Shown here piece by piece: positions 1 through 64,000 of a stretch of DNA of 64,000 nucleotides. Every line of letters starts with the position of its first letter. Positions within the stretch are counted from its first letter, which is position 1. The stretch spans positions 288,001 through 352,000 of the forward strand of contig JAHPZE010000001.1 of the NCBI GenBank assembly GCA_019058365.1, in the 5' to 3' direction. A program made the position numbers and the translations under genes. Origin of the DNA: Promethearchaeota archaeon. Its GTDB lineage: Archaea > Asgardarchaeota > Lokiarchaeia > Sigyniarchaeales > SOKP01. The notes beneath the pieces are model-generated. The model was given only the letters and a program-made list of their open reading frames with translations, made no database searches and was not told where the DNA came from.

Positions 1-546
1 CCTGAAGAATATGATCTAAGAATAGCAGAATTGATACCACCCCCACAAATTGATTTAAATCAACTTGGGAATATCGATCCTAAATCTATTGCTATGAGAT
101 CATTAACTAGCGCAGCAAGTGTTACTGTTGAAGCAACAAAAACTAGAGCATGGCGTGCTGCTGAAATTCCTGCCGCAAATGGTCATGGGAATGCAAGATC
201 TGTTGCAAGAATATCAGCTGCAATTGCATGTGGTGGAATACTTGATGATGTAGATTTACTTTCGTTAGAAACAATTGAAAAAGTGTTGGAAGAACAAGTT
301 TATGGAACAGATTTAGTCTTGAATGTTCCAATACGTTTTGGTTTAGGTCTTGGACTTCAAAATAGGGAGCATCCTATTGGTCCAAATCAACGTATACTTT
401 ACTGGGGTGGATGGGGTGGTTCAGTATGTGTAATGGATCTTGATGCTAAATTGAGCATCGCCTATGTAATGAATAAAATGAATCCCTCACTCACAGAAGA
501 TATACGAAGTGCAAGGATTATTGATGCTTTATATAAATCATTGTAA
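1..546 (+). CDS. Serine hydrolase / beta-lactamase (EstA-like) family, C-terminal part (5' end outside window)
   Basis: AEIPAANGHGNARSVAR, FGLG and WGGWGGS...DLDAKLSIAYVMNKM motifs; frame open from base 1. Confidence 0.85.
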   Translation, partial: PEEYDLRIAELIPPPQIDLNQLGNIDPKSIAMRSLTSAASVTVEATKTRAWRAAEIPAANGHGNARSVARISAAIACGGILDDVDLLSLETIEKVLEEQVYGTDLVLNVPIRFGLGLGLQNREHPIGPNQRILYWGGWGGSVCVMDLDAKLSIAYVMNKMNPSLTEDIRSARIIDALYKSL

Positions 547-550
547 AGAG

Positions 551-1198
551 TTATTTTTTTTCAATTATATTTTGGTTTGAAAAATAGTAAATAGCATATG
601 CAGTAAACCCACCAAAAAAAGCATTAATTACCATCCAAGGTAAACAGAAGTAAGCTACTCCTAGAAAGGTTCCAGGATCTGTAAATGATCCCGCTCCCCA
701 CCCTACTTTATAAAAGAAACCAATGGCAATTATCGTTGTTATGAAATATGTAAGACTCATGACAACACCCGTAAGCCCTGCAACAAATTTTTCATTAATA
801 GAGGTATTTTCTCTAAGTAATTTATATGAAATATCCCCAGAAAGCCCTGTCAATAAGCCAAAAATGCAGTATCCGATAACACACCAAAGACTAATTAATA
901 CTTCTAATTCAAAATATGCTTCTACAAAAAAACCTATTACCGCATAAGGAATCCATATAAGAAATCCCATACCAAACTTTCTACTTTTTAAAATTGCGTA
1001 TACAACAATTAAACTACTAAAGTAAGAGATTATATATACATAGAACATGCCCATGCCATAATAAGGATCCAAAACACCAAATCCTTGAGTATCAGTTCCA
1101 GAGTAAAAATCCCAGAAAAAAACAGAGAAATTTAGTAATATCATCAATAAAAGACTATAAATTAGCCAAATCTTTATTAGTTCTTTATTATCCTTCAT
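551..1198 (-). CDS. Hypothetical multi-pass membrane protein (possibly ECF S-component-like)
   Basis: 215 aa, about 6 hydrophobic segments; KFG..L and GL..D pattern. Confidence 0.55.
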   Translation of the reverse strand: MKDNKELIKIWLIYSLLLMILLNFSVFFWDFYSGTDTQGFGVLDPYYGMGMFYVYIISYFSSLIVVYAILKSRKFGMGFLIWIPYAVIGFFVEAYFELEVLISLWCVIGYCIFGLLTGLSGDISYKLLRENTSINEKFVAGLTGVVMSLTYFITTIIAIGFFYKVGWGAGSFTDPGTFLGVAYFCLPWMVINAFFGGFTAYAIYYFSNQNIIEKK

Positions 1199-1294
1199 AA
1201 TTAACTGTACAATTTTTATTGATTACTAATATTTAGCTTTATTATATTTATATGATTAAGATAGACCATTTGTTATTAATTTAAATGATATAAT

Positions 1295-1798
1295 TTGCCA
1301 AATTGTTTTTATTGTAATATTGGTATTGGAGATCTGCCATATAGATGTAAATTTTGTGGTATGGTTTTTTGTAATAAGCATAGGCTCCCAGAAAATCATG
1401 AATGTCCTTTTGACTTAAGAAAAAAGGATTTTTCTATAAATACTTTAGATCAACCTCTATACCAAGATGCTCTGGAATATATGAATAAAGAATTGACAGT
1501 AGCTAAAATATATGATTATGTTACTACTAACTCAATTACAAAAGCCGAAGCTGTTGAATTATTAAAATATTTTATAGAGAATAGTGAAAATAGTGAAATT
1601 AGAAAGATTAGTATCCTCGCATTTAAGGTTTTAGAACTTAAAAGCAATAGAGCATATAATGCTCTCGAAAGTTGTTTTCTTTCAGATGAAGATCCCGAGG
1701 TCAAGAAAATTGCTGAAATAGTAATCTCTTACAATTTTCCAGAGAAAAGCAAAGACTTATTGGATTGGATTAGAAGACTTAATAAAAATTTGAAATAG
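1295..1798 (+). CDS. AN1-type zinc finger protein with C-terminal HEAT-like repeats
   Basis: CFYC..PYRCKFCGMVFCNKHRLPENHEC fits zf-AN1; LSDEDPEVKKIA is HEAT-like. Confidence 0.85.
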   Translation: MPNCFYCNIGIGDLPYRCKFCGMVFCNKHRLPENHECPFDLRKKDFSINTLDQPLYQDALEYMNKELTVAKIYDYVTTNSITKAEAVELLKYFIENSENSEIRKISILAFKVLELKSNRAYNALESCFLSDEDPEVKKIAEIVISYNFPEKSKDLLDWIRRLNKNLK

Positions 1799-1887
1799 TA
1801 ATTTAATAAGTGAAAGGACAATTTAACAAGAAAGAAGAGAAAAAAAAGAAATATTAAATTATCTTTTCTTTATATTTTTTTTTAAGC

Positions 1888-3171
1888 TTATATAGCAGAA
1901 CTAAATACAGTTTCTTCAAATGTTTTTTTTTTATTATTGTTATTTACTCGAGTGTGAGCAATCCACCATAGTATTAGAGTAATTATCATTCCTATAATTG
2001 AAAAGGAAAGAAACAAGTTTGATACTCCTATTATCTCAGATAAAGGTCCTGCTATTATAGTTGCAATGGGAGTTATTGCTGATGAGATCGCCCAATCAAG
2101 GGAAGAAAGCCGTCCCATTTTATCTGCTGGAACTTTTAATTGCATTATTGTTAAATAAATTGTATTAAGGATTGGAATAGTTATACCTGTAATACCAACT
2201 ACAATACCCATCATTAAAAATAATCGAAATGGAGTTATGGCAACAATTCCACTATTCATCATTAAGATAAATTCAAGTCCAAAGTAGATGAAAAGAGCAT
2301 GTTTCCACTCTTTTTTTATGGTAGTTAATAATGCACCTAAAAGCATACCTCCATTCATAAAAGCTAAAAGAAATGCTAAATTTGAAGGATCACCTGAATG
2401 GTTATATCTAATGAAATATGGCATTAATATATTAAATGGAGTTAATAGAAAATTAATAAACATTGATATTAAAAGCATCATAAAAACTAAAGGAATTGAT
2501 TTCAATGTACGAAATCCAATTTTGAAATCTTCTAGAAATGAATTCTTTTCAATATTTGCGTCTTCCCTCTTAATTTTAGGAATTTTAATTACTAACAACG
2601 GAATAAGAGCAATGATAAAAGTTAGTGGATCAATCCAAAGTATGGTTTTAAGTGGCATAAATGAGAACATCAAAGCACCTATTACTGGCCCCATGATTTG
2701 AATGAAACTTCTAAAAAAAAAATTTACCCCATTCATTCTACTTAATTTTTCCTTCGGTACCATTGTTGGAACAATCGCACTTACCGTTGGGATATGAAAA
2801 CCTTGAAAGATTCCTAGCAGACTCATTATCGCAACAATTAATATCAGATTTTGCCCTCCAATGTTAAAGATTATTATTACCAGAAGCATTACATATGCTT
2901 GGAGCGAATCTACTACCACAATAAGGGTTTTTCGATTCCATTTATCAATTACTACACCAGATAAAGCAACAACAATTGTCATTGGTAAGACATATAAGAA
3001 ACTTGCTAATGAAAGAAGAATTGTGCTCCCTGTTGTATCAGTTATCCACCAAATAATAGCAAATTGTGAAATTGATGATCCTAATACTGAAAAAAGTTGT
3101 CCGATCCAAAAAACGATATAATTCTTAAAGGTATGGTTATTTGCTAATTCTTCTGTTATTTTCTTCACCAT
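1888..3171 (-). CDS. MFS transporter (DHA3/MefA-like)
   Basis: WIGQLFSVLGS, GVVIDKWNRK, MVPKEKLSR; about 12 TM. Confidence 0.9.
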   Translation of the reverse strand: MVKKITEELANNHTFKNYIVFWIGQLFSVLGSSISQFAIIWWITDTTGSTILLSLASFLYVLPMTIVVALSGVVIDKWNRKTLIVVVDSLQAYVMLLVIIIFNIGGQNLILIVAIMSLLGIFQGFHIPTVSAIVPTMVPKEKLSRMNGVNFFFRSFIQIMGPVIGALMFSFMPLKTILWIDPLTFIIALIPLLVIKIPKIKREDANIEKNSFLEDFKIGFRTLKSIPLVFMMLLISMFINFLLTPFNILMPYFIRYNHSGDPSNLAFLLAFMNGGMLLGALLTTIKKEWKHALFIYFGLEFILMMNSGIVAITPFRLFLMMGIVVGITGITIPILNTIYLTIMQLKVPADKMGRLSSLDWAISSAITPIATIIAGPLSEIIGVSNLFLSFSIIGMIITLILWWIAHTRVNNNNKKKTFEETVFSSAI

Positions 3172-3204
3172 CTTTTATTAGGGTTTAAAAAAAAAAGATA
3201 GAAA

Positions 3205-4491
3205 TTAGATTGAAATTTTCTCTATATTATCATTAATCTCTTCGAGTGCTCTTCTACTATCAATATCAATTTTCCTAATACCCGTAAAGCTCCAAAAACC
3301 TACGGTAACTATGACTCCGAGGAATCCACAGTAAAAAAACAAAGATGGAATACCTAATATTACTGCTAATGGCCCCGCTGCTAATGATCCAATAGGCGAT
3401 ATCACTGAAGATAAAGCTTGGTCAATTGAGCTTACTCTACCCAATTTATCAGAAGGTACTGTAGTTTGTAAAAAAGTCTGATAAAGGGAATTAATTATCG
3501 GTAAATTGAATCCCAGAATAACACCACCCAAAATTATAATGTAATAGTTTCCTACAGGTGCCAATGCGAAAATCATGTATCCCACCAAGGCTATTACAAG
3601 ACTAATAAAAATGACTTTAAGTTTATTACCCCAATTCTTCTTAATTGTGGTCACTAGAGCTCCAATAATCATACCTCCTGTAAAAGCCATTTCAGTGAGT
3701 GCTAAATGCCCTACTTCCCCTCCATGAACATCTAAGATGAATAAAGGCATTAGTGCATTGACAGGTTGGATTAAGAAATTAAGTAGCATAGATAAAATTA
3801 CCATTATGACTAAACCCGGAATTAATTTTAATGTTTTAAAACCTAATCTAAACTCTCTAATAAAGGAACTTTTTTCAACATTTCTTTCAGTATGATTAAT
3901 TTGATTAACTGAAGGAATAGTTATCAATAGTAATGGTACTAAAGCAATGAAGAATGTTATAATGTCTATCCAGAAAATCATATACACTGATAAAAATACT
4001 AATAACATTGCCCCTATAAATGGTGCTAAAAGTTGAACTACACCTGTAAATAAAAAGTTAACTCCATTAATTCGTGATAATTTATCTTTAGGAACCATTG
4101 TTGGAATTATAGCATTGACAGTAGGTACATGGAACGCCTGAAAAGCACTGCGTAAACTGATAAAGATATAAACAATCCAAAGATTTATTATCCCGAATTG
4201 AAAGAAAAGTATCAATGCAAAGGTAACAAATGCCTGTAAAGAATCTGCAATTAAAATCAACATTTTTCGATTAATCCTATCCGCAAAAACTCCTGCTAAA
4301 GGCATACAAACAGTCATCGTTAGCACATATAAAAATGAAGCAAAAGCACTTATCATAGGATTCTTGTAAACATCTGCAATCCAAAACGTTATTACAAAAA
4401 ATACCACTGTCGAACCTAATAAAGAGAATAATTGACCTATCCAAAAGAACAAATAATTTCTAAATGTTTCCCTATTCGCATATTCTTGCAT
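3205..4491 (-). CDS. MFS transporter (DHA3/MefA-like)
   Basis: WIGQLFSLLGS, GVFADRINRK; paralogue of both neighbours. Confidence 0.9.
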   Translation of the reverse strand: MQEYANRETFRNYLFFWIGQLFSLLGSTVVFFVITFWIADVYKNPMISAFASFLYVLTMTVCMPLAGVFADRINRKMLILIADSLQAFVTFALILFFQFGIINLWIVYIFISLRSAFQAFHVPTVNAIIPTMVPKDKLSRINGVNFLFTGVVQLLAPFIGAMLLVFLSVYMIFWIDIITFFIALVPLLLITIPSVNQINHTERNVEKSSFIREFRLGFKTLKLIPGLVIMVILSMLLNFLIQPVNALMPLFILDVHGGEVGHLALTEMAFTGGMIIGALVTTIKKNWGNKLKVIFISLVIALVGYMIFALAPVGNYYIIILGGVILGFNLPIINSLYQTFLQTTVPSDKLGRVSSIDQALSSVISPIGSLAAGPLAVILGIPSLFFYCGFLGVIVTVGFWSFTGIRKIDIDSRRALEEINDNIEKISI

Positions 4492-4528
4492 TCTATTTCC
4501 CCTAATTTTCTAATTTTTTACATTTTTT

Positions 4529-5797
4529 TTAAATTTCTTCATTTACGTTATTGCTATTGCCATTAATGTCTTTATCATAATCCACGTGTCGAAGCCCTGT
4601 GAACATATAAGCGAAGATTGATGTAAGTATCCCTAATATTGCACAATAAAAATATAACCATGATACACCAAAAATCTCACTTAAAGGCCCAGAGATAATC
4701 GCTCCTATAGGTGAAGCAACCATGACAAGTGTATTCAGAATAGAAAAAACTCTACCCATTTTATCTTTAGGGATTGTTTTTTGCACAACCGTTAGTACTA
4801 TTGTATTTACAACTGGTAAAAATAAACCAAGTATAAATGCTCCTGAACCCATCACTGGAAAAGCTCCAATAGGAGCAATAGCATACATTAAATATCCTAT
4901 ATTTATAGTAATTATTCCAATAAACATAGTTCTAATTGAATTATTCCACTTCTTTTTAAATGAAGGGATTAGGGCACCCACAATCATACCACCCTGCAAA
5001 ATCATTTCCAATAAAGCTAGTATAAAATTATTTCCACTGTGGACTACTTTTATAAAATAAGGCATAAGTACCGTAAAGGGTTGAATTAACATATTTAATA
5101 ACATTGCAATAAATATAATTGTCATTAACCCTGGGAAATTTCGAATTACTGCAAAACCTTCCCTCATATCCTTTATAAATGAATTCTTTTTACTTTGTTC
5201 TAGATTAATACAAACACTAGGAATTTTAATTAGCAACAATGGAATCAAAGCAATGAAGTAGGTAATTACATCAGCCCATAATACAATTTGTATCGGAAAA
5301 AATAATAATAAAGTTGCCCCGATTGCTGGTCCTATCAATTGAATAAGCCCCGTAAAAAAATAGTTAATACCATTTATTCTTCCCAATTTATCCTTAGGAA
5401 CCATTGAAGGCATTATTGCCCCTACCGTTGGAGAATGAAATGACTGAAATACACTCCTAATACCTATAAATATAAACACAATCCATACTTCAGCAGCTTT
5501 GAATATAAAAATTAAAGTCAAAATGAATGTAAAAAATGCCTGTAAAGAATCTGCAATTATAATTATTGTTTTTCGATTATGCCGATCTGATATTACGCCT
5601 GCAAAAGGGGTTATAATTAACATTGGAATCAAGAAAATAAAATTCCCTAAAGCCAACATTGATGCGCTTCCAGTTACGTCTGTAATCCATATGAATATTA
5701 CAAAAAAGACCACTAATGACCCTAACAATGAAAATAACTGCCCTGACCAAAAAAAGATATAACTCCTAAATGTATACTCATTTGCTAATTCTGCCAT
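4529..5797 (-). CDS. MFS transporter (DHA3/MefA-like)
   Basis: WSGQLFSLLGS, GVISDRHNRK. Confidence 0.9.
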   Translation of the reverse strand: MAELANEYTFRSYIFFWSGQLFSLLGSLVVFFVIFIWITDVTGSASMLALGNFIFLIPMLIITPFAGVISDRHNRKTIIIIADSLQAFFTFILTLIFIFKAAEVWIVFIFIGIRSVFQSFHSPTVGAIMPSMVPKDKLGRINGINYFFTGLIQLIGPAIGATLLLFFPIQIVLWADVITYFIALIPLLLIKIPSVCINLEQSKKNSFIKDMREGFAVIRNFPGLMTIIFIAMLLNMLIQPFTVLMPYFIKVVHSGNNFILALLEMILQGGMIVGALIPSFKKKWNNSIRTMFIGIITINIGYLMYAIAPIGAFPVMGSGAFILGLFLPVVNTIVLTVVQKTIPKDKMGRVFSILNTLVMVASPIGAIISGPLSEIFGVSWLYFYCAILGILTSIFAYMFTGLRHVDYDKDINGNSNNVNEEI

Positions 5798-5872
5798 AAA
5801 TATTCCCTAATTCCCTAATTATTTTAGAAAAAATTCCACTTTTTTAATTTTCAGATTTTAAATTTTCAGATT

Positions 5873-6982
5873 TTAAATTTTCCATTTTCCGTCTTCATAA
5901 ATTATTTTATCATCAGCTAAAATTTTAGAGCCTGGGACAGTCATATCCTTTAGTATATCCCAATGTATCCCGCTTTTATTTTTTGAGCCAGCCTCTTCAA
6001 TTCCAGAACCAAGTGCGCAATGAATCGTACCCCCCATTTTTTCATCGAAAAGCATATTTTTTGTAAATCGAGTAATACCATAATTCGTCCCTATTGCAAA
6101 TTCACCTATTATATTAGCATTTTCTATTTTTAATATTTCTTTTAAAAATTCTCCTCCCTTTTCTGCTGAGGATTTTATTACCTTACCCTCTTTAAATTCC
6201 AAATATATATTTTGGATTTCTTTTCCTTGAAATATACCCGGATATGTAAATCTAATGTGACCATTAACAGAATCTTCTACTGGTGCGGTTAATACTTCAC
6301 CATCGGGCAGATTTAGATGGCCACATTCATTTATCCATAATCTTCCTTTAACTGACATTCTTAGATCAGTGTCCTCTCCAATTACTTGGATTTTTTCGGT
6401 ATCTTTTAAGTGTTTACAGATCTTATCCTGTCTTTTATCCATCTCTAACCATTCTTTAACCGGATCTTCCTTATCTAAAAATAAGGCCTTCTCTATGAAA
6501 TCAAAATAAGAAGAGAGATCCACATTTGCTTCTTGAGCAAATGCATTGCATGGAAATGGCAATGCTAAATATTTTAGGTCTTTAGTACCTATTCTCTTCA
6601 TTAAAATACCCCAAAGTTCCCTATTTGCTGGTGATCCTTGAACTTTTCCTAGTAATTTTGGATCAACCATACTCATTTTTCGAGTATTATAATCTCCAGA
6701 TATTTCTATATGAGAATCAAATTCTTGAACTATTGATTTAAATATAGGATCTACATAAACTAATTGTTCTTCAGAAGCATATTTTAATTTTAGTTCTTGA
6801 ATTCCTTCAATTCTCACATCAAGAAAAGGATAGCCTCCAGCTTTAATGATTTCGATATATAAAGCCTGGAAAAGCTCTTTTGCTAATGTATATCCATTAA
6901 TAGAGACTCTTTCTCCCTTCTTTATGTTAACAGAATAATTTACTGCTAATTTGGCTAACTTTTCATAAAATGGATTAATCAT
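5873..6982 (-). CDS. Aminopeptidase, peptidase M29 (AmpS/AmpT) family
   Basis: NLPDGEV, GEFAIGTN, LFDEKMGGTIHCALG, IHWDI. Confidence 0.93.
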   Translation of the reverse strand: MINPFYEKLAKLAVNYSVNIKKGERVSINGYTLAKELFQALYIEIIKAGGYPFLDVRIEGIQELKLKYASEEQLVYVDPIFKSIVQEFDSHIEISGDYNTRKMSMVDPKLLGKVQGSPANRELWGILMKRIGTKDLKYLALPFPCNAFAQEANVDLSSYFDFIEKALFLDKEDPVKEWLEMDKRQDKICKHLKDTEKIQVIGEDTDLRMSVKGRLWINECGHLNLPDGEVLTAPVEDSVNGHIRFTYPGIFQGKEIQNIYLEFKEGKVIKSSAEKGGEFLKEILKIENANIIGEFAIGTNYGITRFTKNMLFDEKMGGTIHCALGSGIEEAGSKNKSGIHWDILKDMTVPGSKILADDKIIYEDGKWKI

Positions 6983-7076
6983 TTTGTGTTTTAACCTCTT
7001 ATTATAATATTTTTTTTAATTAATTTATTCAATTTTGACATGAACTATTTTTTATCTGTTCTTTTTATTATTTAAC

Positions 7077-8186
7077 TTATATTTTCCATTTTCCTTCTTC
7101 ATATATTATATTATCATCTGCTACTATTTTTGATCCTGGCAATTTCATGTCTTTCAGTATATCCCAATGAACTGAAGAGATATTTTTAGAGCCAGCTTCC
7201 TCAAAACCAAGCCCTAATGCACAATGTAATGTGCCACCGAGCTTTTCATCAAACAACATATTTTTTGTGAATTTAGTAATCCCATAATTTGTCCCAATCG
7301 CGAATTCTCCAATTCTGTTGGCGTTCTCCACTTTCAATAGATCTTGAAGAATATCTTCACCCTTTGCTGCAGTTGCTTTAATTACTTCTCCATCTTTAAA
7401 CTCTAAATAGATATTTTCGACTTCTTTCCCCATATATATCCCTGGATATGTAAATCGAATATAACCATTAACAGAATCTTCAATAGGACTAGTATAAACT
7501 TCACCATCAGGTAAATTTGTTTGACCACAACAATTTATCCATTTTCGACCTTCAACTGATAGCAATAAATCTGTATCTTCTCCAATAACCTGAATTTGCT
7601 TAATTTTATTTAAGTTTTCTATAATTAAGTCTTGTTTTTTCTTCATTTTCCGCCATTCTTCAATTGGATTTTCACGATCTAAGAATAAACTCTTAACTAC
7701 AAAAGCGGAATATGACAATAAATCCATATTTGCTTCTTGAGCATGAGCATTGCAAGGATAAGGAATTACAATCCATTTTAATTCACCCGTTGAAGTTCTC
7801 TGCTTCATTATCTTCCTTAACTCAGCCCTTTTAGGAACACCCATATAGGTTGATAATTTCTTAGAATCAACGTTACTATATTTACGAGTATTATAATCAG
7901 CGTGTATTTCAATTAAACGATCAAATTCAGTAAATATTAACTCTTCAGTTTTATCAACATATACTAACTGTTCTTCTGAAGCATATTGAAAAAAAGTCTC
8001 TCTTATCCCTTCCAAACTTGGAACAATAAGAGGGTAAGCACCAGCTTTAATTATTTCCATATTTAAAGCTTGAAATAATTCTTTCGCAATTGTAGGCCCC
8101 GTTATATAAACCGTATGCCCTTTCTCTATCTCAAGCGAATATTCAACTACAATTTTTGCTAACTTTTCGTAAATAGGATTAATCAT
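7077..8186 (-). CDS. Aminopeptidase, peptidase M29 family (tandem paralogue)
   Basis: NLPDGEV, GEFAIGTN, LFDEKLGGTLHCALG, VHWDI. Confidence 0.93.
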   Translation of the reverse strand: MINPIYEKLAKIVVEYSLEIEKGHTVYITGPTIAKELFQALNMEIIKAGAYPLIVPSLEGIRETFFQYASEEQLVYVDKTEELIFTEFDRLIEIHADYNTRKYSNVDSKKLSTYMGVPKRAELRKIMKQRTSTGELKWIVIPYPCNAHAQEANMDLLSYSAFVVKSLFLDRENPIEEWRKMKKKQDLIIENLNKIKQIQVIGEDTDLLLSVEGRKWINCCGQTNLPDGEVYTSPIEDSVNGYIRFTYPGIYMGKEVENIYLEFKDGEVIKATAAKGEDILQDLLKVENANRIGEFAIGTNYGITKFTKNMLFDEKLGGTLHCALGLGFEEAGSKNISSVHWDILKDMKLPGSKIVADDNIIYEEGKWKI

Positions 8187-8206
8187 TTTGATTTCTCCCT
8201 CCTTAT

Positions 8207-9130
8207 TTATATTTTATCAATTAATTCATTTAGTTTTGAAATAACTTCTTCTGATGTACTCGTGAATTTGAACACACCTTCCTCTAAAGTACCCTCAATA
8301 CCATCGGCAGCTATCTCATATACCATATTTTCAGCATCCTCATTTGACTTACCTAATGCTTGAGCTAATTTATCAATAGGTATACTATTATATAGTTTGA
8401 TTAGTCCACTTACCCTCTTTTTAATCCGTTCTTTTTTAGTTTCCGTATCAATTGTCAATTTAATTTCATGTTTCCCTTTCTTCTTTTTGCCAAATTTCTG
8501 TTCAAATTTTTCACCTATTTCCTCTATACCTGAATCTTTTACCACTTGTTCGATATCTTCTCCCATTAATTCCAAATTACGACCTAGTCGTTCTAATTTT
8601 GCTATGTCCCCTATATTATTCTTTACAAATTTCATGGACTTTCGAACCAACTCTGATACTGAAGCACCTAATCCTTCAGCCCAATCTCTCCATTCCTCAC
8701 TCATATCAGGATCAACAGAAATATTTATTCTGGCTGCTTTCTTTTTTGCTTTTTCTACTTTTTTTTGAACTTTTTCAGTAAATTTCGCTTCATGTTTTTT
8801 AATTTTCTCTTTTAATAACTTAAGCTTCTCTTTTGCATGATTAATTTGCTCCCTTGCATCATCTCCATAATATTCTAATTCTCCCTTTATATCACCAACT
8901 TCATCAAGTAAGGATTCTCGTTCTTCCATAAGATCTTCCAGTTCATCTCTCAAATCATCCTTTATATCATCTGCCTGATCTCTTAAATCGTCAATTACGT
9001 CCTTTAATTCATCATGTAAATCGTCTAACTCGAACATAAGCTCATCGCGAATATCATTTAACTCCCATCTGACCCTACTTCTCTCTTCTTCTCTTTCTTC
9101 GTTTGCATTCCATTTTTCATTATTCGGCAT
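8207..9130 (-). CDS. Coiled-coil protein with central ribbon-helix-helix and C-terminal PCI-like winged helix
   Basis: Acidic heptads; RINISVD..MSEEWRDWAEGLGASVSELVRKSM (RHH); LYNSIPIDKLAQALG..EDAENMVYEIAADGIEGTL (PCI-like). Confidence 0.7.
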   Translation of the reverse strand: MPNNEKWNANEEREEERSRVRWELNDIRDELMFELDDLHDELKDVIDDLRDQADDIKDDLRDELEDLMEERESLLDEVGDIKGELEYYGDDAREQINHAKEKLKLLKEKIKKHEAKFTEKVQKKVEKAKKKAARINISVDPDMSEEWRDWAEGLGASVSELVRKSMKFVKNNIGDIAKLERLGRNLELMGEDIEQVVKDSGIEEIGEKFEQKFGKKKKGKHEIKLTIDTETKKERIKKRVSGLIKLYNSIPIDKLAQALGKSNEDAENMVYEIAADGIEGTLEEGVFKFTSTSEEVISKLNELIDKI

Positions 9131-9171
9131 TTTGATTCCTCCTTTTTTTATGGTATAAGTTTTATTTACAT

Positions 9172-9852
9172 CTAAAAGTGCAAATCCTCTTCTTTAATTT
9201 GAATCGGCTTATTCGCTAAAATAGTTTTATCTTGAACATCAATACGATTAACATAGTATACTGTCCCCAAAACCTCTGTATTTCTACCTATTATCACATC
9301 TCGACCTTTAACGTCCCCATCAACAAGAAGTTTCATAAGTTCAATATTATTTCTTGCTAATATGGTGCCAACCACTTTATTAGGATGTTTATATATATTG
9401 ATACCAAACCCTCGACGACCAATAATCACATCAGTTCCACTAACATTTCCATAAATTGTACTTGATCCTGAAATAATTACACTTTCTAATGTTAAAAGCT
9501 CACCCTGAACTCTTGCTGAGCCTGAACTTTTAAACCCATCAATAGCTTCAACCTTCATACCTGCTCTAAATGAACCTGAACTATGAAGTTTTCCCTTAAT
9601 TAACACTTCCCCGTCAACTGACATTGAACCAGATGATCTGAGATTACCATCTCCATAAAGGTTTCCTATAAGTCTAAATGACCCAGAATTTACGATATCA
9701 CCATAAACTGTCAAATTCCCTGTGCCTCTTGTAGAACCAGATGAATGAAACCCATTACATTCAAAATTTCCCTTTATTTTAGCGGAACCTGAAATCTGTA
9801 TCTCATCATTTATTTTTCCCTCGGAAAGTGTTCCTGATCCAGAAATTTTCAT
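9172..9852 (-). CDS. Polymer-forming cytoskeletal protein (bactofilin, YhbE/YhbF-like)
   Basis: Repeated xSGSxxxxGxL beta-helix units; IGRNTEVLGTVYY tail; GGAGG RBS. Confidence 0.85.
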   Translation of the reverse strand: MKISGSGTLSEGKINDEIQISGSAKIKGNFECNGFHSSGSTRGTGNLTVYGDIVNSGSFRLIGNLYGDGNLRSSGSMSVDGEVLIKGKLHSSGSFRAGMKVEAIDGFKSSGSARVQGELLTLESVIISGSSTIYGNVSGTDVIIGRRGFGINIYKHPNKVVGTILARNNIELMKLLVDGDVKGRDVIIGRNTEVLGTVYYVNRIDVQDKTILANKPIQIKEEDLHF

Positions 9853-9874
9853 ATTATTTTTACCTCCTTTTTAT

Positions 9875-9973
9875 TTAAAATAATATTCTAAAAGACCATG
9901 ATTTAGTTTTTATTTTAGTTTTTATTGCTTTAATATTTACATATCCTTTTTCTTTACTTTCTGTTTTATTCAT
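9875..9973 (-). CDS. Small ORF, 32 aa (MNKTESKEKGYVNIKAIKTKIKTKSWSFRILF)
   Basis: GGAGGT RBS 7 nt before ATG; ends just upstream of the bactofilin RBS. Confidence 0.5.
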   Translation of the reverse strand: MNKTESKEKGYVNIKAIKTKIKTKSWSFRILF

Positions 9974-10070
9974 TTTTCTAACCTCCAATTCTTTTTTCTT
10001 TTCCAAATCTTAAGTTTATAAAAATCTAATTTTTTTGATTATTATGATAAAAAAATAAAAAAAATTGTAT

Positions 10071-10154
10071 TTAGAAATACATTTTGCCAATATCCGCTCT
10101 TTTCGCGTCAAAATGGACCTTAACGTTCTTATAAGATTCATAACTATTTTCCAT
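10071..10154 (-). CDS. Small ORF, 27 aa (MENSYESYKNVKVHFDAKRADIGKMYF)
   Basis: GGTGG RBS before ATG; alternative in-frame ATG at 10169. Confidence 0.4.
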   Translation of the reverse strand: MENSYESYKNVKVHFDAKRADIGKMYF

Positions 10155-10194
10155 TTTTTTTTCCACCATTTTTTTTTTTTTTTAATTTTTTTTG

Positions 10195-10369
10195 AGTGTG
10201 TATAATTTTTTATTCTCTGATCTTAAAGTGTGTATTATTATATTTAAATGTTGTGGATCACAAGTGTGTTTTGCAGATCGTGAAACCGCAAATATTGTGA
10301 GGAAAAGTGCTCTAACTATTTTTTGCTGGACTTCTTGAGATTGTGTATGCAAAAAATCAATACACACTT
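10195..10369. promoter_or_regulatory. Repeated AGTGTGT(A) motif and TGTGTAT-N11-ATACACA inverted repeat (candidate operators)
   Basis: Copies at 10195, 10227 and 10263; inverted pair 10342-10348/10360-10366; divergent intergenic region. Confidence 0.5.
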
Positions 10370-10585
10370 TTAAAAAAAATTGAAAATTTTTATTTCTTTT
10401 GTATAGCAAATTTAATTGAGTTATCGAAGAACCAGAGGAAAATATAAAATGTAATTATCCATTTAAGCTTTAAGCTTCAAAAGACCCTTTCATTATTTAA
10501 ATCAGTAAAAAAGTAATAGATTTAATGAATGAATTTATATAATATAATCAAATTCATTATAATTTAGAGGAATTTTATTGTTCTC

Positions 10586-11956
10586 ATGAAAAAAATATCT
10601 AAAGAAGATCTTTTAAGAAAATCCAGAATTCCTGGGATTAATGCAATCAAAATGCATAAGTTCTATAAAGGTAAAATACAGATACTTCCTCGTTGTCAAA
10701 TTCGAGACTATAGTGACTTTGCAATTTGGTATTCTCCAGGTGTATCTGCACCATCTAATGAAATTTTTAATGATGTGCAGAAAGTATATGATTATACTAA
10801 TAAATGGAACTCTATAGCGATTGTAAGTGATGGAACAAGAGTCTTAGGCCTTGGAGATATTGGTCCTGAAGCAGCTTTACCCGTAATGGAGGGTAAATCT
10901 ATGTTGTTCAAATATTTAGGTGGAGTTGATGCCATTCCTTTATGCATTAGTAAAGATCAATGTTGTGAGGCTAAACAAATTATCGAATTTGTTAAAATGA
11001 TTCAACCCACATTTGGAGGTATCAATTTAGAAGATATTGAGAAACCTAAATGTTTCTCTGTTTTAGATGGATTACGTACGGATCCAGAAGTGAAAATACC
11101 TGTATGGCATGATGATCAGCAAGGAACAGCTTGTGTAGTACTAGCAGGATTGATAAATTCATTACGAATTGTAGGAAAGAAAAAAGATGATGTGAAAATT
11201 GTCTTCAATGGAGTTGGTGCAGCAAATTTTGGAATATATCGATTATTAAAAGCAGATGGGTTTAATCTAAAAAAATTCTTGTTTGTTGATTCAAGAGGAA
11301 TTTTATATCAAGGAAGGTCCGATTTAGAAGATTCTAAAGATTATAAGTATGAATTAGTTGGTTTCAGTAATCCAGAACAATTGCAAGGAGATTGTGGTTC
11401 AGCAATGGAAGGAGCGGATATTCTTATATCTTCTAGTATTCCAGGTCCTAATGTTATTAAGAAGGAATGGATTTCGAAAATGGCTGATGACGCTATAATC
11501 TTCGTATTGGCTAACCCAATTCCTGAAATATTTCCGTGGGATGCATTAGAGGCTGGTGCTCGAATTGTAGGAACAGGACGATCAGATTTTCCAAATCAAG
11601 TAAATAATTCTCTGTGTTTTCCTGGAGTTTTTAGAGGAACCTTAGATGTATGTGCAAAAACTATTACTGATGAGATGTGTATTGCGGCTTCTTATGCTCT
11701 AGCAAATTTAGTAAATGAGATTAAAGGATGCTTAATAGAGACATGTATTCTTCCAACCATGGAATATGAAGAATTATTCATTAGAGAAGCCGTTGTTACA
11801 GGTTTGAAAGCAATTGAACAAGGAATAGCTCGTTTTAGGCTTTCAGAAGACGAATTATATTCAACAGCAAAGAAAATAATTGAAAATTCTCATTCGGAAT
11901 TAAAAATATTAATGAAAAAAGGATTGATACCAGAGTTCAATGATTATACCAAATAG
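10586..11956 (+). CDS. NAD(P)-dependent malic enzyme
   Basis: [58 protein letters not shown]. Confidence 0.95.
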
Positions 11957-12040
11957 AATTGGATCTTTAGGAAGAAGAAAATTAAAATAGTATGTAAAGA
12001 TTATATTCAATAAAAAGTTTAAAAGGAAATTATACTAAAT

Positions 12041-12259
12041 ATGGTAAACATAAAGAAATGGGAAGATAACGAACATTGGGTTGAAATTGATTTAGATTTA
12101 TGTGTAGGAGCTGAAGAATGTATAAATGTATGCCCTGTAGAAGTATATACACTTGTAGATGGTAAAGTTATAGCTGATAATATTGGTGAATGTACAGATT
12201 GCATGGCGTGTCAAGATGTATGTCCTACAAATGCAATTTTAGATCATTCTGCTTGGTAA
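12041..12259 (+). CDS. Dicluster ferredoxin
   Basis: CVGAEECINVCP (possibly [3Fe-4S]) and CTDCMACQDVCP. Confidence 0.9.
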   Translation: MVNIKKWEDNEHWVEIDLDLCVGAEECINVCPVEVYTLVDGKVIADNIGECTDCMACQDVCPTNAILDHSAW

Positions 12260-12475
12260 ATAATAAAAATTAAATTCATTATTTAAAAAGTAGTTAAGAA
12301 TCTGGAAAAGTCCTTTTGCTGTAGCGTTTTTTTAACGTGATAATCTCGAATTAAAATTTCAATATGATTAAAATCTGCTGTAAATTTTAGCTATAATGGT
12401 CTATTATATATTTGATGTAGAGAATAATATTTAATTAAAATAAGGTTTAAATAATTAACAAGCAGTAATTTACCT

Positions 12476-12772
12476 ATGGTAAAATTTAAAATAGTAATTA
12501 AAAGACATTGTTATTTCTGTGACTTATTAATTAAATGGCTATCTGATAAAAAGGTTGATTATCATATTTTAGATTATCAGGATCCCAAAGATTTTAATGA
12601 TCCATTGATGAAAAATCCAACTTTTAACAGTTTATATTGCGACATGAGTGCTTGTGTTGAAAGTCTTCCACTAATTGTAAAGAATAATAAGAAATTTTAT
12701 TATTCAGAAATATGGGATTTAATTAATAACTCTATAATAGAAGAAAAAGCACGAGAGATTTTTGAACTATAA
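12476..12772 (+). CDS. Glutaredoxin-like protein
   Basis: CYFC after the first strand; SLP cis-Pro motif; 98 aa. Confidence 0.7.
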   Translation: MVKFKIVIKRHCYFCDLLIKWLSDKKVDYHILDYQDPKDFNDPLMKNPTFNSLYCDMSACVESLPLIVKNNKKFYYSEIWDLINNSIIEEKAREIFEL

Positions 12773-13116
12773 TTTTTTTGTTTATCTTTAATTCCTTAGC
12801 AAAATATTCGAGAAATAAGAGATTAATTATCTGAAATTTTGTCCAAATATCTCCAAAATTTTATTAATATTAAAATAGGCTAGTAATTTTTCATTTTTCT
12901 TCATTCCGTTAAGTCTATTTTTAAATTATAGCGCTTATAAATAAAAACATTATATGGAGAATTATTGATAACTTAGGATTTACATATAATATTAAAAAGA
13001 TAGTTGTAAAAAAATACTTACACTTGATTATTCAAGATCCTCAGATAATCTATCAAGACAAAGAGAAGGATATTTTTTCTAGTATAATTAATATAACATA
13101 AAAAAAAAGTTGTAGT

Positions 13117-13449
13117 TTATCCCGCAGTACTTGCGGGAATTAAAAGAATATCATCTCCATTATTAACATCATAGTCTCTTAATGAACTGTTCTCATCCAT
13201 TGTAACTCCACCAGAGGATAAATGAAAATCATTCGGATCAAGTCCATATAAATTTCCTAATGTATGCTTAATATCATTTACATGATTACTGTCATTTACA
13301 GTTAATTTTTCTTTCTTTTCACCAGGACCAATAGTTGACATAAAATATAGGGTCAATTTTTTTCCTGCAGAAGGGGTTTTACTTGCAGGAGTTTTAGATT
13401 TTACGGGTTCATTTCCACCTAAATCTTCATCAAATTCATCAAAACTCAT
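13117..13449 (-). CDS. Ubiquitin-like (Ufm1-like) beta-grasp protein with acidic N-terminal extension
   Basis: SSLRDYDVNNGDDILLIP ubiquitin-fold signature; ends IPASTAG. Confidence 0.8.
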   Translation of the reverse strand: MSFDEFDEDLGGNEPVKSKTPASKTPSAGKKLTLYFMSTIGPGEKKEKLTVNDSNHVNDIKHTLGNLYGLDPNDFHLSSGGVTMDENSSLRDYDVNNGDDILLIPASTAG

Positions 13450-13649
13450 TCATATCACATCTATTTTTTTAATGTTTATATTTGTATTTTTATTTAGACT
13501 TAATATAATGGCATTAAAATGATATTATAAAACCCATTGGAATGATTTTGAAGGTTTAAATATCTCAAGCTCTTGAAACTATAAAAGAAAAACCTGATGA
13601 TGTTTATACTTTTTTTAAGGTTTTTGCTGACATCCTTATAAAACAAACT

Positions 13650-14063
13650 ATGTGGTCGCAAAGTACTAAAATGGAAATCATAGAGATTGAGCCTCATGAG
13701 AAATTATGGTCGAGTTTTCAGTTATTACCTATGTTTGGAGCTCAATTTAGTTTTACTGTAGCTTTTGAACTTTCTTATGATATTATTGAAGTGATGTATA
13801 ATTATAAATTAGCATTTTTGAAGAAAGTACCAATGAAGAAGTGGATGATGAAAATGGCTAAGAAAACTCTCAATCCATAAATGGTTGCTTTAATCATCAA
13901 GAGTTTGAACGAAGCTAAGAAGAAAATAAAAGAAGAACCAATTTCTGAAGAAGGTTAACCTTTTTCCACGGATTATCCTCTTAAATTGCTGAAAATGAAA
14001 ATGATTAATGGTGAAATTTCTGAGGAAGAATACCTTCCTAAAAAGAAGTAATTAGAAGATTAA
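13650..14063 (+). pseudogene. Degraded gene with C-terminal SHOCT domain
   Basis: One frame interrupted by TAA at 13878, 13956 and 14049; ends PLKLLKMKMINGEISEEEYLPKKK*LED. Confidence 0.6.
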
Positions 14064-14286
14064 AGCATAAAAGCTTTCCAAATACTAAATAGATAAAAAC
14101 TTTCTTCAAGTAAAGCTGATTTTTAATTTATGTTTAAATTAAATCTTTCCCATTGAATCATATTGTTTAAGAAATGTTGATGAAGTAATTATTCTTTTGT
14201 TGATTTAGATATCTTGTCTAAACTGTGTATTACGAATAATTATTTCAATTATTGGTGTTTTTAGACAACAGAACAGGATATCTTTA

Positions 14287-16917
14287 TTAAATTCTAATAA
14301 TAATGTAAAAAAAGTAGTAATATCCAAAATAATACAATGGAAGTGCGCCAAATAGAGTACCTATGAAATGAGTAAAAACAGCGGGATATATATTATTTTT
14401 CATAGAGAATAAATAAGTTAAGAAAAAATTTACTACACAAATATAGAAAAAGGTTGTAATTAAAATACTACTGACAGTATTAAGAACTGTAGATAAAGTT
14501 ATAAAATAGATAAAGTAATATAGAAAGAAAATACCACTATTTAAGAATAGAGACAATAATCTATTATATTTTGTAAGGAGGACTGAAAAGATGATTCCAC
14601 GAAATAAAAGTTCATTCCATAAAGCAAAAACAAAGCTTACAAATATTTTATAAACATCAGGAGGGATATTCTCATTAAAAGAGGTGATTGTTGGAAAGAC
14701 AAAAGTATAGAAATAGTGAAATAACAAAATGAACAAAATTCCAAAGATCCCTAACTTACAGATTTTTAATTTATTATTTCGTATATCTGATGTATCATAA
14801 GTAAGTCCTTTGAGATTAGGAACAAAATTTATTTTTATGAAATATAAAAATAACGTAGGAAATATGATATACCATAAGATAATTCGAAATTGATTGAATT
14901 CTCCCAGATTATATACATTGGATATACAATAACTTAGAATATTTAAGTAAAGATTTCCTAAAGAAACTAAAAAAAAATTCAGTATTAATAGTAAAGTAAT
15001 TGAACTCCATGGATACATAATAAAAAATTTGTATTTAGTACTTAATTGGTATATCTCTTTATCCAAAGATAAGTTATGTACCTTTTTCTCTTTAGATTTT
15101 CGAGTAGGAGAAAAGATGATTCTCTGAGTGTTGTCTGGAATTATTTGGTATACCTCTCTATCAAAAGATAATTTTAGAATCTTTTTATTTTTAGGTTTTC
15201 GAGTAAGTGAAAAGATAGTTTTAAAAAAAATTAATAGAATGAAATAGCAACCCAACATAACTAAAGTATAAATTGAAATGAAATGTAGCATTCCCCAATA
15301 GTTCAAGATCGTCCCCATTGATATAATTAAAATGGTTAGAATGTATTCTAAAATGTAAATACGAGCCCATTTACTCATTTTATATTCAAAGTTAACTGGT
15401 TCAAGAACGAATCGATATTTTGCTCTTCCAAAAAAGCATATTCGCATTTCAAACATTGAAATAAGAATAAACCATGCAAATGGCAATGAAACTAAAACAG
15501 TCAGAAGTAAAGCTATAAAATTTGGTTCAAACATATAAACAAGGTAAGGAGATATGACAGAAATTGTTTGAATTATTATGAAATACAAAAGTTTTGATTT
15601 AGCTTGATTTTTAGGTATTATTGGTAGTGATGAAAAGATAGGATCTCCACTTTCTTCTAAATTCATTAAGTTATATAATAACATACCACAAATAATAGGT
15701 TGAAAAGCCAAAATTACTGACCAAGTATAAATAAACTCTGTATTTAAGAGAGATTGCCCTTGTAACACTGTGAAATTAAATGTAAAAGTAAACACGAATG
15801 AAATGATAACCGGTGTTATAGCTGATAAGAAAATTTTGAGATTCCTAAAGGTTATTGAAAGATCCTTAATAAAGTGCGCGTAGGTGGGCTTTCTTATTTT
15901 AATGTTAATTTGAAGATGTTCTTGTATTAAATGCGAATTTTTATTTTTCTTTTGAATTTCATCACCTGAAAGGGTTATTTTCTTTAACCCTGATATTGCT
16001 TTAGTAAAAATCCAATAAGTAAATATTATAAATAGCCCCAAACCACATAAAACCCCTATCCAAAAATGGAAATTAAATTGAATGGGGATAGTGAGAAAAA
16101 CGATTAAATAACTTGATGATTGAAATGGAATAGTTGCAAGAATCAGATTTAAAATAGCAGAACTCTTTTGAACCAATGGAGATGTAAAAAAAGAATTCAT
16201 GGACGTTATTGCCCACTGCACAAAAATTAGGCTTCCAAAAAAAATTATAACAAAACCGAATATATTTATCAATCGTAGTATTGTTGTTTTTCTTGAATTT
16301 GCGTCGTTTATATCTATGATTCTATTTATTCGTTCTCCAAAAATTGTTAAAATAATAAAGGTAGTTGTACTTTGGAGCATTGAAATCCCTAAACAGATCA
16401 AAAAAATTATAAAATTCAAGGTTCCAATGAACATTGCTATTGGGAAACCAAGGGTTATCACTATTAATGGGAGATCAAAAGTTCGAAAAACACTAATAAT
16501 TTTTAATTTTTGTAATTCATTAGTAGAAATTGGTAAGGTTTTTAGCCAAGAGAATAGGCTATTTGACATAATTAAACCTGCTTCTATCATACCCATCAAA
16601 AAAACATTAAAAAATTGTAAAATAAAAAAAAATAAAAATAATAAACTACCACCAAGTACTGCTATTTCAATAGAATATCCATGAGTGATAACTCCATTTA
16701 TCATCTCAAAATATGTCATAAGTGGGATTGCAGGGAGAATTCCAAAAAAAACAGAATAGAATATTTTAGTAATTAGGATCTTTGCTTTTAGCAGGTTCTT
16801 CTTTTTATTATACTTTTTTAAAAGGTTTTCTGTGTTAGCACGTAATAATTCTTCTACAAAAATCTCTTGGTTCACAGATTTTGCTATTTTTATTAGATTT
16901 AACCTATCTTTTGACAT
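14287..16917 (-). CDS. ABC-2-permease-like membrane protein fused to a degenerate CPBP (CAAX protease) domain
   Basis: WLKTLPIS and FSSLPIIPK..AKSK permease repeats; C-terminal WNELLFRG...NIYPAVFTH. Confidence 0.65.
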   Translation of the reverse strand: MSKDRLNLIKIAKSVNQEIFVEELLRANTENLLKKYNKKKNLLKAKILITKIFYSVFFGILPAIPLMTYFEMINGVITHGYSIEIAVLGGSLLFLFFFILQFFNVFLMGMIEAGLIMSNSLFSWLKTLPISTNELQKLKIISVFRTFDLPLIVITLGFPIAMFIGTLNFIIFLICLGISMLQSTTTFIILTIFGERINRIIDINDANSRKTTILRLINIFGFVIIFFGSLIFVQWAITSMNSFFTSPLVQKSSAILNLILATIPFQSSSYLIVFLTIPIQFNFHFWIGVLCGLGLFIIFTYWIFTKAISGLKKITLSGDEIQKKNKNSHLIQEHLQINIKIRKPTYAHFIKDLSITFRNLKIFLSAITPVIISFVFTFTFNFTVLQGQSLLNTEFIYTWSVILAFQPIICGMLLYNLMNLEESGDPIFSSLPIIPKNQAKSKLLYFIIIQTISVISPYLVYMFEPNFIALLLTVLVSLPFAWFILISMFEMRICFFGRAKYRFVLEPVNFEYKMSKWARIYILEYILTILIISMGTILNYWGMLHFISIYTLVMLGCYFILLIFFKTIFSLTRKPKNKKILKLSFDREVYQIIPDNTQRIIFSPTRKSKEKKVHNLSLDKEIYQLSTKYKFFIMYPWSSITLLLILNFFLVSLGNLYLNILSYCISNVYNLGEFNQFRIILWYIIFPTLFLYFIKINFVPNLKGLTYDTSDIRNNKLKICKLGIFGILFILLFHYFYTFVFPTITSFNENIPPDVYKIFVSFVFALWNELLFRGIIFSVLLTKYNRLLSLFLNSGIFFLYYFIYFITLSTVLNTVSSILITTFFYICVVNFFLTYLFSMKNNIYPAVFTHFIGTLFGALPLYYFGYYYFFYIIIRI

Positions 16918-17160
16918 AATTATGTCTATTTTAGGATCCTAACCTTAATTCAGTGGATTTATTTAAATAATAGTTGCATTATTTCTTGATTCTAAGCAAG
17001 GGAAGAAAAATATTTATATTATTAAATTATGCCTAAAAATTTAAACATTATTTATAAGACCTTTATCATATCAAATATTTGTAAAATGCTATAAAAAAAA
17101 AGATACGAGATAGGTATAATAAAAAGCTTATTTTAAGTACTTTAAAGGTTTAAAAGAATT

Positions 17161-18165
17161 ATGAAAAAGTACATTTACTTTTTTAAGGGAATATTGCTTT
17201 TTTGTTTAATCATCTCAAGTATAATAGTTCTTTATTACTTCTATTATTATAATCAACGATATGAATGGTACTCTCTCGAGTTAAAAATTAATTGGATGTT
17301 CACTATAAGTTATTTTATCTTATTTTTTTACTTATTATTATTTTTAATAAATTTTCAAAATTACAATAAAATTTTTCTCGTAATAATATTAATTGGAGCT
17401 CCTTTATGGATCATACTTTATTTTTTAGAACTGTTTAAAATCGAATTTGGTTCTTTGGATTGGAATATTATTAGAGAAGCTGTTCCTATTATATGTTTTT
17501 CTATAATGTCCCCTGGACTAACCATAAATTTTATTAGATATATTAGATATAATTCGAATCAGGACATTAAAGGGAAAGTTTTTCGACATTACCATATTCA
17601 TGAAGGTTTTGTAGGTATTTTGTTTCTCGTTTTTGCTTTTTTTTTATGGATAATTCGAAATGTAATGGTCCAATATGAAATATTGAGGACCGAATTAAGA
17701 ATCTATCTAGCCATTGAGATGATTTTACTATTTTTATTCTTATTTAGTGGAAGTTTTTTAATTTTTAGGGATTGGAGAGATATAATTAAGTTTAAATTTA
17801 TTGAGAATCGAAAAAGAACCTATAATAGCAATATATCATCTATATTCCATCTAAATTCTCCAGAATCTGCACAGTTTTTTAAGTCACCAAGAGTATTATT
17901 GTATCCTTTTGGGATCTTTCTTAATAGCTTTTCCGTCAGCTTGTTTATACATGGAACAGATTTCTTTCCGGTACTGATTTTTCACCTCAATCATGAAACT
18001 CTTGTTTTAATAGGGGTTATTCTTTGTTTTATTGCAGGAGGAATGCTTGGAATAGATTGGTATCGTGTATTCGCTAAATTTTACCCAGACTTATACCAAG
18101 AATTTGAGCAAATTTTAAATGATTTAAGAAAACATGATGATTCAAATGGAAGTTCGTATAAATGA
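17161..18165 (+). CDS. Hypothetical membrane protein
   Basis: 334 aa, many TM segments, HYHIHEG motif. Confidence 0.7.
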   Translation: MKKYIYFFKGILLFCLIISSIIVLYYFYYYNQRYEWYSLELKINWMFTISYFILFFYLLLFLINFQNYNKIFLVIILIGAPLWIILYFLELFKIEFGSLDWNIIREAVPIICFSIMSPGLTINFIRYIRYNSNQDIKGKVFRHYHIHEGFVGILFLVFAFFLWIIRNVMVQYEILRTELRIYLAIEMILLFLFLFSGSFLIFRDWRDIIKFKFIENRKRTYNSNISSIFHLNSPESAQFFKSPRVLLYPFGIFLNSFSVSLFIHGTDFFPVLIFHLNHETLVLIGVILCFIAGGMLGIDWYRVFAKFYPDLYQEFEQILNDLRKHDDSNGSSYK

Positions 18166-18235
18166 ACGCTTAAATAGTTTTTTTCATATATTTATTACAA
18201 ATTTAAAAATAAAGTAGATTTGGAATCTTTCTTAA

Positions 18236-18466
18236 GTGATAAAATTGAAGAAAAAAGTTGAGTTAGATTTAATCTTAGGCGTTTTTTTATTTTCATTTGG
18301 ATTAATTTCTATTGTTTACAGTGTTTTTGCATTGATTATTAATTTATTTTTTATACGTTTAGCAAGTATCATTCTCATTAAAGATATATTTTTTGAGATT
18401 GTGTTTGTACTTCTTGGTTTTCTTCTAATTAGAAAGAAAAAGATGAAAAATTTTCTTGTTCATTAA
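18236..18466 (+). CDS. Small 2-TM hypothetical protein
   Basis: 76 aa, two hydrophobic helices with basic ends. Confidence 0.5.
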   Translation: MIKLKKKVELDLILGVFLFSFGLISIVYSVFALIINLFFIRLASIILIKDIFFEIVFVLLGFLLIRKKKMKNFLVH

Positions 18467-18543
18467 ATTAAAAGCAATCTTCACTAGTTTAATTATCTAA
18501 AAGAAGATATACAAAATTTTATTAATTCTTTTGGTTTTTAATT

Positions 18544-19323
18544 TCAATAAGAATTTGGGTCAAATCCAAACAATTTATCTTCGATTTTATTCTTAATTTC
18601 TTTTGATACATTATTTACAATATCTTCATCAATATTTTCTAAATATTCATTAAGGGTTTTTTCAATGATTGGTTCGATTTGGCTTGAAAATACATTCAAT
18701 ATTTCATGTTTCTTTAGGTATGAATCACTATACGTTTGTAAATGGCTTTTATTTAACTTTTTTAACCATGCTTTTCCCTTGTTTTCTAACATACTAAGAA
18801 TTTTCCTAGATCTTGCGGCATTAAAATGAGTAAACTCAAATTCAAATTTTATGATCTTATCTTCAAAGTATTCTATAATTTGTTTTTTTTCTTTTAAACT
18901 TAAGTCTGTTTTAGAATTGAGAAAAAAAATAATCATATATTTATTAAATAAAAAAAAAATTTGAACCTTAATATTTGAACCATGTATTTCTAAATTCGAT
19001 AAATTTTGGATGTTTGTTTGACCTGCAAAAGTACTAAATGAACTAAAATACATTGATATTAAGTCAATTTCTAAAAGGCTTTTCTGATGTTCAGATAAAT
19101 ATGATTTTATAGGTCCATAATTATCCTCATTTTTATAATCATATTCAAATACCATTAGAGTATTTCCATGTTGATCTGCTATTAAACATCCAAATATTGG
19201 GGGAATTTTGTTAAAATTACAAGAAATATATGCACTTTCAATTAACATATTTTCTAGATTATTTTTAGAATTCTCATTATTGTTGTCTACTCTCAAGCAA
19301 AAATTATTTTGACTAGATACCAT
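18544..19323 (-). CDS. Longin/roadblock-like domain protein
   Basis: IFGCLIADQHGNTL...LISMYFSSFSTFAGQ...LEIHGSNIKV longin-like pattern. Confidence 0.6.
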   Translation of the reverse strand: MVSSQNNFCLRVDNNNENSKNNLENMLIESAYISCNFNKIPPIFGCLIADQHGNTLMVFEYDYKNEDNYGPIKSYLSEHQKSLLEIDLISMYFSSFSTFAGQTNIQNLSNLEIHGSNIKVQIFFLFNKYMIIFFLNSKTDLSLKEKKQIIEYFEDKIIKFEFEFTHFNAARSRKILSMLENKGKAWLKKLNKSHLQTYSDSYLKKHEILNVFSSQIEPIIEKTLNEYLENIDEDIVNNVSKEIKNKIEDKLFGFDPNSY

Positions 19324-19495
19324 TAATTTAGCCTTAATTATTAATATGAATAAAAATCAAGCATAAACAATTAAAAACACAAATCTCTTTAAAAATGTAA
19401 AAGAGATTACTTATTTTTAAAAAAAGTAAAATTCATCATTTATTAGAAAATTAAAATAATCTATGTACTAACACATTACAGAGAGGAGGATAGGT

Positions 19496-20455
19496 ATGTA
19501 TGGGGAAATAATGGCGATTCTTACAGGAATCTCTTTTGCACTTTCATTTGTATTAGCTAGAAAGATAGAAAACGAAGCAACACCGATTTTTCAGAATACA
19601 ATACGATCAATAGTAGGATTTATAACATTTCTAATAATATGTTTATCTTTTGGTATTTTTCTTGAGATATTTTCATTATCTATTATGCTCATATTAATTT
19701 TAGTGATAAGTATTTCATTTACGGTTATTTTAGGAGATACTGCTTATCTTCAATCACAAAAGATTTTAGGACCCGCTAAAGCTCTTGCTCTGACTACTAC
19801 AACTCCATTCTTTACAATTTTATTTGCTTTTTTCTTTTTAAAACGCTTAATATCAATTCAAATGATTTTTTCGGGGATATTAATTGGAATAGGAGTAATA
19901 ATAATAACAAGAGGGGAAAGTAATAATCTCAATAATAGAGATCCTTTTTTTTTTCAATCTCAACAGTATAATAATCAAAGGGATTTAAATAAAACTCATC
20001 TTCCCAAGACGATCAAAGGAACGCTTTTAGCTCTAATTACAGCAATCTCTTGGGCTATTGGAATTGCTTTAACAGATTATTCAATTAATCAAGTCGATTA
20101 CATATTGAATTTAGGAATATTAAGTACAATGATAGCTATGATGGTAAGGTTTCTATTTGCTTCTATTTCATTGAGTATAATTGCAGTAATAGAGGGAACA
20201 AGAACACCGATACCTAAGAATCGAAATACTTGGATCATTCTACTCATTTCTGCTATACTGAGTTATTCAATAGGGAGTATATTTTTCGGAGAAGCTGTTC
20301 ATATAGCTGGGGCAACTTTTATGTCTCTTATCTCCACAGCAATGCCATTATTTACAATCCCCTTCTCTTATGCAATAAATAAAGAAAAAATTTCAATGAA
20401 AGGATTTTCAGGAGTAATAATAACATTAATTGGTGTTCTATTACTTTTTATATAA
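19496..20455 (+). CDS. EamA/DMT family transporter
   Basis: Two EamA repeats; LGPAKA, PLFTIPFSYAINKEK. Confidence 0.9.
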   Translation: MYGEIMAILTGISFALSFVLARKIENEATPIFQNTIRSIVGFITFLIICLSFGIFLEIFSLSIMLILILVISISFTVILGDTAYLQSQKILGPAKALALTTTTPFFTILFAFFFLKRLISIQMIFSGILIGIGVIIITRGESNNLNNRDPFFFQSQQYNNQRDLNKTHLPKTIKGTLLALITAISWAIGIALTDYSINQVDYILNLGILSTMIAMMVRFLFASISLSIIAVIEGTRTPIPKNRNTWIILLISAILSYSIGSIFFGEAVHIAGATFMSLISTAMPLFTIPFSYAINKEKISMKGFSGVIITLIGVLLLFI

Positions 20456-20485
20456 AAAAATTAAAAATAAAAAAAAATAGTTAAT

Positions 20486-23400
20486 TTAAGTTACTAAAAT
20501 AAAATCTTCTTCTGATACATGTATAATAACATTATCAACAATTAAAGTCCATTTAAATCTTATTATGATATCACTGGTGGTGCTATTAATAAATCCATTT
20601 AAAATCAAACCTTCCCCAGAATAAAGAATATCATTAATTATTGTAAAATTAACACCAGAATAAACACCATAACTGAATGTTTTATTTTCTAACGGATAAT
20701 AAACAGGTGGGACTATAACTGAAAACACCCCGCCTCCTTCTCGATATAGTGACAAATTAACTTTGACATTATATCCTGGAGCTATGATACTTTCATTTAA
20801 ATTCTCGAGTTCTATTCTAAACCTTGCGAGATCATCTGGTAATGACATTGAGGTATCCATTTCAAAGTTAAATGCTATTGTATATATTTTAACATCTACT
20901 ATTATCGTATTTGTTGTTGTATTACCGAATTCATTAGATGCTTGGACAAAATATTCATAAATCCCCGTATTTAATTCTGAAATTGCATACGATGTTTGCG
21001 AATTAGGTAAATTACTTACAATTAAACTATTGTTTTTATAGATTGAATAGCTATCAGCAAATTGAGATTCTGTCCAATTTAATACAAATGATCCATCAAT
21101 ATCTGGATTATCAGCATCAGTTGACAAAGTAAAGGTCCCCGGCTTAAAGTTTTCTAGATTATTGTAGGCATCAAAAGCGTCAGCACCATATCCCACTTTT
21201 CTGGTAAATGCCTCTACAAATCCTGCTAATTTTAATTGTTGTAAACCACCAACTGTACTGTAAGTTGGTATGTAGAAGTAAACTGAACCCCCAAGAGGAT
21301 ATAATAAGATATTTCCCTCTCTAGCACCAGCAATTAGGGTAATCTGTTGAGTTGCTTCCGTTTCATATGTATCTTTCGCAGTTTTAGGGCCAATTAGATT
21401 TTCTGGCAAGTTTCTAGTATGGTAAAAAAGTGCTTCTCCGAAATGTTCTCCATGTCTTACGACATACATACCTGCTAATGTATTTGCCTTTGAACCTTTA
21501 TATTCTACTAAATCTAACCCAACATATTCAATTCCATCTCCAAGATTTGTTTCAATATAAAAAAGATCTCCATTTTCTGGCCTTTCATGGAAGTCATCTG
21601 CTCGCTTCCATGTTTTTAGTTCTTGAACATGATATATGTAATTTGCCGCTAATTGCATTTCGAATAAATCTTCGGGATATCTCAACTGGCTTTTCAACCA
21701 TGGTGGAACATCTTGCCAGTTATAGACTTCCATGTAATATTTCCAAGCAAAATAAGTTGGATCATCACTTGATTCAATTAAACTAGGATTTTTGTAAAAT
21801 TCCATTTCACCATTAGTTACATCAACCAAACAAACACCTAAAAATCTTAATATTGGAAATTGTGAATATGAGCCAATATTTATTGACGTATAAATTGAAA
21901 CTGCATAATACATCTTTTTATTATCTCGATCAAAAACTAAATAAGGATCATTGTCTACTCTTAATTGAGGCAAAAGAATGTCATTTACTCGGTTTTTAAC
22001 GTTTCTATTGATTAAAAATTGTTTTTCTCCTCCTTGGAAAACATACCCCCATAACCCTAAACTAGCTGTATACCAGAAAGCTTCCAAACCTTCAAGTACT
22101 CCATCTGGTTCACCATTATAAACGTATATATTATTTGGAATTCCACCTCTCCATTCAGTTCCCAGTAAAATACTTGAATCGTAAGCACCTAAGCTTGAAC
22201 TAGTTAAACCTTCTGTTTCAAGAAATTTTTGACTTTCAGATTCACCAAAAAAGATTGGATAATTTTCGTCAATATTAAAAATCAAACTTATATTAACTAA
22301 TTCTCCTTTGTTTGTATCCAATGCTAAGAATCCTTCAATATGATCATATAATTCAGTAGAGACTTTCACTGGATCTCCAGCAAATTGTGATAATCTGATT
22401 GTTTTTGGCGCGACCCAATATTCTGTTCCATTTAAAAAAACGATATCAGAATCTGCTAAACCTTCATATGTAGTACCAATCTTTGCAGCTAGACTCTGAA
22501 CAGCAAAAGATTGGTCAAATTGTCTTATCCTTTCTAACATTTGGGTATCGTTTGCAGGTGACGATGATAATGTGAAATTTTCAATTGGTCTTTCCTCAAA
22601 CATATCTAACCCGGCACATTCTCTTGTCCACATGATTTCTCTTTGGATTCTTCTATCCCATTCGTAGTTTGAATAAACAGAGGTATTACTTACTGTGATT
22701 AATGGACCAACACTTATTATCATGGGTACTATTATTATCCCTATTATCACACCAGTCATTATCCATATTTTCAAATCTTTAGGATTTAAAATCATTCTAG
22801 ATTTTGGATTTTTGGCTAATTCAAGGCGACCTATAATATAAACTATTACCCCAAATCCAATAAGGGCAAAAAAGGCTAATATCAATGACCACATCTGTAT
22901 TATTTCAATCCCATTTAAGGCAAAAGCGGGTAAGTAAAGAAATATTATCCCACAAATCAAACTACCTATTAATAGGGAATTTGCTAATATGTTATAATCG
23001 TTTCTCTTCAAGTAATAATTACTTCCAATGTTTAAAATCGAGCGAAAAATACATACTCCAAGAATATAAAAAATCAGCGGTAAATATACCCTCGTATAAA
23101 TGAATATAAAATCAAGGTTCATATTATTCTGGTTTAATAAGACATTGAAAGCATCAGTAAAAACAGTAATCGGAGAGATACCAATTTCCCCTTTTTCTAT
23201 CAAGTATATAGCCCAAGAAAATTGACCATCAATATCAAGTACAAAACCTATAAGGTAAAATAGAGCAAAACCAGCTGTCCACCAAAAAATTAAGGCTTTT
23301 AATATCGACGGTTTACCAAATCCTAACCGTGTGCCAATAATAGTTAATAGATTTCTATTAGGTGGTAGACTCATTATGATACATCCTATTATTGCCCCAA

Positions 23401-23791
23401 TCAAGGCTGTCTTATTAAAAAAGAAATTGGTTGACCAGAAATTAAGAAAATAAACCTCATAATAACTAATAAGTCCAGCCGCCTTATTCTCATATAGTTG
23501 AGCATTAAGATGAATTGGACCAAACCAAGCAGGCCACCACCACAAGATAGATAGAACAACGATAACTATAGCTATAATAGGTAAACCGATCTTTAGATAT
23601 TTTTTTATTTTCGGTTTAGATTGAAATATACCAAGTTTCAGCGGTTTTATTGTTGGAGGTTCTTCATCAAACGATTCCCCTCGTTCTAACCTTTCTATTT
23701 TCTTTTGAAATTCATGCTTTCTATTCGCTTCTTGGCAATCATTACAGTAATAATTGAATTTTTTGTGTTTCTTGCAACTTTTCTTAGCCAT
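20486..23791 (-). CDS. UPF0182 family membrane protein with N-terminal Cys/His finger and C-terminal FN3/Ig-like domains
   Basis: PIFFGE, DPYLV, QLRYPEDLF, GNILLYPLGGS; LNWT..ADSYSIY..YEYFVQASNEFG (FN3). Confidence 0.85.
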   Translation of the reverse strand: MAKKSCKKHKKFNYYCNDCQEANRKHEFQKKIERLERGESFDEEPPTIKPLKLGIFQSKPKIKKYLKIGLPIIAIVIVVLSILWWWPAWFGPIHLNAQLYENKAAGLISYYEVYFLNFWSTNFFFNKTALIGAIIGCIIMSLPPNRNLLTIIGTRLGFGKPSILKALIFWWTAGFALFYLIGFVLDIDGQFSWAIYLIEKGEIGISPITVFTDAFNVLLNQNNMNLDFIFIYTRVYLPLIFYILGVCIFRSILNIGSNYYLKRNDYNILANSLLIGSLICGIIFLYLPAFALNGIEIIQMWSLILAFFALIGFGVIVYIIGRLELAKNPKSRMILNPKDLKIWIMTGVIIGIIIVPMIISVGPLITVSNTSVYSNYEWDRRIQREIMWTRECAGLDMFEERPIENFTLSSSPANDTQMLERIRQFDQSFAVQSLAAKIGTTYEGLADSDIVFLNGTEYWVAPKTIRLSQFAGDPVKVSTELYDHIEGFLALDTNKGELVNISLIFNIDENYPIFFGESESQKFLETEGLTSSSLGAYDSSILLGTEWRGGIPNNIYVYNGEPDGVLEGLEAFWYTASLGLWGYVFQGGEKQFLINRNVKNRVNDILLPQLRVDNDPYLVFDRDNKKMYYAVSIYTSINIGSYSQFPILRFLGVCLVDVTNGEMEFYKNPSLIESSDDPTYFAWKYYMEVYNWQDVPPWLKSQLRYPEDLFEMQLAANYIYHVQELKTWKRADDFHERPENGDLFYIETNLGDGIEYVGLDLVEYKGSKANTLAGMYVVRHGEHFGEALFYHTRNLPENLIGPKTAKDTYETEATQQITLIAGAREGNILLYPLGGSVYFYIPTYSTVGGLQQLKLAGFVEAFTRKVGYGADAFDAYNNLENFKPGTFTLSTDADNPDIDGSFVLNWTESQFADSYSIYKNNSLIVSNLPNSQTSYAISELNTGIYEYFVQASNEFGNTTTNTIIVDVKIYTIAFNFEMDTSMSLPDDLARFRIELENLNESIIAPGYNVKVNLSLYREGGGVFSVIVPPVYYPLENKTFSYGVYSGVNFTIINDILYSGEGLILNGFINSTTSDIIIRFKWTLIVDNVIIHVSEEDFILVT

Positions 23792-24165
23792 AAAAATTCA
23801 TCATTTTATATAAAATTAAAAATTGAAATTAATTTGTATATAAAAATTGAAAACATAAATCATTTATGTTTAACATTAAAAGGTAGATCTAATTTCTGCT
23901 TGGAATTATTATTTGAAATCAGTTGAAAACAAATGGATTGTATAAAGAACTGCCTAAAAAGTTCTTTTGTATCTTATACTCTTCTATAGATAAAAATTAT
24001 AATTATTTATTTATATATATTTGAAAATTTATCAAAGATAATTACGTATAAAAAGGAAATAAATGAATCTTAGTCATAACATTTAAATATATACTCTTAT
24101 CTACTAGATTGGGGATAATTGAATAATAATTATAAATTAAAGTATAAGGCGAAAAAACTAACATT

Positions 24166-24270
24166 ATGAGTATGAAAGAGTTTTATGAAATTCTTTTGGG
24201 GCTTATTGGACTTTCTAGTTTAGCAGCTCTAGGTATTGCCTTATTAATCATTATGGGTATATTTATTTAA
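24166..24270 (+). CDS. 34-aa single-TM peptide
   Basis: MSMKEFYEILLGLIGLSSLAALGIALLIIMGIFI; below the ORF-track cutoff. Confidence 0.45.
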   Translation: MSMKEFYEILLGLIGLSSLAALGIALLIIMGIFI

Positions 24271-24281
24271 TTATTTCGTCT

Positions 24282-24647
24282 TTATAGATTAAATTTCTTT
24301 CTATTTTCATCTGTATTTTCATAAATACACCATTCAGCGACAAGATCATTTTCAATCTTGGCTATCCATATGGCATAATCTTCTGCTAAAGAATCCTTAG
24401 ACCATTTGGCATACCCGATTAAAATTACCAAATTATCTCTTGATACTACTCTTTTAAAATAATTTTTGTAGGTGGGGAAGTTGCTAAAAAATTCTTTCCA
24501 CCCATTAATCATGTCTCCATAACGATTTCCTGAACGATCCATAAATATATGGTCTTCTGTCATGAGATTGGTAAGACCCTCAATATCTTGGTTATTAATA
24601 TATTCATTAAATTGTAAGGCAGTTAATTTTGGATCTTTTAAATTCAT
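24282..24647 (-). CDS. SnoaL/NTF2-like protein
   Basis: FNEYINNQDIEGLTNLMTEDHIFMD...ENDLVAEW. Confidence 0.85.
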   Translation of the reverse strand: MNLKDPKLTALQFNEYINNQDIEGLTNLMTEDHIFMDRSGNRYGDMINGWKEFFSNFPTYKNYFKRVVSRDNLVILIGYAKWSKDSLAEDYAIWIAKIENDLVAEWCIYENTDENRKKFNL

Positions 24648-24761
24648 TATATTATCTCGTTGAAATTACATTGGGATTTACACAAAATTCTATGATTTTT
24701 TTCTAATTGCACATAATATAAATATTTCCTAAAATTTATGGTATTTAAATTAGACTAATTA

Positions 24762-25139
24762 ATGATTAAAATGATTTTCCAATCTTTTGAAGAAGTAATG
24801 TGGTTTTTGGTTTTTTATCTTATAGTTCTTGTAATAATGGCAATTTTTTTAAGCATAGCATTAAGCTTCTTTAGCAAAGCAAAAAACACTAATTTCGGAA
24901 GGGTTTTTTTAACAGCATTCTTAATAACTGTAACCTTTGCTTTAACTTTTCTGTATTTAGAAGGCTGGCTTGCATGGTTAGTGGCATTAATTCTAACCTG
25001 GATAATTATTAGTGTTAGCCATAATGTCGGGCTTTTGAGTGCAATAGTCATAACTGTTATAGCTTTCCTAATTTACGTTCTCGTTGTCATTTTAATTGCA
25101 GCGTTATTACATGTAACTATCGATATATTACCATTTTAA
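24762..25139 (+). CDS. Small 4-TM hypothetical protein
   Basis: 125 aa, hydrophobic. Confidence 0.7.
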   Translation: MIKMIFQSFEEVMWFLVFYLIVLVIMAIFLSIALSFFSKAKNTNFGRVFLTAFLITVTFALTFLYLEGWLAWLVALILTWIIISVSHNVGLLSAIVITVIAFLIYVLVVILIAALLHVTIDILPF

Positions 25140-25211
25140 ATCTCCTTCTTTTTTCTTTTTTTATCTTAATATCTTAACCTTCCTGGCTTAATATTAAAGA
25201 TATCTTTGAAC

Positions 25212-25364
25212 TCAAAATATTATATTTTTACTTTTCCATAATTTAATGAGTCTTTTGAAGTCTTCAACTGAGATTCCTAAATCATCTTTCTTATACTTCT
25301 TTTTTTTTATTTGTTGTGGTTTAGTTCTTAATTCCAATTCCCAATCATAGTAAGATTTTGTCAT
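25212..25364 (-). CDS. Hypothetical 50-aa basic protein
   Basis: MTKSYYDWELELRTKPQQ...LIKLWKSKNIIF; no recognised motif. Confidence 0.3.
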   Translation of the reverse strand: MTKSYYDWELELRTKPQQIKKKKYKKDDLGISVEDFKRLIKLWKSKNIIF

Positions 25365-25463
25365 AAGAAAAAGATTAAATTATTTTCAAATAAATTGAGA
25401 GAGTCCGACAAATTTCAGAAAAAAGTATTTTAATTATTTTAAAAATCGAAAATTTTAAATTTT

Positions 25464-25953
25464 TTACTCTCCTCTCTCGATTCCACAACTAGGACATATT
25501 TTGGCGGATTCTTCTATTTGACTTCCACAAAATGAGCAATATTTAATTTTTTGTCCTTGAATAATGCTAGGTTCCGGGATTTTTTCCTGTCTAGCAGATA
25601 TTCCATAGGTTTTAAGCAAAGTAAACAAATGAGAGAAAAGACCATTATACCACGATTGCTTTAATTTTTCAACTCTAAATATAGTTCGGGAAAGAGGTAT
25701 TGCATCAACTCTTATTAATGTTTGGTTTCCTTCCAGAGTATAAAAATTTATCAGTATTCACTTTTTCCAGTTTGGATCGTGCCCAGTATGAGTTCTCATA
25801 GTTCCTTGCTTTGCTTCGATAAATGTATGTGGGGTTGATGTTTTAATTTTAGTTTTATATTGACTATTTAACCATTGCATTGTAAGCTCAAATGCTCTTT
25901 GAGCATTAATTAGTACTTTTTCTTCGAAAATTACATTTACGTTAAAAATACAT
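25464..25953 (-). pseudogene. Zinc-ribbon domain protein, pseudogene
   Basis: ATG at 25953 is out of frame (T-run frameshift); in-frame TGA at 25758-25760; C-terminal YCSFCG..AKICPSCG. Confidence 0.65.
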
Positions 25954-26202
25954 CAACTTATAATCACTTATTTACTTATCATAAAAATACAAAACAACAT
26001 TAAAATTCTTTTACATATTTAATTGATATTTATTGGTTGTACTAATTAAGAAGAGAGAGGAAATATAAAAAAATTCACATCTTAGGGGTAATACAAATAA
26101 GGATATAACTTGGGAATACTTCAAAACCTAATATAGTATTAAAGATTAAATAAAATACTCTATTGTTGATCTATTTCATAAGTTTGTTGATATTTGTAGA
26201 AG

Positions 26203-26712
26203 TCATTGAGGTTTAAATCCATTATTCAAAATTATTTTTGTAGCCATCTTAGCAACTTTCCCTACAACAGTAGAACAATGTTCTATCATTCCTGATTTAA
26301 ATGCTTCTTTCTGCTCATCAGGATTCCAGAGATTATATGTCCTTCCCACCAGTTTCTCTTGAACGTCATAACATCTGCAGGATCCATATTTTTTTATATA
26401 CTTATCATGCAATTGCTTGACTAATTCATATGATTTCTCCGGTTTATACCTATCCTTAAAATCTTTACGTTCTCTTCCAAAAAAGTATCCAATTGCCATT
26501 GAAGCGCCCACTAAGGCACCACAAGAACCATCTCCGGTTAAACCTAAACCATCCGCTAAACCGCTTGCTGCTTTGAAAACATCTTCATTCCATATCCCCA
26601 ATGAATCAAAAATGGCCGCTATAGCAGTCTGAGAACATCCCGTACATTCTTTTTCGTATTGTTTTCCTAATTCAAATGCCTTTTTAACAATTTGTTCGTT
26701 CAATTCTATCAT
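26203..26712 (-). CDS. C_GCAxxG_C_C family putative redox protein
   Basis: GCSQT, GSCGALVGA, YGSCRC, EHC. Confidence 0.9.
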   Translation of the reverse strand: MIELNEQIVKKAFELGKQYEKECTGCSQTAIAAIFDSLGIWNEDVFKAASGLADGLGLTGDGSCGALVGASMAIGYFFGRERKDFKDRYKPEKSYELVKQLHDKYIKKYGSCRCYDVQEKLVGRTYNLWNPDEQKEAFKSGMIEHCSTVVGKVAKMATKIILNNGFKPQ

Positions 26713-26791
26713 AATTCTTGAAGTATTTGATACTAAATAAAAAATTTCAGTTTAATCTTTAGAATAAAAATTAAATGGATTTAACTATTTT

Positions 26792-26814
26792 CTCGATTAA
26801 TTAAATTAATCGAG
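26792..26814. promoter_or_regulatory. Perfect 11-bp inverted repeat CTCGATTAATT-A-AATTAATCGAG
   Basis: Between divergent redox genes, 11 nt before the 26826 start. Confidence 0.45.
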
Positions 26815-26825
26815 TTATCTAAGAT

Positions 26826-27623
26826 TTGAATACTTTCCCATATAGACCATTTGAATCTAGGATTGATAAAATTCTAAAAAGAATACCAGCACTTGGTAAA
26901 CTACTTTCTAGTTTGTTTGGTCTTGTTGAACGCATGATTCTTGATTTATTTCGAAAAATTGATATGAAATTTAATATATACACGATGGGAATTGTTAATA
27001 AGTTTATTTTAAGGGGCAGATGGGGTGGAAAAGTCATTCCTTTAAACAAGAATATTAGTTATGATGCAAAATTCATATCTTCCCAAGAAATATTAAAAAT
27101 ATTAGAGCGTTCATCGGTAAGGGGGATTAGTTGGTGCTATTGTAGAACTACTCAACGAAAATATGAAACGCCAAATTGCGATCACCCGATAAATACATGT
27201 ATACATTTTGGTTTTGGGAAGACTCTTTATGAAATACCCTTTAAATCGTACAATCTAAAAAAAGTGTCAAAAAAAGAAATTATTGATTTATTAGAAGAAT
27301 GCGATGAGAGAGGTCTCGTTCATCAATTAATTTATTTTCCAAATCCACAATTTTACTATATCATATGCAACTGTTGTCCATGTTGCTGTGTTATTCTTAA
27401 TAAATTTATTAAGTATGGTTCTCCGCAGATGGTTAAAAGTGATTTCATCGCAAACACTAATTTAACTAAATGTACTAATTGTGGGACGTGTGAAACATGG
27501 TGTTATTTTGGGGCAAGACATCTTATTGATAATAAATTACATTTCAATTCAATACATTGTTTTGGATGTGGTACTTGTGTCTCAAAATGCCCTAATAAGG
27601 CAATAACATTAATAAAGAAATAA
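26826..27623 (+). CDS. 4Fe-4S binding protein
   Basis: CYCR..C..C, ICNCCPCCC, CTNCGTCETWC, CFGCGTCVSKCP. Confidence 0.88.
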   Translation: MNTFPYRPFESRIDKILKRIPALGKLLSSLFGLVERMILDLFRKIDMKFNIYTMGIVNKFILRGRWGGKVIPLNKNISYDAKFISSQEILKILERSSVRGISWCYCRTTQRKYETPNCDHPINTCIHFGFGKTLYEIPFKSYNLKKVSKKEIIDLLEECDERGLVHQLIYFPNPQFYYIICNCCPCCCVILNKFIKYGSPQMVKSDFIANTNLTKCTNCGTCETWCYFGARHLIDNKLHFNSIHCFGCGTCVSKCPNKAITLIKK

Positions 27624-27652
27624 AAAAAAAGAAAAAAACTGTGTATTTATTT

Positions 27653-28945
27653 CTATTTTGGGGGTTTTATTAAATAGGCTAATATTACCGCTACTACGGA
27701 CATTGCACCCATTACAATAAATAAGACCAAATAACTTCCGAATATAGTCACAAATAGATTAACTCCAACAGCACCGATAAATCCTGCGATCCCATAAGCA
27801 GTAAATACAATTCCATAATTAGGACCTAAATTCTTAGTGCCAAATAAATCAGCAGTAGCAGTCGGAAATAAGCTGAAATTCCCTCCAAAACAGAAATATA
27901 TTGCACAAGTCATTATTAGGAAGAATAACTCATTCACATTTGTTGTAAAGTAAATAAACATTAAAATCGCTTGAGTAGAAAACATTATTAGCATTGCTTT
28001 TTTATACGTCATGAAATCAGCTATTGTCCCCCATATAATCCTTCCTGCACCGTTAAATAATGCTGCTAAGCTACCTATAAATACAAAATCTGCTGTTCCT
28101 ATAATAAATATGAAATTATCTCCCGCATCGACAGTTTTAGCGAAAGAGGCATAAGATCCTATCACCATTAATCCACTTATAGCACTCAAGACAAATGTAG
28201 TCCAAAGTATCCAAAATTGGGGCAATCTTACTGTTTGAGCTCTTTCGAAATCAAGTCCTGATATTCCACTTTCTTCTGATGGGGGAGGAGGAACCCATCC
28301 TCGAGGCGTCCATCCTTCTGGAGGGTTACTCAAAGTCATTGCGCCTCCTACAATTAGAATTAAATAAATAATCCCTAAGATGATAAACATTAAGGGAATA
28401 TTTTGAGTAACTGTAGCAACAAAATTTGGATCAGTAGTTTCTAAACCAGAGGGATTAGCTAAAGCTTTTATTACATAATTAAATACAAACGACCCTGCTC
28501 CGAATCCTGCCACAGCAATTCCATTAATAAATCCCTTTTTATCTGGAAACCATTTACTTGCTGAAGCGATAGGGCAAACATACCCAAATCCAATTCCTGC
28601 TCCAAAAATAATACCATACGTAACTAATAGTCCTACAAAAGTAGTCATAAATGATGATAGAATAACACCACTCCCCAATAGAACTCCTCCAAGTATGGCA
28701 ATATTTCTAGGACCATATATTTGTTGTAGTTTCCCCGCGAAAATCATTGTTATTGCAAAAGACAATAAGCCTACGCCAAAAATGTAAACAGTTACTTCCT
28801 TGATTTCATTTAAATATGGGCTGACAAAGATAGTAAGTGTACCCCAAGAATATATTGTTCCTAATGCCAGTTGGATCATGATAGCTCCGATAACAACAAT
28901 CCAGCGATTTCTAATTTTTTGTTCCTCAGACATTTTTAATTTCAC
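27653..28945 (-). CDS. MFS transporter, oxalate/formate antiporter (OFA) family
   Basis: LGTIYSW, KWFPDKKG, GFGAG, NGAGRIIWG, FGTKNLGPNYG. Confidence 0.92.
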   Translation of the reverse strand: MKLKMSEEQKIRNRWIVVIGAIMIQLALGTIYSWGTLTIFVSPYLNEIKEVTVYIFGVGLLSFAITMIFAGKLQQIYGPRNIAILGGVLLGSGVILSSFMTTFVGLLVTYGIIFGAGIGFGYVCPIASASKWFPDKKGFINGIAVAGFGAGSFVFNYVIKALANPSGLETTDPNFVATVTQNIPLMFIILGIIYLILIVGGAMTLSNPPEGWTPRGWVPPPPSEESGISGLDFERAQTVRLPQFWILWTTFVLSAISGLMVIGSYASFAKTVDAGDNFIFIIGTADFVFIGSLAALFNGAGRIIWGTIADFMTYKKAMLIMFSTQAILMFIYFTTNVNELFFLIMTCAIYFCFGGNFSLFPTATADLFGTKNLGPNYGIVFTAYGIAGFIGAVGVNLFVTIFGSYLVLFIVMGAMSVVAVILAYLIKPPK

Positions 28946-29132
28946 TTTAATAATTTTATATGTTTAAGAATTATATGAGGGATAAAAATATTTTTTTAAT
29001 ATTTAAAAATCGCTATACAAGATTTCTAATTATAAATATACAAAAAGGTGAATTTATTGGAGGTTATATAAACAAATTAATTAAGAGATTATATATTAAC
29101 AAGTTTTATAACACCCATACCTTCGTGAATAT

Positions 29133-30143
29133 ATGATGAGATTTGTTTCTGGCTTAAAGAATCTGGCAAAAAAGAGAATTTTATTAGGTATTATTGTTCT
29201 TTTTATCGTTTCTTGGTTTTTATTCACGTTTGGATTTAATGTGTTTTCAAATATCAAATTTAGTAAATATTTTTTAATATTTCTAGCGATTTTAGCTGGA
29301 TTTACATTTATTTTGTTCATTATATCATTTATTATACCTCTTGATAAAATGGGGGTAATAATAATTATTATATCAACAGTTTTGACTCTACCTGTTATGT
29401 GGATTTTTGGAAGGATTATTGAAATTTTTAGAATTTTTTGTTATGTTGCTAATATTGTTGTTACCGCATTTTTTGCCTTTAAATTTTGTATGGATACATC
29501 TACTAAAATTGATGATTACTTATACAAAAAAAAAGGGTCTAGAATATTTATACGGCCTATAGAATTTATTATTTTTTTCCTTCTTAGTTGGTGGTTTACA
29601 TCTTTAAGCATCAGATTTTTTGTTAGTTACCCTAATCCTGCCATACAAAGTTTAGCAAGGGTCTTTTTTGATTTATTCTTGGTAGGTTTAGCATTATTAG
29701 GTGTAGTATTTATTAGATTATTATTTACAAAGAAGTTTGCTGCATATATTTCCTTCTTTTATGTATTAACATTCTTTTATGTTTTCTATATTATTATTGA
29801 TCTTTGGGCAGTATTTATTTTTCTTGATACTGTGGGGTATGATCTTTTATCATTTTTCATTGATTTTCTTTTGTTTTTATATATAATTGGATCTATTTAT
29901 GAAAGAGTTGATTACATAAAAGAAAAACTTAAATTATTTAGAGCTGATACAATAGCTTTATTCGTAATTTTAATGAAACTTATAGTTCAAATTATAGATA
30001 TTTTAAGAGAACTTTTTCCTCCCGCTGATGTAGTACCAGGGTTAATACTTCAAGCCCAAATATTGTGGATTTTCTTTATGGTTTTTACACTGATAGTTGG
30101 AATATACACTATTTTTAGACATAAAGAAAGAAAAAGCTCCTAA
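29133..30143 (+). CDS. Hypothetical multi-pass membrane protein
   Basis: 336 aa, about 10 TM. Confidence 0.7.
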   Translation: MMRFVSGLKNLAKKRILLGIIVLFIVSWFLFTFGFNVFSNIKFSKYFLIFLAILAGFTFILFIISFIIPLDKMGVIIIIISTVLTLPVMWIFGRIIEIFRIFCYVANIVVTAFFAFKFCMDTSTKIDDYLYKKKGSRIFIRPIEFIIFFLLSWWFTSLSIRFFVSYPNPAIQSLARVFFDLFLVGLALLGVVFIRLLFTKKFAAYISFFYVLTFFYVFYIIIDLWAVFIFLDTVGYDLLSFFIDFLLFLYIIGSIYERVDYIKEKLKLFRADTIALFVILMKLIVQIIDILRELFPPADVVPGLILQAQILWIFFMVFTLIVGIYTIFRHKERKSS

Positions 30144-30227
30144 AAGAATTTGAGAAGAATTAATCACTAAGTTAAAATTTTTAAGTAGAAATCACTAATA
30201 AAAAATAAATAGATTTACTTATAATAT

Positions 30228-30494
30228 ATGAAAATGAGCGAAGCTAAGTTAAATCTAAAAAGGAACAGAATTTTTAAAAAATTGATGATATATCTTTTCA
30301 GTGTAATTAGCCTAGTAGCAATTATCATAATAGTTATCACACTATTTGTCAATGTGGTGAATAATGAAATGAATGATGGTGGTTGTGGTTGAGGGGGCTT
30401 CATATTCCCTCCTCAAATAATACATTCAGTGATAAATTATCTTGTCGATTATACTCTTAAGCAATCATATCTGCTCTCAATAATTTTAATATAA
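30228..30494 (+). CDS. Putative novel membrane selenoprotein, 88 aa (Sec55, GGCGUGG)
   Basis: In-frame TGA at 30390-30392 within D-G-G-C-G-U-G-G, open to TAA at 30492-30494; SECIS-like element starts 3 nt after the stop. Confidence 0.75.
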
Positions 30495-30496
30495 AA

Positions 30497-30563
30497 TCCG
30501 AAAGGAATGAAACTTGCTAAAAAAGATTGGTAGTAAGCAGACCCACCTCGCAATGGTTTCGGA
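30497..30563 (+). promoter_or_regulatory. SECIS-like element (3'-UTR, eukaryote/Loki type)
   Basis: Outer stem TCCGAAA/TTTCGGA; ATGA at 30507 and GA at 30540; inner stem CTTGCTA/TAGTAAG; A-rich loop; matches the element at 58829. Confidence 0.8.
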
Positions 30564-30657
30564 ATTAAGAAGATGAATTTTAAGAAAAACTCAATGAGTT
30601 TAATTTTTATAAAAAATAATATAAAATTTTAATATTTTAATTAATATTGAGTTAATT

Positions 30658-30810
30658 ATGGTAAAAGCAATATTATCAGTAAATGAAAGAAAAATTCCGT
30701 TAAAGGATTTCATGCAAGAGATGCTTACAAATATAATTCAGGGCTATTTAAAAACAACTAAAGGAGTTCCTGAAAACATTGAACATATTAAAATTGAAAT
30801 AGACCTATAA
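30658..30810 (+). CDS. 50-aa protein resembling the C-terminal domain of MobB-type proteins
   Basis: LSVNERKIPLKDFMQEMLTNIIQGYLKTTKGV..IKIEI. Confidence 0.65.
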   Translation: MVKAILSVNERKIPLKDFMQEMLTNIIQGYLKTTKGVPENIEHIKIEIDL

Positions 30811-30870
30811 GGTTTGCATTTTAAGAGTTTCAAATCCTTCCAAAATAAGAAAAAAAAAGAATTTTTATAG

Positions 30871-32181
30871 TTATAGTTCTTGAATTGCCTTTTCTTTAGC
30901 AATTCTTTCTTCTTCAGTTAGTTCTGTTTCACCTCTTTTAACAAAAAACATAAAAACTAATGCGAATATGAAGAAGAATGAGGTTACTAAAAATAAGGTA
31001 GAATTACCGAGTCCATCTATTAATGCGCCTACCATAAATGGTCCTAATATTGCTGCCATAAAACTGAAGAAATAATATACCCCTGTATAAGTTCCAATCT
31101 TTTTGCTCGTAGGAGCCATTTCCCATACTATAACGATTGAATTGATATTAATAAAAGCCCAACCAATTCCTGCTATAAATAAGATTATTGTAATAACCGT
31201 TTCCGTTTGAATTAAAAAGCCTATAATTAGTGCACTAATAAAAAGGATTAAACCGATTTTGATTGTTAGTCTTCTCCCTATTTTTGAAGCCAGTATCCCA
31301 GCTGGAAGTGCTGAAAGAAGAAATGCAATAGCTACGTACAACAACATGAACCCTGCATCACCACGTGACAACCCCAATACATCCATACCATAAACTGTAA
31401 AAAGAGCTTCTAACGCTTGATATCCGACAAACCATGAAAAAATTGCTAAAAGTATAAATAGTGTAGATTTATCCTCTTCAGATAAGATGTCTTTAAAACT
31501 TTCGATTAGATTAGGTCTATCTTTTTTATCTTTAATTTTTTGCCCTTCTACTTCCTCCCTTTCTAAAATTAGTTTATAGCTATAAGATTCCTTCTCTTTT
31601 ATTGTCAGTAGTAAGATAATTAAAGAGGCAACCATAATAATAGCAACTGCGAAAAATGCGGCAAATAGACTAATCGGTACAAGGAATTTATTAAAGAGGT
31701 ATGCAATTAAAGCTCCAATTCCACCCATGAAATTGATAACGGCATTTCCTTTACTTCTATTTACAGGTTCTACAAAATCTGGCATAATTGCTACTGCTTG
31801 TGATCTGTAAGATGCCATACTTATATTAAAAAAGAACATCCATATAAGTAAAAGCCATAAAGGATCTTGGGTAGGATTAATAGTAGAAATCATAATAAAG
31901 AATATAGCAGCAAGAGGAATTCCAACGATTAAATAGGGCATCCGACGACCAAGTCTTGTTCGTGTATTATCTGAAACTGTACCCATAATAGGTTGGACAA
32001 AAACCCCGATAATATTGTCCATTGCCATCCACACTCCTACAAGAGCATAAGAACCTAAATATTCAAATAGAGTAATATTAACCTGTGTATTGAACATTGA
32101 CCAAGCTATACCAGTTGTAAAAAATGCTAACCCTATAAAAGTGGTTTGCTTTAAATCAAATTTTTGTTTAGTTTCTGACAT
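30871..32181 (-). CDS. MFS sugar transporter (GPH/SLC45-like)
   Basis: DNIIGVFVQPIMGTVSDNTRTRLGRRMPY. Confidence 0.9.
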   Translation of the reverse strand: MSETKQKFDLKQTTFIGLAFFTTGIAWSMFNTQVNITLFEYLGSYALVGVWMAMDNIIGVFVQPIMGTVSDNTRTRLGRRMPYLIVGIPLAAIFFIMISTINPTQDPLWLLLIWMFFFNISMASYRSQAVAIMPDFVEPVNRSKGNAVINFMGGIGALIAYLFNKFLVPISLFAAFFAVAIIMVASLIILLLTIKEKESYSYKLILEREEVEGQKIKDKKDRPNLIESFKDILSEEDKSTLFILLAIFSWFVGYQALEALFTVYGMDVLGLSRGDAGFMLLYVAIAFLLSALPAGILASKIGRRLTIKIGLILFISALIIGFLIQTETVITIILFIAGIGWAFININSIVIVWEMAPTSKKIGTYTGVYYFFSFMAAILGPFMVGALIDGLGNSTLFLVTSFFFIFALVFMFFVKRGETELTEEERIAKEKAIQEL

Positions 32182-32379
32182 AATTTTAAACCAATTTTTT
32201 GTAAATTTTGTGAATAATTGATTATTTATTAAATCTTTAAGTATTTAAAAGATCTATCTAGCAAATTTTCATTTTATAAAGACTGATTATACAAAAATGT
32301 ATATTAGAAGAAGTAAAAACCATTACCAAATTTAAAGTTATAAAAGCTAAATCGCGTTAAAATTACATCAAAAAAGAAT

Positions 32380-33264
32380 ATGAAACTAGAACCTGAATGT
32401 ATTGGATGTCTTTTTAATCAAGTGTTAAAAGCATTTGAATTATTAAATCCTAATATCTCTCGTGAAGTTGTGATTACTGCCCAGAAAAAACTCATGAAAT
32501 TTCTTTTAGACTTCAATATAAATGAGGTTGCCGCTCCTATTCTTGGAAAAGTGACTTATAATATCATTGCAGAGCTATTAGATAATAGGGATCCTTATCA
32601 TGATCTTAAAATTGAATATAATCGTCTTGTATTAAAGTACTTCGATGATACTTTAAATTTAATTGAAAAAGCAGAAGATCCTTTATTTATAGCTATTTTA
32701 GCGTCTGCACTTGGAAATACTATAGATTTTGCAGGTCAACATGATATAGATATTATTTATGACTTAGAAAACTTTAAGATCGAAAATTTAGCTATTAATG
32801 ATTATGAAAAATTCCAAAAATCATTAAAAAATTCAAAACAGCTATTAATATTAGGAGATAATGCCGGTGAGATTGTTTTCGATAAAATTCTAATCATTAT
32901 TCTTAAAAAATATTATCCAGATTTAGAAATAATCTATTCCGTGAGATCTGCTCCTATAATTAATGATGCTACTATTGAAGATGCGAAATTTATTAATCTA
33001 ACAAAATTAATTCATGTCATTGAGTCAAATGATGCTCCAGGAATAATTTTATCTGATGTATCAGAAGAATTTAAAGAATATTTCTATAACAAGAACACTA
33101 TTTTATTATCTAAGGGGCAAGGTAATTTCGAAAGTCTTTATGGTATGGAACTTCCCCAAAAAGATGTTTACTATTTATTAAAGGCTAAGTGTAATTTAAT
33201 GGAACGAATTTTTGAGGTAAAGATAGGAGATCTAATATTTAAAAAGAAAGAAAAGGGATTTTAA
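32380..33264 (+). CDS. Damage-control phosphatase, DUF89/ARMT1 family
   Basis: ECIGC, GNTIDF, LGDNAGEIVFD, PIINDAT, SKGQGNFESL. Confidence 0.93.
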   Translation: MKLEPECIGCLFNQVLKAFELLNPNISREVVITAQKKLMKFLLDFNINEVAAPILGKVTYNIIAELLDNRDPYHDLKIEYNRLVLKYFDDTLNLIEKAEDPLFIAILASALGNTIDFAGQHDIDIIYDLENFKIENLAINDYEKFQKSLKNSKQLLILGDNAGEIVFDKILIIILKKYYPDLEIIYSVRSAPIINDATIEDAKFINLTKLIHVIESNDAPGIILSDVSEEFKEYFYNKNTILLSKGQGNFESLYGMELPQKDVYYLLKAKCNLMERIFEVKIGDLIFKKKEKGF

Positions 33265-33749
33265 TTCGTTGAATTAGTTCTTAATTTTTTAATAGCATCA
33301 GTAAAAAAACCAAAGTCTCCAATTTCAGGTTCTTTTTGGTTGTCTTTAATCCTGTTAAAATATTCTTCAATCTGTGTAAATAAAATATTTTTAAAAGAAG
33401 TGAATTGACTAACTTCATTACAATTTTCATCAATTTCAGTACGATATAATGAATAAAACATATCTAATGCTTTTTCTGCCTCTTCTCTTATTCCAAGTCT
33501 TGCAAAACCCTTATCAAGTATTGCAACAAAGATCAAGTTATATTTATATACAATAATCATTTCTACGTCGAGTCCTTTAATGTTGATCTCTTCAATCTGT
33601 CCTAAATTTTCACCAAATAAACCTAAAGCACCTACAAAAGAAGATAATAAAACAGGATTAATCTTCGTATCCAATATAAGATCGAGGAGATACTGGCCAC
33701 TCTCTTCACAAATTACAATTCCTTTAATTCCCTTATGATTTCCAGAAAT
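33261..33749 (-). CDS. Longin-like domain protein (probably starts upstream of the annotated TTG at 33674, at ATT or ATA)
   Basis: In-frame upstream GIKGIVICEESGQYLLD completes the longin pattern with LLSSFVGALGLFGE. Confidence 0.65.
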   Translation of the reverse strand: MSGNHKGIKGIVICEESGQYLLDLILDTKINPVLLSSFVGALGLFGENLGQIEEINIKGLDVEMIIVYKYNLIFVAILDKGFARLGIREEAEKALDMFYSLYRTEIDENCNEVSQFTSFKNILFTQIEEYFNRIKDNQKEPEIGDFGFFTDAIKKLRTNSTN

Positions 33750-33956
33750 AATTATCCCTGTTATTAATTTAATTAATATTCTAATTAAATAAAAATAATT
33801 TTAGCTAATAAAAGCATCTAATTTATAATTTTAATAATAGGATATATTATCTGGAAAATAGTTTTATATTCAGATTATCACTTTTATATTGTTTCATAGT
33901 TTCGTGATGGTGACACATACAATAAATAATTTTATTATTAAAAGAAAAAAATATTA

Positions 33957-34808
33957 TTATTTTTCTAAAATATCTCTAATTTTTTTAACTGTGTCTTTGA
34001 AAGCTTTAGCTGATTTGCTTTCGGGGTATTTTAAAACAAATGGTAACCCTTGGTCACTTTGTTGACTAACTTCAATTTCAAAAGGAATTTTTCCTAATAA
34101 CGCAACATTGAAATCTATGCTAGCTTTTTCCGCACCACCAGGAGGGTATAAGTCAATATATTCCCCACAATGAGGACAATTAAAACCAGACATATTCTCT
34201 ATTATTCCAAGGATGCTTCTTTCCATTACCATTGCCATTTTAATTGTTTTTCTTGCATCCATTAAAGCAACTTCTTGAGGAGTAGATACAATCACCACAT
34301 TTTCATCTGGAATTAATTGTAAAATATCTAAAGTTTCATCAGATGTTCCAGGAGGTAAATCACATATTAAATAATCAAGTTCACCCCACACAGCATCCCC
34401 TAAAAATTGTCTTACGGCACTCATTTTCATAGGACCTCTCCAAATTACAGGCTCATCAGATGTAAGAGTTAAAAATGCCATACTCATAACTTTAAGTTTT
34501 AATGGTCCATCAATAGGATAAAATATCTTAGCTTCAGCGTCGACTCTTGGTTTCAACTCTGGGTTAATACCCAACATTTTTATGACATTTGGGCCTGTAA
34601 TATCTACATCAAGAATTCCTACCCTCAATCCAACACTAGCTAAACTCATAGCAAGATTAATCGCCACAGTAGTTTTCCCTACACCACCCTTCCCCGAAAT
34701 GATAACAATTTTGTGCTTTATCTTTTCCATATTTTTTTGAATGTTTTTAGTACGCTCATCCAACATCATTTCTTTTAAATTTATATCTGGAACCTGTTCT
34801 TCTGACAT
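33957..34808 (-). CDS. mrp: Mrp/NBP35 Fe-S cluster carrier ATPase
   Basis: SGKGGVGKT, VIWRGP, DLPPGTSD, ENMSGFNCPHC. Confidence 0.95.
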   Translation of the reverse strand: MSEEQVPDINLKEMMLDERTKNIQKNMEKIKHKIVIISGKGGVGKTTVAINLAMSLASVGLRVGILDVDITGPNVIKMLGINPELKPRVDAEAKIFYPIDGPLKLKVMSMAFLTLTSDEPVIWRGPMKMSAVRQFLGDAVWGELDYLICDLPPGTSDETLDILQLIPDENVVIVSTPQEVALMDARKTIKMAMVMERSILGIIENMSGFNCPHCGEYIDLYPPGGAEKASIDFNVALLGKIPFEIEVSQQSDQGLPFVLKYPESKSAKAFKDTVKKIRDILEK

Positions 34809-35066
34809 TTATTTAATCACCTTAATTTTCATCTAAAAATATTTATTTTATTATTATTTAATTTGAGAAACAAATGTATTGCTTTAATTCTATCGTTAAT
34901 AAATTATGAAATTTTCTGAGTTTTCAATTATAATTATAATTCCTACTGCGAGAAATTTATAATACATAAACTAAAGAAATTAATAAATCGCAGAATATTA
35001 TTCATAACTGAAAAGAGAAGAATAATTAATTTTTGAAGGTGTTTTTGAATACCAGTAAGTAATTTC

Positions 35067-35534
35067 ATGGAGCTCTATAAATTTTTACCTAAAACCAACT
35101 GCAAAAAGTGTGGGAAACCAACTTGTATGGCTTTTGCATTAGATTTGTTACAAGGAAAGGTAAAAATCGATGATTGTAGTCCACTTTTAGAACCTAAGTA
35201 CAAAAAGAATTATGATGCATTAAAGAATTTAATAGGTTCTGAAGAGGGAAAGGAAAAGGAGCTTAAAATTGATGTAGATACCGAGTTATGTGATGGATGT
35301 GGAATTTGTGTGACTGTATGTCCAGTTAATGCAAGGTATTGCCCTCCGACCTTAAGTGGTAAAGCTCCAGATTATCCCCCCGAAAATCACCAATTGTTTC
35401 AAGTTAAGGATGGAAAATGTGAACTATTAGCTATAAAATATTGTCGAAGAATCGAAGCGGAAGGGCGAGAAAGAGAATGTCGGGTTTGTGAAACCTATTG
35501 TCCACGAGAAGCTATAAAAATTGATTATGTTTAA
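35067..35534 (+). CDS. FwdG-like ferredoxin with N-terminal Fe-S (AcsC/RnfB-type) domain
   Basis: LPKTNCKKCGKPTCMAFA..DCSPL; CDGCGICVTVCP; CRVCETYCP. Confidence 0.8.
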   Translation: MELYKFLPKTNCKKCGKPTCMAFALDLLQGKVKIDDCSPLLEPKYKKNYDALKNLIGSEEGKEKELKIDVDTELCDGCGICVTVCPVNARYCPPTLSGKAPDYPPENHQLFQVKDGKCELLAIKYCRRIEAEGRERECRVCETYCPREAIKIDYV

Positions 35535-35571
35535 TTTTATTCTAAGAATCTTTATAAGAGTGTAATAAATA

Positions 35572-36879
35572 ATGGTTAGTGAACGTATTACATGTTCTGG
35601 ATGTTCGCTTCTATGTGATGATATTATTATTAGAAGTGATGGTTTATATATTGATGAAGTAATTGGAGCTTGTTTGAAAGGTAAAGAGAGATTTGACCAA
35701 ATTACATCAAAGAACAGAATATTATCTCCTCTAATAAAAGAAGATGGAGAATTACAGAAAGCAACATTTGATGAAGCTTTAGGAAAAGTTATTAAAATTA
35801 TAAAGAACTCTTCTAAACCTCTTTTATATGGCTTTTCCACCACAAGTTGCGAAGCTCAATTAAAAGGTATTGATCTCGCAAAAACGATAAACGGCTTTAT
35901 AGATTCTAATTCTACAATCTGTCAAGGAAAAGTACTAAATATTTCAAAAGAAACGGGAATAACGCTAACAACTATCTCAGAAATTATAAATAAAGCAGAC
36001 TTATTGATGTTATGGGGAGCAAATGCAGCTGAATCAATACCACGTTTATTAAATAAGGTACTATTTTCACGGGGTAAGTTTAGAATGACTGGGCGAGAAA
36101 TTAAAACTTTAATAGTTATAGACCCAGTTAAAACAGCCTCTTTTGGAGTAATGGGTGTACGAGATATAGCACTTCAAATTGAACCAGGAAAAGATATTGA
36201 TTTGATTCGTGTTTTAAAAGAAGAATGTTGTGTAGCAGATAGTGTTCCAAACAATGGCGTTGCTGGTATAGATAAAGATGATCTAAAAAGATTATTACTC
36301 CATTTAACTGGTGCTGAAAATGGAGTAATTATAATTGGTCAAGGCATTTTAAGTTCTCAGAATAGTCCTAATGTAATTAAAGAGTTACTTGAATTAGTGC
36401 AATTAATAAATGTTAAGCAAAAAAAGGGACGCATTTCTATCATGATGTTAGGCGGTCATTATAACATGGTAGGTTTTGACCATGTTGCACTTTCAATATG
36501 TGGGAAAAACCATAGCTTACAATTTTTAAATAATCAATTGATTGAATCAAAAGAAACAATCGTCTCAAAAATTGAAAATGAAGATTTTGATTGTTCTATA
36601 ATTGTAGGAACGGATCCAATTTCGCATTTACCTTGGCAATTAAGTAAAAAATTGATGGCAAAACCTTTAATCCTAATCGATAATAAACAATCCGCAACCT
36701 CGTACGTAGCAGACATAATAATACCTTCAGCAATCACTGGAATTGAAAGTGGAGGATTAGCTTATCGTTTGGATCATATTCCAATTGAATTGAAAAAAAT
36801 CATAAAACCACCAAACGACATTCTTTCTGATGAAGAAATATTAACTAAAATTATGTATGGATTTAAGGAGGGTAGATAA
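35572..36879 (+). CDS. fwdB: Formylmethanofuran dehydrogenase subunit B (divergent)
   Basis: CSGCSLLCDDI, STICQG, ADLLMLWGAN, GHYN, AYRLD..PI. Confidence 0.85.
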   Translation: MVSERITCSGCSLLCDDIIIRSDGLYIDEVIGACLKGKERFDQITSKNRILSPLIKEDGELQKATFDEALGKVIKIIKNSSKPLLYGFSTTSCEAQLKGIDLAKTINGFIDSNSTICQGKVLNISKETGITLTTISEIINKADLLMLWGANAAESIPRLLNKVLFSRGKFRMTGREIKTLIVIDPVKTASFGVMGVRDIALQIEPGKDIDLIRVLKEECCVADSVPNNGVAGIDKDDLKRLLLHLTGAENGVIIIGQGILSSQNSPNVIKELLELVQLINVKQKKGRISIMMLGGHYNMVGFDHVALSICGKNHSLQFLNNQLIESKETIVSKIENEDFDCSIIVGTDPISHLPWQLSKKLMAKPLILIDNKQSATSYVADIIIPSAITGIESGGLAYRLDHIPIELKKIIKPPNDILSDEEILTKIMYGFKEGR

Positions 36880-37246
36880 AATAGAAATGATAGTAAATAC
36901 AGTTAGAATAATGGATTACGATCAAGTAAAGGAGTATTCTTTAGGAGATGATACCTCTCTTACAGAAAATTTGGCGATTGGATTATTAAATCCAGAAGAT
37001 TTTAAAAATCTTAATTTAACTGCAAATGCAAATTTAAAAATAAGTAACAAGTATGGTAGTGTTATTATAAAGCCAATTCAAGATAAAAATGTTCCTATAG
37101 GAATTATTAATATGCCAGTCTCCATTTGGGCTAATCAAATTACTGGACTCGAGAAGAGTGAAATAGTATATAAAAATTTAAGCGTAAATGTGGAAGTAAC
37201 TTCAGACTCAGTAAAGAACGTAAAAAGTCTATTAAATATAATTTAA
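36857..37246 (+). CDS. fwdD: Formylmethanofuran dehydrogenase subunit D
   Basis: NTVR, LNPEDF..L, GIINMPVSIWAN; the real start is probably 36881 or 36887. Confidence 0.82.
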   Translation: MDLRRVDKIEMIVNTVRIMDYDQVKEYSLGDDTSLTENLAIGLLNPEDFKNLNLTANANLKISNKYGSVIIKPIQDKNVPIGIINMPVSIWANQITGLEKSEIVYKNLSVNVEVTSDSVKNVKSLLNII

Positions 37247-37272
37247 ACAAATAGATAAGGGGATTATTAGAA

Positions 37273-38937
37273 TTGAATAAGCTAATTATCAAAAATGGTT
37301 TAGTGTTTGATCCCATCAACGATATTAATGGAGAAACAAAAGATATTTTAATTGAGTCTGGTAAAATAGTAGAAAAATTTAGCAGTGAAAGTAATGTTAA
37401 AGAAATAAATGCAAAGAATAGGAGTGTTATCCCCGCAGCTCTAGATATCCATACACATATAGCTTCTCAACAAACTAATTGGGCGCGATTATTAGGGTCA
37501 AATAACAAAAAATTCCAAGAGAATTGGGAAGGATTAACACTTAAAAACATTACAAGAAATTATATTTCTAATGGATACACATTTATACTTGAAGCTAATG
37601 TGTTTCCATCTTTAGCGAGAGAAACTATTTTTAATTTTAAACAAATACCTGTACTTGATAAGGCAATGTTATTAAATGTAAGTAATCTATGGCCTTTAGA
37701 ACTAGAATTTCAGAGAAAAAAAATTGATGAGATGGCAGTATTTCTATCTGACCTTCTATCAAAAACATATGGTTTTGGTTTCAAAGTCTATAATCCATTC
37801 GAAAATGAAATATGGAATTTTAAAGAACTAAGAGATGATTTAACACAACAAGGACGATTGTACAATTTTTCAACAATGGATGTGTATGAAAACCTTCTTA
37901 GATGCAATGAAAAACTTGGAATGCCTCATTCTCTTCATGCTCATATTGAAGGTTATGAAAATGCAACTGGCAAGAATAATCTCTTTGTTATTTTGGAAAA
38001 GATTAAATCATTAAATTTAACTCCCAATCAATATATAGGAAGAGATCACATTTTTCATATTGCTCATGCTAATACATATAACTATGATGGGGATAATGAG
38101 AATTTAATTAATTTTTTAAATGAAAATCATGATTTTTATATTGATCTTGCATTTCTAAGCTTCAATCCAATAAATCCATTAATAACTTCAGACAGAAGAC
38201 TTATACATTCGATGTTAACATCTGATATAATCGATAATCCGCATAAATTAATTAGTTCAGCTATAGAATTTGAAGGAGATTATTTTATTTCAATGAGAAA
38301 TTTAAACAAAAATAATTATGTTAATTGTAATTTATGGGCTAATGCTATCGATTTAGCATTAAATATTAAAAATAAATTTCAAGTTAGTTTTTCTTTAAAT
38401 TTTCCTAATTATGCTAATATTTCTGATATTCCTGAAATTGCGACATGGTTAACAAGTAAGGAAGCTCGCGATAATTTCATGAAAGATATGAATACTGATT
38501 TCCTTAATAACCATCCTTTAGCTAATGACGATAAAGAACTAAAATTTCCAGAATTAATATGGTTAACAAGAATAAGTCCAGCAAAATCCTTAGGTTTATC
38601 AAGGATCAAAGGAAATCTTGGTTTAGATGCAGATGGCGATCTAAATATCTTAGATACGAATATTAATGAAATAGATCTCTCTAAAGACCATAGAAAATTA
38701 AGGAATGCATTACAAAATATTGAATATGTTATAAAATCAGGAGTAATTGTTAAAAAACAAAATGAATTCAATTTCAGTCATAATGGCTCAATTTTCTGGT
38801 CTAACGGAAAAGTTAACGTAAAAGAAAAAGATTTTATTATGTCTAAAAAAAAGGAATTTTACCAAAAGTATTCCTCTCTTTTTTATGATTCTTACAAAGT
38901 TTCGGTTGATAAGAATCTATTAAGAAGAGTTGATTAA
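37273..38937 (+). CDS. fwdA: Formylmethanofuran dehydrogenase subunit A (divergent amidohydrolase)
   Basis: IKNGLVFDP, DIHTHIA, GFKVYNP, PHSLHAH, TRISPAKSLGL. Confidence 0.88.
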   Translation: MNKLIIKNGLVFDPINDINGETKDILIESGKIVEKFSSESNVKEINAKNRSVIPAALDIHTHIASQQTNWARLLGSNNKKFQENWEGLTLKNITRNYISNGYTFILEANVFPSLARETIFNFKQIPVLDKAMLLNVSNLWPLELEFQRKKIDEMAVFLSDLLSKTYGFGFKVYNPFENEIWNFKELRDDLTQQGRLYNFSTMDVYENLLRCNEKLGMPHSLHAHIEGYENATGKNNLFVILEKIKSLNLTPNQYIGRDHIFHIAHANTYNYDGDNENLINFLNENHDFYIDLAFLSFNPINPLITSDRRLIHSMLTSDIIDNPHKLISSAIEFEGDYFISMRNLNKNNYVNCNLWANAIDLALNIKNKFQVSFSLNFPNYANISDIPEIATWLTSKEARDNFMKDMNTDFLNNHPLANDDKELKFPELIWLTRISPAKSLGLSRIKGNLGLDADGDLNILDTNINEIDLSKDHRKLRNALQNIEYVIKSGVIVKKQNEFNFSHNGSIFWSNGKVNVKEKDFIMSKKKEFYQKYSSLFYDSYKVSVDKNLLRRVD

Positions 38938-39015
38938 ATTTAATTTTTCCTTTCTATTTAAGAATAATTATTTAAGTGAACTCGATTAATTTTATACAAT
39001 ATAAAAGTAATTAAT

Positions 39016-40128
39016 TTATTTCACAGCTTCAGGGAGTAGTACGATAAAGTTACTTCCTTTTGAGTAATTTCCTTTAACTTTATCTTCAACCCAGATTTTT
39101 CCTTTATAACTTTCTATAATTTTTTTCACGAGGGTTAATCCAAACCCCATTCCCCTTGAACCTTTTTCTTTGTTGAATCTTTTTATAAAAATTCTTTGTT
39201 TTATTTCATCAGAAATCCCAATACCATTATCCCTGAATTCAAATTTAATGAATTTTACGTTTTTCTGTATTTCTTTGGAAATTTTTATGAGAATCTCAAC
39301 TTTGGGTTCATTATTATAAGTTAATGCATTGATTAACAAATTTTCAAAAACATCAATTAACAAATCATTAACTTGAACGAAAATGTCATCTTGAAATGAA
39401 TCTATAGCAATATCAATATCTTTTACTTTCTTATTGACTAAGACAAAATTTATCGCATCTTTAAGAACATCTATTGCATTAATAACTTTAATGGATCTTT
39501 CTTCATTGTCTAAAGAAGACAATTTTTGGACATTACTAACCATTTTTGCCCCTCTTGTGAGTTGATTTTTAATTATTTCATAATACTCTTTAATCTCACC
39601 CTCTCTTTCTTGTTCATTTAAGTATTTTTCACTAAGTTCTATTGCGATACTTATATTAGTAAGTATGTTATTGATATCATGATAGAATAAATCTTTATAA
39701 AGTTCAGCTCGATCGTATGCTTCACGAAACTGCTTCTCTGATTGTTTTAATTTCTTTTCTGCTTCTTTTTTCTCAGTAATATCTCGAGTAAATCCATAAA
39801 AACCAACTTTACTTCCACTAGAGTTATATCTTAAGTAAAAAGATCCTTCAAAAGTACGTATCTCCCCATCACTTCTTATAACTTGACTTTCAAAAATCCC
39901 TTTTGGAAGATTAGTTTTGTATAAATTATTAAAGATTTCAAATACTTCTTTTGTCGTATCTTTATCTAAAAAAGTGGTATAACTCTTTCCTAATAGTTTT
40001 TCTCTAGGAATCCCTAAGTATCTACAAATATAATCGTTGACATAAGTATAATTTCCTTGTAGATCTACTTCAAAATATCCGTCCTCAAGATTCTCAATAA
40101 TTTCTCTGTACCTTTCATCAGATTCCAT
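39016..40128 (-). CDS. PAS-domain sensor histidine kinase
   Basis: PAS/PAC (DGYFEVDLQG...RDITE); H-box HDINN; ENLLINA, DNGIG, GMGFGL. Confidence 0.92.
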   Translation of the reverse strand: MESDERYREIIENLEDGYFEVDLQGNYTYVNDYICRYLGIPREKLLGKSYTTFLDKDTTKEVFEIFNNLYKTNLPKGIFESQVIRSDGEIRTFEGSFYLRYNSSGSKVGFYGFTRDITEKKEAEKKLKQSEKQFREAYDRAELYKDLFYHDINNILTNISIAIELSEKYLNEQEREGEIKEYYEIIKNQLTRGAKMVSNVQKLSSLDNEERSIKVINAIDVLKDAINFVLVNKKVKDIDIAIDSFQDDIFVQVNDLLIDVFENLLINALTYNNEPKVEILIKISKEIQKNVKFIKFEFRDNGIGISDEIKQRIFIKRFNKEKGSRGMGFGLTLVKKIIESYKGKIWVEDKVKGNYSKGSNFIVLLPEAVK

Positions 40129-40476
40129 AAAGTTTCGTTAAGCCTCTTTCATTTGAGTTATGTATCTAAACAATAACGCTAGTATAGTTTGAACTGTATC
40201 GGATTTATAAATATGTATTTTTAATTATAAGATAATTCAATAGCTAATACAAAGAAGATAATTAAGAAATTTAATCTTATGTTGATAATTTTATTTATGT
40301 TTTAATTCGTAACACAAAAAGAGAAATTAATATTTTAAAACATCAATTGTTTTCTTTAATTGCTAATTTTTTAAAGTTAACAGATTCAGTAATATAAAAT
40401 CTTTATTTACACACTTCCATCATATCAATAGGTTAAATTTCTCTAGTTTATTAAGATACTTTTTACAGCCTTTCTA

Positions 40477-41901
40477 CTAATAATTTAATCCTTTTAATAA
40501 TTGAACTGTTGTAAACATATTTTTTCCACCTTTTCGCAGATAATCCATTGCTTTTTCAATTCCCTCAACAGTTAAATCGAACATTGGGATTATACTAGAT
40601 ATAATCTTCCGTGTCCAAGGTGCCCATTCAGGTCTAATGAGTTCTGGATTTAACCAGACTACGTTATTTTTAAAATGATTCGCAAGCTCTTTAATATAGT
40701 AAATTCCGGGTAATTCATTTCGATGATAATAATAAATAGAGCCATATTTTTCCGTAAGTTCCCAACTTGCCATTGCAGCATCACCAACAACTACAATTTT
40801 ATATTTATTATCATATTTTTTTAAAAATTCATTGAATTCAATTGCTTCTTCTGGATTTCTTCTTGCATTGAGATAAAGGCTCTCATAAAGACAATTATGG
40901 AAGTAAAAATATTTAAACGTACGCCAGTGTGACATATTATTTGCGGCAGAAAATAGCAGATTGACAAGGTGCGCATATGGTGTCATACTTCCACCAACGT
41001 CCATTAATAATATTAATCTCACATTGTTTTTCCTTTTTTTATCGAACACGAGTTCTATGTCTCCATAGTTTTTAGCCGTTTTGTCTATAGTCTTATCTAA
41101 ATCGAGTTCATCTCTTTTTCCAATTTCTTCGAGTTTTTTTAAACGCTTTAGAGCAACTTTTATCTGTCTTGTATCGAGTACGATATCTTTCCGATAATCT
41201 TTAAAAATTCTTTTCTGAGCAATCTGCATTGCCATACGCATTCCTGATGAGCCACCAATTCTCATACCCATTGGATTCTGACCCCCATGACCAAAGGGAG
41301 ATGCTCCCTGAGTACCAATCCAGCGATTCCCTCCATGATGTTCTTCATCTTGTTTTTGCATTAATTCTTCGAAACGCTTTTGCATTTCTTCGAGATCAAA
41401 AAATTGGCTAATCATTTCTTGAAAATTGCCCTTGATTTCAGACAAATCAAAATTTTTTTCTAACCACTTCCAAATTTCATCTTTTATTTCATTTGGCGCA
41501 TTAATTAAAAGTTTATCTCCAAATTCAGAACTATATTTTTTCAATAGTTCTTCTAAGAATTCTTCAAGATTATCTATATTGATATATTCTTGGTATTCTC
41601 TTAGTAGGAGTTGCAGCCCTTCTATAAGTTCAGGGAGAGTAATATCTTTATTGAGCCAATCCCAAATTTCTTGTTTAATATCTTCAGGGAATTGCACCAT
41701 AGCTTCTTTGAAAAAGTTCGCAAAAGCAATGTCATATATATCAAAGTGGTGTTCACTCTTGCACAATATTGAACGGGATGTATAGTAAAACTCAAGCATA
41801 TTATGGATAAGCCCTTTATTGAGTGCTTCCATTAGCGTCATGTATTCAGTAATACTAACAGGTAACCTTTCTTTCAAATAATAAAAATATTCCACAAACA
41901 T
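40477..41901 (-). CDS. VWA-domain CoxE-like protein
   Basis: HHGGNRWIGTQGASPFG, LMDVGGSM MIDAS motif, FHNCLYE, VGDAAM, WLNP. Confidence 0.88.
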   Translation of the reverse strand: MFVEYFYYLKERLPVSITEYMTLMEALNKGLIHNMLEFYYTSRSILCKSEHHFDIYDIAFANFFKEAMVQFPEDIKQEIWDWLNKDITLPELIEGLQLLLREYQEYINIDNLEEFLEELLKKYSSEFGDKLLINAPNEIKDEIWKWLEKNFDLSEIKGNFQEMISQFFDLEEMQKRFEELMQKQDEEHHGGNRWIGTQGASPFGHGGQNPMGMRIGGSSGMRMAMQIAQKRIFKDYRKDIVLDTRQIKVALKRLKKLEEIGKRDELDLDKTIDKTAKNYGDIELVFDKKRKNNVRLILLMDVGGSMTPYAHLVNLLFSAANNMSHWRTFKYFYFHNCLYESLYLNARRNPEEAIEFNEFLKKYDNKYKIVVVGDAAMASWELTEKYGSIYYYHRNELPGIYYIKELANHFKNNVVWLNPELIRPEWAPWTRKIISSIIPMFDLTVEGIEKAMDYLRKGGKNMFTTVQLLKGLNY

Positions 41902-42053
41902 TTAAAGAAATCTTAAAGTTTAGAATTACTTAATTATATAGAATTAATTACTTAATTTAGGTTTATGTATAATAAAGCGATATTTTTATATATAAAATCC
42001 TAATAAGATCATGTGTTCTAATAAATCTTGGATACCAGAAGGAATGTATTAAT

Positions 42054-42671
42054 TTAAATATTGTTTGTTTGATTTTTCTTTCTCATCAACCTTGAATAAA
42101 TGCTAATTTGTAATCCATTTATTATTAAAACAGAGAATCCAATAGTATATAAGAAAAAACCCGTAGTATAACCAGAATATCGATAAATCAAAATTGCTAA
42201 ATATCCAGTTAGTTTAAATTTAGGATAAAATAAAAGTATAATACCGGGGATTATAAATATTACCTCTAGTAATTCTAAAAATACAGGAATGTGAATTTTC
42301 TTTTTTATAGAAATTTTAACAAATATAAGAATTAATCCAAGTAAGTAAGCATAATAAATGAATACAAAGAATATGGCTTTAAAGTTAGATGCGTCAATAA
42401 AATAAAGAAATTGAATTTGAAAACCTCCCCCAATAATTCCAAATAAGTGGTAATACCAAGGAATATAAAAAGAGATTATTAAGAGAATAAACCCAATTAC
42501 CTCTGTAATAATAGAAATTAAAGAATGTTTTCCTGTGAGGAATGATTTTAACTTAATTGTAAATTTTATATCTTTTAGGTTGCTTACTGGTTTGATTAAT
42601 GTAACTAAGCCAATAATGTCCAATAGCATCCAAGCTATGAAAAGAAATATTAGATTGAATGTATCATTCAT
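42054..42671 (-). CDS. Hypothetical membrane protein
   Basis: 205 aa, hydrophobic, PWY motif. Confidence 0.6.
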   Translation of the reverse strand: MNDTFNLIFLFIAWMLLDIIGLVTLIKPVSNLKDIKFTIKLKSFLTGKHSLISIITEVIGFILLIISFYIPWYYHLFGIIGGGFQIQFLYFIDASNFKAIFFVFIYYAYLLGLILIFVKISIKKKIHIPVFLELLEVIFIIPGIILLFYPKFKLTGYLAILIYRYSGYTTGFFLYTIGFSVLIINGLQISIYSRLMRKKNQTNNI

Positions 42672-42837
42672 AAAAAAGAAATTGTTTAATTAATATTAAA
42701 AAATCCATATTAAAATTAATCAAATCTAGCTTTTAATAATTTTATAGAATAGTAATGAAATTATTCATTAATCTGTTGTAATATTTAATATATTTTAATA
42801 TAAATGTTTAATGTTAAATGTTGATTATTTAATATAG

Positions 42838-43089
42838 TTATCCTCCCTTTTTTATGGTATAGAGAACTTGTATTGAATCTACGGATAAAACAAGGATAAT
42901 AGTAGAAATTAGAGAAACGAGGATTCCAAATAACCAACTTGATTCTAAAGAATTATGTAAAAATATTCTATAATAATTAAAAAAAAATAGAAATGCAAAA
43001 TAAAAAACTAAAATGCTAATTAAAATCAACTTTTTGTATATTTGTTTATTATAACTTACAAATTTACTTAGAAAATCTTTAAAATTCAT
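42838..43089 (-). CDS. Small 2-TM hypothetical protein
   Basis: 83 aa. Confidence 0.45.
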   Translation of the reverse strand: MNFKDFLSKFVSYNKQIYKKLILISILVFYFAFLFFFNYYRIFLHNSLESSWLFGILVSLISTIILVLSVDSIQVLYTIKKGG

Positions 43090-43160
43090 TTATATCAAAT
43101 CTTTTTTTCTTAATTTCTTTTTAATCACATAACTTAAAAAATACTAATTTGATGTATTAT

Positions 43161-43628
43161 TCATTTATCTATTAAACTTTCATAAAATTCTTCCTTAATA
43201 GTAGATGATTCAATTCTATTCTTATTTTTATAATTATAATAACCACCAACGATTCCCCCAGTTAGTAACCCTATAATAATTGCTTCAATTAAATACAGCT
43301 CAAAAACTATTAGCAACATAAATAAAGAATATCTGAGTATTTCTGAAAAAACGAACCAATCAAATAACGTGAAACTTACTGCAGTTAGAACAGCCCCAAC
43401 TAAACTTACACCTATGCCTTGTATTATAAATGATTCATTTGATTTATTGTTTTTAAGAGCAAAACGTGAACCAATTATACACCCAATCATCATTTGTAGA
43501 TCGCCAAACCAGAAAATGCCAGAAGTAAAAATTATATATGAAATAAATGCAATTAAATCTGTAATTATCATTCCTGCAAGAATATTTTTTTTTCGAGCTT
43601 TTTTAGCTAAATCAGCAATGAAAGGCAT
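43161..43628 (-). CDS. Hypothetical membrane protein
   Basis: 155 aa, 4 TM. Confidence 0.65.
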   Translation of the reverse strand: MPFIADLAKKARKKNILAGMIITDLIAFISYIIFTSGIFWFGDLQMMIGCIIGSRFALKNNKSNESFIIQGIGVSLVGAVLTAVSFTLFDWFVFSEILRYSLFMLLIVFELYLIEAIIIGLLTGGIVGGYYNYKNKNRIESSTIKEEFYESLIDK

Positions 43629-43682
43629 AGAATTACCAAATTTTTTATGTGAATTATTTGTTGTTAATTTTTGTTATTATTC

Positions 43683-44783
43683 TTAATAATGAATTAAATT
43701 TATTTCCGTATTCTTGTCAAATATATGTATCTTCTCAGAAGGGAATGATATATATGCTTTATCACCCATTTTTGCGTCATAAAAACCGGGAGTAGATATC
43801 ATGCCGCTAATTTTATCAGAAAACTCAAATGTTACAATTGTTTCTGCTCCAAGAAATTCTATAACAGTTATCTCAACTTCATAAGATTGACTATGATGAT
43901 CTGGAGTAATAATGATGTGCTCAGGGCGAATTCCTAAAATTACATCACCCATGCCCTTACTTTTAAGTTTTATTAGTAAATCATTGGGTATTGGATATTC
44001 TTGTTTACCAAATTTTATTTTATCGTTACTTAATTTAGCATCCCAAAAATTCATAGTTGGTGATCCAATAAATCCTGCTACGAATTTATTGGTTGGTTTA
44101 TTATAGACTTCGCTGGGAGTACCAATCTGCTGAAAAACACCATCAAATAGGATAGCGATACGATCTGCCATAGACATTGCTTCTACTTGATCATGCGTGA
44201 CATAAACCTGAGTTATTTGTAGTTTTCGGTGTAATTTAATTATTTCACCTCTTGTTTGAATACGTAATTTTGCATCTAAATTACTCAATGGTTCATCAAA
44301 AAGAAAAACGGTTGGATTACGTACGATTGACCTACCCAGAGCAACTCGCTGACGTTGTCCTCCACTTAATTCTTTAGGTTTTCTATCCAATAATGTTGAT
44401 ATTTCTAGTAGGTGAGCAGCAGCCTCTACTCTTTTTTTTATCTCTTTTTTATTCATTTTTGACAATTTTAAAGCAAAACCCATATTTTCCCGAACATTCA
44501 TGTGAGGATATAATGCATAACTTTGGAAAACCATAGCTATCTTTCTTTCTTTCGGTGGAACATATGTAACATCTACATCGTCAAATAATACTCGTCCATC
44601 AGTTACATACTCTAATCCAGCTATAATATTTAAGCATGTGGATTTTCCACAACCTGAAGGCCCAACAAGTACGATAAATTCTTTATCTTTAATTTCAAGA
44701 TCAATATCCTTTAAAACATGGACATCGGGATTAAAAATTTTATTGACTTTCTCTAATTTTATTCTTACCATATTAATTATCAC
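43683..44783 (-). CDS. malK: Sugar ABC transporter ATPase
   Basis: GPSGCGKST, VFQSYALYPHM, LSGGQRQR, DEPLSNLD, TOBE tail. Confidence 0.95.
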   Translation of the reverse strand: MIINMVRIKLEKVNKIFNPDVHVLKDIDLEIKDKEFIVLVGPSGCGKSTCLNIIAGLEYVTDGRVLFDDVDVTYVPPKERKIAMVFQSYALYPHMNVRENMGFALKLSKMNKKEIKKRVEAAAHLLEISTLLDRKPKELSGGQRQRVALGRSIVRNPTVFLFDEPLSNLDAKLRIQTRGEIIKLHRKLQITQVYVTHDQVEAMSMADRIAILFDGVFQQIGTPSEVYNKPTNKFVAGFIGSPTMNFWDAKLSNDKIKFGKQEYPIPNDLLIKLKSKGMGDVILGIRPEHIIITPDHHSQSYEVEITVIEFLGAETIVTFEFSDKISGMISTPGFYDAKMGDKAYISFPSEKIHIFDKNTEINLIHY

Positions 44784-44789
44784 CTATCT

Positions 44790-46892
44790 TTAACCTTTTA
44801 CAGCACCTCTAGTCAACCCACTGATAATCTTCTTTTGAAAAATTAATACAACAATTATTAATGGAATAGTAGCTACTGAGGTTGCTGCCATTAGAGCAAT
44901 ATCTGTATTCCAAGGGCGGGTTATACTACCAGGATTTCGAACGAATTGCAATATGGCAAGAGGTATAGTATGATTACTTTCTGATGATTGGAGAAATACT
45001 TGAGCAAATAATAATTCATTCCAACAAGCAATAAAAACTAAAATAGCACAGGTAAAAATTCCAGGAATAGTTAATGGAAGAATAATTTTCCTGAAAATCT
45101 GAAAATTAGTTGCACCATCAACCTTTGCTGCTTTCCATAAGTCTTCTGGGATCTCCTTGAAGAATGCAATTAATATAAAAATTGCTAATGGTAAATTGAT
45201 TGCCGTATATGGAAGTATTAACCCATATAGTGTGTTTCGAATATCAAGCGGTGGGATTATACGTGAAATTGCAATTATCCATTGATAAAATGGTATAATG
45301 ATTATTAATGCAGGTAGACTATTCATAGAAAAAATAAATCCATTAAGCCCTCTTTTAAAGGGAAAGTTGAATTTAGCTATAGCATAGGCGATTAATGAGC
45401 CAACAATCAATATTAAGATTACTGTAGATCCAGCAAGGATTACACTATTTAAGAGAGCATGTGCAAAGTAACCTTGCTGTTCAAAAATAATTTGATACGC
45501 TCGCAAAGAAAAATATTTTGGGATCCACTCAAATTGAGTTTGTGTAATACCAGGAGCTCTAGTTGGATCTCTAAATGATTTTAAAAATATCCATAAAAAA
45601 GGTCCTGCACAGAAAAAAATCATGATTATGACAAGGAGAATAAATACAACCTTTTTTAAACGTCTTATATTAATATACCATTTAATTTTTGTTGTAGAAA
45701 TCGGTTTTAATTTTACTGATTCACCAATTAAATCTGTTAAATCTTGATCTAAACCAATTTTCTTTGGTAATGGTATTTTTTCTTTTGAATATTCCAATGG
45801 AATCTCTTTTTTTACCTGATCCTTTTTTTTAGAATTATTCCTTTTTAATCTAAGTTTTTTAAAAACATTTTTCAAAAATGGTGTCGAACTTGTACGTTTT
45901 TCTCTTTTTGTAAATAACAAAATAAAAAATGCAAAAATTATTATAAATAATAAGATCATGATAGAAACTGCAGAAGATAATCCATAATCAGTATTAGACC
46001 AGAAAAGGAATGATTGAACAGTCATTGAACGCACACTTTGATCATTAAAGACAACTACGGCATCGTAAACTCTAAGAGATTGCATCATTCGAAAAATTAA
46101 AGCAATACCTACCCCTGGCTTAATTAACGGCCATGTTATGTACCTAAATTTCTGCCATCCACTTGCTCCGGCTATATCTCCTGCTTTATATAGATCTTCA
46201 GGTACAATTTGTAGACTAGCTAGAATTAATAATGTTATAAATGGTGTTGTTTTCCATACATCAATCATAATTACTGAAAACATTGTCATTGTTATTTGTA
46301 CTTCGGAGATAAAAGGAGGAAAAGAGACCAAAACGGGTATGTTAAATAAAACAGGGGCAAGACCAGTACCATAAAAGTATACTGGGGTACCTCCAAATAA
46401 TTGAATTATACTATTAATTAAACCAAATTCTTGAACGCTATTTAAAATTTCAAACCTAAAAAGTGTCGCTGAGGCAACTGTAGGAATCGCCCAAGGAATT
46501 AGAAGAGTTGCTCTAGCAATACCCCTTCCTTTAAAATTTTTATTTAAAATCATAGCGAACACTAACCCTAATAAAAATTCTATAACAAGTGATACGATTG
46601 AAAAAAATAATGTCTGGTAAGTATATGTCCAAAAACTACGTGCATATACATTATTATATCCTATAAGCTGATAGTAATTAATTATTGTAAACCTTTTTCC
46701 AAAAGGATTACTTAAATTAAAATCAACTCTAAAACTAAGGAATATTCCTATAACTATAGGAATTAAAATAATAAGAGCAAATATTATCAATCCAGGAGTT
46801 AAGAGTGAAATAATAAATTTAGTATCTTTAGGTGGTTTTTTTTTTTCTAAATCTATTAAAATTTCAAATTTTTGAGTTGTAATTGTTTCCAT
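44790..46892 (-). CDS. Fused MalF-MalG carbohydrate ABC permease
   Basis: Two EAA loops (DLYKAGDIAGAS; DLWKAAKVDGAT) joined by a basic linker; ends GLTRGAVKG. Confidence 0.9.
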   Translation of the reverse strand: METITTQKFEILIDLEKKKPPKDTKFIISLLTPGLIIFALIILIPIVIGIFLSFRVDFNLSNPFGKRFTIINYYQLIGYNNVYARSFWTYTYQTLFFSIVSLVIEFLLGLVFAMILNKNFKGRGIARATLLIPWAIPTVASATLFRFEILNSVQEFGLINSIIQLFGGTPVYFYGTGLAPVLFNIPVLVSFPPFISEVQITMTMFSVIMIDVWKTTPFITLLILASLQIVPEDLYKAGDIAGASGWQKFRYITWPLIKPGVGIALIFRMMQSLRVYDAVVVFNDQSVRSMTVQSFLFWSNTDYGLSSAVSIMILLFIIIFAFFILLFTKREKRTSSTPFLKNVFKKLRLKRNNSKKKDQVKKEIPLEYSKEKIPLPKKIGLDQDLTDLIGESVKLKPISTTKIKWYINIRRLKKVVFILLVIIMIFFCAGPFLWIFLKSFRDPTRAPGITQTQFEWIPKYFSLRAYQIIFEQQGYFAHALLNSVILAGSTVILILIVGSLIAYAIAKFNFPFKRGLNGFIFSMNSLPALIIIIPFYQWIIAISRIIPPLDIRNTLYGLILPYTAINLPLAIFILIAFFKEIPEDLWKAAKVDGATNFQIFRKIILPLTIPGIFTCAILVFIACWNELLFAQVFLQSSESNHTIPLAILQFVRNPGSITRPWNTDIALMAATSVATIPLIIVVLIFQKKIISGLTRGAVKG

Positions 46893-46962
46893 TTTCCATT
46901 CTCCATCTCAATAATTCAAATAATTCTAAAAATAAAAAAAAAGAAGTTAGACCTTTAAAAAT

Positions 46963-48435
46963 TTAGTGTAATTTTTTTCGCATAATAATAACAGTCCCTG
47001 CAGCAAAAGCAACGGCTAATAGAACAACAGCAATACTATATCCAGGAATAGGTGGTTGAGATGGTCCAGAGATTATTTCTTGTACATCTCGCTGCATTTC
47101 CGTTAAAGCAGTATCAACACTCTTTACACCACTTGTTAAATCACTGAAATAATCTGCAATTGTACTAGAAATCAGAGGATAATCAGGATGTACCGGTCTG
47201 GATAATGTTAATGCTGCTTGTGCTGACCAATTTTGAATCCATTCAAAACCAGTAGGGGGATTTGCATATACAGATAGCAAAGCTGGAAAGTTTCCTTCCG
47301 GTTGGAGAGTTGAGGGGTCAATGGCTGTTAATTCAGCCTCTTGTGCATCTTTCATGCCTAAAAATTTAGTAAAATTAATTGCAGCTTCTCTAGCAACACC
47401 AACTGTAGCTGTAGGAACTGCCATAATAGCACCACCTATTGCTGATGTTTTATATCCTGTAGCTCCTGCAAAATGGGGTAATGGTGCAATACCAAAGTCC
47501 ATATTATTACCTTCTGACAAAGAATAAATATAAGGCCATTGTCGTAAAAATATTGAATTATTAGCTAACCAGATATTTCCTGAAGATGCTTCGTCCGTCT
47601 TAAGAGCATAACGTGGAATAATATAATCTGACCCTTGAACTCCACCATATATAGGAGCAACTAATGATGCAAGAAAAGTCATTGCTTTATTTACAGCTGC
47701 AGTATCAATATTAACTTCCCCAGTGCTTGTAACCACATCTAAAGCACCATTGCTTCCACACCATTCAAAAAAATTGACTACTCCACCTTCATAAGCATCA
47801 AGTTGACCAACATATCCCACTAAATCCGGATTATCAAGTGTACCCGATACATTATTAAGGATATAATTAGCTGTAGCGTTAAGTTCTTCCCATGTATCAA
47901 AATCTGCTTCCGTAAACCCATTAAGATCCATCAGATCTTTTCTATAGTACAATACACCTAAATTCATAAAATAAGGATATGCATAATAACTACCTTTATA
48001 TTGACAGGAAGCAACAATACCAGAACCAAAAGCACTTAAACCACTAACATTTATATCATCATCAAGCTTAATTATCCATCCATTGTCTGCAAATGGAGCT
48101 GTCCAAACTGTATCTATTGCAATAACATCAGATGTTAAAGTTCCACCCTGCAAGTCAGTCTGTAACGTTGTTAATTGGAGATCAGCTGTTGATCCGGAAG
48201 ATTTAACAACTACGGAATCTACTCCATAACCTAAATCAGACGCTAAGAAAGCAGCTGTGACAGCTTCAACTCCAGGTTTTTGTTGGTCTCCTAACATGGT
48301 TACTGTCAAGGTTACTCCTGCCGATGGTTTTGGTGCTGGAGATGCACTAACTGGCAAGAGAAATACTGGTATTGAAAGGACCATTAAAAATGCGAATAAG
48401 CCAACTAAGGCTGTTTTATTAATCTTTTTTAACAC
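46963..48435 (-). CDS. Trehalose/maltose ABC substrate-binding protein with C-terminal IPGY sorting tail
   Basis: Signal peptide; LYYRKDL, YEG, RQWPY, RPVHPDY; IPGY-TM-RKK tail. Confidence 0.88.
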   Translation of the reverse strand: MLKKINKTALVGLFAFLMVLSIPVFLLPVSASPAPKPSAGVTLTVTMLGDQQKPGVEAVTAAFLASDLGYGVDSVVVKSSGSTADLQLTTLQTDLQGGTLTSDVIAIDTVWTAPFADNGWIIKLDDDINVSGLSAFGSGIVASCQYKGSYYAYPYFMNLGVLYYRKDLMDLNGFTEADFDTWEELNATANYILNNVSGTLDNPDLVGYVGQLDAYEGGVVNFFEWCGSNGALDVVTSTGEVNIDTAAVNKAMTFLASLVAPIYGGVQGSDYIIPRYALKTDEASSGNIWLANNSIFLRQWPYIYSLSEGNNMDFGIAPLPHFAGATGYKTSAIGGAIMAVPTATVGVAREAAINFTKFLGMKDAQEAELTAIDPSTLQPEGNFPALLSVYANPPTGFEWIQNWSAQAALTLSRPVHPDYPLISSTIADYFSDLTSGVKSVDTALTEMQRDVQEIISGPSQPPIPGYSIAVVLLAVAFAAGTVIIMRKKLH

Positions 48436-48598
48436 AATATACGCCTTTTTTTTTTAATTTTTTTTATATAATATTTTAGTCCTAATTTTTTCCTTTTGGG
48501 AAAAAATTAAAAGAAATTATTACATATTAGCTTATAAATATTATGTTTATAATAAGAAAGAATAATATTTGAATATAGATTGAAAGAAGATTATACAT

Positions 48599-49819
48599 AT
48601 GAAAGTTACTTCTGAATCACTATTAGTTCGTTATTCTACACTATTAGGAAAGACAGAAATAAAAAGGCTCCAAGATAAAGCAAAAAATTATGCTGAGAAG
48701 GATATTCTCAATATAAATGCTACAAAATTTGGTGGAGGAGTTGCTGAAATTCTGCAAAATATGATTCCCTTAATGCAAGAATTAAAAATTAATGCTCAAT
48801 GGAAAGTTTTTACTGCTCCTGATAGTTTTTTTGAAATCTCAAAGAAAATGCATAATGCCTTACAAGGTAATATGGAAATACAATTTAGTGATAATGAAAT
48901 TTCCATATACACTTCACAAGCTAAATCTATATATGAACAAATCCAACCCAAAGGAGATTTTATAATAATTCATGATCCTCAACCATGTCCAATTATAAAT
49001 TTTAAGGAGAAAAAAGAAGGGAAATGGATTTGGCGGTGCCATATTGATACATCAAATCCGAATCCTCAAGCATGGAATTTAATAGCAGAATATCTACCTA
49101 AATATGATGCTCTTGTCTTCACAAAAGAAGAATATGCAAAAAAGGGGATTAAAAATCTCATATATCCTATAACTCCTTCTATTGATCCATTTTCTGAGAA
49201 AAACAAAGAATTAGATCTTAAATCTGCTAGAGAAATCGTTAAAAAATTTATCCCTTTAGATAAACCATTGATCACTCAAGTTTCTAGATTTGACCCTTGG
49301 AAAGATCCATTAGGAGTAATTGATGCTTATAGAATTGTTAAAGCAAAAATTCCTATAAGATTAGCATTAATTGGCAGTTTAGCTCATGATGATCCTGAGG
49401 GGCAAGAATGGCTAGAAAAAGTTAAAAACTATGCAAATGATGATCCGGATATTCATATCTTATCGAATTTAGATGGAGTAGCGGATTTAGAAGTAAATGC
49501 ATTTCAACGTATATCTAATGTAGTTTTACAGAAATCGATAAGAGAGGGATTTGGAATGACAGTAACAGAGGCACTTTGGAAAGAAACACCTGTTATAGGA
49601 GGAAATGTGGGAGGTATAAAACTACAAATTGAGAATGGAATTAATGGCTTTTTAGTAAATTCTATAGAGGAAACGGCTGAGAGAGTGATATATCTTTTAA
49701 ATAATCCTAAAATCTTAAAAGAAATGGGAAAAAAAGGGCATGAGAAAGTAAAAAGAGAGTTCCTTTTAACAAAACATGTTGAAAATTATTTAGATTTATT
49801 TTCAGTCTTATTGAAATGA
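48599..49819 (+). CDS. treT: Trehalose synthase (glycosyltransferring), GT4
   Basis: GGGVAEIL, HDPQP, WRCHID, SRFDPWKD, REGFGMTVTEALWK. Confidence 0.92.
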   Translation: MKVTSESLLVRYSTLLGKTEIKRLQDKAKNYAEKDILNINATKFGGGVAEILQNMIPLMQELKINAQWKVFTAPDSFFEISKKMHNALQGNMEIQFSDNEISIYTSQAKSIYEQIQPKGDFIIIHDPQPCPIINFKEKKEGKWIWRCHIDTSNPNPQAWNLIAEYLPKYDALVFTKEEYAKKGIKNLIYPITPSIDPFSEKNKELDLKSAREIVKKFIPLDKPLITQVSRFDPWKDPLGVIDAYRIVKAKIPIRLALIGSLAHDDPEGQEWLEKVKNYANDDPDIHILSNLDGVADLEVNAFQRISNVVLQKSIREGFGMTVTEALWKETPVIGGNVGGIKLQIENGINGFLVNSIEETAERVIYLLNNPKILKEMGKKGHEKVKREFLLTKHVENYLDLFSVLLK

Positions 49820-49836
49820 AATAAACCAGGGGAAAC

Positions 49837-49893
49837 GAGAAAAATATGGAATTTAATCCTTAAAATCAAAATAGGTTTATATTCATTTTTCTC
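49837..49893. terminator. Hairpin between convergent treT and DsrE-family genes
   Basis: GAGAAAAAT/ATTTTTCTC plus an imperfect 12-bp inner stem. Confidence 0.4.
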
Positions 49894-49947
49894 ATGAAGA
49901 CCTTTTAAATAAATCTAAATTTTATAAATCTAAAAATAATACTGGTT

Positions 49948-50313
49948 TCAAAACCATTCGGTCGCATCTGCTTCTAATACCAAATCATTTAAGGTTGCAG
50001 CTCCAACAATTTTAACTCCTGGTATTAAATCCACTTTTTCCCAACCTAGCATTCGTTTAGATGCTTCACAAACTAAAATTTCAATACCCATGCTAAGAGT
50101 TTTATCAATCATTTCCTTTACACTTGGAAAACCACCCAACTTAATTTTTTCAGCTTCTCCGGTTTTTAAAATTCTTAATCCTGTGCCCAAATAGTATACT
50201 ATAGCTTTAATGTTCATGGCTTTTGCTGTTTGAGCTAACACTAATGGAGAATATTGACGTTCTGGGTCATGTGAGGTTTGTACATATAAAATTGTTTTTT
50301 CTTTTTCAGTTAT
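49948..50313 (-). CDS. DsrE/DsrF family protein (probable ATA start at 50313)
   Basis: ILYVQTSHDPERQYSPLVLAQTAKAM..YYLGTG, ILVCEAS, VGAAT; GAGGTGAG RBS. Confidence 0.85.
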   Translation of the reverse strand: MTEKEKTILYVQTSHDPERQYSPLVLAQTAKAMNIKAIVYYLGTGLRILKTGEAEKIKLGGFPSVKEMIDKTLSMGIEILVCEASKRMLGWEKVDLIPGVKIVGAATLNDLVLEADATEWF

Positions 50314-50557
50314 AATTACTCACCTCTGAGTTTTTAAAAGATTTTATTTTATAAGAAATTTATTTTTTTCTAATAATGCTATAGTCAATTGCTAAACGAA
50401 ATTAATAAATCTCCCTTTTATAATTCAGAAAAAAAGTTAAAATTTTACGAAATAATTATAATATTATTGAACCTAATAAATATTCCTATTTAACTTCGAA
50501 ATTTCTTATAATATAACAACTGTTGGATGAGCAGTCTATAAAATCTTACCTATTATA

Positions 50558-51619
50558 CTATGCTTCTGGAATTAAAATATTAAATTTGCTTCCTTGAGAA
50601 AAATCTCCGGATATTTTGTCTTCAACCCAGATTTTTCCATTATATTTTGCTATTATTTTATTAACAATTGATAAACCAAAACCCATTCCTTTAGAATATT
50701 TATCTTTATTTAATTTTCTCTTAAATATAATTTCTTTCCTTTCATCGGGTATTCCAATACCATTATCAATAATTTCAATTTTTATATAATTTATTCCATT
50801 ACTAATCTTCCTTGAAATATTTACATTAATTTCCACATTAGGATTATCATTATATTTTACACTATTAATTATTATATTCTCAAACATATCTAATAAGAGC
50901 TCATTCGCTATTACCCATATCTTTTTATCTGGAGTATCTATTGAGATTGATAATTCTCTATCAAGTATACTTCTTTGAAGAAATGTAATTGCCTCTTCAA
51001 GAATTCTATTTACATCTACATTTTCTAAATACATTTCAGAATCCTCTAAATTCGCAAGCTGTTGTGCATTTGAAACTAGCCTCATGCCTCTAAAACCTTG
51101 ATCTCTTATTATATCTATTAACATATCCAAGTCCTTCGCATTTTTACCATTTTTTCTATATAATGAGTAGAGTTCTGTTGCTGATTTAATATGCTGAATT
51201 ATATTGTTAATATCATGAGTCAGAAGGTCTCTATAAAAGATTAAATCCTCGTATGCTTTATTTAGTTCTTCAGTCTTGGAGATTTCTTCGCTTAAAAAGC
51301 TTATTATAATACCTATAATTATAAGAAATAATGCACGGAGGAGGTTATCTATGTTATATAAAGTTAATATATCCATTCCAAATAAAAAAGGAAAGAAAAT
51401 CAGTGAAATTGCTAGAAATATAGGAACAATTAAACCTTTTTTTTTCCACCAAAGACATGCTAGAATTGTTGGAATATAAAAGAAATGTGAAAAAACTACA
51501 TTAGTATTATGAATTACCTGAAACAAATAATTTAGGAGAGACGAAATAATTAAGAAAAAAGTTAGAATAACCAATTTTAATTTATTTAAATATTTTTCAA
51601 ACTGTGTTTTTATAATCAT
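50558..51619 (-). CDS. Membrane sensor histidine kinase (DUF4118-like TM region)
   Basis: HFFYIPTILACLWW TM bundle; HDINN; N-box; DNGIG; GMGFGL. Confidence 0.9.
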   Translation of the reverse strand: MIIKTQFEKYLNKLKLVILTFFLIISSLLNYLFQVIHNTNVVFSHFFYIPTILACLWWKKKGLIVPIFLAISLIFFPFLFGMDILTLYNIDNLLRALFLIIIGIIISFLSEEISKTEELNKAYEDLIFYRDLLTHDINNIIQHIKSATELYSLYRKNGKNAKDLDMLIDIIRDQGFRGMRLVSNAQQLANLEDSEMYLENVDVNRILEEAITFLQRSILDRELSISIDTPDKKIWVIANELLLDMFENIIINSVKYNDNPNVEINVNISRKISNGINYIKIEIIDNGIGIPDERKEIIFKRKLNKDKYSKGMGFGLSIVNKIIAKYNGKIWVEDKISGDFSQGSKFNILIPEA

Positions 51620-51718
51620 CTCAATAAACCATTATTTTTTTAAGACTATTTACATATAACCTTCTTTCTATATCACTTTGCGTACTTGTTTATTTATCTA
51701 ATTTTATTAATCTCATTT

Positions 51719-53032
51719 TTAATGCGTTGCACATGATATGCAAGGATCAAAGGCTCTAATTATCCTCTGAACACTATTTTTCACTAAATTAATATCTCCT
51801 GTTCTTTCAAATAATACTTTTGCATAATTCGTAATCATTTCATTTATTAGTGGAATATTAAACTCAGTTGCTACAAATAATTTTATACGATCAATAGAAT
51901 TATGATTATTTACATAATAATGATGTAAAAGTGTCCCTCTGGGGGCCTCAATAACACCGATCCCATCAATTTTTTTTACGGAGTTCAGAGAGGAGATTTC
52001 TTGTTTAACAGTTAAATTATGATCATCTAAAATTTGTATACTCTGGACACTTTCTATATACATTTCTAATAATCTAATAAAATTAGCAAATAGAATATTA
52101 TTTTTCCATGGTTTATCAAAATATTCTAGATAAGTCTGAATTTCATCTGTACCATAATTCTCGTTAATATTGTATCTGGTTAAAGGTCCTACTATAACAT
52201 TTTTTTTATTATCAAAGTAAAAGTCTATTCCACGTAATTCAGGCTCCTTTCCAAAATAGGAAGAATAATTCTGCTTTTCAAATTCTATCATATTTCTATT
52301 AGTTTCTTTCAATGATAACCTACCTGAATATCGATTATAATTTCTTAAATTCGAGAGACCGAGATAAATGAGATTTGGAGCATCGAATTCTTTAGGTGGT
52401 AATTGATGAGAAAATAATTCAATAAATTTTTCAATGATCCATTCCAAACTGATTAAAGCATTTTGAAATCTTTTTTTAGCTATTGATATATCCTTTTTGG
52501 AAGGAGAGTAAATAATTCCTCCAGGAATAAGTGAAATTAAATGAATTGATCTACCCCCAAACAAATTATTAATTTCATTTCCAATTTTAATTAGTTCATA
52601 TATATTTGAAGTTATTTGAGGGTCGTAATTAATTAAATCATAAGCAGTTGTAGTTTTCTGACTAATATTAAAAATATTTAATAGATCTGGTAATGTTTGG
52701 AAAAAGAAACTCATAGAATGTGATTTGATTAATTCTCCAGTCATTAAAATGCGCCTTAAGAGTTTTGCTTGTTCTGAAACCTTAATATTATATATATCCT
52801 CAATTGCTTTACAACTCGCGATTGCTTGAGAAGCATAACATAATCCACATATCCTAGGAACTATTTTTGGAATATCTAATAATTTCTTTCCAATTAAGAA
52901 ATTTTCAAAACCTCTATAAATTTTAAATTCAAAATTTACTAACGAAATTTCATCATTTTGAACTAAAATTTTTATTTCCCCATGCCCTTCAACACGTTTA
53001 CAAACATCAATGACTTTTAACATTTTTTTCAC
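51719..53032 (-). CDS. mvhA: Group 3 [NiFe]-hydrogenase large subunit (MvhA-like), lacking the C-terminal extension
   Basis: RVEGHG, RGFE, PRICGLCYASQ, EAPRGTLLHHY, RAFDPCISCATH-stop. Confidence 0.9.
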   Translation of the reverse strand: MKKMLKVIDVCKRVEGHGEIKILVQNDEISLVNFEFKIYRGFENFLIGKKLLDIPKIVPRICGLCYASQAIASCKAIEDIYNIKVSEQAKLLRRILMTGELIKSHSMSFFFQTLPDLLNIFNISQKTTTAYDLINYDPQITSNIYELIKIGNEINNLFGGRSIHLISLIPGGIIYSPSKKDISIAKKRFQNALISLEWIIEKFIELFSHQLPPKEFDAPNLIYLGLSNLRNYNRYSGRLSLKETNRNMIEFEKQNYSSYFGKEPELRGIDFYFDNKKNVIVGPLTRYNINENYGTDEIQTYLEYFDKPWKNNILFANFIRLLEMYIESVQSIQILDDHNLTVKQEISSLNSVKKIDGIGVIEAPRGTLLHHYYVNNHNSIDRIKLFVATEFNIPLINEMITNYAKVLFERTGDINLVKNSVQRIIRAFDPCISCATH

Positions 53033-53787
53033 CCTTCCAATTTTGGTTTCGAGAATCGGTAAAAAATACCAGTGTAGTTTTTGAGTTCTTCAGATAAATT
53101 TATTAAACTCAAATAGTTAACAAGGTTAGAAGTAAAATCTTTTGATACTGGTCCTATACATCCTTCACAGGGAAGTCCCATCTTAATACACATATGTTCA
53201 CACCCATCTCGTATAATAGGTCCTAAACATAAAATACCCTTTGCTAAAAAACATTCAGAGTTTTCCTCATCAAGTTTAATCTCTTCTGGATTTGGTGTAA
53301 TTTTTGAGATATTTATATTTGAATTTATTTCCATGTTCCCTCTTAATGGGCAACTACCACACATATTTTTTTCAGAGAGTTCTATTTCTTTATTTTCAAC
53401 CAATCTAATTAGACAATTACCAAAAAGTTTCATAGGTGGTGGACAACCTGGAATGATACCATCAATTTCAATATATCTTGAAATTGGTTCTGTCATTTTT
53501 ATATCTGATAGGCTTAAAATTCCTCCAAAACAAGCACAAGTTCCTAATGCATATATTTTTTTAGCTTGTTTTCGGATTTTTCGAAGGATAGGTATTTGAT
53601 CATCTTCAGAAACACATCCTTCAATTAAACAAACATCACAATCTTCAATATCCATTACATCGGAAATAAATTGAAAGTAAATTACTTTAGTACGTTCAAG
53701 GAATTGTGGAAAAATATCTAACGATATAAGAGAAGAGATGCATCCACTACAAGATGTTAAAGATATTATTGCAAATTTACGTTTCAA
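53029..53787 (-). CDS. mvhG: [NiFe]-hydrogenase small subunit (MvhG-like)
   Basis: SCSGC, GTCACFGG, PGCPP, CGSCP, CLGP..GC..C..PCEGC; TTG start at 53787 after GGAGG; GTGA overlap with mvhA. Confidence 0.88.
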   Translation of the reverse strand: MKRKFAIISLTSCSGCISSLISLDIFPQFLERTKVIYFQFISDVMDIEDCDVCLIEGCVSEDDQIPILRKIRKQAKKIYALGTCACFGGILSLSDIKMTEPISRYIEIDGIIPGCPPPMKLFGNCLIRLVENKEIELSEKNMCGSCPLRGNMEINSNINISKITPNPEEIKLDEENSECFLAKGILCLGPIIRDGCEHMCIKMGLPCEGCIGPVSKDFTSNLVNYLSLINLSEELKNYTGIFYRFSKPKLEG

Positions 53788-56326
53788 ATTTAACCTCCTC
53801 CAATAATTTATTATAAAATTTATTAGCAACCTCAGCAAACTTGTTCCCTTCAACAGCATTCAAATGTTTAAGAATTATTCGCTCACGGTATTTTGTCGGG
53901 ATAATATTTTTTAATATCAATATTTTTTTTTCTACTTTCTCTACTCCATCAATATATCGACACGCATTTTTTCTACAACCAATTATCATCACTCCATCAA
54001 AACCTAACTCAAACGATTTAATTATGAAATTCGTATCTATGCGACCAGTGCAAGGAACACTTAAAATAAAGATATTTGGATTATATGAGATCTTCTTAAG
54101 ACCCGCATCATCTGCAGCAGCATAACCACAAGAACGACAACAAAAGGCAATAATTTTAGGTTGTTTTCTAAATTTCGAAAAAATTTCAATTGATTTTAAA
54201 ATCTTCTCAGAATTATCTATGTTTAAATCTATCGCATTAGTGGGACAAATACTAGCGCATGTACCACATCCCTTACATTTAAATTTATCTATATTTACTT
54301 TTTCTGATTCTATTGTAATTGCATTGTAAGGACAAATTTTAGAACACAATCCACATAAGCCACACTTGTTATCATCGATTTCGATTCCACTAAACTCCGC
54401 TATCAAATAATCATTAGAGAGTAATGAAATGATTTTAATCGCTGTATTATTAGCTGTTGAAATCGTAGAATTATAATCTAATGGACCAAATATAGTTCCA
54501 ACCCCATATATTCCAGATGCTAATGTCTCTTCACTCATAAAACCATAATCATCTAATGTAAAATCCATTGTTTTTCGAAATGCTTTTAAGTCTTTATTTG
54601 GTACTAAAGTTTGATTTAACACTATTAAGTCACTTGGATATTCTTTTGAATCGACTTTTACTATCTTTTGATCGTTTTTTTCAACAATTTTTACTTTATT
54701 AGAATAATGTATCCTAGAATCCATGGATCTTAGTGTAAAGTCGTCTGCTTTTTTTATCTTACTTAAATCGTAAAAAATATTGACTTTACAATCAGGATTT
54801 TTTACTTCAACATAATTTAAATATTTTAAAGCAAGGATATCTTGAAGTTTATGTTGATGATCAGGGTGTCCAGCATATTGAATAATCGAAATCGTCTTTG
54901 GAGGCGTTTTATCAGAAATTTTTACTATTTTACCTTCTGTGAAGCCATCAGAAGATAACATTCTTTCAAACTCCGATGATGTAATGATATCATTTTGTGG
55001 GTTATAACAATATTCATCTAAATCTGTAAAAAGATCAGAACCGATAGCTATAACTTTAGTACCTACCTTAATTTCAATTTTTTCTGGTTTTTGTGTCAAA
55101 TCTATTGCTTTATTAACGCATGCACGTTCACAAATTCTGCAATTAAGACAATTCTTAATATCTGATTCATCAATTAAAGGAACATAGGGAAAAGAATGAA
55201 TAAATGGGATATAAATAATTTTTCTATTATTTAATCCAAATTCATATTGATTTTGTTTTTCAATACTGCATACTTTTATGCATTGTTTACAACCAGTACA
55301 TTTCTTTGTATCTACATATCGCGGTTTTTTAATCAAATTAAGAGTAAAATTTCCGACTTCTCCTGAAACACTTTCTATTTCAGTATTAGTAAGTACTTTT
55401 ACATTTTTTTCATTCACCAACTCACCTATTAATTCTGAAATGAAGCATATAGAACAATCGCCCATATTATGTATTCGATCCCATCGGGCTACTTTACCTC
55501 CCAAAGTTGGTGATTTCTCAATAACATATACTTTTATTCCAGCTCGAGCTAAGTTTAATGCAAGTGTTATACCCGCTATTCCACCTCCTAAAATTGCAGC
55601 ACTTTTTTCAATTTCAACTCTCTTAATTTTTACTTTTTTTTGAAGACTAACGCGTTCAACTGCTGCTTCAATTAATAATTTTGCCTTTTCTAATGAAAGA
55701 GAGGGATCGATTTGATTAATTTCGAATTGATGTACCCAACAACATTGTTCTCTAATATTTGCTATTTCTATATTCACATGTTCAATGACACCATCAAAAA
55801 TTCGCTTAAAAAGATGCTGATGAGTTTTTGGAGAGCAAGCAGCTATTACAATCTTGTTTAAAAAGTTATCTTTTACCCAATGTGTAATTTTATCAAAATT
55901 TTTTTGCTGGCATAAATTTTCGAAGATTTTTACAGATACAACCTTTCTTAACTTATTTACATATTTTTCAAGAGCAGTTATATTAATTACATTTGAAATT
56001 TCTGTATTGCAATTGCAAATTATTACTCCAATTCGGCTTATTTCACTTCCCTGAGAATCTAAGTATTCATCAATATTTTCTCCTGATAAAATTCTTTTGT
56101 TGAGATTTAGTATTTTTAATATACGTTTACCATCTTCCGTAAGAAAATATGATTTTTTATCTTTATTGATTAATGTACCAATTTTTTTGAGATGGAAATT
56201 TAACTGTCCTGTAGTATCTAAACCCAATTTTTCCATTAAATCTGTATAGGGAATATAACCCTCTTTTTCTAAAAGGAGTAAGATCTTTCTTCTAAACGGA
56301 TGAGATAATATAGAATATATATCCAT
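53777..56326 (-). CDS. Winged-helix (ArsR-like) / HdrA / MvhD fusion protein
   Basis: LSHPFRRKILLLL..YTDLMEKLGL.TGQLNFHLKK..YFLTEDG; RIGVIICNC, NIREQCCWVH, GGGIAG, two ferredoxin pairs; C-terminal AFCCRSCGY..PCTGR..GC..ACRY. Confidence 0.9.
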   Translation of the reverse strand: MDIYSILSHPFRRKILLLLEKEGYIPYTDLMEKLGLDTTGQLNFHLKKIGTLINKDKKSYFLTEDGKRILKILNLNKRILSGENIDEYLDSQGSEISRIGVIICNCNTEISNVINITALEKYVNKLRKVVSVKIFENLCQQKNFDKITHWVKDNFLNKIVIAACSPKTHQHLFKRIFDGVIEHVNIEIANIREQCCWVHQFEINQIDPSLSLEKAKLLIEAAVERVSLQKKVKIKRVEIEKSAAILGGGIAGITLALNLARAGIKVYVIEKSPTLGGKVARWDRIHNMGDCSICFISELIGELVNEKNVKVLTNTEIESVSGEVGNFTLNLIKKPRYVDTKKCTGCKQCIKVCSIEKQNQYEFGLNNRKIIYIPFIHSFPYVPLIDESDIKNCLNCRICERACVNKAIDLTQKPEKIEIKVGTKVIAIGSDLFTDLDEYCYNPQNDIITSSEFERMLSSDGFTEGKIVKISDKTPPKTISIIQYAGHPDHQHKLQDILALKYLNYVEVKNPDCKVNIFYDLSKIKKADDFTLRSMDSRIHYSNKVKIVEKNDQKIVKVDSKEYPSDLIVLNQTLVPNKDLKAFRKTMDFTLDDYGFMSEETLASGIYGVGTIFGPLDYNSTISTANNTAIKIISLLSNDYLIAEFSGIEIDDNKCGLCGLCSKICPYNAITIESEKVNIDKFKCKGCGTCASICPTNAIDLNIDNSEKILKSIEIFSKFRKQPKIIAFCCRSCGYAAADDAGLKKISYNPNIFILSVPCTGRIDTNFIIKSFELGFDGVMIIGCRKNACRYIDGVEKVEKKILILKNIIPTKYRERIILKHLNAVEGNKFAEVANKFYNKLLEEVKFET

Positions 56327-56412
56327 AATTCATTTTCCTTTTTCAAATAAATTATATTATATATTTTTAATAGAAAAAATAATTTTAAATTCAAAAATAA
56401 CTATGACTATTT

Positions 56413-56588
56413 TGATAAACAAAATGATCTCTATGATAAATATCATTGTCAGAGTATATAAATATGATCCTTTTCCCATTTATAGTATTTGAAAGTAGTC
56501 AAATAAGTGTTAGAAAGATCATAGTTTTTATCATAAAAGCGATAGATCCTCTATAAGAAAATAATTATACGAAGATCAGATTCGTATA
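56413..56588. promoter_or_regulatory. Divergent promoter region with several inverted repeats
   Basis: TGATAAA-N5-TGATC at 56413 and inverted at 56517-56533; ATGATA-AA-TATCAT at 56433; TATACGAA-N7-TTCGTATA at 56566-56588. Confidence 0.5.
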
Positions 56589-56791
56589 TTAAGTCAAAAA
56601 AAGACTAAAAATTTTGTCAAATAATTAAAATTTCTCTTATCAGATTTTTTAAATTTACTTAAAATCATCATTTAATCTGAATAGCAGAAAAAAAAATGCA
56701 TTTTATTCTTTTGCAGATTTTTAGTTTTTTCAATTTCATGAATTTATTACATTATAATTAATAGTAGGTGATGTTTTACTAGGTGAATTAA

Positions 56792-58828
56792 ATGTCTGAG
56801 ATACAGACCATGGTGAGAATTGGAGTATATATCTGTAGATGAGGAGTTAATATCAGTACTTCTATCGACTGTGATCTTATTAGAGATTATGTTGAGGCCC
56901 TCCCAAACGTTATTGTTGCTAAAGTAAATGATTTTACTTGTAGCGATCCAGGACAAAAAATTATCAAAAACGATATTTTAGATTTAGACTTAAATCGAGT
57001 GGTTGTTGCAGCTTGTACACCTAAAATTCACGAATCCACCTATCGATTAGTTTTAGTTGAAGCAGGATTAAACCCATATTACTTCCAAATGGTTAATCTT
57101 CGTGAGCATTGTTCATTTACTCACTCGGGAAATAAGAGAAAAACTACTGAAAAAGCTATAAGGTTAGTGCAAGCAGGGATAAATCGTGCTAGAGAATTAG
57201 AGATAGTACCTTATAAAAAATTATCAGTAGAGAAATCGGTATTAATTATCGGTGCGGGTATTGCGGGAATGAATGCAGCATTAGATTTAGCAAATCAAGG
57301 AATAAATGTATATTTAGTCGAAAAAGAAGCTACAATTGGAGGTAAAATGGTACAATTAGATCGAATTTATCCCACAGACGATTGTGCTATATGAGTTCTA
57401 GCACCTATTATGGTTAGTACTTCAAAACATCCAAATATAACCTTATTTACTTGTAGTGAAATCATAAAATTTAGTGGCAACACTGGAAACTATAATGTTA
57501 TAATACACAAAAAAGCCCGGTATGTTAATGAAAGTAAATGCACGGGTTGTGGATTATGTACTACAAAATGTCCAATAAAGGTACCTAACGAATTTGATAG
57601 AGGTATGGGTGAACGAAGCGCAATTTACATACCTTTTCCCCAAGCAGTACCTAAGGTTGCTTTAATTGATAAGAGTGTTTGTATAGATTGCAAAAGTTGT
57701 GAAAAAATTTGTCCCGCAGAAGCTATTGACTTAGATCAAACCTCAGAATATATAGATTTAAAAGTTGGTGCAGTCATTATTGCAACGGGATGGGATGAAT
57801 ATCCAATTATGAAAAATAACGAATATAAATATGGTATTTATCTTGATGTTATTACTCAAATAGAATTGGAACGAATGTTAAGTCCAGTTGGACCAACTGG
57901 GGGTCATGTATGTAGAATTTCTGATGGAAAAATCCCAAAAACAGTCGCGATGATTCAATGCGTGGGTTCAAGATCCTTAAACGGGAATCCCTATTGCTCA
58001 GGAGTATGTTGTAATGTTGCACTTAAAAACGCTCAATTGTTAAAACATGAATATCCTGATATGGAAATTGTTATTTTTTATATAGATATGCGGACATGGG
58101 ATAAAGGAAATGAGGAATATTATAGAAAAGCGAGAGAAGCGGGGATAATGATGATTCGAGGAAAAGTAGGAGATGTAAGACAAGATCCCAACTTAAAAAA
58201 AATAAAAGTTACAGCTTCTTCAACTTTAACAAATGATTTTATTACAATGGATACCGATTTAGTTGTATTATCTACGGGAATGGTCCCCTCTAAAAAAACA
58301 ACACAAATCGTTGAGACTTTAGGAATTGCTAAAGATATAAATGGGTTTTTAACTGAAGTTCATGGATGCCTGAAACCTCAAGAGACAAATAATTTGGGTA
58401 TATATATATGTGGCTGTGCTGCTGGACCTAAAAATATCCCTTATTCCGTGTCAACTGCATTAGCTGCTGCAAGTAAAGCATCTACTTTACTCTGTAAAGA
58501 TACAATAACTCAAGAATTAATCATCGCTGAAGTAAATGAAAATTTATGTATGGGTTGCCATAGATGTGAAAAACTTTGTAATTATAATGCAATAAAAGTT
58601 AATAGAGAGAATATAGCTATAGTAGATGATTTAAAATGTAAAGGGTGCGGAGTTTGTGTATCATCATGCCCCGCTAGAGCAATTGATCTTAAATACTATA
58701 GAGATAAGCAAATTAGTGAAGAGATAAGAGGGATCTGTAGTACTGAACTTGAATATAAGGAAGAATATATTGAATCTATTGATCTTATTTGGAAAAAGAT
58801 TGAAGCATTAGCTCCTTATCAAACATAA
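56792..58828 (+). CDS. hdrA: Heterodisulfide reductase subunit A, selenoprotein with two Sec (U17, U201), 678 aa
   Basis: AGGTGA RBS then ATG 56792; TGA at 56840 in RIGVYICRUGVNI and TGA at 57392 in TDDCAIUVLAP, both at conserved Cys positions; joins ORFs 56999 and 57410 in one frame. Confidence 0.92.
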
Positions 58829-58899
58829 TCTGAAAAAGAATGATCCTCTTAAACAAATGTTAGTTGAGAGGAAACTAACCCATTGCATGGGTTTTCAGA
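58829..58899 (+). promoter_or_regulatory. SECIS-like element of hdrA
   Basis: TCTGAAAA/TTTTCAGA outer stem; ATGA at 58840; stem TCCTCTTAA/TTGAGAGGA; AAA in the loop; side hairpin CCCA-TTGCA-TGGG. Confidence 0.8.
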
Positions 58900-58935
58900 A
58901 AAATATAAAATAATAATTGATATAATTTTATATCA

Positions 58936-60066
58936 TTAATTCATATTAGTTTGATTTCTGATCTTTAAAGAAATTAATTTATTATACCAATCTAATTTCT
59001 TATTCTTCCACTCAATAGTTCTGTTAGATGGAACAATAAACTGCTCAATTATCCCTTTTGAAAGCATACTATTTATTACATTCTTACCATTATCAGTTCT
59101 AATTAATATCATAGAATATCCTTCTGGAGCTCCAGATGCCCCAACACTAATATCTGTAAATCTTCCCGTGAATTCATCACATTCATGGCAATTATTTCTT
59201 ACTGCGGGATTTAGAGTTTTCATATCGATTTCGAATTCTTTATTATCTTTTGTTTGGATAAAGAAATTCTTTTTTATCCAAGTCTTCTTAATATTAGTAG
59301 GAACTACTTCTATTTCTCTTTTTAAGATATCATATAATTTGTCATAAATAAAATTCTCAAAACAGAAAAGACCTATAATATATTTAATGACATGAGCAGG
59401 TTTAACATGTAAAAATTTCATTTTATTAACAGCCCTACATTGACAAGGAGTTCCAATAAATGCTATTCTTAGCTCGTCAATATCAAATATCTCCTTCTTT
59501 ATAAGAATTTCTTTCGGTATAGTGTATAAATTTTTTAAAGGGAATATTTGAGGAGAAATAGAATAACGTGTACCTGCTGATTTAAATAAATCCTCTTTAT
59601 CAAATATAATTTTTGGAACGGGTTTAAAATTGCGGTCAAATTCCGAAACAATAGCGGCATCAATTTTATGTTTTTCAAATAAATATGTTAGAATTGCTGA
59701 AACTACTCCTCCATCTTGTCCAACTTTTTCTAATACAGTATTTATTGCTTTAGCAGCAAGAATTTTAACAATTTTTCCAATATTATCTTCAATACAATAA
59801 ATCTCATTTAATTCTTTTAATAATACTTTAGTTTGAGGACAAATATAATAACAAACACCACATTTAGTACAGTTTTCAACACTTCTTTCTGATTTAAATT
59901 CGGGATTATATCCCTTCATTTCAATAACATCAAAACCTTGACTTTCGCAATATGCTATGCAAGCACCACATGCACAGCATTTATTACCATTAATTATTTC
60001 ATTTTTAAGATCTTCAAATGTTTTTACTTCATTTTGTAAAAGTTTCTCATAAGTTAATTCGGTCAT
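58936..60066 (-). CDS. frhB: Coenzyme F420 hydrogenase/dehydrogenase beta subunit with N-terminal ferredoxin
   Basis: GQDGGVVS, SAGTRY, GTPCQ, IGLFCFENF, CHEC, DISVG. Confidence 0.9.
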   Translation of the reverse strand: MTELTYEKLLQNEVKTFEDLKNEIINGNKCCACGACIAYCESQGFDVIEMKGYNPEFKSERSVENCTKCGVCYYICPQTKVLLKELNEIYCIEDNIGKIVKILAAKAINTVLEKVGQDGGVVSAILTYLFEKHKIDAAIVSEFDRNFKPVPKIIFDKEDLFKSAGTRYSISPQIFPLKNLYTIPKEILIKKEIFDIDELRIAFIGTPCQCRAVNKMKFLHVKPAHVIKYIIGLFCFENFIYDKLYDILKREIEVVPTNIKKTWIKKNFFIQTKDNKEFEIDMKTLNPAVRNNCHECDEFTGRFTDISVGASGAPEGYSMILIRTDNGKNVINSMLSKGIIEQFIVPSNRTIEWKNKKLDWYNKLISLKIRNQTNMN

Positions 60067-60080
60067 TACAATTCCTCTTT

Positions 60081-60572
60081 TTAATTCTTTTTATTATTAT
60101 ATTCAAATTCAAATACACCAGGTTTTTTAGGAATTCTTAATTCTCCAAATTCTTTGATTGATTTTGTAAAATTTTTAATTAATTCAGAAAATTGCCTTCC
60201 CTCACTTGCTGAAATAGAGCACAGTTCAAATCGATCTGCTTCAATTCCAAGATATTTTATTAATTTCTTTAAATGATCCATTCTAACTTGAGCATATTCA
60301 AACCCTTTCATATAATGACAATCACCCATATGGCATCCAATAATTAATACTCCATCTATTCCATTATTAAAAGCTCGTAGAATGAATGTAGGATCAACCC
60401 TACTAGAACACATGACCCTAATAATCCTAATATTTGGGGGATATTGGAACCTCGAAACACCTGCTAAGTCTGCACCAGCATAACTACACCAATTACAGCA
60501 AAAAACTAAAATATTTGGTTCAAATCCATATTTTACCTTTCTTTTTCTTTTTAACAGGAAAAATCCCCCCAA
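60081..60572 (-). CDS. mvhD: Methyl-viologen-reducing hydrogenase delta subunit (all-Cys form)
   Basis: FCCNWCSYAGADLAG, RVMCSSRV, GCHMGDCHY, ISASEG. Confidence 0.93.
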   Translation of the reverse strand: MGGFFLLKRKRKVKYGFEPNILVFCCNWCSYAGADLAGVSRFQYPPNIRIIRVMCSSRVDPTFILRAFNNGIDGVLIIGCHMGDCHYMKGFEYAQVRMDHLKKLIKYLGIEADRFELCSISASEGRQFSELIKNFTKSIKEFGELRIPKKPGVFEFEYNNKKN

Positions 60573-63500
60573 TTAAACAATTTCATAATCAATTATGTCT
60601 AAACTTGGTAATAAATCAATCATTTTGCTAATTTGAAATTTACTAAAATGATTTTGATCAATAGCCCCAACTGAACATTCCACAACACAAGCTCCGCACC
60701 CCTTACAAACAGCACTAATTATATGAGCCTTTTTCATAGATATATTATACAAACCCATCTCTTTACAGATTTCAACCAATTCAATTGCATTATAGGGGCA
60801 AATCTCAGTACATTTACCGCATCCTATACATTTTTCTTCATTTACATAAGAAGTAATACATTCAGTTTCTATTTCTCCTTTAACCATTATTATTGCTGCT
60901 CTTCCAGCAGCAGCATAAGCTTGAATAATACTTTCACCAATCCATTTCGGCCAATGAGCGCCTCCACAAAGGAAAATTCCTTCTGTTGCAAAATCAATTG
61001 GTCTAAGTTTTGCATCAGCTTCTAAGAAAAAGCCATCTGTATTTGTTGATACTTTTAACATTTTTGCTAATTGTTTTGTATCATCAGTAGGAACTTTTGG
61101 AGTGGCTAATATTAATAAATCAGTATCATATTTTATATTTGTTTGAGCGCCAATATTATTATATAAGATATGGAACTTATCATTTACATCACTGATTTTG
61201 ATATCATCAATTGAACGATATCTTTCATAAGTTACTTTCTTTCGAAGACCTCGCCATAAATTTTCAGCATTTAAATCGGAGAATTGAAATTCTCTATATA
61301 AAATATGAATTTGTGCTTTAGGGTTGATATTCAATAATTTTTCAATATTCTTTAATGCTACACCACAACAGATATTTGAGCAATAAGGTTTTATATTATC
61401 TCCCCTATTAAATTCGTTTCTTCTTTGATCTACGCACAAAATTATTGTAGCATCTTTAAATACGGGGACATCTTCATCACTCAATGCAGTTAATTCAGTT
61501 TGAGTAAGCAGACGATTAGGATATTTTTCCGATAAATCTGCCCATCTATTTGTTTTTATTTGTTTAGTTCCCGTAGAAACTATTATTGTACCTACATTGA
61601 ATTTTGTATATTTTGAACTATCATTAACATTTTTAACTTTTACTTGATAATTTCCAACATAACCTTGGATATCCTCTATTTCTGAATTTAATAAAATATG
61701 AATATCAGATTTGTTTTTCAAATCAGCAATTTTCTGTAAAATTTCATTTTTCGTAATAGGTATATAATATAAATCAATAAATTCAAGAGCGATACCTCCA
61801 AGAAAAGATTTCTTCTCTACAAGATATATCTCGAATCCTTGATTTGCCAAATTATGTGCAGTAGTTATTCCTGCTATTCCACCGCCAATAATTAAAGATG
61901 ATTTTTCAACTTTTTCTTTAATGGTTTCTAATGGTTTTAAATTAATAACCTTCGCTAAGTGCATTCTTATTAAATCACATGCTTTTTTAGTAGCCTCTTT
62001 AGGTTCATTTTGATGGACCCATGAATCTTGGTTTCTTATGTTTACTAGTTCAAATAAAAATGGATTTAATCCTACTTCTCTTAGAGTATTTTTAAAAAGT
62101 TGTTCATGAGTTCGCGGGGTACAAGAAGCAACTATAAATCTATTAAGATTGTATTTTACAATTAGTTCTTTAATCCGTTCTTGTGAATCAGAACTACAAG
62201 AATACATGTTTTCTTCAACATGAACAACATATGGTAATTTAGAAACATAGTTTACTACTTCAGGAACGTTAACAATACCCCCGATATTAATACCACACCG
62301 ACAAACTAAAATACCTACACGAGGTTTATCCTCTGGTTTTACTGGTATTTCTGGAGGATATTTCACTTTTATAATATTTTGAAATCTAACAGGATACAAT
62401 TTCTCACTAATTTTAGCTGCACATGCAGAACCTTCAGCAACAGCCATTTGAATGTCATTGGGTTTTCTAGAATAGCCAGTTACGAATATATTCTTTTTTT
62501 CAAGTAAAATTATATCAGTCTCACTAATATAACCTAAATCATCACAATCCAAACTGAGTTTTTTTAATAGCTTATAATAAGAAGGAGGTGGAGATAGTGC
62601 ACTAGCCAATATAACCATATCCACTTCAAAAGTTCCAACTTTTCCTTTATCAATATCTTCAAAATATAACTTTAATTTTCCGTTATCTAAATTTTCTTTA
62701 ACATATGAAACATGCCCGTTCACATATTTGACATTATATTCATTCTTACTTTTTTCAATAAATTCGTAAAAGTTCTTACCTTTTGCTCTGATTTCTGTGT
62801 TAAAAATATAGCAGTCGATATTTGGATCATGTTCTTTGACAACTATTGCTTCTTTAGCCGAATTCATGCAACATATGGCAGAACAATATTTTTTACATTC
62901 TGGATGATGAACGTTTCTGGAGCCTACACATTGTATAAAAGCAATTGAATGAGGATGTTTTTTATCATCTAATCTTATAATTTTACCACCTGTAGGCCCA
63001 TTTGCTGATAAAAGACGCTCAAATTGCATATTGGATAAAACATTAGGGGAAGAACCCGCAAAAGAATTATAAATTTCTGGCATTTCTTGATTATATCCTG
63101 TAGCAATAACAATAGCCCCTACTTTTAAATGTATTTCTTCTGGTTTTTGTAAAAAATCTATCGCTTCTGCACTACAAGCTTTAGCACAAAGTCCACATAT
63201 TCTATAATTTAAATATAAACATTTTGATTCATCAATGAGATATATTGGGGGTACTGAAGATGGAAAAGGAATATATATCGCACTTCGAGTTTTTAAATGA
63301 GTATCAAATTCGCTAGGAATTCCTCTAACGGGACAAATTTCGCCACAATCTCCACATCCTTTACAGAGGTCTTCTTTTAAATATCTTGGCTTCTTAATAA
63401 TTGTTATTGTGTAATCACCAGCAGTTCCTCTAATGTTTTTAATGTAAGAATAAGTAAATAACTCAATATTTGGATTTCTATATATATCAACCATTTTCGG

Positions 63501-63686
63501 AGCTAAGATGCATAAGCTACAATCAAGAGTAGGATATATTTTATCTAATTGGGCCATAGTACCTCCTATTGTTGGTTTAATTTCAACTAAATATACTTTA
63601 AAACCTAATTTGGTTAGATCTAAGGATGCTTGTATCCCTGAGATTCCTCCTCCAATAACCAAAACACTACTCCATAAATTTGGCAT
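60573..63686 (-). CDS. hdrA: Large HdrA paralogue with two FAD modules (Cys form)
   Basis: GGGISG..YPTLDCSLCILAP; internal RVGILVCRCGINI; second GGGIAG; CVGSR..YCSAICC. Confidence 0.9.
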   Translation of the reverse strand: MPNLWSSVLVIGGGISGIQASLDLTKLGFKVYLVEIKPTIGGTMAQLDKIYPTLDCSLCILAPKMVDIYRNPNIELFTYSYIKNIRGTAGDYTITIIKKPRYLKEDLCKGCGDCGEICPVRGIPSEFDTHLKTRSAIYIPFPSSVPPIYLIDESKCLYLNYRICGLCAKACSAEAIDFLQKPEEIHLKVGAIVIATGYNQEMPEIYNSFAGSSPNVLSNMQFERLLSANGPTGGKIIRLDDKKHPHSIAFIQCVGSRNVHHPECKKYCSAICCMNSAKEAIVVKEHDPNIDCYIFNTEIRAKGKNFYEFIEKSKNEYNVKYVNGHVSYVKENLDNGKLKLYFEDIDKGKVGTFEVDMVILASALSPPPSYYKLLKKLSLDCDDLGYISETDIILLEKKNIFVTGYSRKPNDIQMAVAEGSACAAKISEKLYPVRFQNIIKVKYPPEIPVKPEDKPRVGILVCRCGINIGGIVNVPEVVNYVSKLPYVVHVEENMYSCSSDSQERIKELIVKYNLNRFIVASCTPRTHEQLFKNTLREVGLNPFLFELVNIRNQDSWVHQNEPKEATKKACDLIRMHLAKVINLKPLETIKEKVEKSSLIIGGGIAGITTAHNLANQGFEIYLVEKKSFLGGIALEFIDLYYIPITKNEILQKIADLKNKSDIHILLNSEIEDIQGYVGNYQVKVKNVNDSSKYTKFNVGTIIVSTGTKQIKTNRWADLSEKYPNRLLTQTELTALSDEDVPVFKDATIILCVDQRRNEFNRGDNIKPYCSNICCGVALKNIEKLLNINPKAQIHILYREFQFSDLNAENLWRGLRKKVTYERYRSIDDIKISDVNDKFHILYNNIGAQTNIKYDTDLLILATPKVPTDDTKQLAKMLKVSTNTDGFFLEADAKLRPIDFATEGIFLCGGAHWPKWIGESIIQAYAAAGRAAIIMVKGEIETECITSYVNEEKCIGCGKCTEICPYNAIELVEICKEMGLYNISMKKAHIISAVCKGCGACVVECSVGAIDQNHFSKFQISKMIDLLPSLDIIDYEIV

Positions 63687-63740
63687 TTGTCAAAGCCCCA
63701 ATAAACCTTTAACTTTAAATTCTTCTTTTTTAATAGTAAT

Positions 63741-64000
63741 TTAAAAAAGCATCAACAACTTTCCAATGAAACTTGCTAGATCAATTACTTCGATTTTATT
63801 TCTTAATTCATTATATTCTTTATTTAAAGAAAGCTCATTTATATAACAATTAAAATGTGTTAGGCATTTAGGGCACGGAACTATTAAGTAATCTGCATTA
63901 GTAGTAATAGCTTCATTAATACGATTTCTTCTTAAAATATGTGTATATTCATTGCAATTTGAAAATGCTGAAACGCCACAACAGTTAGCATCATCTTCAA
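63741..64000 (-). CDS. CCG-domain Fe-S protein (HdrD/HdrB-like), 3' end only
   Basis: EDDANCCGVSAF...ADYLIVPCPKCLTHF...EVIDLASFIGKLLMLF-stop. Confidence 0.85.
   Translation of the reverse strand, partial: EDDANCCGVSAFSNCNEYTHILRRNRINEAITTNADYLIVPCPKCLTHFNCYINELSLNKEYNELRNKIEVIDLASFIGKLLMLF

Follow-up and report, generated by a model that had tools for sequence, protein, structure and literature searches.

Is the in-frame TGA at codon 55 of a short membrane-protein frame an ordinary stop, or is it read as selenocysteine (Sec, U)? The question is raised by positions 30228-30494 of the window, by which we mean the whole 64,000-nucleotide stretch of DNA that was analysed. At this place the standard list of open reading frames (ORFs) gives a 54-aa stub alone (30228..30392). 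The earlier note, made without database searches, had described a frame with a transmembrane (TM) helix, an in-frame UGA preceded by 54 residues and followed by 33, and a SECIS-like element behind the stop, and had claimed a new selenoprotein family equipped with a SECIS of its own. The sequence reads as described and the claim held, on the grounds of TGA conservation, a coding signal, a SECIS model and the presence of Sec machinery.

We consider it very likely, with a probability of about 0.85, that 30228-30494 is a real, unannotated selenoprotein gene in which UGA is read as Sec to yield an 88-residue membrane-anchored product. The gene is present, its TGA is conserved, the frame beyond the TGA is under coding constraint, a SECIS follows and the genome holds Sec machinery. 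That Sec is actually inserted at codon 55 is an inference, in which our confidence is high; no data on expression or selenium incorporation exist, and direct evidence of selenium in the protein is thus lacking.

Gene and reading frame

The host genome (G000, with the window at C16:288001-352000) comprises 4.74 Mb in 54 contigs with 29.5% GC; judged by its genes and relatives, it is that of a Lokiarchaeia-type Asgard archaeon. When the TGA is read through, the 88-codon product runs in the order MKMSEAKLNLKRNRIFKK, a 23-residue hydrophobic stretch, NVVNNEMNDGGCG, the TGA, 33 codons (GGFIFPPQ...SIILI) and TAA. The codons around the TGA are GGT GGT TGT GGT TGA GGG GGC, that is, G-G-C-G-U-G-G. The features of the gene are the following:

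30228..30494, + strand: selenoprotein gene; ATG, 54 codons, TGA, 33 codons, TAA (88 codons plus TAA)
30228 and 30234, + strand: start codons, ATG and second ATG; the one at 30234 matches the family-conserved start and is possibly the true one
30282..30350, + strand: TM signal-anchor helix, residues ~19-41, behind an N-terminus rich in K/R (7 K/R)
30384..30386, + strand: Cys53 codon TGT, partner of Sec at -2 (C-G-U); in other clades the partner Cys stands at +2 or +3
30390..30392, + strand: TGA codon 55, inferred to be selenocysteine, residue 55; TGA in 16/16 first-round homologues and the sole invariant column, n=33
30393..30491, + strand: C-terminal tail, 33 codons, amphipathic or hydrophobic, open across homologues; 19-residue hydropathy <= 0.87
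30492-30494, + strand: TAA stop of the 88-codon ORF

The SECIS element

The RNA element begins two bases past the TAA of the 30228-30494 ORF, and its core lies 117 nt downstream of the UGA of codon 55. Its parts are:

30494..30568, + strand: Asgard type I eukaryote-like SECIS (36.1 bits with covariance model R1, trained without the candidate), fitting the type I criteria of Huang 2024 (PMC11227280)
30497-30503 with 30557-30563, + strand: lower stem, TCCGAA(A)/(T)TTCGGA
30507-30510, + strand: core ATGA
30511-30519 with 30531-30539, + strand: upper stem, 9-nt arms, 7/9 positions paired; the two mismatches adjoin the core
30520-30530, + strand: apical loop, 11 nt, A-rich, AAAAAGATTGG (RNA: AAAAAGAUUGG)
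30540-30541, + strand: GA
~30543-30556, + strand: small 3' hairpin

The type I model of Huang 2024 (PMC11227280) requires a quartet core of the form GA_[G/A]A, an upper stem that is 7-15 bp long and has no more than two mismatches, and an apical loop of 8-20 nt with leading adenines. With ATGA, nine upper-stem positions (seven of them paired), an 11-nt loop and GA, the candidate meets these criteria. The 9/11/9 layout, the 3' hairpin and the UUUCGGA arm are common to the candidate, the SECIS of the Sec-hdrA gene in the window (58827-58902) and two frhD SECIS elements located elsewhere in the genome, so that the likeness to the Sec-hdrA element, also part of the original claim, was confirmed. 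Among these four elements the lower arm GGUUUCGGAAUU is near-identical, and the upper stems differ in sequence. The Sec-HdrA gene itself (window 56999-58902, + strand; …DDCAI-U-VLAP…) appears in the ORF caller's output as two pieces, 56999-57394 and 57410-58828, and its SECIS has an AUGA_AA core, not AUGA_GA.

A model independent of the candidate carries the argument. The reference set of SECIS elements came from the Sec-HdrA, Sec-FrhD, Sec-SelD and Sec-PrxL genes of the same genome, identified via their known Sec motifs. When all seven known elements were aligned with MAFFT, the divergent ones came out misaligned, and R1 was therefore trained on three hdrA/frhD elements alone, with the candidate left out. 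In a search of the whole 4.7 Mb genome, R1 scored the candidate at 36.1 bits (E 0.0045) and gave eight matches in total: besides the candidate and the three training elements, these are a fourth frhD element, one weak match and two elements that follow other ORFs with a TGA. R1 misses the selD, prxL, hdrA_c and f6-type elements. A loose SECIS pattern descriptor was discarded as evidence, as its 858 matches in this genome showed it to be too permissive, and the covariance model was used instead. The stability computed by RNAfold for the candidate was not significant relative to shuffled sequence (z -0.65 and -0.92), which means that thermodynamics alone cannot validate the SECIS. A scan of the window with Rfam returned no family at gathering score; apparently, Rfam has no model for this SECIS type. 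The SECIS-like element at 30494-30568 is real and beyond chance, as the homologues described below also show.

Conservation of the TGA and of the SECIS among homologues

In a six-frame search of 60 relatives, 13 genomes of the same genus (G000 aside) gave a match with E <= 0.002, each with exactly one TGA (13/13). In the 16 full-length first-round homologues the TGA falls in one alignment column, preceded by an invariant Gly, and in an alignment of 33 sequences the Sec column is the only one without variation. R1 recovered a SECIS of 33-57 bits behind all 16 first-round genes, none of which had been used in training; in 15 of them a stop lies just 5' of the element, and in G035 the frame runs through it. 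In the genera g27, g28 and g29 the SECIS matches scored 30-43 bits, against a background of at most 20 bits; taken together, every homologue of family f1 that was examined has such an element, at 30-57 bits. The element also covaries: 11/20 pairs showed double compensatory changes, and 91% of the alignment cells were paired, against 30-55% when the partners were slid. An independent analysis with MAFFT and RNAalifold recovered both stems, with eight covarying pairs. The covariance search that the earlier note had proposed as a check thus found the SECIS both present and covarying.

A family profile found matches in 73/161 genomes of the class, and an in-frame TGA is present in 72/82 of the listed matches, all the strong ones included. 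The distribution is mostly confined to one taxonomic family (genus g1, 40/53 genomes; g28, 23/42; plus g27, g21 and g29), with two further members in another taxonomic family, f6. Homologues ending with TAA or TAG at the Sec codon would have spoken against the reading. The TGA is kept, and second copies of the gene in G119 and G121, which have TAA at this position, have no SECIS. In these copies TGA and SECIS were lost together, and they serve as an internal control.

Across the family the spacing from the UGA to the SECIS core ranges from 38 to 125 nt. In L058, L084 and L094 (G105, G147 and G124) the true stop is a second TGA located 1-8 nt before the AUGA core (14 nt in G105). In such members the same codon means Sec when 38-125 nt upstream of the SECIS and stop when beside it, offering natural evidence on how short the spacing between UGA and SECIS can be. 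Two other variants were observed: L063 (G099:C124) reads U-P-C-U, with two TGAs three codons apart, and L121/L122 (G006:C1) ends ...G-T-G-T-U-P-G-stop and has a SECIS with a GUGA core.

Coding signal beyond the TGA

In a genome of 29.5% GC the frame after the TGA is open for 7-33 codons across the family, and tails of up to 33 codons are uninterrupted despite a TAA/TAG-rich composition. The family alignment reaches the C-terminus beyond the TGA. Among four close orthologues, the changes after the TGA number 0-1 at codon position 2 and 1-8 at positions 1 and 3; the dN/dS ratio for this segment was 0.29-0.63 in 5/6 pairs and 1.26 in the remaining one, all with few substitutions. The stretch downstream of the UGA is thus conserved and coding-like, the outcome that the new-family claim required.

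Selenocysteine machinery and genetic code

The genome encodes SepSecS (480 bits, above cut-off), a SelB-like protein located 4.7 kb from SepSecS (240.9 bits, 1.3 bits below the bacterial cut-off) and a PSTK-like protein (151 bits, E 9e-44, below its cut-off). The same genome carries Sec-SelD, Sec-HdrA, Sec-FrhD and Sec-PrxL, each with its own SECIS. Neither ARAGORN, with default and lowered thresholds, nor the Rfam tRNA-Sec model returned a credible tRNA-Sec, only noise. According to Mariotti et al. (PMC4989117), the Loki tRNA-Sec has a 31-nt intron in its T loop. A reading by eye, guided by local GC content, gave one candidate:

C34:23029-23185, + strand: candidate tRNA-Sec, 79 nt upstream of SepSecS

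The GC content of this candidate is 50%. Its acceptor stem has 9 bp, with G73 and a CCA encoded in the gene behind it, and it further shows a UCA anticodon in the loop CUUCAAA, a T stem GGAG/CUCC, an insert of ~30 nt in the T loop and one of ~35 nt in the D loop. It is possible that it represents an intron-bearing tRNA-Sec; it remains a hand-read, unvalidated candidate. Of the components whose presence was to be confirmed, SepSecS, SelB-like, PSTK-like and Sec-SelD genes were accordingly found, and the tRNA-Sec only in this tentative form. The co-occurrence of the family with SepSecS was uninformative, as SepSecS is present in 153/161 genomes of the class.

TGA terminates 336 of the 2364 long open frames of the genome (14%); it is therefore an ordinary stop codon here and has not been reassigned.

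Protein architecture and the Sec/Cys motif

The product starts with a basic segment, crosses the membrane with a single strong TM helix and continues through a linker, both acidic and rich in Gly, to the Sec/Cys pair and an amphipathic tail. Its TM helix reaches a best 19-residue Kyte-Doolittle mean of 3.17, the linker after the helix contains two D/E and no K/R, and the tail, with a best 19-residue hydropathy of 0.87, stays below TM level. Across the family, most members carry 3-7 K/R ahead of the TM helix (the three with the shortest N-termini carry 2), the helix itself has a hydropathy of 2.5-3.4 within a hydrophobic stretch of 22-25 residues, the linker is acidic, lacking K/R in 33/36 members and having one in each of L069, L072 and L085, and the tails measure 7-33 residues and are mostly under TM hydropathy. 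As inferred from the positive-inside rule, we lean towards an N-in anchor that would place the Sec on the non-cytoplasmic side, 8-30 residues beyond the membrane. AlphaFold2, at low confidence (pLDDT 67), predicted a helix at residues 3-47, a disordered loop at 48-61 holding the motif, with pLDDT below 50, and a helix at 62-87. A thioredoxin-fold selenoprotein with CxxU/UxxC (PrxL, DsbA-like, AhpF-N or SelW-like) was considered and rejected, given the two helices and loop predicted and the absence of a Pfam match.

In most members the motif is G-G-G-G-U-x-C (UGC, UPC, ULC, UAC or UTSC). Six sequences, including the window gene, have C-G-U-G-[G/A] in place of U-x-C, and in the tree they form one clade (support 95/90) nested among the UxC sequences. 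The CxU motif that had been pointed out is thus present in this gene, and this part of the description held only in part: CxU is derived within a six-member subclade, and the family motif is U-x-C. In this clade the partner Cys was relocated, from +2 to -2, and not lost, an argument for the Sec/Cys pair being the feature under selection. A partner Cys occurs at +2, +3 or -2 in every fully read member except the G006 relative, where U-P-G-stop leaves no Cys near the Sec, unlike what an obligatory Sec/Cys couple would show.

Alternation between UGA and Cys codons, another of the checks proposed, was not found. When 1.84 billion representative proteins were searched with a profile, no convincing Cys homologue emerged, only stubs of 44-54 residues or full-length entries in which W stands for the TGA; P0037, a doubtful database entry, reads C-G-S-G-T-C. 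The family is likely to be Sec-only, and the customary criterion of pairing Sec with Cys homologues is consequently unmet. For the read-through protein, Pfam gave no family match at E <= 0.01 and NCBIfam nothing relevant at E <= 1.

Gene neighbourhood

Two genes flank the selenoprotein gene closely:

29133-30143, + strand: polytopic membrane protein, 336 aa, upstream; no Pfam/NCBIfam match; syntenic genus-wide, not beyond
30658-30810, + strand: 50-aa ORF, just downstream of the SECIS; conserved within the genus

The 50-aa ORF shows 72-98% identity across most of the genus and 48-70% in four more distant members, and is far better conserved than the selenoprotein, which evolves fast (36-42% identity, against 58-82% for its neighbours). 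The ORF has a weak likeness to the C-terminal ~45 residues of MobB/FeS-domain fusion proteins (NF011062, E 1.3e-5), with a score far under the cut-off. Unrelated genes surround the selenoprotein gene in g27, g28, g29 and f6, where FGGY kinase, TrmB, PGK, a methyltransferase and a xylose-isomerase-like protein are its neighbours. The use of the 336-aa protein and the 50-aa ORF as operon partners pointing to a function was rejected, since their synteny is limited to the genus; we read the selenoprotein gene as stand-alone, with a context that provides no functional clue.

Elsewhere in the window, 26203-26712 (- strand) encodes a C_GCAxxG_C_C family protein (PF09719, E 1e-24) in an ordinary, uninterrupted ORF. 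A 2026 review reports selenoprotein forms of this family in bacteria.

Proposed mechanism and alternative explanations

In the mechanism that we propose, the SECIS RNA in the 3' UTR would recode the UGA of codon 55 to selenocysteine by means of the archaeal machinery of this genome, with a SelB-like factor, Sec-tRNA made via PSTK and SepSecS, and selenophosphate supplied by SelD, and translation would continue for 33 codons to the UAA. The product would be a type II (N-in) single-pass membrane protein with its basic N-terminus in the cytoplasm; the flexible acidic Gly-rich linker would display the C53-G-U55 pair at the outer face of the membrane, and the amphipathic tail would probably lie on the membrane or dip into it. 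The pair may cycle between selenol/thiol and selenenylsulfide, making the protein a membrane-tethered site of redox chemistry or chalcogen exchange on the surface of an anaerobe cell. This function is inferred and has not been shown, and we would put the chances of redox cycling by the Sec/Cys pair slightly below those of its absence.

A possible alternative is that the protein is a real selenoprotein whose Sec is not part of a redox couple, and which would instead bind sulfur, selenium or thiophilic metals at the surface, or would release a short selenopeptide after cleavage of a signal peptide. In support of this idea, the Sec is apparently never replaced by Cys in the family, the G006 member has no Cys near its Sec, the linker is acidic and Gly-rich with small residues after the helix (NAG, NSG, SAE), and the sequence evolves at a rate (36-42% identity) found in many surface-exposed proteins. 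Against it stands the Cys at +2, +3 or -2 in all the other fully read members, relocated in the C-G-U clade, and the version with a cleaved signal is disfavoured by the hydrophobic stretch of 22-25 residues, which is more anchor-like. The redox reading and this one share the recoding of the UGA, and it is this recoding that the remaining two explanations deny. One of them takes the UGA for an ordinary stop at the end of a membrane peptide of 54 residues and ascribes the conservation further downstream to an RNA element, for instance a terminator or a regulatory hairpin. Gene callers do predict the 54-residue product, database entries are mostly fragments of 44-54 residues, and expression data are absent. 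We nevertheless regard this explanation as very unlikely: the frame after the TGA is open in every homologue that keeps the SECIS despite a composition rich in TAA and TAG, substitutions avoid codon position 2, the next stop always comes before the RNA element or overlaps its start (except in G035, where the frame runs through), the element covaries and matches the bona fide SECIS of known selenoprotein genes, and the copies in which TGA became TAA have also lost the element.

The other explanation, a genome-wide or local change of code by which TGA would specify Trp or another standard residue, finds support in the full-length database proteins P0002, P0003, P0004, P0007 and P0015, which show W at the TGA. 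It is all but excluded by the use of TGA as the stop of 14% of the long open frames and by the presence of the Sec pathway and of SECIS elements; the W in those entries most likely derives, as we infer, from gene calling with a table in which TGA is Trp. Recoding of the UGA to Sec is therefore the reading that we retain. A bolder version of it would see in this gene one member of a hidden layer of lineage-specific Lokiarchaeia selenoproteins invisible to homology-based surveys, with the family exposing selenium outside the cell on a Gly tether, perhaps for a chemistry in which sulfur cannot replace it, and perhaps as an archaeal functional forerunner or counterpart of the SelK/SelS of the ER membrane; we hold this to be unlikely.

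Other selenoprotein candidates

Several further genes were encountered during this work. The gene at C35:296897-297196 (+ strand; L019:1228-1527) encodes a 100-aa protein that begins with a basic N-terminus and a single TM helix and continues through an acidic Gly/Asp linker to D-D-D-C-F-U and a tail of polar residues. The SECIS behind it reaches 34.1 bits, and the protein is found in five genomes of the genus with one TGA in each. A relative of this type in G102 is a Cys form, C-N-C, that still has SECIS-like sequence in-frame. The profile of the family described above gives one match in G000, so that the C35-type protein goes undetected by it there. Other small TM candidates are a protein in G025 with C-K-R-U and a separate protein in G006 with A-C-P-P-U. 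The C35-type, G025 and G006 C-P-P-U candidates share a basic N-terminus, a TM helix, an acidic linker, a Sec near a Cys and a SECIS of their own; they differ from the family in having polar, not hydrophobic, tails.

The gene at C34:292076-292501 (+ strand; L017:1074-1499) encodes a 142-aa soluble protein with two adjacent in-frame TGAs (...P-D-S-G-C-U-U-E-K-V...) and no Pfam match. Its SECIS scores 39.7 bits, a paralogue is located at C34:290299-290703, and homologues occur in 48/54 genomes of the genus, both TGAs being present in 57/59 listed matches. This protein may possibly represent a second new selenoprotein family, with a Sec-Sec pair.

Significance and comparison with known systems

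A search anchored on the SECIS finds families that have no known relatives, and the discovery of one such family implies that Asgard selenoproteomes are undercounted. Current annotation pipelines cut this gene short or translate its TGA as Trp. Among prokaryotic selenoproteins it is unusual for a small membrane-tethered one seemingly never to exchange its Sec for Cys, and the shift of the partner Cys from +2 to -2 in one clade allows the need for selenium to be tested on natural variants. Furthermore, the family adds ~70 natural SECIS variants, which bear on how a eukaryote-type SECIS works without a known SBP2.

Seven Asgard selenoprotein families, found by homology and none of them eukaryote-specific, were reported by Huang 2024 (PMC11227280), and the SECIS-first search of Mariotti 2016 (PMC4989117) had found HdrA, VhuD, VhuU and PrxL only. 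In the published lists of archaeal selenoproteins that we searched, including a 2026 review, there was no family like the 30228-30494 protein. It is unrelated to the seven Asgard families, from which it differs in being tiny and membrane-anchored and not a subunit of a soluble redox enzyme.

Selenoproteins K and S of eukaryotes (SELENOK and SELENOS) are small proteins with a single TM helix near the N-terminus and a Sec in a Gly-rich, G-G-U-G-like context; the Sec is penultimate or nearly last, with 1-2 residues after it, in a long disordered C-terminal region exposed to the cytosol. By analogy, the window protein is likewise small, with one TM helix near its N-terminus and a Gly-rich context around its Sec. 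No match to the SELENOK/SELENOS families (SelK/SelG and Selenoprotein S) came up in Pfam at E <= 0.01, and NCBIfam gave no relevant match at E <= 1. In contrast to SELENOK/SELENOS, the window protein has 33 residues past the Sec (7-33 in the family), predicted to be helical, its charge bias would put the Sec on the non-cytoplasmic side, and the Sec has a vicinal Cys partner. The comparison with SelK/SelS drawn in the earlier note consequently stands as an analogy only, given the missing Pfam match, the residues after the Sec and the opposite predicted side of the membrane; the family is not a SelK/SelS relative.

The thioredoxin reductase of animals has a C-terminal redox arm with Gly-Cys-Sec-Gly. 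As in this arm, a close Sec/Cys pair lies in the window protein within a flexible, Gly-flanked segment, where a selenenylsulfide could in principle form; unlike it, the motif belongs to a peptide that stands alone, tethered to the membrane and without a flavoprotein domain, and its two residues are not adjacent but spaced as C-x-U or U-x-C.

The closest likeness concerns the recoding device, which is the same as in the known Asgard genes with a type I SECIS (HdrA, FrhD/VhuD, FrhA/VhuU, PrxL and SelD), with a stop-proximal SECIS in the 3' UTR. The candidate shares with the Asgard type I SECIS the AUGA_GA core, the 9-bp upper stem and the A-rich 11-nt loop, and with the hdrA/frhD elements of this genome the extra 3' hairpin and the UUUCGGA lower arm. 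In summary, the selenoprotein family is undescribed, and the mechanism by which its UGA would be recoded is of the known Asgard type.

Follow-up and report, generated by a model that had tools for sequence, protein, structure and literature searches.

A hydrogenase-linked winged-helix–HdrA–MvhD fusion conserved in Asgard archaea, with a candidate operator in its own promoter

The window analysed here is a 64,000-nucleotide stretch of the genome of a Promethearchaeota archaeon (contig JAHPZE010000001.1, positions 288,001 to 352,000). Three closely packed genes occupy its minus strand from 56326 to 51719, encoding a fusion protein (P0001), an MvhG-like small subunit and an MvhA-like large subunit. 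The sequence-only reading had described three overlapping genes at this position, and all of the ORFs were present. The features of the locus are as follows.

56792–58828, plus strand: hdrA, divergent to the operon, in which two UGA (Sec) codons are in frame; adjacent in this locus but outside the conserved module
56614–56642, no strand: two half-sites, TTGTCA and TTATCA, in the Sec-hdrA-facing part of the common intergenic region
56455–56463, minus strand: consensus archaeal TATA box of the operon promoter, ATTTATATA on the minus strand
56434–56451, no strand: candidate operator O1, perfect dyad TGATAA-ATATCA-TTGTCA
56413–56430, no strand: possible second, weaker site O2, TGATAA-N6-TGATCT, with two mismatches, 21 bp from O1
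56326–53777, minus strand: fusion protein P0001, 849 aa, wHTH(DUF7347)–HdrA–MvhD
56087–56326, minus strand: winged helix–turn–helix (wHTH) domain, residues 1–80, from Pfam DUF7347, fold matches and a dimer model
56036–56086, minus strand: flexible linker joining the wHTH to the N-terminal domain of HdrA, residues 81–97 (pLDDT 49–60)
54167–56035, minus strand: HdrA-like body, residues 98–720, aligned to solved HdrA chains
54827–54880, minus strand: degenerate thioredoxin-reductase-domain cluster motif, reading QYAGHPDHQHKLQDIL
53777–54163, minus strand: MvhD domain and stop codon, residues 722–849
53029–53787, minus strand: mvhG-like small subunit, 252 aa from TTG 53787
51719–53032, minus strand: mvhA-like [NiFe] large subunit, 437 aa
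52826–52855, minus strand: L1 motif RICGLCYASQ, with Gln69 in the canonical His position
51719–51748, minus strand: L2 motif DPCISCATH, followed at once by the stop codon, with no C-terminal maturation peptide

In Pfam, P0001 begins with a DUF7347 wHTH (PF24038; residues 2–71, 40 bits, cut-off 27.6), followed by the HdrA body, two 4Fe-4S dicluster domains and, at residues 725–841, MvhD/FlpD. Its top NCBIfam match was HdrA2 (residues 98–841), and the small- and large-subunit genes best matched the VhuG and VhuA families; all three scores were far under the curated cut-offs. The true start of the small subunit is likely TTG at 53787, which is preceded by a Shine–Dalgarno sequence (GGAGGAGG) and gives an 11-nt overlap with the end of the fusion gene, an overlap also present in the gene calls of relatives. 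Two starts are possible for the large subunit: GTG 53032, which overlaps the stop codon of mvhG, and ATG 53023, the position where the large subunits of relatives begin. A histidine-kinase-like gene (50558–51619) comes after mvhA in the window. No hdrB or hdrC lies within the operon in the window, as had been stated earlier, and the nearest CCG-domain gene spans the right end of the window, adjoining another HdrA-like cluster. The divergent hdrA, whose in-frame TGA triplets are codons 17 and 201, has an intergenic region in common with the fusion operon; the earlier description of this arrangement holds for the window, but the gene is a neighbour in some lineages only.

A search of other genomes for the HTH, HdrA and MvhD architecture showed it to be recurrent. 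At 90 % identity, more than 120 clusters of proteins about 849 aa long contain PF24038, and the fusion was present in at least 50 species-level genomes (58 loci, distinct species genomes) spanning several Asgard families and classes. A misassembly or one-off was thus rejected. The partner is everywhere the same hydrogenase clade, and MvhA relatives of merely 31–47 % identity are still encoded behind a DUF7347–HdrA–MvhD gene. Judged by this distribution, the fusion is conserved and ancient. The module is nevertheless missing from about a quarter of genomes of its own genus. Among 54 genomes of the host genus, the fusion occurred together with a gene for a protein of ~205 aa in 36 and both were missing from 12; five had the fusion without the ~205-aa gene (each ≤88 % complete) and one had the ~205-aa gene without the fusion. 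In ~20 lineages the operon opens with an FrhB-like gene, and further FrhB/MvhD/HdrA-like genes are clustered close by.

The HdrA body consists of an N-terminal four-cysteine cluster domain, an FAD domain (GGGIAG), a DCSIC pair, and inserted and C-terminal 2×[4Fe-4S] ferredoxin domains, and its cysteine columns were invariant among 50 orthologues. Of the canonical thioredoxin-reductase-domain cluster motif (C-x-G-S-R-D...C-S-x-x-C-C), P0001 has a degenerate remnant, and in the alignment this cluster was lost in 50 of 50 orthologues and in distant members. The surrounding thioredoxin-reductase-like region is the least conserved stretch of P0001. In known complexes the cluster is the electron exit from FAD to HdrBC (PMC9012536, PMC12350162, PMC13580544); the HdrA body lacks it and would therefore have no route to HdrBC. 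On the alignment evidence it is not a standard Hdr, the HdrBC-directed Fe-S cluster having been lost family-wide. Every remaining redox site is strictly kept: in the fusion these are the FAD site, the N-terminal cluster, the DCxxC pair, the four clusters of ferredoxin type and the 2Fe-2S centre of MvhD, and in the hydrogenase the MvhG clusters and the Ni ligands. Cysteines 729, 730, 733, 759, 784 and 789 of the MvhD domain are invariant.

The methanogen MvhAGD–HdrABC complex (PDB 5ODC, 8RVU, 9SW2) has in common with this system the [NiFe] subunits, MvhD, and an HdrA with FAD, N-terminal cluster, DCxxC pair and two ferredoxin domains; HdrA also retains the Cys197-type ligand responsible for its obligate dimerization, and HdrA and MvhD are joined as in HdrA2-type fusions. 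The present system differs in its extra N-terminal wHTH, its operon without hdrBC, the missing cluster and route to HdrBC, and a large subunit of a separate clade with mostly Gln for the L1 His and no maturation peptide. An ordinary electron-bifurcating Mvh–Hdr complex, using HdrBC encoded elsewhere and carrying a neutral N-terminal domain, is accordingly hard to credit. Numerous CCG-domain (HdrB-like) and MvhD genes in the genome and the top matches to HdrA2, VhuG and VhuA speak for it. However, the cluster between FAD and HdrBC is missing throughout the family, the family scores fall well short of the cut-offs, the hdrCB genes adjoin the other hydrogenase, and the wHTH is not a neutral addition because it is the most conserved domain.

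The cysteine motifs of the small subunit aligned along its length with MvhG of 5ODC. In L1 of the MvhA-like subunit, the Ni-binding Cys62 and Cys65 are retained. Gln replaces His in 46 of 46 close orthologues, but the His is retained in the wHTH-linked P0128 and P0132, so that Gln is common and not universal in the clade. Nothing follows the L2 His in 44 of 45 complete orthologues. Gln at this position is characteristic of regulatory hydrogenases, though apparently without a part in H2 sensing (PMC5665086), and large subunits without a C-terminal extension typify groups 2b and 2d, among other groups, but occur in non-sensory groups too (PMC7294309), as they do in other group-3 representatives compared here. 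By its motifs, the MvhA-like subunit carries two traits of bacterial H2-sensor hydrogenases. The sequence-only reading had derived the hydrogenase from group 3; in a phylogeny the fusion-linked MvhA sequences formed one distinct clade of their own (SH-like support 100). Group-3 enzymes were the best matches. The genome encodes a second hydrogenase, a Vhu-type [NiFeSe] enzyme (VhuG, VhuA, Sec-VhuU) adjoining hdrC/hdrB and hypD/E.

The same two traits, and coexistence with an energy-converting hydrogenase encoded elsewhere, are common to this system and the group 2b regulatory [NiFe] hydrogenases (HoxBC/HupUV), in which the Gln likewise lies next to the active site. There is no kinship by descent, the best matches here being group-3 enzymes. 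Group 2b proteins signal through a HoxJ/HupT kinase and HoxA/HupR, whereas the proposed output here is a DNA-binding domain attached to the flavoprotein, and a kinase-like gene follows mvhA in just 6 of 46 related loci.

Of all the domains of P0001, the wHTH is the best conserved (mean column conservation 0.889, against 0.745–0.875 elsewhere). Its elements are helices 10–22, 27–34 and 39–48, a wing at 53–62 and a helix at 64–80; the recognition helix (39–48, TGQLNFHLKK) has an invariant TG-LNFH, also in members of 49–64 % identity. The domain was modelled by AF2 with pLDDT 87, and all of the top 50 PDB fold matches were wHTH DNA-binding proteins, nearly all of them transcription regulators (ArsR, HxlR/YodB/QsrR and MarR families). 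The homodimer model passed with an ipSAE of 0.48 against 0.11 for the best control, a mark attained by 20 of 30 proteins whose solved structures are pairs and by 1 of 23 whose structures are single chains, with the caveat that the pass may stem from resemblance to solved ArsR dimers. The runs had ≥77 % of contacts in common, with partner pLDDT ≥85; the predicted interface comprises residues 2–13 and 68–89 and leaves the recognition helix free. With the dimeric wHTH repressors of the ArsR/SmtB and HxlR/DUF24 families (YodB, QsrR), the domain has in common the fold (TM up to 0.71), modelled dimerization through the first and last helices, and a dyad operator (here a candidate) over the core promoter. 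It differs in its marginal sequence similarity (best PDB E-value 0.013) and in having no internal metal- or thiol-sensing site, the sensing part being a redox protein of ~750 aa together with a hydrogenase. From its conservation, fold matches and models, the wHTH has the appearance of a functional dimeric repressor domain.

O1 extends from 3 bp past the TATA box to the predicted transcription start. The ATTT..AT columns of the TATA box were invariant across 14 aligned promoters of three context classes, and the arrangement ATTTATATA-3/4 bp-[TGAYAA-N6-TTATCA] is kept ahead of the operon's first gene. The combination was present in the window, in 13 of 13 examined frhB-led loci and in loci with other neighbours, these related loci not being independent samples. 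Across lineages the 18-bp consensus is TGAYAA-N6-TTRTCA, lying 3–4 bp downstream of the TATA box. Dyad pairs at the 21-bp phasing of O1 and O2 recur in relatives, which also have perfect dyads where the half-sites lie on the Sec-hdrA side. O1 is one of six perfect dyads in the 4.74-Mb genome, a one-in-six statistic that is partly circular because the motif was drawn from these very intergenic regions. Sites with at most one mismatch number 138, and only one pair of them is spaced by 300 bp or less; it precedes the ~205-aa gene, at a distance of 9.6 kb from the operon. The dyad recurs upstream of co-inherited genes. In relatives, perfect dyads reach 0.9–1.5 per kb in intergenic regions around the module; a 40 %-GC relative has two sites in 10 kb, both inside the divergent intergenic region, where a 62 %-GC relative has AGACAA-N6-TTGTCC.

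O1 is therefore a plausible operator of the wHTH in its own promoter. The pairing of the two is one of guilt by association, and another regulator could bind the dyad. Along these lines, the wHTH would be a dimerization or protein-docking module and the dyad would be read by an unlinked regulator of the neighbourhood. Such folds also serve protein contacts, the flanking helices form the interface of the dimer model, and a second DUF7347 fusion in the same genome, to an ATP-cone/NrdD enzyme, might point to a non-DNA role. This reading is nonetheless doubtful. The invariant parts of the domain, its recognition helix and wing, are solvent-exposed in the model, the fold matches are uniformly to DNA-binding proteins, and no other conserved DNA-binding gene occurred in the neighbourhood across the loci compared. 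The dyad accompanies the fusion gene despite changes of neighbours and from 27 to 62 % GC, and none was found upstream of Sec-hdrA in four genomes with Sec-hdrA but without the fusion.

The flavoenzyme PutA bears a DNA-binding domain and, depending on the redox state of its flavin, represses its own genes. As in such trigger enzymes, a DNA-binding domain is here fused to a flavin-dependent redox protein, with an operator (here a candidate) in its own, divergently arranged promoter region; the DNA-binding fold and the enzyme are different, and the proposed input is a hydrogenase via an Fe-S chain. The main rival explanation is a trigger enzyme of this kind, in which the complex is first a metabolic hydrogenase that no longer uses HdrBC and the wHTH provides feedback only. 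It might use reduced ferredoxin to make H2, or trade electrons with an FrhB-like partner, and it would repress its own genes while idle or while in one particular redox state. All electron-transfer sites except the HdrBC-directed cluster are invariant, including both ferredoxin domains, and would seem to exceed the apparent need of a pure sensor. The FrhB-led operons, with their FrhB/MvhD/HdrA-like neighbours, suggest a real electron flux to a substrate. Lokiarchaeia are described in the literature as H2-metabolizing, and the operator evidence is equally compatible with this explanation as with a pure sensor. Against it stand the Gln and no-extension traits of low-turnover sensors, the separate Vhu-type hydrogenase with its hdrCB and hyp genes, the poor conservation of the region with the lost cluster, and the want of a nameable acceptor. 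We give the trigger enzyme perhaps a minority chance.

We somewhat favour the interpretation that the complex is an H2/redox-responsive autorepressor. MvhA/MvhG would be a cytoplasmic [NiFe]-hydrogenase wired via MvhD to a dimeric HdrA-type flavoprotein, with an ArsR-like winged-helix domain flexibly tethered to the N-terminus of each HdrA chain. The paired wHTH domains would bind the TGAYAA-N6-TTRTCA dyad between the TATA box and transcription start of their own promoter, and its occupancy would block transcription. Further targets would be the few co-inherited genes, of redox and one-carbon type, that the dyad precedes: the Promethearchaeota-specific ~205-aa protein with a methylene-H4MPT-dehydrogenase-like protein, and Sec-hdrA, FrhB-like or HdrA-like genes. 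The signal would be how far the FAD and Fe-S chain of HdrA is reduced, which H2 would set at the Ni-Fe site, with ferredoxin a possible second input via the retained ferredoxin domains. Solved Mvh–Hdr complexes have a mobile arm made up of MvhD and the N-terminal domain of HdrA, and its movement would alter whether both wHTH domains fit the operator. The gene architecture and its conservation, the pattern of cofactor sites, and the conserved promoter element with its genomic specificity are seen in the sequences; we infer the binding of the wHTH to the dyad, its redox or H2 dependence and a mainly regulatory role. An H2/redox sensor built from an Mvh–Hdr module had been proposed in the sequence-only reading. 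The conserved fusion, repressor-like wHTH, candidate operator, loss of the HdrBC-directed cluster, sensor-like MvhA traits and separate Vhu-type hydrogenase partly support that proposal; the link to Sec-hdrA is local to some lineages.

In the literature, no paper was found on a regulatory role of a wHTH–HdrA–MvhD hydrogenase. A Helarchaeota 'possible energy-transferring complex' cluster, which may be related, was read as a possibly membrane-associated complex for energy transfer (Seitz et al. 2019, PMC6478937, Fig. 5), with no DNA-binding domain or operator described there. What is new here is the TGAYAA-N6-TTRTCA dyad just downstream of the TATA box across lineages. Many Lokiarchaeia-type Asgard archaea have an H2-splitting enzyme with a DNA-binding domain on its flavoprotein subunit. 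If the proposal is true, a hydrogenase complex would control genes directly by hydrogen or redox state.

The three-gene operon proposed in the sequence-only reading, which encodes wHTH-HdrA-MvhD, MvhG and MvhA and lies divergent from a Sec-containing hdrA, was borne out by ORFs and domain matches, and neither hdrB nor hdrC was found within it.

Genes of the operon and the divergent hdrA (window coordinates)
56326..53777, minus strand: fusion gene, 849 aa (ORF and profile matches)
Fusion residues 2-71: DUF7347 winged-helix domain (PF24038, 40 bits vs a cut-off of 27.6)
Fusion residues 98 to ~720: HdrA-like body (whole-length alignment with solved HdrA chains)
Fusion residues 725-841: MvhD/FlpD domain (profile match)
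Longest ORF from 53859, minus strand: MvhG-like small subunit, with a TTG at 53787 after GGAGGAGG and the protein start MKRKFAIISLTSCSGC
53032..51719, minus strand: MvhA-like [NiFe] large subunit, third gene
56792-58828, plus strand: divergent Sec-hdrA, with two in-frame TGA codons (codons 17 and 201)

The best NCBIfam model for the fusion was HdrA2 (NF040770), a known HdrA-MvhD fusion type, with a score of 578.6 bits that is well under the cut-off of 1100. Starting the mvhG-like gene at TTG 53787 gives an 11-nt overlap with the fusion gene, and the gene calls of relatives overlap alike. An AT-rich spacer of 465 bp separates the fusion gene from Sec-hdrA, which is split by ORF callers and whose in-frame TGA codons presumably encode selenocysteine; the orthologues in four related genomes also have an in-frame TGA within the first 200 codons. 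Some fusion orthologues have ATA or TTT at the position of the fusion ATG (loci L062, L067, L081 position 6001 and L072) with the wHTH frame open and conserved, which points to an unusual or upstream start codon.

The wHTH-HdrA-MvhD architecture is recurrent and thus no one-off. A scan of one genome per species returned 58 fusion loci, 50 of them full length, and a word-indexed search returned more than 120 clusters (90 % identity, 845-855 aa) that carry PF24038 and whose source names, where given, were all Asgard labels, mostly Promethearchaeota or Lokiarchaeota. Sampling of 400 genomes from the phylum gave single-frame matches to the wHTH plus the HdrA N-terminus in most of the window's own family; such matches also turned up in further families of that class and in four or more families belonging to other classes (38-58 % identity). 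In the same sample, a sister family that includes two single-contig genomes (4.3 and 6.0 Mb) yielded no more than weak, non-fusion matches, and the fusion is missing from ~13 of the 54 genomes in the window's genus. An exhaustive search with MvhA yielded a small set of close representatives, and all five examined (31-47 % identity to the window MvhA) lie behind genes for DUF7347-HdrA-MvhD and MvhG. MvhG, MvhD and HdrA are encoded together with MvhA, in the same arrangement in all relatives examined. The fusion is real and old, and the inherited unit is the three genes, with changing neighbours. One locus on a short contig labelled Candidatus Deferrimicrobium, a bacterial bin (L092), encodes the first 384 fusion residues at 72 % identity and is probably a binning error.

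Other neighbouring genes also lie in the window.

50558-51619, minus strand: histidine-kinase-like gene (HATPase_c, weak DUF4118-type N-terminus), 99 bp downstream of mvhA
58936-63686, minus strand: cluster encoding FrhB-like (376 aa), MvhD (163 aa) and 1037-aa double HdrA-like proteins

The kinase-like gene was rejected as a HoxJ-analogue output; it occurs at only 6 of 46 related loci and is missing in distant members, and therefore falls outside the module. The FrhB-like/MvhD/double-HdrA-like block, which is followed by a CCG-domain gene at the window edge, is found alongside the module in several relatives. In ~10 lineages mvhA is immediately followed by a gene for a ~340-aa protein (L055, L058, L059, L061-L063, L067, L075, L081, L087 and L036:12558-13571); the two of these that were scanned (L087 and L036) gave no Pfam match, and a radical-SAM protein takes this position at L095.

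The wHTH is the most conserved domain of the fusion (mean column conservation 0.889), and its recognition-helix motif, TG-LNFH, is invariant even at 49-64 % overall identity. In the structural model it comprises helices at residues 10-22, 27-34 and 39-48, a wing at 53-62 and a helix at 64-80, followed by a low-confidence tether up to residue 97. The 50 best PDB fold matches were all wHTH DNA-binding proteins, nearly all of them ArsR/SmtB, HxlR/DUF24 (YodB, QsrR) or MarR regulators, with TM-scores up to 0.71 and Foldseek E-values of 3e-3 or weaker. A two-copy model of residues 1-97 passed (ipSAE 0.48 vs 0.11 for the best control), a mark reached by 20 of 30 proteins solved as pairs and by 1 of 23 solved as single chains. 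The dimer runs agreed in at least 77 % of contacts with a partner pLDDT of at least 85, and this pass may reflect likeness to solved ArsR dimers. The modelled interface is formed by residues 2-13 and 68-89, leaving helix 39-48 and the wing free, as are the recognition helix and wing in ArsR-type dimers. A second fusion of DUF7347 to an enzyme is encoded elsewhere in the window's genome (contig C52, L033:2864-4846, plus strand), consisting of DUF7347, an ATP-cone and anaerobic ribonucleotide reductase (NrdD) in 660 aa; it recalls NrdR-type control, here built into the enzyme itself.

Upstream regions of the fusion loci contained the recurring words TGATAA/TTATCA and TGACAA/TTGTCA, which together form the 18-bp dyad TGAYAA-N6-TTRTCA, frequently present twice at a spacing of 21 bp. 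Fourteen promoters from three neighbourhood classes could be aligned as ATTTATATA, 3-4 bp, TGAYAA-N6-TTATCA and then more half-sites, in loci that are related to one another and from which the motif itself was derived.

Promoter elements upstream of the fusion gene (window sequence)
56455-56463: TATA box
56434-56451: perfect dyad (O1), candidate operator
56413-56430: weaker dyad copy (O2)

If transcription starts ~25 bp beyond the centre of the TATA box, the dyad occupies the interval between box and start, and the leader would be ~85-110 nt long. This interval is where repressors act in archaea. The same promoter precedes an frhB-like gene that leads the operon in ~20 lineages; in the window the frhB-like gene is missing and the promoter stands directly ahead of the fusion gene.

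Specificity of the dyad was assessed against several backgrounds. A k-mer enrichment against coding-rich controls was dropped as overstating the signal. With intergenic controls from the same loci the motif excess was only 1.5- to 2-fold, and these controls carried the dyad themselves, before neighbouring hdr, frhB and ~205-aa genes, so the genome-wide scan was taken as the background. The 4.74-Mb genome has six perfect dyads, about the chance level: four are coding, an unrelated spacer holds another and the sixth is O1. A wide dyad regulon in this genome was rejected as unsupported, since four of the six perfect sites are inside coding regions and look like chance. Dyads with at most one mismatch number 138, and the only two of these that lie within 300 bp of each other are found 181 and 287 bp ahead of a gene for a 209-aa protein (contig position 353953).

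C16:353953-356262 on the window's contig (L104:1954-4262): 209-aa gene (~205-aa family) and 559-aa gene, ~2 kb beyond the window's right end

The 559-aa protein that follows the 209-aa protein has a methylene-H4MPT-dehydrogenase N-terminal domain (Mpt_N) and a Rossmann fold, and in many other lineages the ~205-aa/Mpt_N pair lies next to the fusion gene in divergent orientation. No Pfam match was found for the ~205-aa protein, and an Atlas search returned only Promethearchaeota hypothetical clusters. A glutamate dehydrogenase gene comes after the pair.

Relatives also have dyads before Sec-hdrA, the ~205-aa operon and another HdrA-like operon. Both dyads found in 10 kb of a 40 %-GC relative sit in the divergent spacer, and a 62 %-GC relative has AGACAA-N6-TTGTCC in that spacer. 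Of the genomes in the genus, 36 have both the fusion and the ~205-aa gene, 12 have neither and 6 have just one of the two; completeness is at most 88 % in five of these six and 79 % in the other. Upstream of Sec-hdrA, no dyad with at most one mismatch was found in the four fusion-less genomes that have a Sec-hdrA orthologue. That the dyad is read by some protein other than the wHTH is improbable in our judgement; the search for other DNA-binding genes covered the neighbourhoods seen.

The hydrogenase subunits resemble those of [NiFe] enzymes of group 3. The Ni-binding Cys pairs are present in the L1 (RICGLC) and L2 (DPCISCATH) motifs of the large subunit and conserved across 45-46 orthologues, and MvhG aligns with the MvhG of 5ODC over its length with the Cys motifs in place. 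The closest solved and family matches of the hydrogenase are group-3 enzymes (7T2R, 5ODC, VhuA and ShyA), not group 2b. The window MvhA scored 175 against the NCBIfam VhuA cut-off of 800 and falls outside the clade of canonical Mvh/Vhu large subunits, which have an L1 His and a C-terminal peptide of ~25 aa. In a FastTree phylogeny of 62 representatives, the MvhA-like clade (8 members, SH-like 100 with midpoint rooting, tails of 0-11 aa and mostly Gln) stands apart from large subunits with an L1 His and a 20-28-residue tail. Unlike canonical group 3c Mvh/Vhu, the window MvhA thus belongs to a separate clade and has no ~25-aa C-terminal peptide.

Two traits of this subunit are shared with group 2b regulatory hydrogenases (HoxBC/HupUV): a Gln in L1 and no C-terminal extension. 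L1 reads RICGLC[Y/H]xxQ in 46 of 46 close orthologues, the Gln aligning with the canonical His, and the chain ends at the His of DPCxxCxxH in 44 of 45 complete MvhA orthologues. Among 102 full-length representatives, the L1 Gln is restricted to the MvhA-like clade, two wHTH-linked members of which retain the His; short or missing C-terminal tails occur in other group-3 lineages as well. The L1 Gln has been described as characteristic of regulatory hydrogenases, yet seemingly uninvolved in sensing (PMC5665086), and a missing C-terminal extension is typical of groups 2b, 2d, 4c, 4e and 4g (PMC7294309). The substitution and the missing tail are suggestive, sensor-like sequence traits, not diagnostic ones. 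Unlike group 2b, in which HoxBC/HupUV have a dedicated histidine kinase, the window module is homologous to group 3 and has no conserved kinase.

Like bifurcating HdrA, the fusion has the FAD site (GGGIAG), the four Cys of the N-terminal cluster, the DCxxC pair (DCSIC) and both 2x[4Fe-4S] ferredoxin domains, inserted and C-terminal, as judged by alignment with solved chains. Conservation of these Cys columns across 50 orthologues is 94 % or higher, with nearly all of them invariant, and the MvhD domain has six invariant Cys. Unlike bifurcating HdrA, it has no cluster in the thioredoxin-reductase domain. The motif C-x-G-S-R-D...C-S-x-x-C-C, which we take to be that of the HA4 cluster, is replaced by QYAGHPDHQ...HKLQDIL in the window protein and is missing from all 50 orthologues and five distant members. 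Conservation within the fusion is lowest in the surrounding region, and no glycine-rich motif of an NAD(P)H site was seen there in the 50 orthologues and the distant members. The assignment to HA4 was made by elimination, together with PMC9012536 and the 5ODC paper. Electrons leave the FAD for HdrBC through this cluster (PMC9012536, PMC12350162, PMC13580544), so the fusion family would have no HdrBC outlet while the rest of the chain is kept. Variable loss of HdrA clusters and HdrA-FrhB links are known in ANME archaea (PMC9012536). An ordinary Mvh-Hdr complex, to which hdrCB at another locus and many CCG-domain genes elsewhere in the genome could be relevant, is very improbable for this module.

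Only one other [NiFe] large subunit is encoded in the genome, ~250 kb off on the same contig.

G000 (the window's genome), C16 ~91-96 kb (L032:7414-11747): Vhu-type [NiFeSe] hydrogenase locus

The locus encodes a VhuG-like protein (438 aa), a VhuA in which the L2 motif is missing and a short VhuU-like ORF with Sec (FDCULSCAAH plus a C-terminal tail), and then has an hdrC-like gene and hdrB; hypD and hypE adjoin it, and a HycI-type endopeptidase is encoded in the genome too. From the lost HdrBC outlet, the traits common to regulatory hydrogenases and the presence of this second hydrogenase, we lean towards the complex being a sensor-regulator. A working enzyme that also regulates is an unlikely but serious alternative: real electron flux is suggested by the ferredoxin domains being intact and by the frhB-like gene at the head of the operon in relatives. 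Trigger enzymes such as PutA bind DNA or not according to the redox state of their enzyme part, a behaviour that we only infer for the window fusion.

On the simplest account, the wHTH pair of the HdrA dimer would bind the dyad, the candidate operator, and repress its own operon and a few linked genes, with the signal supplied by the hydrogenase-MvhD-HdrA chain. Retention of the Cys197-type ligand, which the window HdrA shows too, makes HdrA an obligate dimer (PMC9012536). Solved complexes have a mobile arm, made up of the HdrA N-terminal domain and MvhD, that shifts during the catalytic cycle (PMC12350162, PMC13580544). The wHTH appears to hang on ~17 flexible residues from that N-terminal domain, which would make a coupling of redox state to DNA binding plausible.

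The H2 sensors known so far come from bacteria and act via kinases or PAS domains, and no account of an archaeal H2 sensor was found in the literature. Nor did searches on DUF7347, HTH-HdrA, Asgard H2 sensing and group 3c sensory hydrogenases return a description of the wHTH fusion or of a regulatory role. Papers on Asgard metabolism treat group 3c hydrogenases as bifurcating enzymes of the MvhADG-HdrABC type, and a three-gene cluster of Helarchaeota, likened to the module by composition alone, was proposed to be an energy-transferring complex (Seitz et al. 2019, PMC6478937). The module might be the first archaeal H2 sensor, a suggestion we make tentatively and with some doubt. It would use a new mode of H2 sensing in which electrons from a group-3-derived [NiFe] hydrogenase reach the HdrA flavoprotein through MvhD, and the redox-driven motion of the HdrA arm sets its own wHTH domains on or off a TATA-proximal operator, with no kinase or second messenger, to control a small redox/one-carbon regulon in syntrophic Asgard archaea.

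The lifestyle of Asgard archaea and their proposed part in the origin of eukaryotes turn on H2 exchange, and the module is a compact and widespread candidate H2 sensor in this group. Its protein and its 18-bp DNA site are both defined and its candidate target genes are few, which makes the question of H2 sensing directly testable. If the proposal is true, the HdrA scaffold would be used here as a signalling device instead of a bifurcating enzyme. Not all annotations of 'group 3c Mvh-Hdr' in Asgard archaea should be taken as electron-bifurcating enzymes.

Follow-up and report, generated by a model that had tools for sequence, protein, structure and literature searches.

A hydrogenase operon with an atypical large subunit

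The window (the whole 64,000-nucleotide stretch of DNA that was analyzed) encodes an MvhA-like [NiFe]-hydrogenase large subunit, an MvhG-like small subunit and a fusion protein that combines a wHTH domain with HdrA and MvhD; a candidate operator precedes the fusion gene, and a membrane histidine kinase gene lies beyond mvhA (Table 1). The order wHTH-HdrA-MvhD, MvhG, MvhA is kept in all 17 loci examined, and the overlap between mvhG and mvhA suggests a stoichiometric complex.

Table 1. Genes, motifs and regulatory features of the hydrogenase locus (positions within the window)
Feature	Position	Strand	Remarks
Membrane histidine kinase	50558..51619	minus	99 nt downstream of mvhA; H-box, HATPase_c, weak DUF4118-like transmembrane domain (Pfam)
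MvhA-like [NiFe]-hydrogenase large subunit	51719..53032	minus	437 aa from GTG start (ORF list)
L2 motif DPCISCATH with TAA as the next codon; C-terminal maturation peptide absent	51719..51748	minus	Translation
Gln112, second gas-gate position	52697..52699	minus	FFFQTLPDL; aligned to HoxC Phe110 = Hyn Leu122
L1 motif RICGLCYASQ	52826..52855	minus	Translation; Gln69 codon at 52826-52828
Leu64, first gas-gate position, inside the L1 motif	52826..52855	minus	Aligned to HoxC Ile62
MvhG-like small subunit	53029..53859	minus	PF01058; ORF shares 4 nt with mvhA
wHTH-HdrA-MvhD fusion, first operon gene	53777..56326	minus	Pfam DUF7347/HTH_24, Fer4, FlpD
Palindrome TGACAATGATATTTATCA (TGAYAA-N6-TTRTCA), candidate operator	56434..56451	unstranded	108-125 nt upstream of the wHTH-hdrA-mvhD start

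The large subunit matches the Pfam family NiFeSe_Hases (PF00374, 2.3e-29) and is 29-34% identical to the solved group 3 large subunits. Most of its homologs consist of 434 aa, with a start Met that corresponds to residue 4 of the window ORF, and the true product probably has the same length, initiating at this Met. The true start of mvhG is probably located about 25 codons downstream of position 53859 because the homologs are 250-252 aa long.

Judging by sequence conservation, all catalytic residues of MvhA are intact. In an alignment of 19 sequences with identity down to 30%, the invariant positions include R13, E15, C62, C65, R365, H370, D429-P430-C431, C434 and H437; they comprise both Ni-Fe-binding CxxC pairs (Cys62/65 of L1 and Cys431/434 of L2), the proton-relay Glu15 of L0 (RxEGH: R13, E15, G16) and the canopy Arg365 in the PRG motif (P364-R365-G366). 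The alignment of MvhG with 5odc_E likewise shows that the small subunit retains the Cys motifs for all three clusters (proximal, medial and distal).

Against this background, two features of the large subunit stand out, both of which had been pointed out in the sequence-only reading and are borne out by translation of the respective minus-strand segments. Position 69, numbered from the GTG start, is Gln, whereas the solved relatives have His in phmmer alignments (RICGICPVSH in 7t2r_D, RICGICQVAH in MvhA, 5odc_F, and RLCGICPVSH in HoxH, 5xf9_D). The final His of L2 is followed directly by the stop codon, which is TAA (TTA on the plus strand, 51719-51721); 25 residues extend beyond this His in 7t2r_D and 5odc_F, two of the three solved relatives that were aligned. 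The parallel drawn in that reading with the bacterial regulatory hydrogenase also holds: HoxC translated from the Cupriavidus necator pHG1 record has the L1 motif RVCGICSVSQ (Gln67) and terminates at DPCMVCTVH-stop, with no C-terminal extension.

The histidine kinase is a facultative neighbor outside the conserved unit. Its ortholog adjoins mvhA in 8 of the 30 genomes and was not found in a 97%-identical relative in which the remaining synteny is the same; in addition, the kinase yielded no Pfam match to a PAS domain. On these three grounds, we rejected this protein as an obligate analog of HoxJ.

Distribution and origin of the Gln-type enzymes

Among close homologs of the window MvhA (53-92% identity), the L1 position is occupied by Gln in 117 of the 117 sequences with a readable motif, and the protein ends at the final His in 119 of 120, the remaining one being truncated. 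This recurrence argues that neither trait results from chance or a sequencing artifact. The gas gate is almost as uniform, with Leu at the first position in 116 of 117 homologs and Gln at the second in 107 of 112 (His in the other 5).

In phylogenetic trees, the Gln-type lineage is separate from canonical group 3c enzymes, and the clade that holds the window MvhA, which includes further short-tailed and tail-less sequences, has a support of 99 in FastTree and an SH-aLRT of 91 in IQ-TREE. When the tree is rooted on HoxG and HoxC, Gln has two separate origins, one in HoxC and the other within an Asgard-specific group 3 lineage. Deeper members of this lineage have either His and a 7-residue tail or Gln and tails of 5-11 residues, and stepwise forms are found within one orthologous operon (His with a 7-residue tail at locus L023; Gln with a 5-residue tail at L022; Gln and no tail in the core of the lineage). 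At the sequence level, these forms show an order of change from His with a short tail to Gln with a short tail and then to Gln without a tail, and the comparison of homologs shows Gln69, tail loss and Leu64/Gln112 to be derived traits that are fixed in the lineage and independent of the bacterial H2 sensors.

Within the genomes sampled, the Gln form occurs in the class to which the window belongs, and its relatives are named Lokiarchaeia or Promethearchaeota at NCBI; in one Asgard family, the Gln-type enzyme is present in 51 of the 69 sampled genomes. The orthologous operon of Jordarchaeia encodes a His-type MvhA with a 7-residue tail and the same wHTH-HdrA-MvhD partner, so that neither the appearance of Gln nor the loss of the tail goes with a change of partner. 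Elsewhere in group 3, tail-less enzymes of the His type recur (14 of about 105 full-length representatives), and another clade has Tyr at the position of the L1 His; canonical 3c representatives have tails of 22-28 residues.

The wHTH-HdrA-MvhD flavoprotein

The fusion protein consists of an ArsR-like wHTH domain (residues 1-90), HdrA (95-715; match to 8rvu_a, 8e-112) and MvhD (720-849; 5odc_D, 2e-24). In the HdrA part, all four Cys of the thioredoxin-reductase-domain cluster, which we take to be the cluster that feeds HdrC in canonical Hdr, are replaced. The remaining Cys ligands are kept in 13-14 of the 14 orthologs: 31 Cys columns of HdrA-MvhD, including those of both ferredoxin domains, are conserved in at least 13 of 14, and the fusion retains the MvhD Cys set, the FAD-site Lys409 and four more HdrA clusters. 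No HdrBC were found at the loci of this operon, an observation that agrees with the lost HdrA cluster.

The wHTH is the best conserved segment of the fusion protein (61-96% identity, compared to 55-91% for the HdrA core), and its recognition helix, TGQLNFHL, is invariant across the 14 orthologs compared. The AF2 model of this domain (pLDDT 84) matches the folds of the repressors CadC, YodB, BigR and NolR, with ArsR and HxlR types at TM 0.6-0.78, and every one of the 50 highest-ranking fold hits is a transcription regulator of the ArsR, HxlR or MarR type; by sequence, the domain matches 1y0u with an E value of 0.013. A homodimer was predicted with a score of 0.46, compared to 0.00 for the best of three controls. 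Among solved proteins, 20 of 30 one-chain pairs and 1 of 23 single chains attain this level, although the outcome for the wHTH may reflect likeness alone given that ArsR-type dimers have already been solved. In the homodimer model, at least 84% of the contacts are shared between runs, and the partner pLDDT is at least 86.

A conserved palindrome in the promoter region

The palindrome upstream of the fusion gene is located just 3' of a TTTATATA box. The window contains 2 matches to its consensus, with 0.11 expected; the other one, at 16686-16703, is intragenic and was taken as a chance match. At 9 further loci, the corresponding promoter region also contains the palindrome; it is exact in 6 of 14 upstream regions and has at most one mismatch in 10 of 14, compared to 0.002 and 0.26 loci, respectively, in shuffled sequences, and its conservation spans Lokiarchaeia to Jordarchaeia. 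The genome of 4.74 Mb contains 6 sites. At the vhu/hdrCB operon, there are no palindrome matches above the chance level (6 weak matches, with 7.9 expected). The operator-bearing intergenic region is shared with a divergent gene for an HdrA with in-frame stops (Sec-HdrA); in many other loci, the divergent neighbor is an MtdB-like operon rather than Sec-HdrA. From the co-conservation of the domain and the site, we infer that the wHTH would bind the palindrome.

Other hydrogenases in the genome and the family

Elsewhere on the contig, the same genome encodes a canonical selenocysteine hydrogenase, VhuG-VhuA-VhuU, next to HdrC/HdrB, which adjoin the Vhu genes instead of the MvhD-HdrA fusion, and HypD adjoins the vhu genes as well. 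The split VhuA/VhuU carries the motif DCULSCAAH, and VhuA falls within the canonical Mvh/Vhu clade; the Gln-type and Vhu large subunits are about 30% identical and belong to different deep branches. The canonical Vhu hydrogenase is co-resident in about 44 of the 51 family genomes that have the Gln-type enzyme. Searches with PF00374, PF00346 and PF02906 found only the Gln-type large subunit in four genomes (G049, G077, G234 and G294), of which G049, G077 and G234 lack HypD as well, and these three assemblies are probably incomplete in the vhu/HypD region. We accordingly dropped the argument that the Gln-type enzyme can be the sole hydrogenase, G294 (82% complete) being the only genome left.

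Functional interpretation

We tentatively interpret the Gln-type MvhA, with not quite an even chance of being right, as a catalytic hydrogenase module within a complex that regulates itself (a "trigger enzyme"). MvhA would be the H2-activating subunit of the three-gene complex; nickel insertion into the tail-less protein would need no endopeptidase step. The enzyme would turn over H2 and pass electrons from the small subunit through MvhD and FAD to the ferredoxin-type domains, and the acceptor would not be heterodisulfide via HdrBC, because one HdrA cluster is lost and the operon lacks HdrBC. The redox state of the flavoprotein would be relayed to DNA by an ArsR-like wHTH dimer at TGAYAA-N6-TTRTCA in its own (and the divergent) promoter, a putative arrangement that resembles the flavoenzyme-repressor PutA. 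The Gln and the altered gate may tune the redox states of the active site or the access of gas rather than mark a switch to pure sensing.

Two observations run counter to this interpretation: the Gln, the tail loss and the modified gate exactly match the low-turnover regulatory hydrogenase, and the co-residence of Vhu is what would be expected of a sensor. Under the alternative that these observations favor, which we consider rather unlikely, the complex would serve solely to sense H2 (or redox state) and to control transcription, with a slow [NiFe] module that reduces the FAD and Fe-S clusters of wHTH-HdrA-MvhD in the presence of H2. It appears equally unlikely that H2-switched operator binding controls the divergent genes (Sec-HdrA here, the MtdB-like operon elsewhere), and similar doubt attaches to viewing the system, by analogy, as a one-component archaeal counterpart of HoxBC-HoxJ-HoxA. 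Sensing would account for the HoxC-like Gln, the missing tail and the changes at both gas-gate positions, for the loss of the thioredoxin-reductase-domain cluster from HdrA and the absence of HdrBC from the operon, and for an invariant recognition helix combined with a conserved palindrome in a divergent intergenic region; the nearly constant presence of canonical VhuGAU-HdrCB and the histidine kinase next to the operon in some genomes fit as well. However, strong selection retains both complete dicluster domains of the ferredoxin type as well as the N-terminal cluster and MvhD, a pattern indicative of electron flow to an external acceptor. The palindrome was not found at the vhu/hdrCB operon, and with 6 sites genome-wide, the regulon of a sensor would comprise little beyond its own operon. 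Furthermore, the His-type, tailed ortholog from Jordarchaeia bears the same wHTH fusion, so that Gln and tail loss are unlinked to the regulatory domain; the kinase is dispensable; the sensor-specific Asp15 is missing; and the Gln of the regulatory hydrogenase itself was reported as one that "seems not to be involved in H2 sensing" (PMC5665086). Because the traits are fixed in the whole lineage and the operon includes a wHTH-bearing HdrA-MvhD flavoprotein, a functional hydrogenase with an added role in controlling its own genes is more likely than a dedicated sensor. The proposal of the sequence-only reading that sensor traits evolved convergently in a group 3 scaffold thus survives with respect to the origin of Gln, which is independent of group 2b in the rooted tree, but not with respect to function, given that the entire Lokiarchaeial lineage has Gln and lacks the tail and that Asp15 is not shared. 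That reading had held that its case would fail if both traits were common among ordinary catalytic Asgard group 3 hydrogenases, and their tabulation on the phylogeny, with fixation in the Lokiarchaeial lineage, goes far in this direction.

Regulation might also be absent altogether. The intact catalytic and electron-transfer residues, the repeated occurrence of tail-less His-type enzymes in group 3 and the Tyr variant, which indicates that the L1 position is not immutable despite its "invariant" His, are all compatible with an ordinary catalytic group 3 hydrogenase in which Gln, tail loss and the gate are neutral or mildly adaptive quirks. We regard this possibility as improbable and, to the same extent, doubt that the wHTH is a non-regulatory, structural or dimerization module: the wHTH, whose recognition helix does not vary, is conserved better than any other segment, its fold matches DNA-binding repressors only, and the promoter palindrome is conserved far above chance. 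A very improbable scenario is that the all-Cys operon is a selenium-free backup that replaces VhuU and Sec-HdrA when selenium is scarce, with the wHTH and the operator mediating the switch; the analogy would be the replacement of Vhu/Fru by Vhc/Frc in Methanococcus. The selenocysteine-containing VhuA/VhuU of the genome, the stop-interrupted HdrA that shares the operator-bearing region and the lack of in-frame stops in the Gln-type operon fit such a backup. The low identity and the distant placement of the two large subunits, however, are unlike Sec/Cys isoenzyme pairs; the loss of one HdrA cluster and the absence of HdrBC make simple substitution impossible; and the divergent neighbor in many loci is the MtdB-like operon.

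Implications

The L1 His is regarded as conserved in all [NiFe]-hydrogenases except the H2 sensors (PMC5665086), and the Gln-type lineage, with well over 100 sequences, is a large exception to this rule within group 3. The lineage offers a natural experiment on the effects of Gln, tail loss and a Leu/Gln gas gate on [NiFe] chemistry and maturation, for which the intermediates (His with a tail, Gln with a tail and tail-less Gln) are at hand. The label "group 3c MvhA" is routinely given to Gln-type enzymes, which feed inferences on H2 metabolism in Lokiarchaeia; such inferences call for caution because the subunit is atypical, the HdrA lacks one cluster and the operon lacks HdrBC. If the wHTH indeed couples H2 or redox state to transcription, the archaea that are the nearest relatives of eukaryotes would have a regulatory device of a new type. 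A dedicated sensor, if that is what the complex is, would mean that hydrogenase-based H2 sensing was invented a second time, independently, in an archaeal lineage that is central to hydrogen-syntrophy models of eukaryogenesis.

Comparison with known systems

The group 2b regulatory hydrogenases (HoxBC/HupUV) have the L1 Gln and the missing C-terminal extension in common with the window MvhA. The gas gates differ (Ile/Phe in HoxC, Leu64/Gln112 here), both departing from the standard Val/Leu, and the sensor-specific Asp15 in L0 of HoxC (RVEGD) is His in 118 of 118 homologs of the window lineage. HoxC and HoxG form a group to which no group 3 sequence belongs, whereas the window MvhA lies within group 3. 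Signaling in group 2b depends on an obligate PAS histidine kinase; here, the fused wHTH flavoprotein is proposed to take this role, and the kinase is facultative.

With the group 3c complex MvhAGD-HdrABC (5ODC), the window system shares the fold, the ligands, an MvhG with three [4Fe-4S] sites and the MvhD and HdrA partners. The canonical MvhA/VhuA, however, has the L1 His and a 25-residue tail, in contrast to the Gln, the absent tail and the Leu/Gln gate of the window MvhA, which is about 30% identical to it and forms a separate deep branch. Unlike in MvhAGD-HdrABC, MvhD is fused here to a wHTH-bearing HdrA that lacks the thioredoxin-reductase-domain cluster, in an operon without HdrBC.

Trigger enzymes of the PutA type combine a flavoenzyme with a DNA-binding domain and repress their own divergent operon. 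The flavoprotein described here resembles PutA in its N-terminal DNA-binding domain and in the candidate operator sites within its own divergent promoter region; the two proteins are unrelated, the DNA-binding domain of PutA being a ribbon-helix-helix and not an ArsR-like wHTH, and the proposed H2 input through a [NiFe] module is specific to the present case. An architectural parallel to the HdrA-MvhD part is found in the HdrA2-type (type Ia) fusions of Methanosarcina, in which MvhD is likewise attached to the C-terminus of HdrA (PMC12054007); compared to these, the window fusion bears an additional wHTH at its N-terminus, its HdrA part has lost a cluster, and its gene accompanies those of a hydrogenase rather than those of HdrB2C2.

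A lineage of tail-less large subunits with Gln in L1

The sequence-only reading placed Gln69 at the L1 position normally occupied by His in the mvhA-like large subunit, and reported that the protein ends at the terminal His of L2 with no tail; both statements, residue number included, are literally true of the minus-strand translation (see the table). Homologues of this protein (Pfam family NiFeSe_Hases) are mostly 434 aa long and start at the Met corresponding to its residue 4. The three closest solved relatives identified by phmmer, the bifurcating NiFe enzyme of Acetomicrobium (7t2r_D), MvhA (5odc_F) and HoxH (5xf9_D), all contain His at the site aligned to Gln69, and the first two extend 25 residues beyond the terminal His. 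All catalytic residues (Glu15, Cys62/65, Arg365, Cys431/434 and His437) are invariant down to 30% identity.

Among the 120 best homologues (53-92% identity; every source-named one is labelled as an Asgard MAG), Gln is found in 117/117 with a readable L1, and 119 end at the terminal His, the remaining one being a truncated fragment. Among the 50%-identity cluster representatives, the more distant homologues P0123, P0127, P0132 and P0134 combine Gln with short tails of 5-11 residues, and P0122, a close relative, has His and no tail. Phylogenetic trees built with FastTree (152 sequences) and IQ-TREE (48 sequences, rooted on HoxG and HoxC) agree on the main points. In both, the tail-less Gln core is a well-supported clade (99-100), with the short-tailed Gln forms, then P0122 and then a Jordarchaeial pair (His and a 7-residue tail) as successive outgroups; the entire Asgard lineage stands apart from canonical group 3c, with its tails of 22-28 residues, and the second hydrogenase of the window genome falls inside that canonical clade. 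Gln maps to a single change within group 3 (FastTree) or to two when HoxC is included, one in HoxC and one in the Asgard lineage. Given these separate changes and the fixation of Gln across the homologues, the proposed convergence with HoxC stands, but as a trait of the lineage rather than of this gene alone. A search of 301 sampled Asgard genomes, counting the Gln type at 46% identity or more, detected it in 51 of the 69 genomes from the family to which the window belongs and in two neighbouring families, but in none of the others searched.

Tail-less His-type enzymes account for 14 of the ~105 full-length group 3 representatives, and Tyr replaces the 'invariant' L1 His in another group 3 clade; neither trait, therefore, is unique to sensors. 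With both fixed lineage-wide and tail-less His types recurring in group 3, the earlier view of Gln and tail loss as marks of a sensor is not supported.

The Tyr clade (RICGICPVAY) consists of P0163, P0167, P0218, P0227, P0233, P0235, P0253 and P0256. Outside the Asgard lineage, its outgroups P0130, P0146, P0164, P0257 and P0259 stop 2-3 residues past the second L2 Cys, without the terminal His (for example, DPCISCLGA and DPCIPCAAL), a different kind of C-terminal reduction. The large subunits P0247 and P0253 (583 and 602 aa) have long C-terminal extensions that look like a fused maturation endopeptidase with a GIGSPFGNDSLGWDV-type motif.

Coordinates and characteristics of the features discussed (window positions unless a locus or contig is named)
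Feature	Position	Strand	Remarks
mvhA-like ORF	51719-53032	minus	437 aa from GTG start
L1 motif RICGLCYASQ	52826-52855	minus	translation
L2 end DPCISCATH, then stop	51719-51748	minus	translation
Divergent HdrA gene	56792-58828	plus	ORF caller splits it at 57394/57410; 5' part uncalled
Histidine kinase	50558-51619		downstream of mvhA; weak DUF4118-like membrane domain, H-box, HATPase_c
Palindrome TGAYAA-N6-TTRTCA	56434-56451		closely follows a TATA-like box; 108-125 nt before the fusion gene
Second hydrogenase set	G000:C16:91413-95746 (L127 11414-15747; L001 64-2900)		VhuG-VhuA-VhuU

Operon partners and genomic neighborhood

The mvhA-like gene is the third and last of three closely packed genes, a unit found in all 17 loci examined, the His-type Jordarchaeial locus among them. 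The first gene encodes an 849-aa fusion of an N-terminal ArsR-like winged helix (wHTH), a full HdrA (matching 8rvu_a at 8e-112) and MvhD. The winged helix belongs to Pfam DUF7347/HTH_24, with 1y0u as the best PDB sequence match; transcription regulators, CadC, YodB, BigR and NolR among them, make up all of the top 50 fold matches of its AF2 model (pLDDT 84). In the HdrA part, the CxGxRD...CSxxCC motif has lost its four Cys and reads IQYAGHPDHQ...HKLQDILALK; Lys409 is retained, and all remaining Cys ligand sets of the fusion are kept in 13/14 orthologues or more. HdrBC genes are absent from the operon. The second gene encodes an MvhG-type small subunit whose three clusters each retain their Cys motifs. 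As listed, its ORF shares 83 nt with the end of the fusion gene (window 53777-53859); because the homologues are only 250-252 aa long, translation probably begins ~25 codons downstream, at TTG or another codon.

The divergent neighbor varies by locus: here it is a putative selenocysteine-type HdrA, which shares the palindrome-bearing intergenic region with the operon, and in more distant loci, two uncharacterised proteins and an MtdB-like dehydrogenase. Loci L013-L023 contain such a conserved set opposite the operon (for example, L018 3954-6379, minus strand), namely paralogous ~205-aa and ~243-aa proteins of no Pfam family, both beginning MEVLELKP/MPEVLELKP, after which comes an MtdB-like methylene-H4MPT dehydrogenase (Mpt_N) that in Jordarchaeia is fused to the 243-aa protein.

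The downstream histidine kinase, in which no PAS domain was found, is ruled out as an obligate partner: it adjoins mvhA in 8 of 30 genomes and is missing, as an indel, from the 97%-identical relative (L091 2811-3037), where dsrE and treT come directly after mvhA in an otherwise shared order. In loci L014, L109 and L115, the region downstream of mvhA matches only the N-terminal membrane domain of the kinase.

Another part of the contig carries a canonical set: a 438-aa VhuG-like small subunit, a 435-aa VhuA with the L1 His that stops before L2, a separate VhuU peptide with selenocysteine in DCULSCAAH and a C-terminal tail, and adjacent HdrC-like and HdrB-like genes. HypD is encoded ~5 kb upstream, and a HycI-like protease on another contig of the genome. 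The Gln type co-occurs with the canonical Vhu system in ~44/51 genomes. A 'sole hydrogenase' reading for four candidate genomes was dropped; three of these also lack HypD. In genomes G049, G234 and G294, the tail-less Gln type is the only large subunit detected, yet HycI-like endopeptidase genes are present (G049:C9:106700-107014, G234:C37:3005-3283, G294:C143:12485-12841); either the vhu region is missing from these assemblies or the protease homologue has another role.

Candidate autoregulation

The wHTH is the most conserved segment of the fusion (61-96% identity vs 55-91% for the HdrA core), and the sequence predicted to form its recognition helix, TGQLNFHL, does not vary from Lokiarchaeia to Jordarchaeia. 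The palindrome, a candidate operator, matches twice in the window (0.11 expected) and six times genome-wide (4.74 Mb); a reversed-pattern control gives three sites. In the 420 nt preceding the fusion gene, exact copies are present in 6/14 loci and copies with at most one mismatch in 10/14 (0.002 and 0.26 loci, respectively, in shuffles). Nine other loci have it in the corresponding promoter regions, and three more have it ahead of an FrhB-like gene at the head of the operon; near the vhu/hdrCB operon, it is not above chance. The modelled wHTH homodimer passed the complex test (0.46 vs 0.00 for the best of 3 controls; contact agreement at least 84%, pLDDT at least 86), a mark reached by 20/30 proteins solved as one-chain pairs and 1/23 solved as single chains, although this pass may be mere likeness, given that ArsR-type dimers have already been solved.

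Functional interpretation

The reading we tentatively favor is that of a trigger enzyme: a working hydrogenase complex that would also bind its own promoter. The complete catalytic residues and the long, strictly conserved electron-transfer chain, which would end in ferredoxin-type domains, speak for genuine H2 turnover, and the conservation of the wHTH and the candidate operator argues for DNA binding. PutA is a trigger enzyme that works by the same logic. A dedicated H2 sensor, which the HoxC-like residues, the cluster lost from the HdrA part, the operon without HdrBC and the nearly constant co-residence of canonical Vhu would all fit, appears less likely. Because Gln, tail loss and the gas-gate changes were gained stepwise inside a lineage already fused to the wHTH, they more plausibly tune the active site and maturation than mark a switch to sensing. 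That the complex is a plain enzyme seems less likely still, and a selenium-free backup for the canonical system is the least probable reading.

These proteins can be classified as a separate Asgard branch within the group 3 [NiFe]-hydrogenases; their second coordination sphere resembles that of sensors, and they are coupled to an HdrA-MvhD protein predicted to bind DNA. The literature labels these Asgard enzymes simply as group 3c; in the literature searched, we found no paper describing Gln, tail loss or a wHTH fusion for Asgard hydrogenases.

Comparison with the regulatory hydrogenase HoxC

The pHG1 translation of Cupriavidus necator HoxC reads RVCGICSVSQ (Gln67) and ends at DPCMVCTVH-stop, bearing out the claim that this sensor has Gln in L1 and no C-terminal tail, in agreement with literature statements. 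The sensor-specific Asp15 in L0 of HoxC is absent here, with His in 118/118 homologues. The gas-gate pair is Ile62/Phe110 in HoxC as opposed to Val74/Leu122 in standard enzymes (PMC11023054); the window protein has Leu64 (kept in 116/117 homologues) and Gln112 (107/112), so that the gate is changed in this lineage, but not in the way it is in HoxC.

Follow-up and report, generated by a model that had tools for sequence, protein, structure and literature searches.

The locus analyzed here is part of a 64,000-nucleotide stretch of Promethearchaeota archaeon DNA (hereafter the window) and raises the question of what purpose is served by an HdrA protein that is fused to a winged helix-turn-helix (wHTH) and has been deprived of one of its Fe-S clusters. 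The coordinates that the original prediction assigned to the gene are correct; the gene is read from the minus strand, and its 849-aa reading frame is intact as had been claimed, with no internal stop. The gene and the retained domains of its product are as follows:

53777..56326, minus strand: coding sequence of the wHTH-HdrA-MvhD fusion (P0001), from the open reading frame and its translation
56087..56326, minus strand: winged helix-turn-helix, aa 1-80 (PF24038 at 4.8e-10, AF2, Foldseek)
55622..56044, minus strand: N-terminal HdrA domain with the ligands Cys104, Cys106, Cys139 and Cys164, kept in 121/121 family members
55571..55588, minus strand: FAD dinucleotide-binding motif GGGIAG, aa 247-252, glycines kept in 121/121
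55082..55321, minus strand: inserted ferredoxin domain with two [4Fe-4S] clusters (equivalents of HA5 and HA6), aa 336-415, eight Cys kept in 121/121
54182..54406, minus strand: C-terminal ferredoxin domain with two [4Fe-4S] clusters, aa 641-715, eight Cys kept in 120-121/121
53780..54181, minus strand: fused MvhD domain ([2Fe-2S] carrier), aa 716-849 (PF02662 at 2.7e-33), Cys kept in 117-121/121

Pfam matches of the fusion comprised DUF7347/HTH_24, FAD/Pyr_redox, Fer4 and FlpD, and the best PDB sequence matches were the HdrA chains 8RVU and 5ODC, plus MvhD. All NCBIfam scores were far below the cut-offs (578.6 vs 1100 bits for HdrA2, the best match, followed by 428.7 vs 1300 and 376.8 vs 1400). 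The PF02662 (MvhD/FlpD) match spans aa 725-841, which is the C-terminal fusion feature of type Ia HdrA-MvhD proteins, and the MvhD cysteines are located within aa 729-789. The FAD region was modelled by AF2 with a pLDDT >90 and, together with its FAD/Pyr_redox matches, revealed the GxGxxG thioredoxin-reductase fold. The family was sampled with 121 members sharing 67-95% identity. In 117-121 of them the N-terminal ligands, GGGIAG, EFER (aa 452-455), both ferredoxin cysteine sets and the MvhD cysteines are retained, as originally predicted; all 20 cysteines of the N-terminal, inserted- and C-terminal-ferredoxin clusters occur in 120-121 members. A D-C-x-x-C pair by the flavin (291/294) belongs to the same set of retained, family-wide conserved features. 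Lys501 and Glu454 correspond to K409 and E356 in the alignment to 8RVU, where the lysine follows the CC position by five residues, and are conserved in 121/121 members. In the numbering of M. thermolithotrophicus, K409 and E356 are key residues and markers of bifurcating HdrA (PMC12054007).

The missing motif was compared with the HdrA genes on either side of the reading frame:

54827..54892, minus strand: vacated HA4 site, aa 479-500 (loop of 22 codons), from alignments; canonical HdrA has C-x(11-14)-C-x3-CC
56792-58828, plus strand: Sec-containing HdrA neighbour with IQCVGSR..YCSGVCC
60573-63686, minus strand: double HdrA neighbour with IQCVGSR..YCSAICC

Both neighbours thus keep the motif, as had been stated, and the fusion has IQYAGHPDHQHKLQDILALK (aa 482-501) at this site, with all four cysteines replaced in this copy (Y484, Q491, Q495, D496). 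A cysteine was never found at positions 491, 495 and 496 in the 121 members and at position 484 in only 32 of them. Three of the four positions are empty family-wide, and the loss of the cluster was not a matter of chance. By its position in the domain, by elimination among the six published clusters and by the ligand numbers that we take to be those of Wagner et al. 2017, rather than by coordinates, the lost motif is assigned as the putative HA4 site. The thioredoxin-reductase domain of HdrA binds FAD and one cluster (PMC12054007), and in methanogen HdrA, HA4 is the high-potential exit by which electrons leave the flavin for HdrC/HdrB (PMC13580544, PMC12350162, PMC12054007). The claim that one defined electron path has been removed therefore holds, because the lost motif is the sole Fe-S site of this domain and HA4 by the published map. 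A flavin without a second, high-potential outlet implies that canonical electron bifurcation is switched off.

Before any function is considered, it has to be asked whether the site is really empty. It is conceivable that the cluster is re-ligated by His, Asp or Glu residues or by the clade-specific Cys513 and Cys196, which are present in 110/121 and 80/121 members, respectively, and the loop of this copy does contain three His and two Asp. On the other hand, the loop has no conserved His or Asp, at least five residue types occur at each of the positions 484, 489, 491 and 495, and a cubane is not bindable by two cysteines. The loop is, moreover, about ten residues shorter than in canonical HdrA, evolves fastest and is the least conserved segment of the fusion (0.626), by contrast with the wHTH, which is its best-conserved domain (0.889). 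Nor does the gene decay, which would be the other trivial explanation: the frames are intact in more than 100 species and dN/dS amounts to 0.05-0.13 over the whole gene, 0.007-0.10 in the wHTH and up to 0.65 in the vacated loop. Relaxed selection is limited to these 22 codons and does not extend across the gene, by which random decay was excluded in agreement with the original prediction. Taken together, re-ligation or decay is very improbable.

The wHTH is the second peculiarity of the protein. Its AF2 model (pLDDT 88.8) has the layout H-H-H-H-beta-beta-H, and the top Foldseek matches (YodB, HxlR, NolR-DNA, CadC and MarR, TM ~0.7) are all DNA-binding repressors. Family matches were obtained to PF24038 (DUF7347) and PF13412, with a weak match to an ArsR/SmtB HMM. 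The recognition helix is situated at approximately aa 39-48, where T39, G40, N43 and H45 do not vary from Loki- through to Bathyarchaeia. The model thus predicts a wHTH fold with recognition helix and wing, matching dimeric repressors. Possible targets were identified in the divergent intergenic region upstream of the gene:

56434..56451: operator-like palindrome TGACAATGATATTTATCA, 12/12 to TGAYAA-N6-TTRTCA
56413..56642: another four sites of lower quality (10/12), with starts at -104, -207, -293 and -316, all within this divergent intergenic region of 465 nt

TGACAATGATATTTATCA precedes the start codon of the fusion by 125 nt and follows a TTTATATA box (56455-56462) at a distance of 3 nt. 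Archaeal repressors typically have their site in such a place, right behind the TATA box. The layout with proximal and distal sites was also found in seven other loci (L021, L022, L027, L028, L029, L036 and L037). A 12/12 site is present within 400 nt upstream in 17 of 51 loci; most other loci have a pair of sites before an extra first gene at -1320/-1500, and Thor-type loci have GACAA-N6-TTGTC at -143. Different species of the Loki and Thor lineages share this rare palindrome at the promoter of the operon. Exact matches to TGAYAA-N6-TTRTCA in the 4.7-Mb genome number six, which is chance level (3-10 in shuffles). The sole pair of sites with at least 11/12 in this genome is located on the promoter of the Mtd operon. 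In other species, the fusion gene has this operon as its divergent neighbour. We infer that the palindrome at the operon and Mtd promoters is a candidate operator for the winged helix.

Downstream, the fusion gene is followed by the two subunits of a [NiFe] hydrogenase:

53029..53787, minus strand: MvhG-like [NiFe]-hydrogenase small subunit (PF01058, VhuG-like)
51719..53032, minus strand: MvhA-like [NiFe]-hydrogenase large subunit, L1 motif RICGLCYASQ (Gln for His)

As read from the sequence, mvhG likely starts with a TTG at 53787 behind GGAGGAGG, resulting in an overlap of 11 nt with the end of hdrA. The small-subunit gene directly follows the fusion gene in every locus with room for it (50/58), the order HTH-HdrA-MvhD/MvhG/MvhA was found in all loci with room, and the complex of wHTH-HdrA-MvhD, MvhG and MvhA is conserved in about 100 of 161 Lokiarchaeia species genomes. 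A HATPase kinase gene adjoins only a few orthologous loci and is not conserved. The genes hdrB and hdrC are absent from the operon in this window and in about 47 orthologous loci. With HA4 lost and no HdrBC in the operon, canonical bifurcation to HdrBC is impossible.

The best family matches of MvhA were ShyA/VhuA of group 3, not group 2b. Its four NiFe cysteine ligands are kept, and a Gln replaces the near-universal His in all 44 readable loci of the Loki clade and in G159. The protein ends at DPCISCATH without a C-terminal tail, as in 43 of 44 loci; the deep branches L039 and G159 keep 5-6 residues. Both the Gln and the missing tail characterize regulatory hydrogenases that sense H2 (PMC5665086, PMC8229454), even though H2 sensing as such is reported to be probably independent of the glutamine (PMC5665086).

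A proposed check was whether loss of the cysteines co-occurs with the HTH. The two do not go together in both directions, since HTH-fused homologues with 35-41% identity from Thor- and Bathyarchaeia, Thermoproteota and one Lokiarchaeia lineage keep C-x5/6-C-x3-CC. A tree built from the HdrA core places all HTH-fused proteins in a single clade with a long stem on a separate branch, within which the Cys-less proteins are nested, and the whole clade is devoid of the D-x-R-x-x-G-K-G-x-E-E stretch that follows the K409 helix in canonical HdrA. A single HTH fusion came first, and one later loss of HA4, in the ancestor of the Loki clade, sets this clade apart. The MvhA His is retained in all ten HTH-fused relatives with HA4. 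HA4 loss and the His to Gln exchange are a single co-occurrence on one branch. As relatives with HA4 and the His share the HTH as well as the operon and the core of the operator, any DNA binding is independent of the cluster loss, a point against the sensor reading given below.

The age of the HTH and the operator, which precede the HA4 loss, is in line with a serious rival to the sensor reading, namely a mainly catalytic, non-bifurcating hydrogenase acting as H2:ferredoxin oxidoreductase or in ferredoxin-driven H2 evolution. Its winged helix would mediate PutA-like self-repression when the protein is unengaged, and HA4 would have been lost as there was no HdrBC partner. The chain from MvhA via MvhG, MvhD and FAD to the ferredoxin domain is complete and invariant, the NiFe ligands are intact, and group 3c enzymes are assumed to produce or take up H2 in Lokiarchaeia (PMC7015854, PMC11216029). 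In about 15 species the operon begins with a FrhB-like gene, apparently for an enzyme partner, and this counts against a sensor. By contrast, the enzyme would not need a flavin between two one-electron chains, and the same genome harbors a second [NiFe] cluster (C16:91413-95746) that is linked to HdrC and HdrB (C16:94332-95746). Sensors with low turnover show both the His to Gln exchange and the tail loss (PMC5665086, PMC8229454), the operator on the Mtd operon goes beyond self-regulation, and no HTH copy was found with this query in the cultured Loki-type family having complete genomes. In view of both sides, we regard the catalytic function as rather unlikely.

What remains of the original prediction of a dead-end redox sensor is its second half. 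A sensor-like shift is supported by the MvhA exchange on the same branch and by the promoter palindrome. A dead end is not, because the clusters of the ferredoxin route are fully kept and a through path therefore remains; the fit of these invariant clusters to an active enzyme of electron transfer is no worse, and perhaps better, than to a sensor. The best reading, if a tentative one with a probability just short of even, is a non-bifurcating, hydrogenase-wired H2/redox-responsive repressor that forms the flavin/Fe-S subunit of a [NiFe]-hydrogenase complex without HdrBC. By the published cluster map, electrons from H2 can still pass from MvhA via MvhG to the [2Fe-2S] cluster of MvhD, from there to the Cys pair and FAD, and by a shuttle cluster to both clusters in the inserted ferredoxin domain, the last step probably leading on to ferredoxin. 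The N-terminal winged helix of an HdrA dimer would bind TGAYAA-N6-TTRTCA downstream of its own TATA box and repress transcription; a second promoter that it may bind is that of the TraB-like/Mtd (methylene-H4MPT dehydrogenase) operon. The redox state of flavin and Fe-S clusters, governed by H2 at one end and by the ferredoxin pool at the other, may alter DNA binding via a short flexible linker (aa 82-94). Loss of HA4, of the MvhA His and of the MvhA tail would then mark a shift from turnover to signalling on the Loki branch. A more far-reaching version, which is rather unlikely, is a one-complex H2 sensor in which the hydrogenase is wired by a flavoprotein to DNA. In Lokiarchaeia, the loss of HA4, the His to Gln exchange and the tail loss would have turned it from an enzyme into a dedicated H2/ferredoxin redox comparator, switching Wood-Ljungdahl (Mtd) and Hdr genes. 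If this is true, archaea would have their first known transcription factor that senses H2, and H2 would be signalled without kinase or response regulator.

The invariance of Lys501 and Glu454 also bears on bifurcation or confurcation with another high-potential partner, for which HA4 would not be needed. Such a partner might be an NAD(P) or F420 hydride at the flavin or a docked FrhB-like protein. A reaction of F420H2 at the flavin is assumed for fusions of the HdrA2 type (PMC12054007, PMC6019823), some loci have a linked FrhB-like gene, and the conserved neighbour is an Mtd of the NAD(P) type. Yet Pfam revealed no GltD-like nucleotide-binding insertion, the FrhB-like gene is missing from the operon here and in most deep branches, and the stretch after the K409 helix is missing throughout the HTH-fused clade. 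Hence, this explanation is improbable.

The proposed repressor has to be seen against the proteins whose names such genes bear. The solved HdrA chains of methanogen MvhAGD-HdrABC, Elp-Hdr and Fdh-Hdr complexes (PDB 5ODC, 8RVU, 7BKB, 9SW2) have the same domain order and matched the fusion in a PDB sequence search (phmmer) with E-values of 1e-89 to 1e-112. What they have in common with it are the flavin-side Cys pair, the K409/E356 equivalents and the partners mvhG and mvhA; what separates the fusion from them is the lack of the HA4 ligands, of hdrB/hdrC and of D-x-R-x-x-G-K-G-x-E-E, as well as the N-terminal wHTH and the fused MvhD. Similarly, the type Ia HdrA2 of Methanosarcina acetivorans HdrA2B2C2 carries MvhD at its C-terminus but, unlike the fusion, keeps HA4, pairs with HdrB2C2 and has no DNA-binding domain. 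Genes of this kind are routinely annotated as 'MvhADG-HdrABC' and serve as the basis for inferring electron-bifurcating H2 metabolism in Asgard archaea, also within hydrogen-based scenarios of eukaryogenesis. Since the Loki module has neither HdrBC genes nor the connecting cluster, the inference of bifurcation is wrong for this module. The Loki fusion cannot work as the annotated methanogen enzyme, and an H2/redox-responsive gene switch is more likely. No published description of an HTH-fused HdrA without HA4 was found in the literature. The protein is also a natural HdrA 'mutant' that has been stripped of its high-potential branch but still has the flavin, the tuning residues and the low-potential branch, and thus a test case for the role of HA4 in bifurcation.

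Among regulatory systems, the HoxBC/HupUV hydrogenases of group 2b with HoxJ-HoxA (Ralstonia/Rhodobacter) also report H2 to transcription, as proposed here, and share the Gln for His and the missing C-terminal extension (PMC5665086, PMC8229454). Here, by contrast, the large subunit is group-3-like (VhuA/ShyA), and the signal would be transmitted by a DNA-binding flavoprotein instead of a histidine kinase and a response regulator. If the regulatory reading is correct, it would demonstrate archaeal H2 sensing and a compact hydrogenase-to-DNA switch with a defined operator. Repressors of the ArsR/SmtB, HxlR/YodB and MarR types resemble the fusion in fold and in a palindromic target (putative for the fusion), but here the wHTH heads an 849-aa redox protein in which their metal- or thiol-sensing residues are not evident. 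PutA is a flavoenzyme with an N-terminal DNA-binding domain and an operator in its own promoter, and the redox state of its flavin takes the protein off the DNA. Both are flavoproteins with a DNA-binding domain of their own and an own-promoter operator (a candidate in this case), an analogy alone, because PutA has an unrelated fold (ribbon-helix-helix and proline dehydrogenase), no hydrogenase and no Fe-S chain. Another non-canonical flavoprotein derived from HdrA is sHdrA of Hyphomicrobium denitrificans (PDB 6TJR), which retains only FAD and the flavin-proximal cluster. The fusion, to whose aa 437-635 it matches weakly, represents the opposite reduction and retains all but the flavin-proximal cluster.

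The fusion gene is encoded by an uninterrupted reading frame of 849 codons (53777-56326, minus strand). For its product, P0001, the following domains were assigned by Pfam:

aa 2-71: winged-helix domain PF24038/DUF7347 (match to HTH_24 weak)
FAD/pyridine-nucleotide-disulfide fold
ferredoxin-type dicluster motifs
aa 725-841: MvhD/FlpD domain, C-terminal

At the sequence level, residues 95-715 matched the solved HdrA chains 8RVU, 5ODC and 7BKB (E 1e-89 to 1e-112) and residues 722-841 matched solved MvhD chains. The AF2 model of the whole protein (mean pLDDT 86.9) revealed a compact domain (aa 1-80), which is followed by a disordered linker (aa 82-94) ahead of the HdrA body. The window has a G+C content of ~30% and is Sec-using; the closest relatives were MAGs labelled Promethearchaeota or Lokiarchaeota. 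The original prediction had quoted a stretch devoid of cysteines, which corresponds to aa 482-501. On inspection, every feature said to be retained in the fusion protein was present, and the canonical motif C-V-G-S-R...Y-C-S-x-x-C-C was confirmed in both neighbouring HdrAs, at 56792-58828 (plus strand) and, as a double HdrA, at 60573-63686 (minus strand). The former, divergently oriented gene contains two in-frame TGA codons, in an N-terminal C-R-U-G and in D-C-A-I-U, both of which align with Cys of the paralogues; the ORF caller splits this two-Sec gene. Multi-Sec HdrA proteins of Lokiarchaeota are a published type (PMC4989117).

A database search yielded more than 120 family clusters at 67-95% identity, nearly all of them 845-855 aa long and with the DUF7347 domain, and 121 members were aligned. 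At the final three Cys positions of the lost motif, not a single Cys was found in the 121 sequences; at the first position, 32 of them carry Cys, 50 Glu and 12 Asn. The four Cys of the N-terminal domain, the D-C-x-x-C pair, all 16 Cys of the two ferredoxin domains and those of MvhD were each kept in 117-121 of the 121 members, and GGGIAG, E454, R455 and K501 were invariant. The loss is therefore selective, as had been claimed. Codon alignments of 13 orthologue pairs gave dN/dS values of 0.05-0.13 across the whole fusion gene. The HTH belonged to the most constrained parts (0.007-0.10), and only the 22 codons of the vacated loop, the former cluster site (aa 479-500), were relaxed, with values of up to 0.65. 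Likewise, per-domain conservation in the family alignment was highest in the HTH (0.889) and lowest in the vacated loop (0.626). The low dN/dS of the whole gene together with the conservation of the ligands demonstrates that the protein is functional and that a single site has been deleted, and excludes random decay, an explanation that the original prediction had already disfavoured. Replacement ligands within the vacated loop were considered and rejected, since the candidate residues are not conserved among family members. Two further cysteines, Cys513 (110/121) and Cys196 (80/121), are clade-specific and absent from canonical HdrA. A Cys-less copy with 51% identity on a 3.7-Mb Promethearchaeota scaffold (L069, 6001-7839) ends after about aa 627 in unrelated, G+C-rich sequence, which may reflect a disruption of the gene or a join made during assembly. 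A 4.4-kb contig labelled Candidatus Deferrimicrobium, a bacterial MAG (L056), carries a fragment of the fusion gene (72% identical) and is probably mis-binned.

Of the six [4Fe-4S] clusters described for HdrA, the N-terminal domain binds one, the thioredoxin-reductase domain, which also holds FAD, binds another, and the inserted and C-terminal ferredoxin domains bind two each (PMC12054007, PMC5861303). The lost motif lies within the thioredoxin-reductase domain and ends five residues ahead of the Lys aligned with K409 of the M. thermolithotrophicus protein. As it would have held the sole cluster of that domain, the lost cluster should by elimination be HA4. In 2017, Wagner et al. reportedly identified Cys386, Cys399, Cys403 and Cys404 as the HA4 ligands in M. 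thermolithotrophicus. HA4 passes the high-potential electron of the reduced flavin on toward HdrC and the active site of HdrB, and the low-potential one travels through HA3, HA5 and HA6 to ferredoxin or polyferredoxin (PMC13580544, PMC12350162, PMC6019823).

To place the loss in relation to the fusion, relatives were taken from a search of 50%-identity representatives. Four HTH-fused proteins of 35-41% identity (P0127, P0128, P0129 and P0132) have kept C-x5/6-C-x3-CC, and one relative at 47% identity lacks it. Loci encoding the Cys-keeping forms were found in Thorarchaeota, in Bathyarchaeia, in one Thermoproteota MAG and in MAGs with the label Promethearchaeota; a partial protein of this kind carries the label Lokiarchaeia. 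HTH-fused proteins with these cysteines thus exist among distant homologues and are not found among the orthologues; the refuting observation named in the original prediction has therefore been made for the former and not for the latter. In a maximum-likelihood tree restricted to the HdrA core (HTH, vacated loop and MvhD excluded), a long stem (SH-aLRT 100) led to a single clade of all HTH-fused proteins, within which the Cys-less proteins were nested as a clade of their own (SH-aLRT 99). Outgroup HdrA and HdrA-MvhD proteins retained the motif, except for the long-branch P0232. This topology indicates one fusion and, later, one loss; HTH and operator are older than the loss of HA4. The canonical stretch D-x-R-x-x-G-K-G-x-E-E-(F/Y) after the K409 helix (region aa 518-530 in P0001) is missing in all HTH-fused proteins, with or without HA4, and its absence likewise predates the HA4 loss.

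The isolated HTH domain model (pLDDT 88.8) matched dimeric winged-helix repressors of the YodB, HxlR, NolR (on DNA), CadC and MarR types with TM values of ~0.7. The putative recognition helix contains four residues, T39, G40, N43 and H45, that do not vary across the range from Loki to Bathyarchaeia. Upstream of the fusion gene, 3 nt past the TTTATATA box, TGACAATGATATTTATCA perfectly matches the palindrome TGAYAA-N6-TTRTCA (12 defined positions), and four 10/12 sites are located further upstream in the 465-nt divergent intergenic region. Within 400 nt upstream, 17 of 51 orthologous loci possess a 12/12 site and 29 of 51 a site with at least 11/12 matches. Nearly all other 12/12 sites of these loci either occur as pairs at about -1320/-1500, ahead of an extra FrhB-like first gene, or fall in further intergenic regions of the same neighbourhood. 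Thor-type loci, whose DNA is much richer in G+C, show GACAA-N6-TTGTC at -143; no match to the Loki/Thor pattern was detected at the Bathyarchaeial loci. A search of the 4.7-Mb genome gave six exact matches (3-10 in shuffles) and 138 matches of at least 11/12 (143-166 in shuffles). As these counts do not exceed the level of shuffled sequences, a large, genome-wide regulon was rejected; besides the local site, only one pair at the Mtd promoter stands out. This pair, the sole one of at least 11/12 sites in the genome (C16:353666-353789), lies just upstream of 'MEVLELKP' genes for a TraB-like protein and a TraB-like-Mtd fusion. In many other species the TraB-like/Mtd genes lie next to the fusion gene in divergent orientation, with an operator-bearing intergenic region common to both, and at Thor-type loci Mtd directly follows mvhA. 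The element thus follows these two operons across species, and the most obvious candidate for a protein that binds it is the winged helix encoded in the operon.

Among the 58 species-level loci, wherever the sequence extended far enough, the fusion gene is directly followed by MvhG-like (50 loci) and MvhA-like (47 loci) genes, and neither hdrB nor hdrC is present. The Cys-keeping HTH-fused relatives possess the identical three-gene operon. For mvhG, an ATG start at 53859 (minus strand) is listed, which would imply an overlap of 83 nt with hdrA. This overlap was rejected since conservation begins only at about residue 23-28, at a TTG (53787) that is preceded by GGAGG within GGAGGAGG. Most likely, mvhG starts at TTG 53787; the resulting overlap of ~11 nt with the end of hdrA suggests translational coupling. 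One more gene adjoins the operon:

50558-51619 (minus strand): membrane histidine-kinase-like gene directly 3' of mvhA, with HATPase_c and N-terminal TM helices

It was rejected as part of the unit, as this arrangement recurs at only about five of the orthologous loci (L014, L020, L028, L034 and L038). The genome harbors a single HTH-fused HdrA among ~20 other HdrA-like genes. A copy that starts at residue 1 of the HTH was detected in ~100 of 161 species genomes of the class, one per genome and mostly in one family; in another family, including complete genomes of 4.3-4.4 Mb, it was not found with this query. A second hydrogenase is encoded elsewhere in the genome:

C16:91413-94040: second [NiFe] hydrogenase, 438-aa small subunit and large subunit with canonical RICGICPIPH

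Its cluster (C16:91413-95746) continues with HdrC- and HdrB-like genes, and hypD/E/F adjoin. The large-subunit frame stops ahead of the C-terminal Ni-binding motif, which is located further downstream in a separate piece with an in-frame stop; this may represent a VhuU-like, Sec-containing split.

The partner hydrogenase has changed as well. In the Cys-less clade, the L1 motif of MvhA reads R-I-C-G-L-C-(Y/H)-A-S-Q at 44 of 44 readable loci and the protein ends with D-P-C-x-S-C-x-x-H at 43 of 44. The HA4-keeping HTH-fused relatives show His and a tail of 5-12 residues (10/10 readable), and the deep-branching G159 (54% identity) is Cys-less and has Gln with a 6-residue tail. Regulatory hydrogenases that sense H2 are described as marked by Gln at the position of this otherwise universal His and by a missing C-terminal extension; Gln itself has been judged probably not essential to H2 sensing (PMC5665086, PMC8229454). 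The loss of HA4 together with the His to Gln exchange is a single co-occurrence on one branch, hence suggestive and not statistical.

According to the published cluster map, a flavin without a high-potential outlet cannot run bifurcation of the methanogen type, and electrons from H2 can still reach the clusters on the ferredoxin side by a linear route. The complex is proposed to bind its own promoter and that of Mtd, and this binding would be modulated by its redox state, as set by H2 against the ferredoxin pool. The dead-end character of the proposed sensor is the weak part of the original prediction, because the HA5/HA6-type clusters, which are invariant, would be superfluous in a sensor that is purely a dead end. 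HA4 loss, the His to Gln exchange, the later loss of the tail and the presence in this genome of another, HdrBC-linked hydrogenase make the Loki branch look shifted toward signalling. A serious rival to this reading is a catalytic hydrogenase that does not bifurcate and in addition represses its own genes. Literature searches found no description of an HTH-fused HdrA or of an archaeal hydrogenase-linked transcription factor; classifications of HdrA from methane-metabolising archaea comprise MvhD fusions and cluster variants, and the HTH-fused architecture is absent from them (PMC12054007).

In ~15 species (L004, L007-L018, L024, L038, L043 and L047-L049), an FrhB/FdhB-like gene of 372-385 aa is located between the operator pair and HTH-hdrA (about -1250 to -230), where the operon appears to begin with an F420-type flavoprotein subunit. 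In Bathyarchaeia (L061, 1510-5629; L067, 10609-11850), the HTH-HdrA-MvhD/MvhG/MvhA operon has as its neighbours NuoF-like and NuoG-like genes as well as a gene in which a [NiFe] small-subunit domain is joined to the C-terminal domain of an [FeFe] hydrogenase. The latter fusion is of the 'hybrid hydrogenase' type (PMC11216029).
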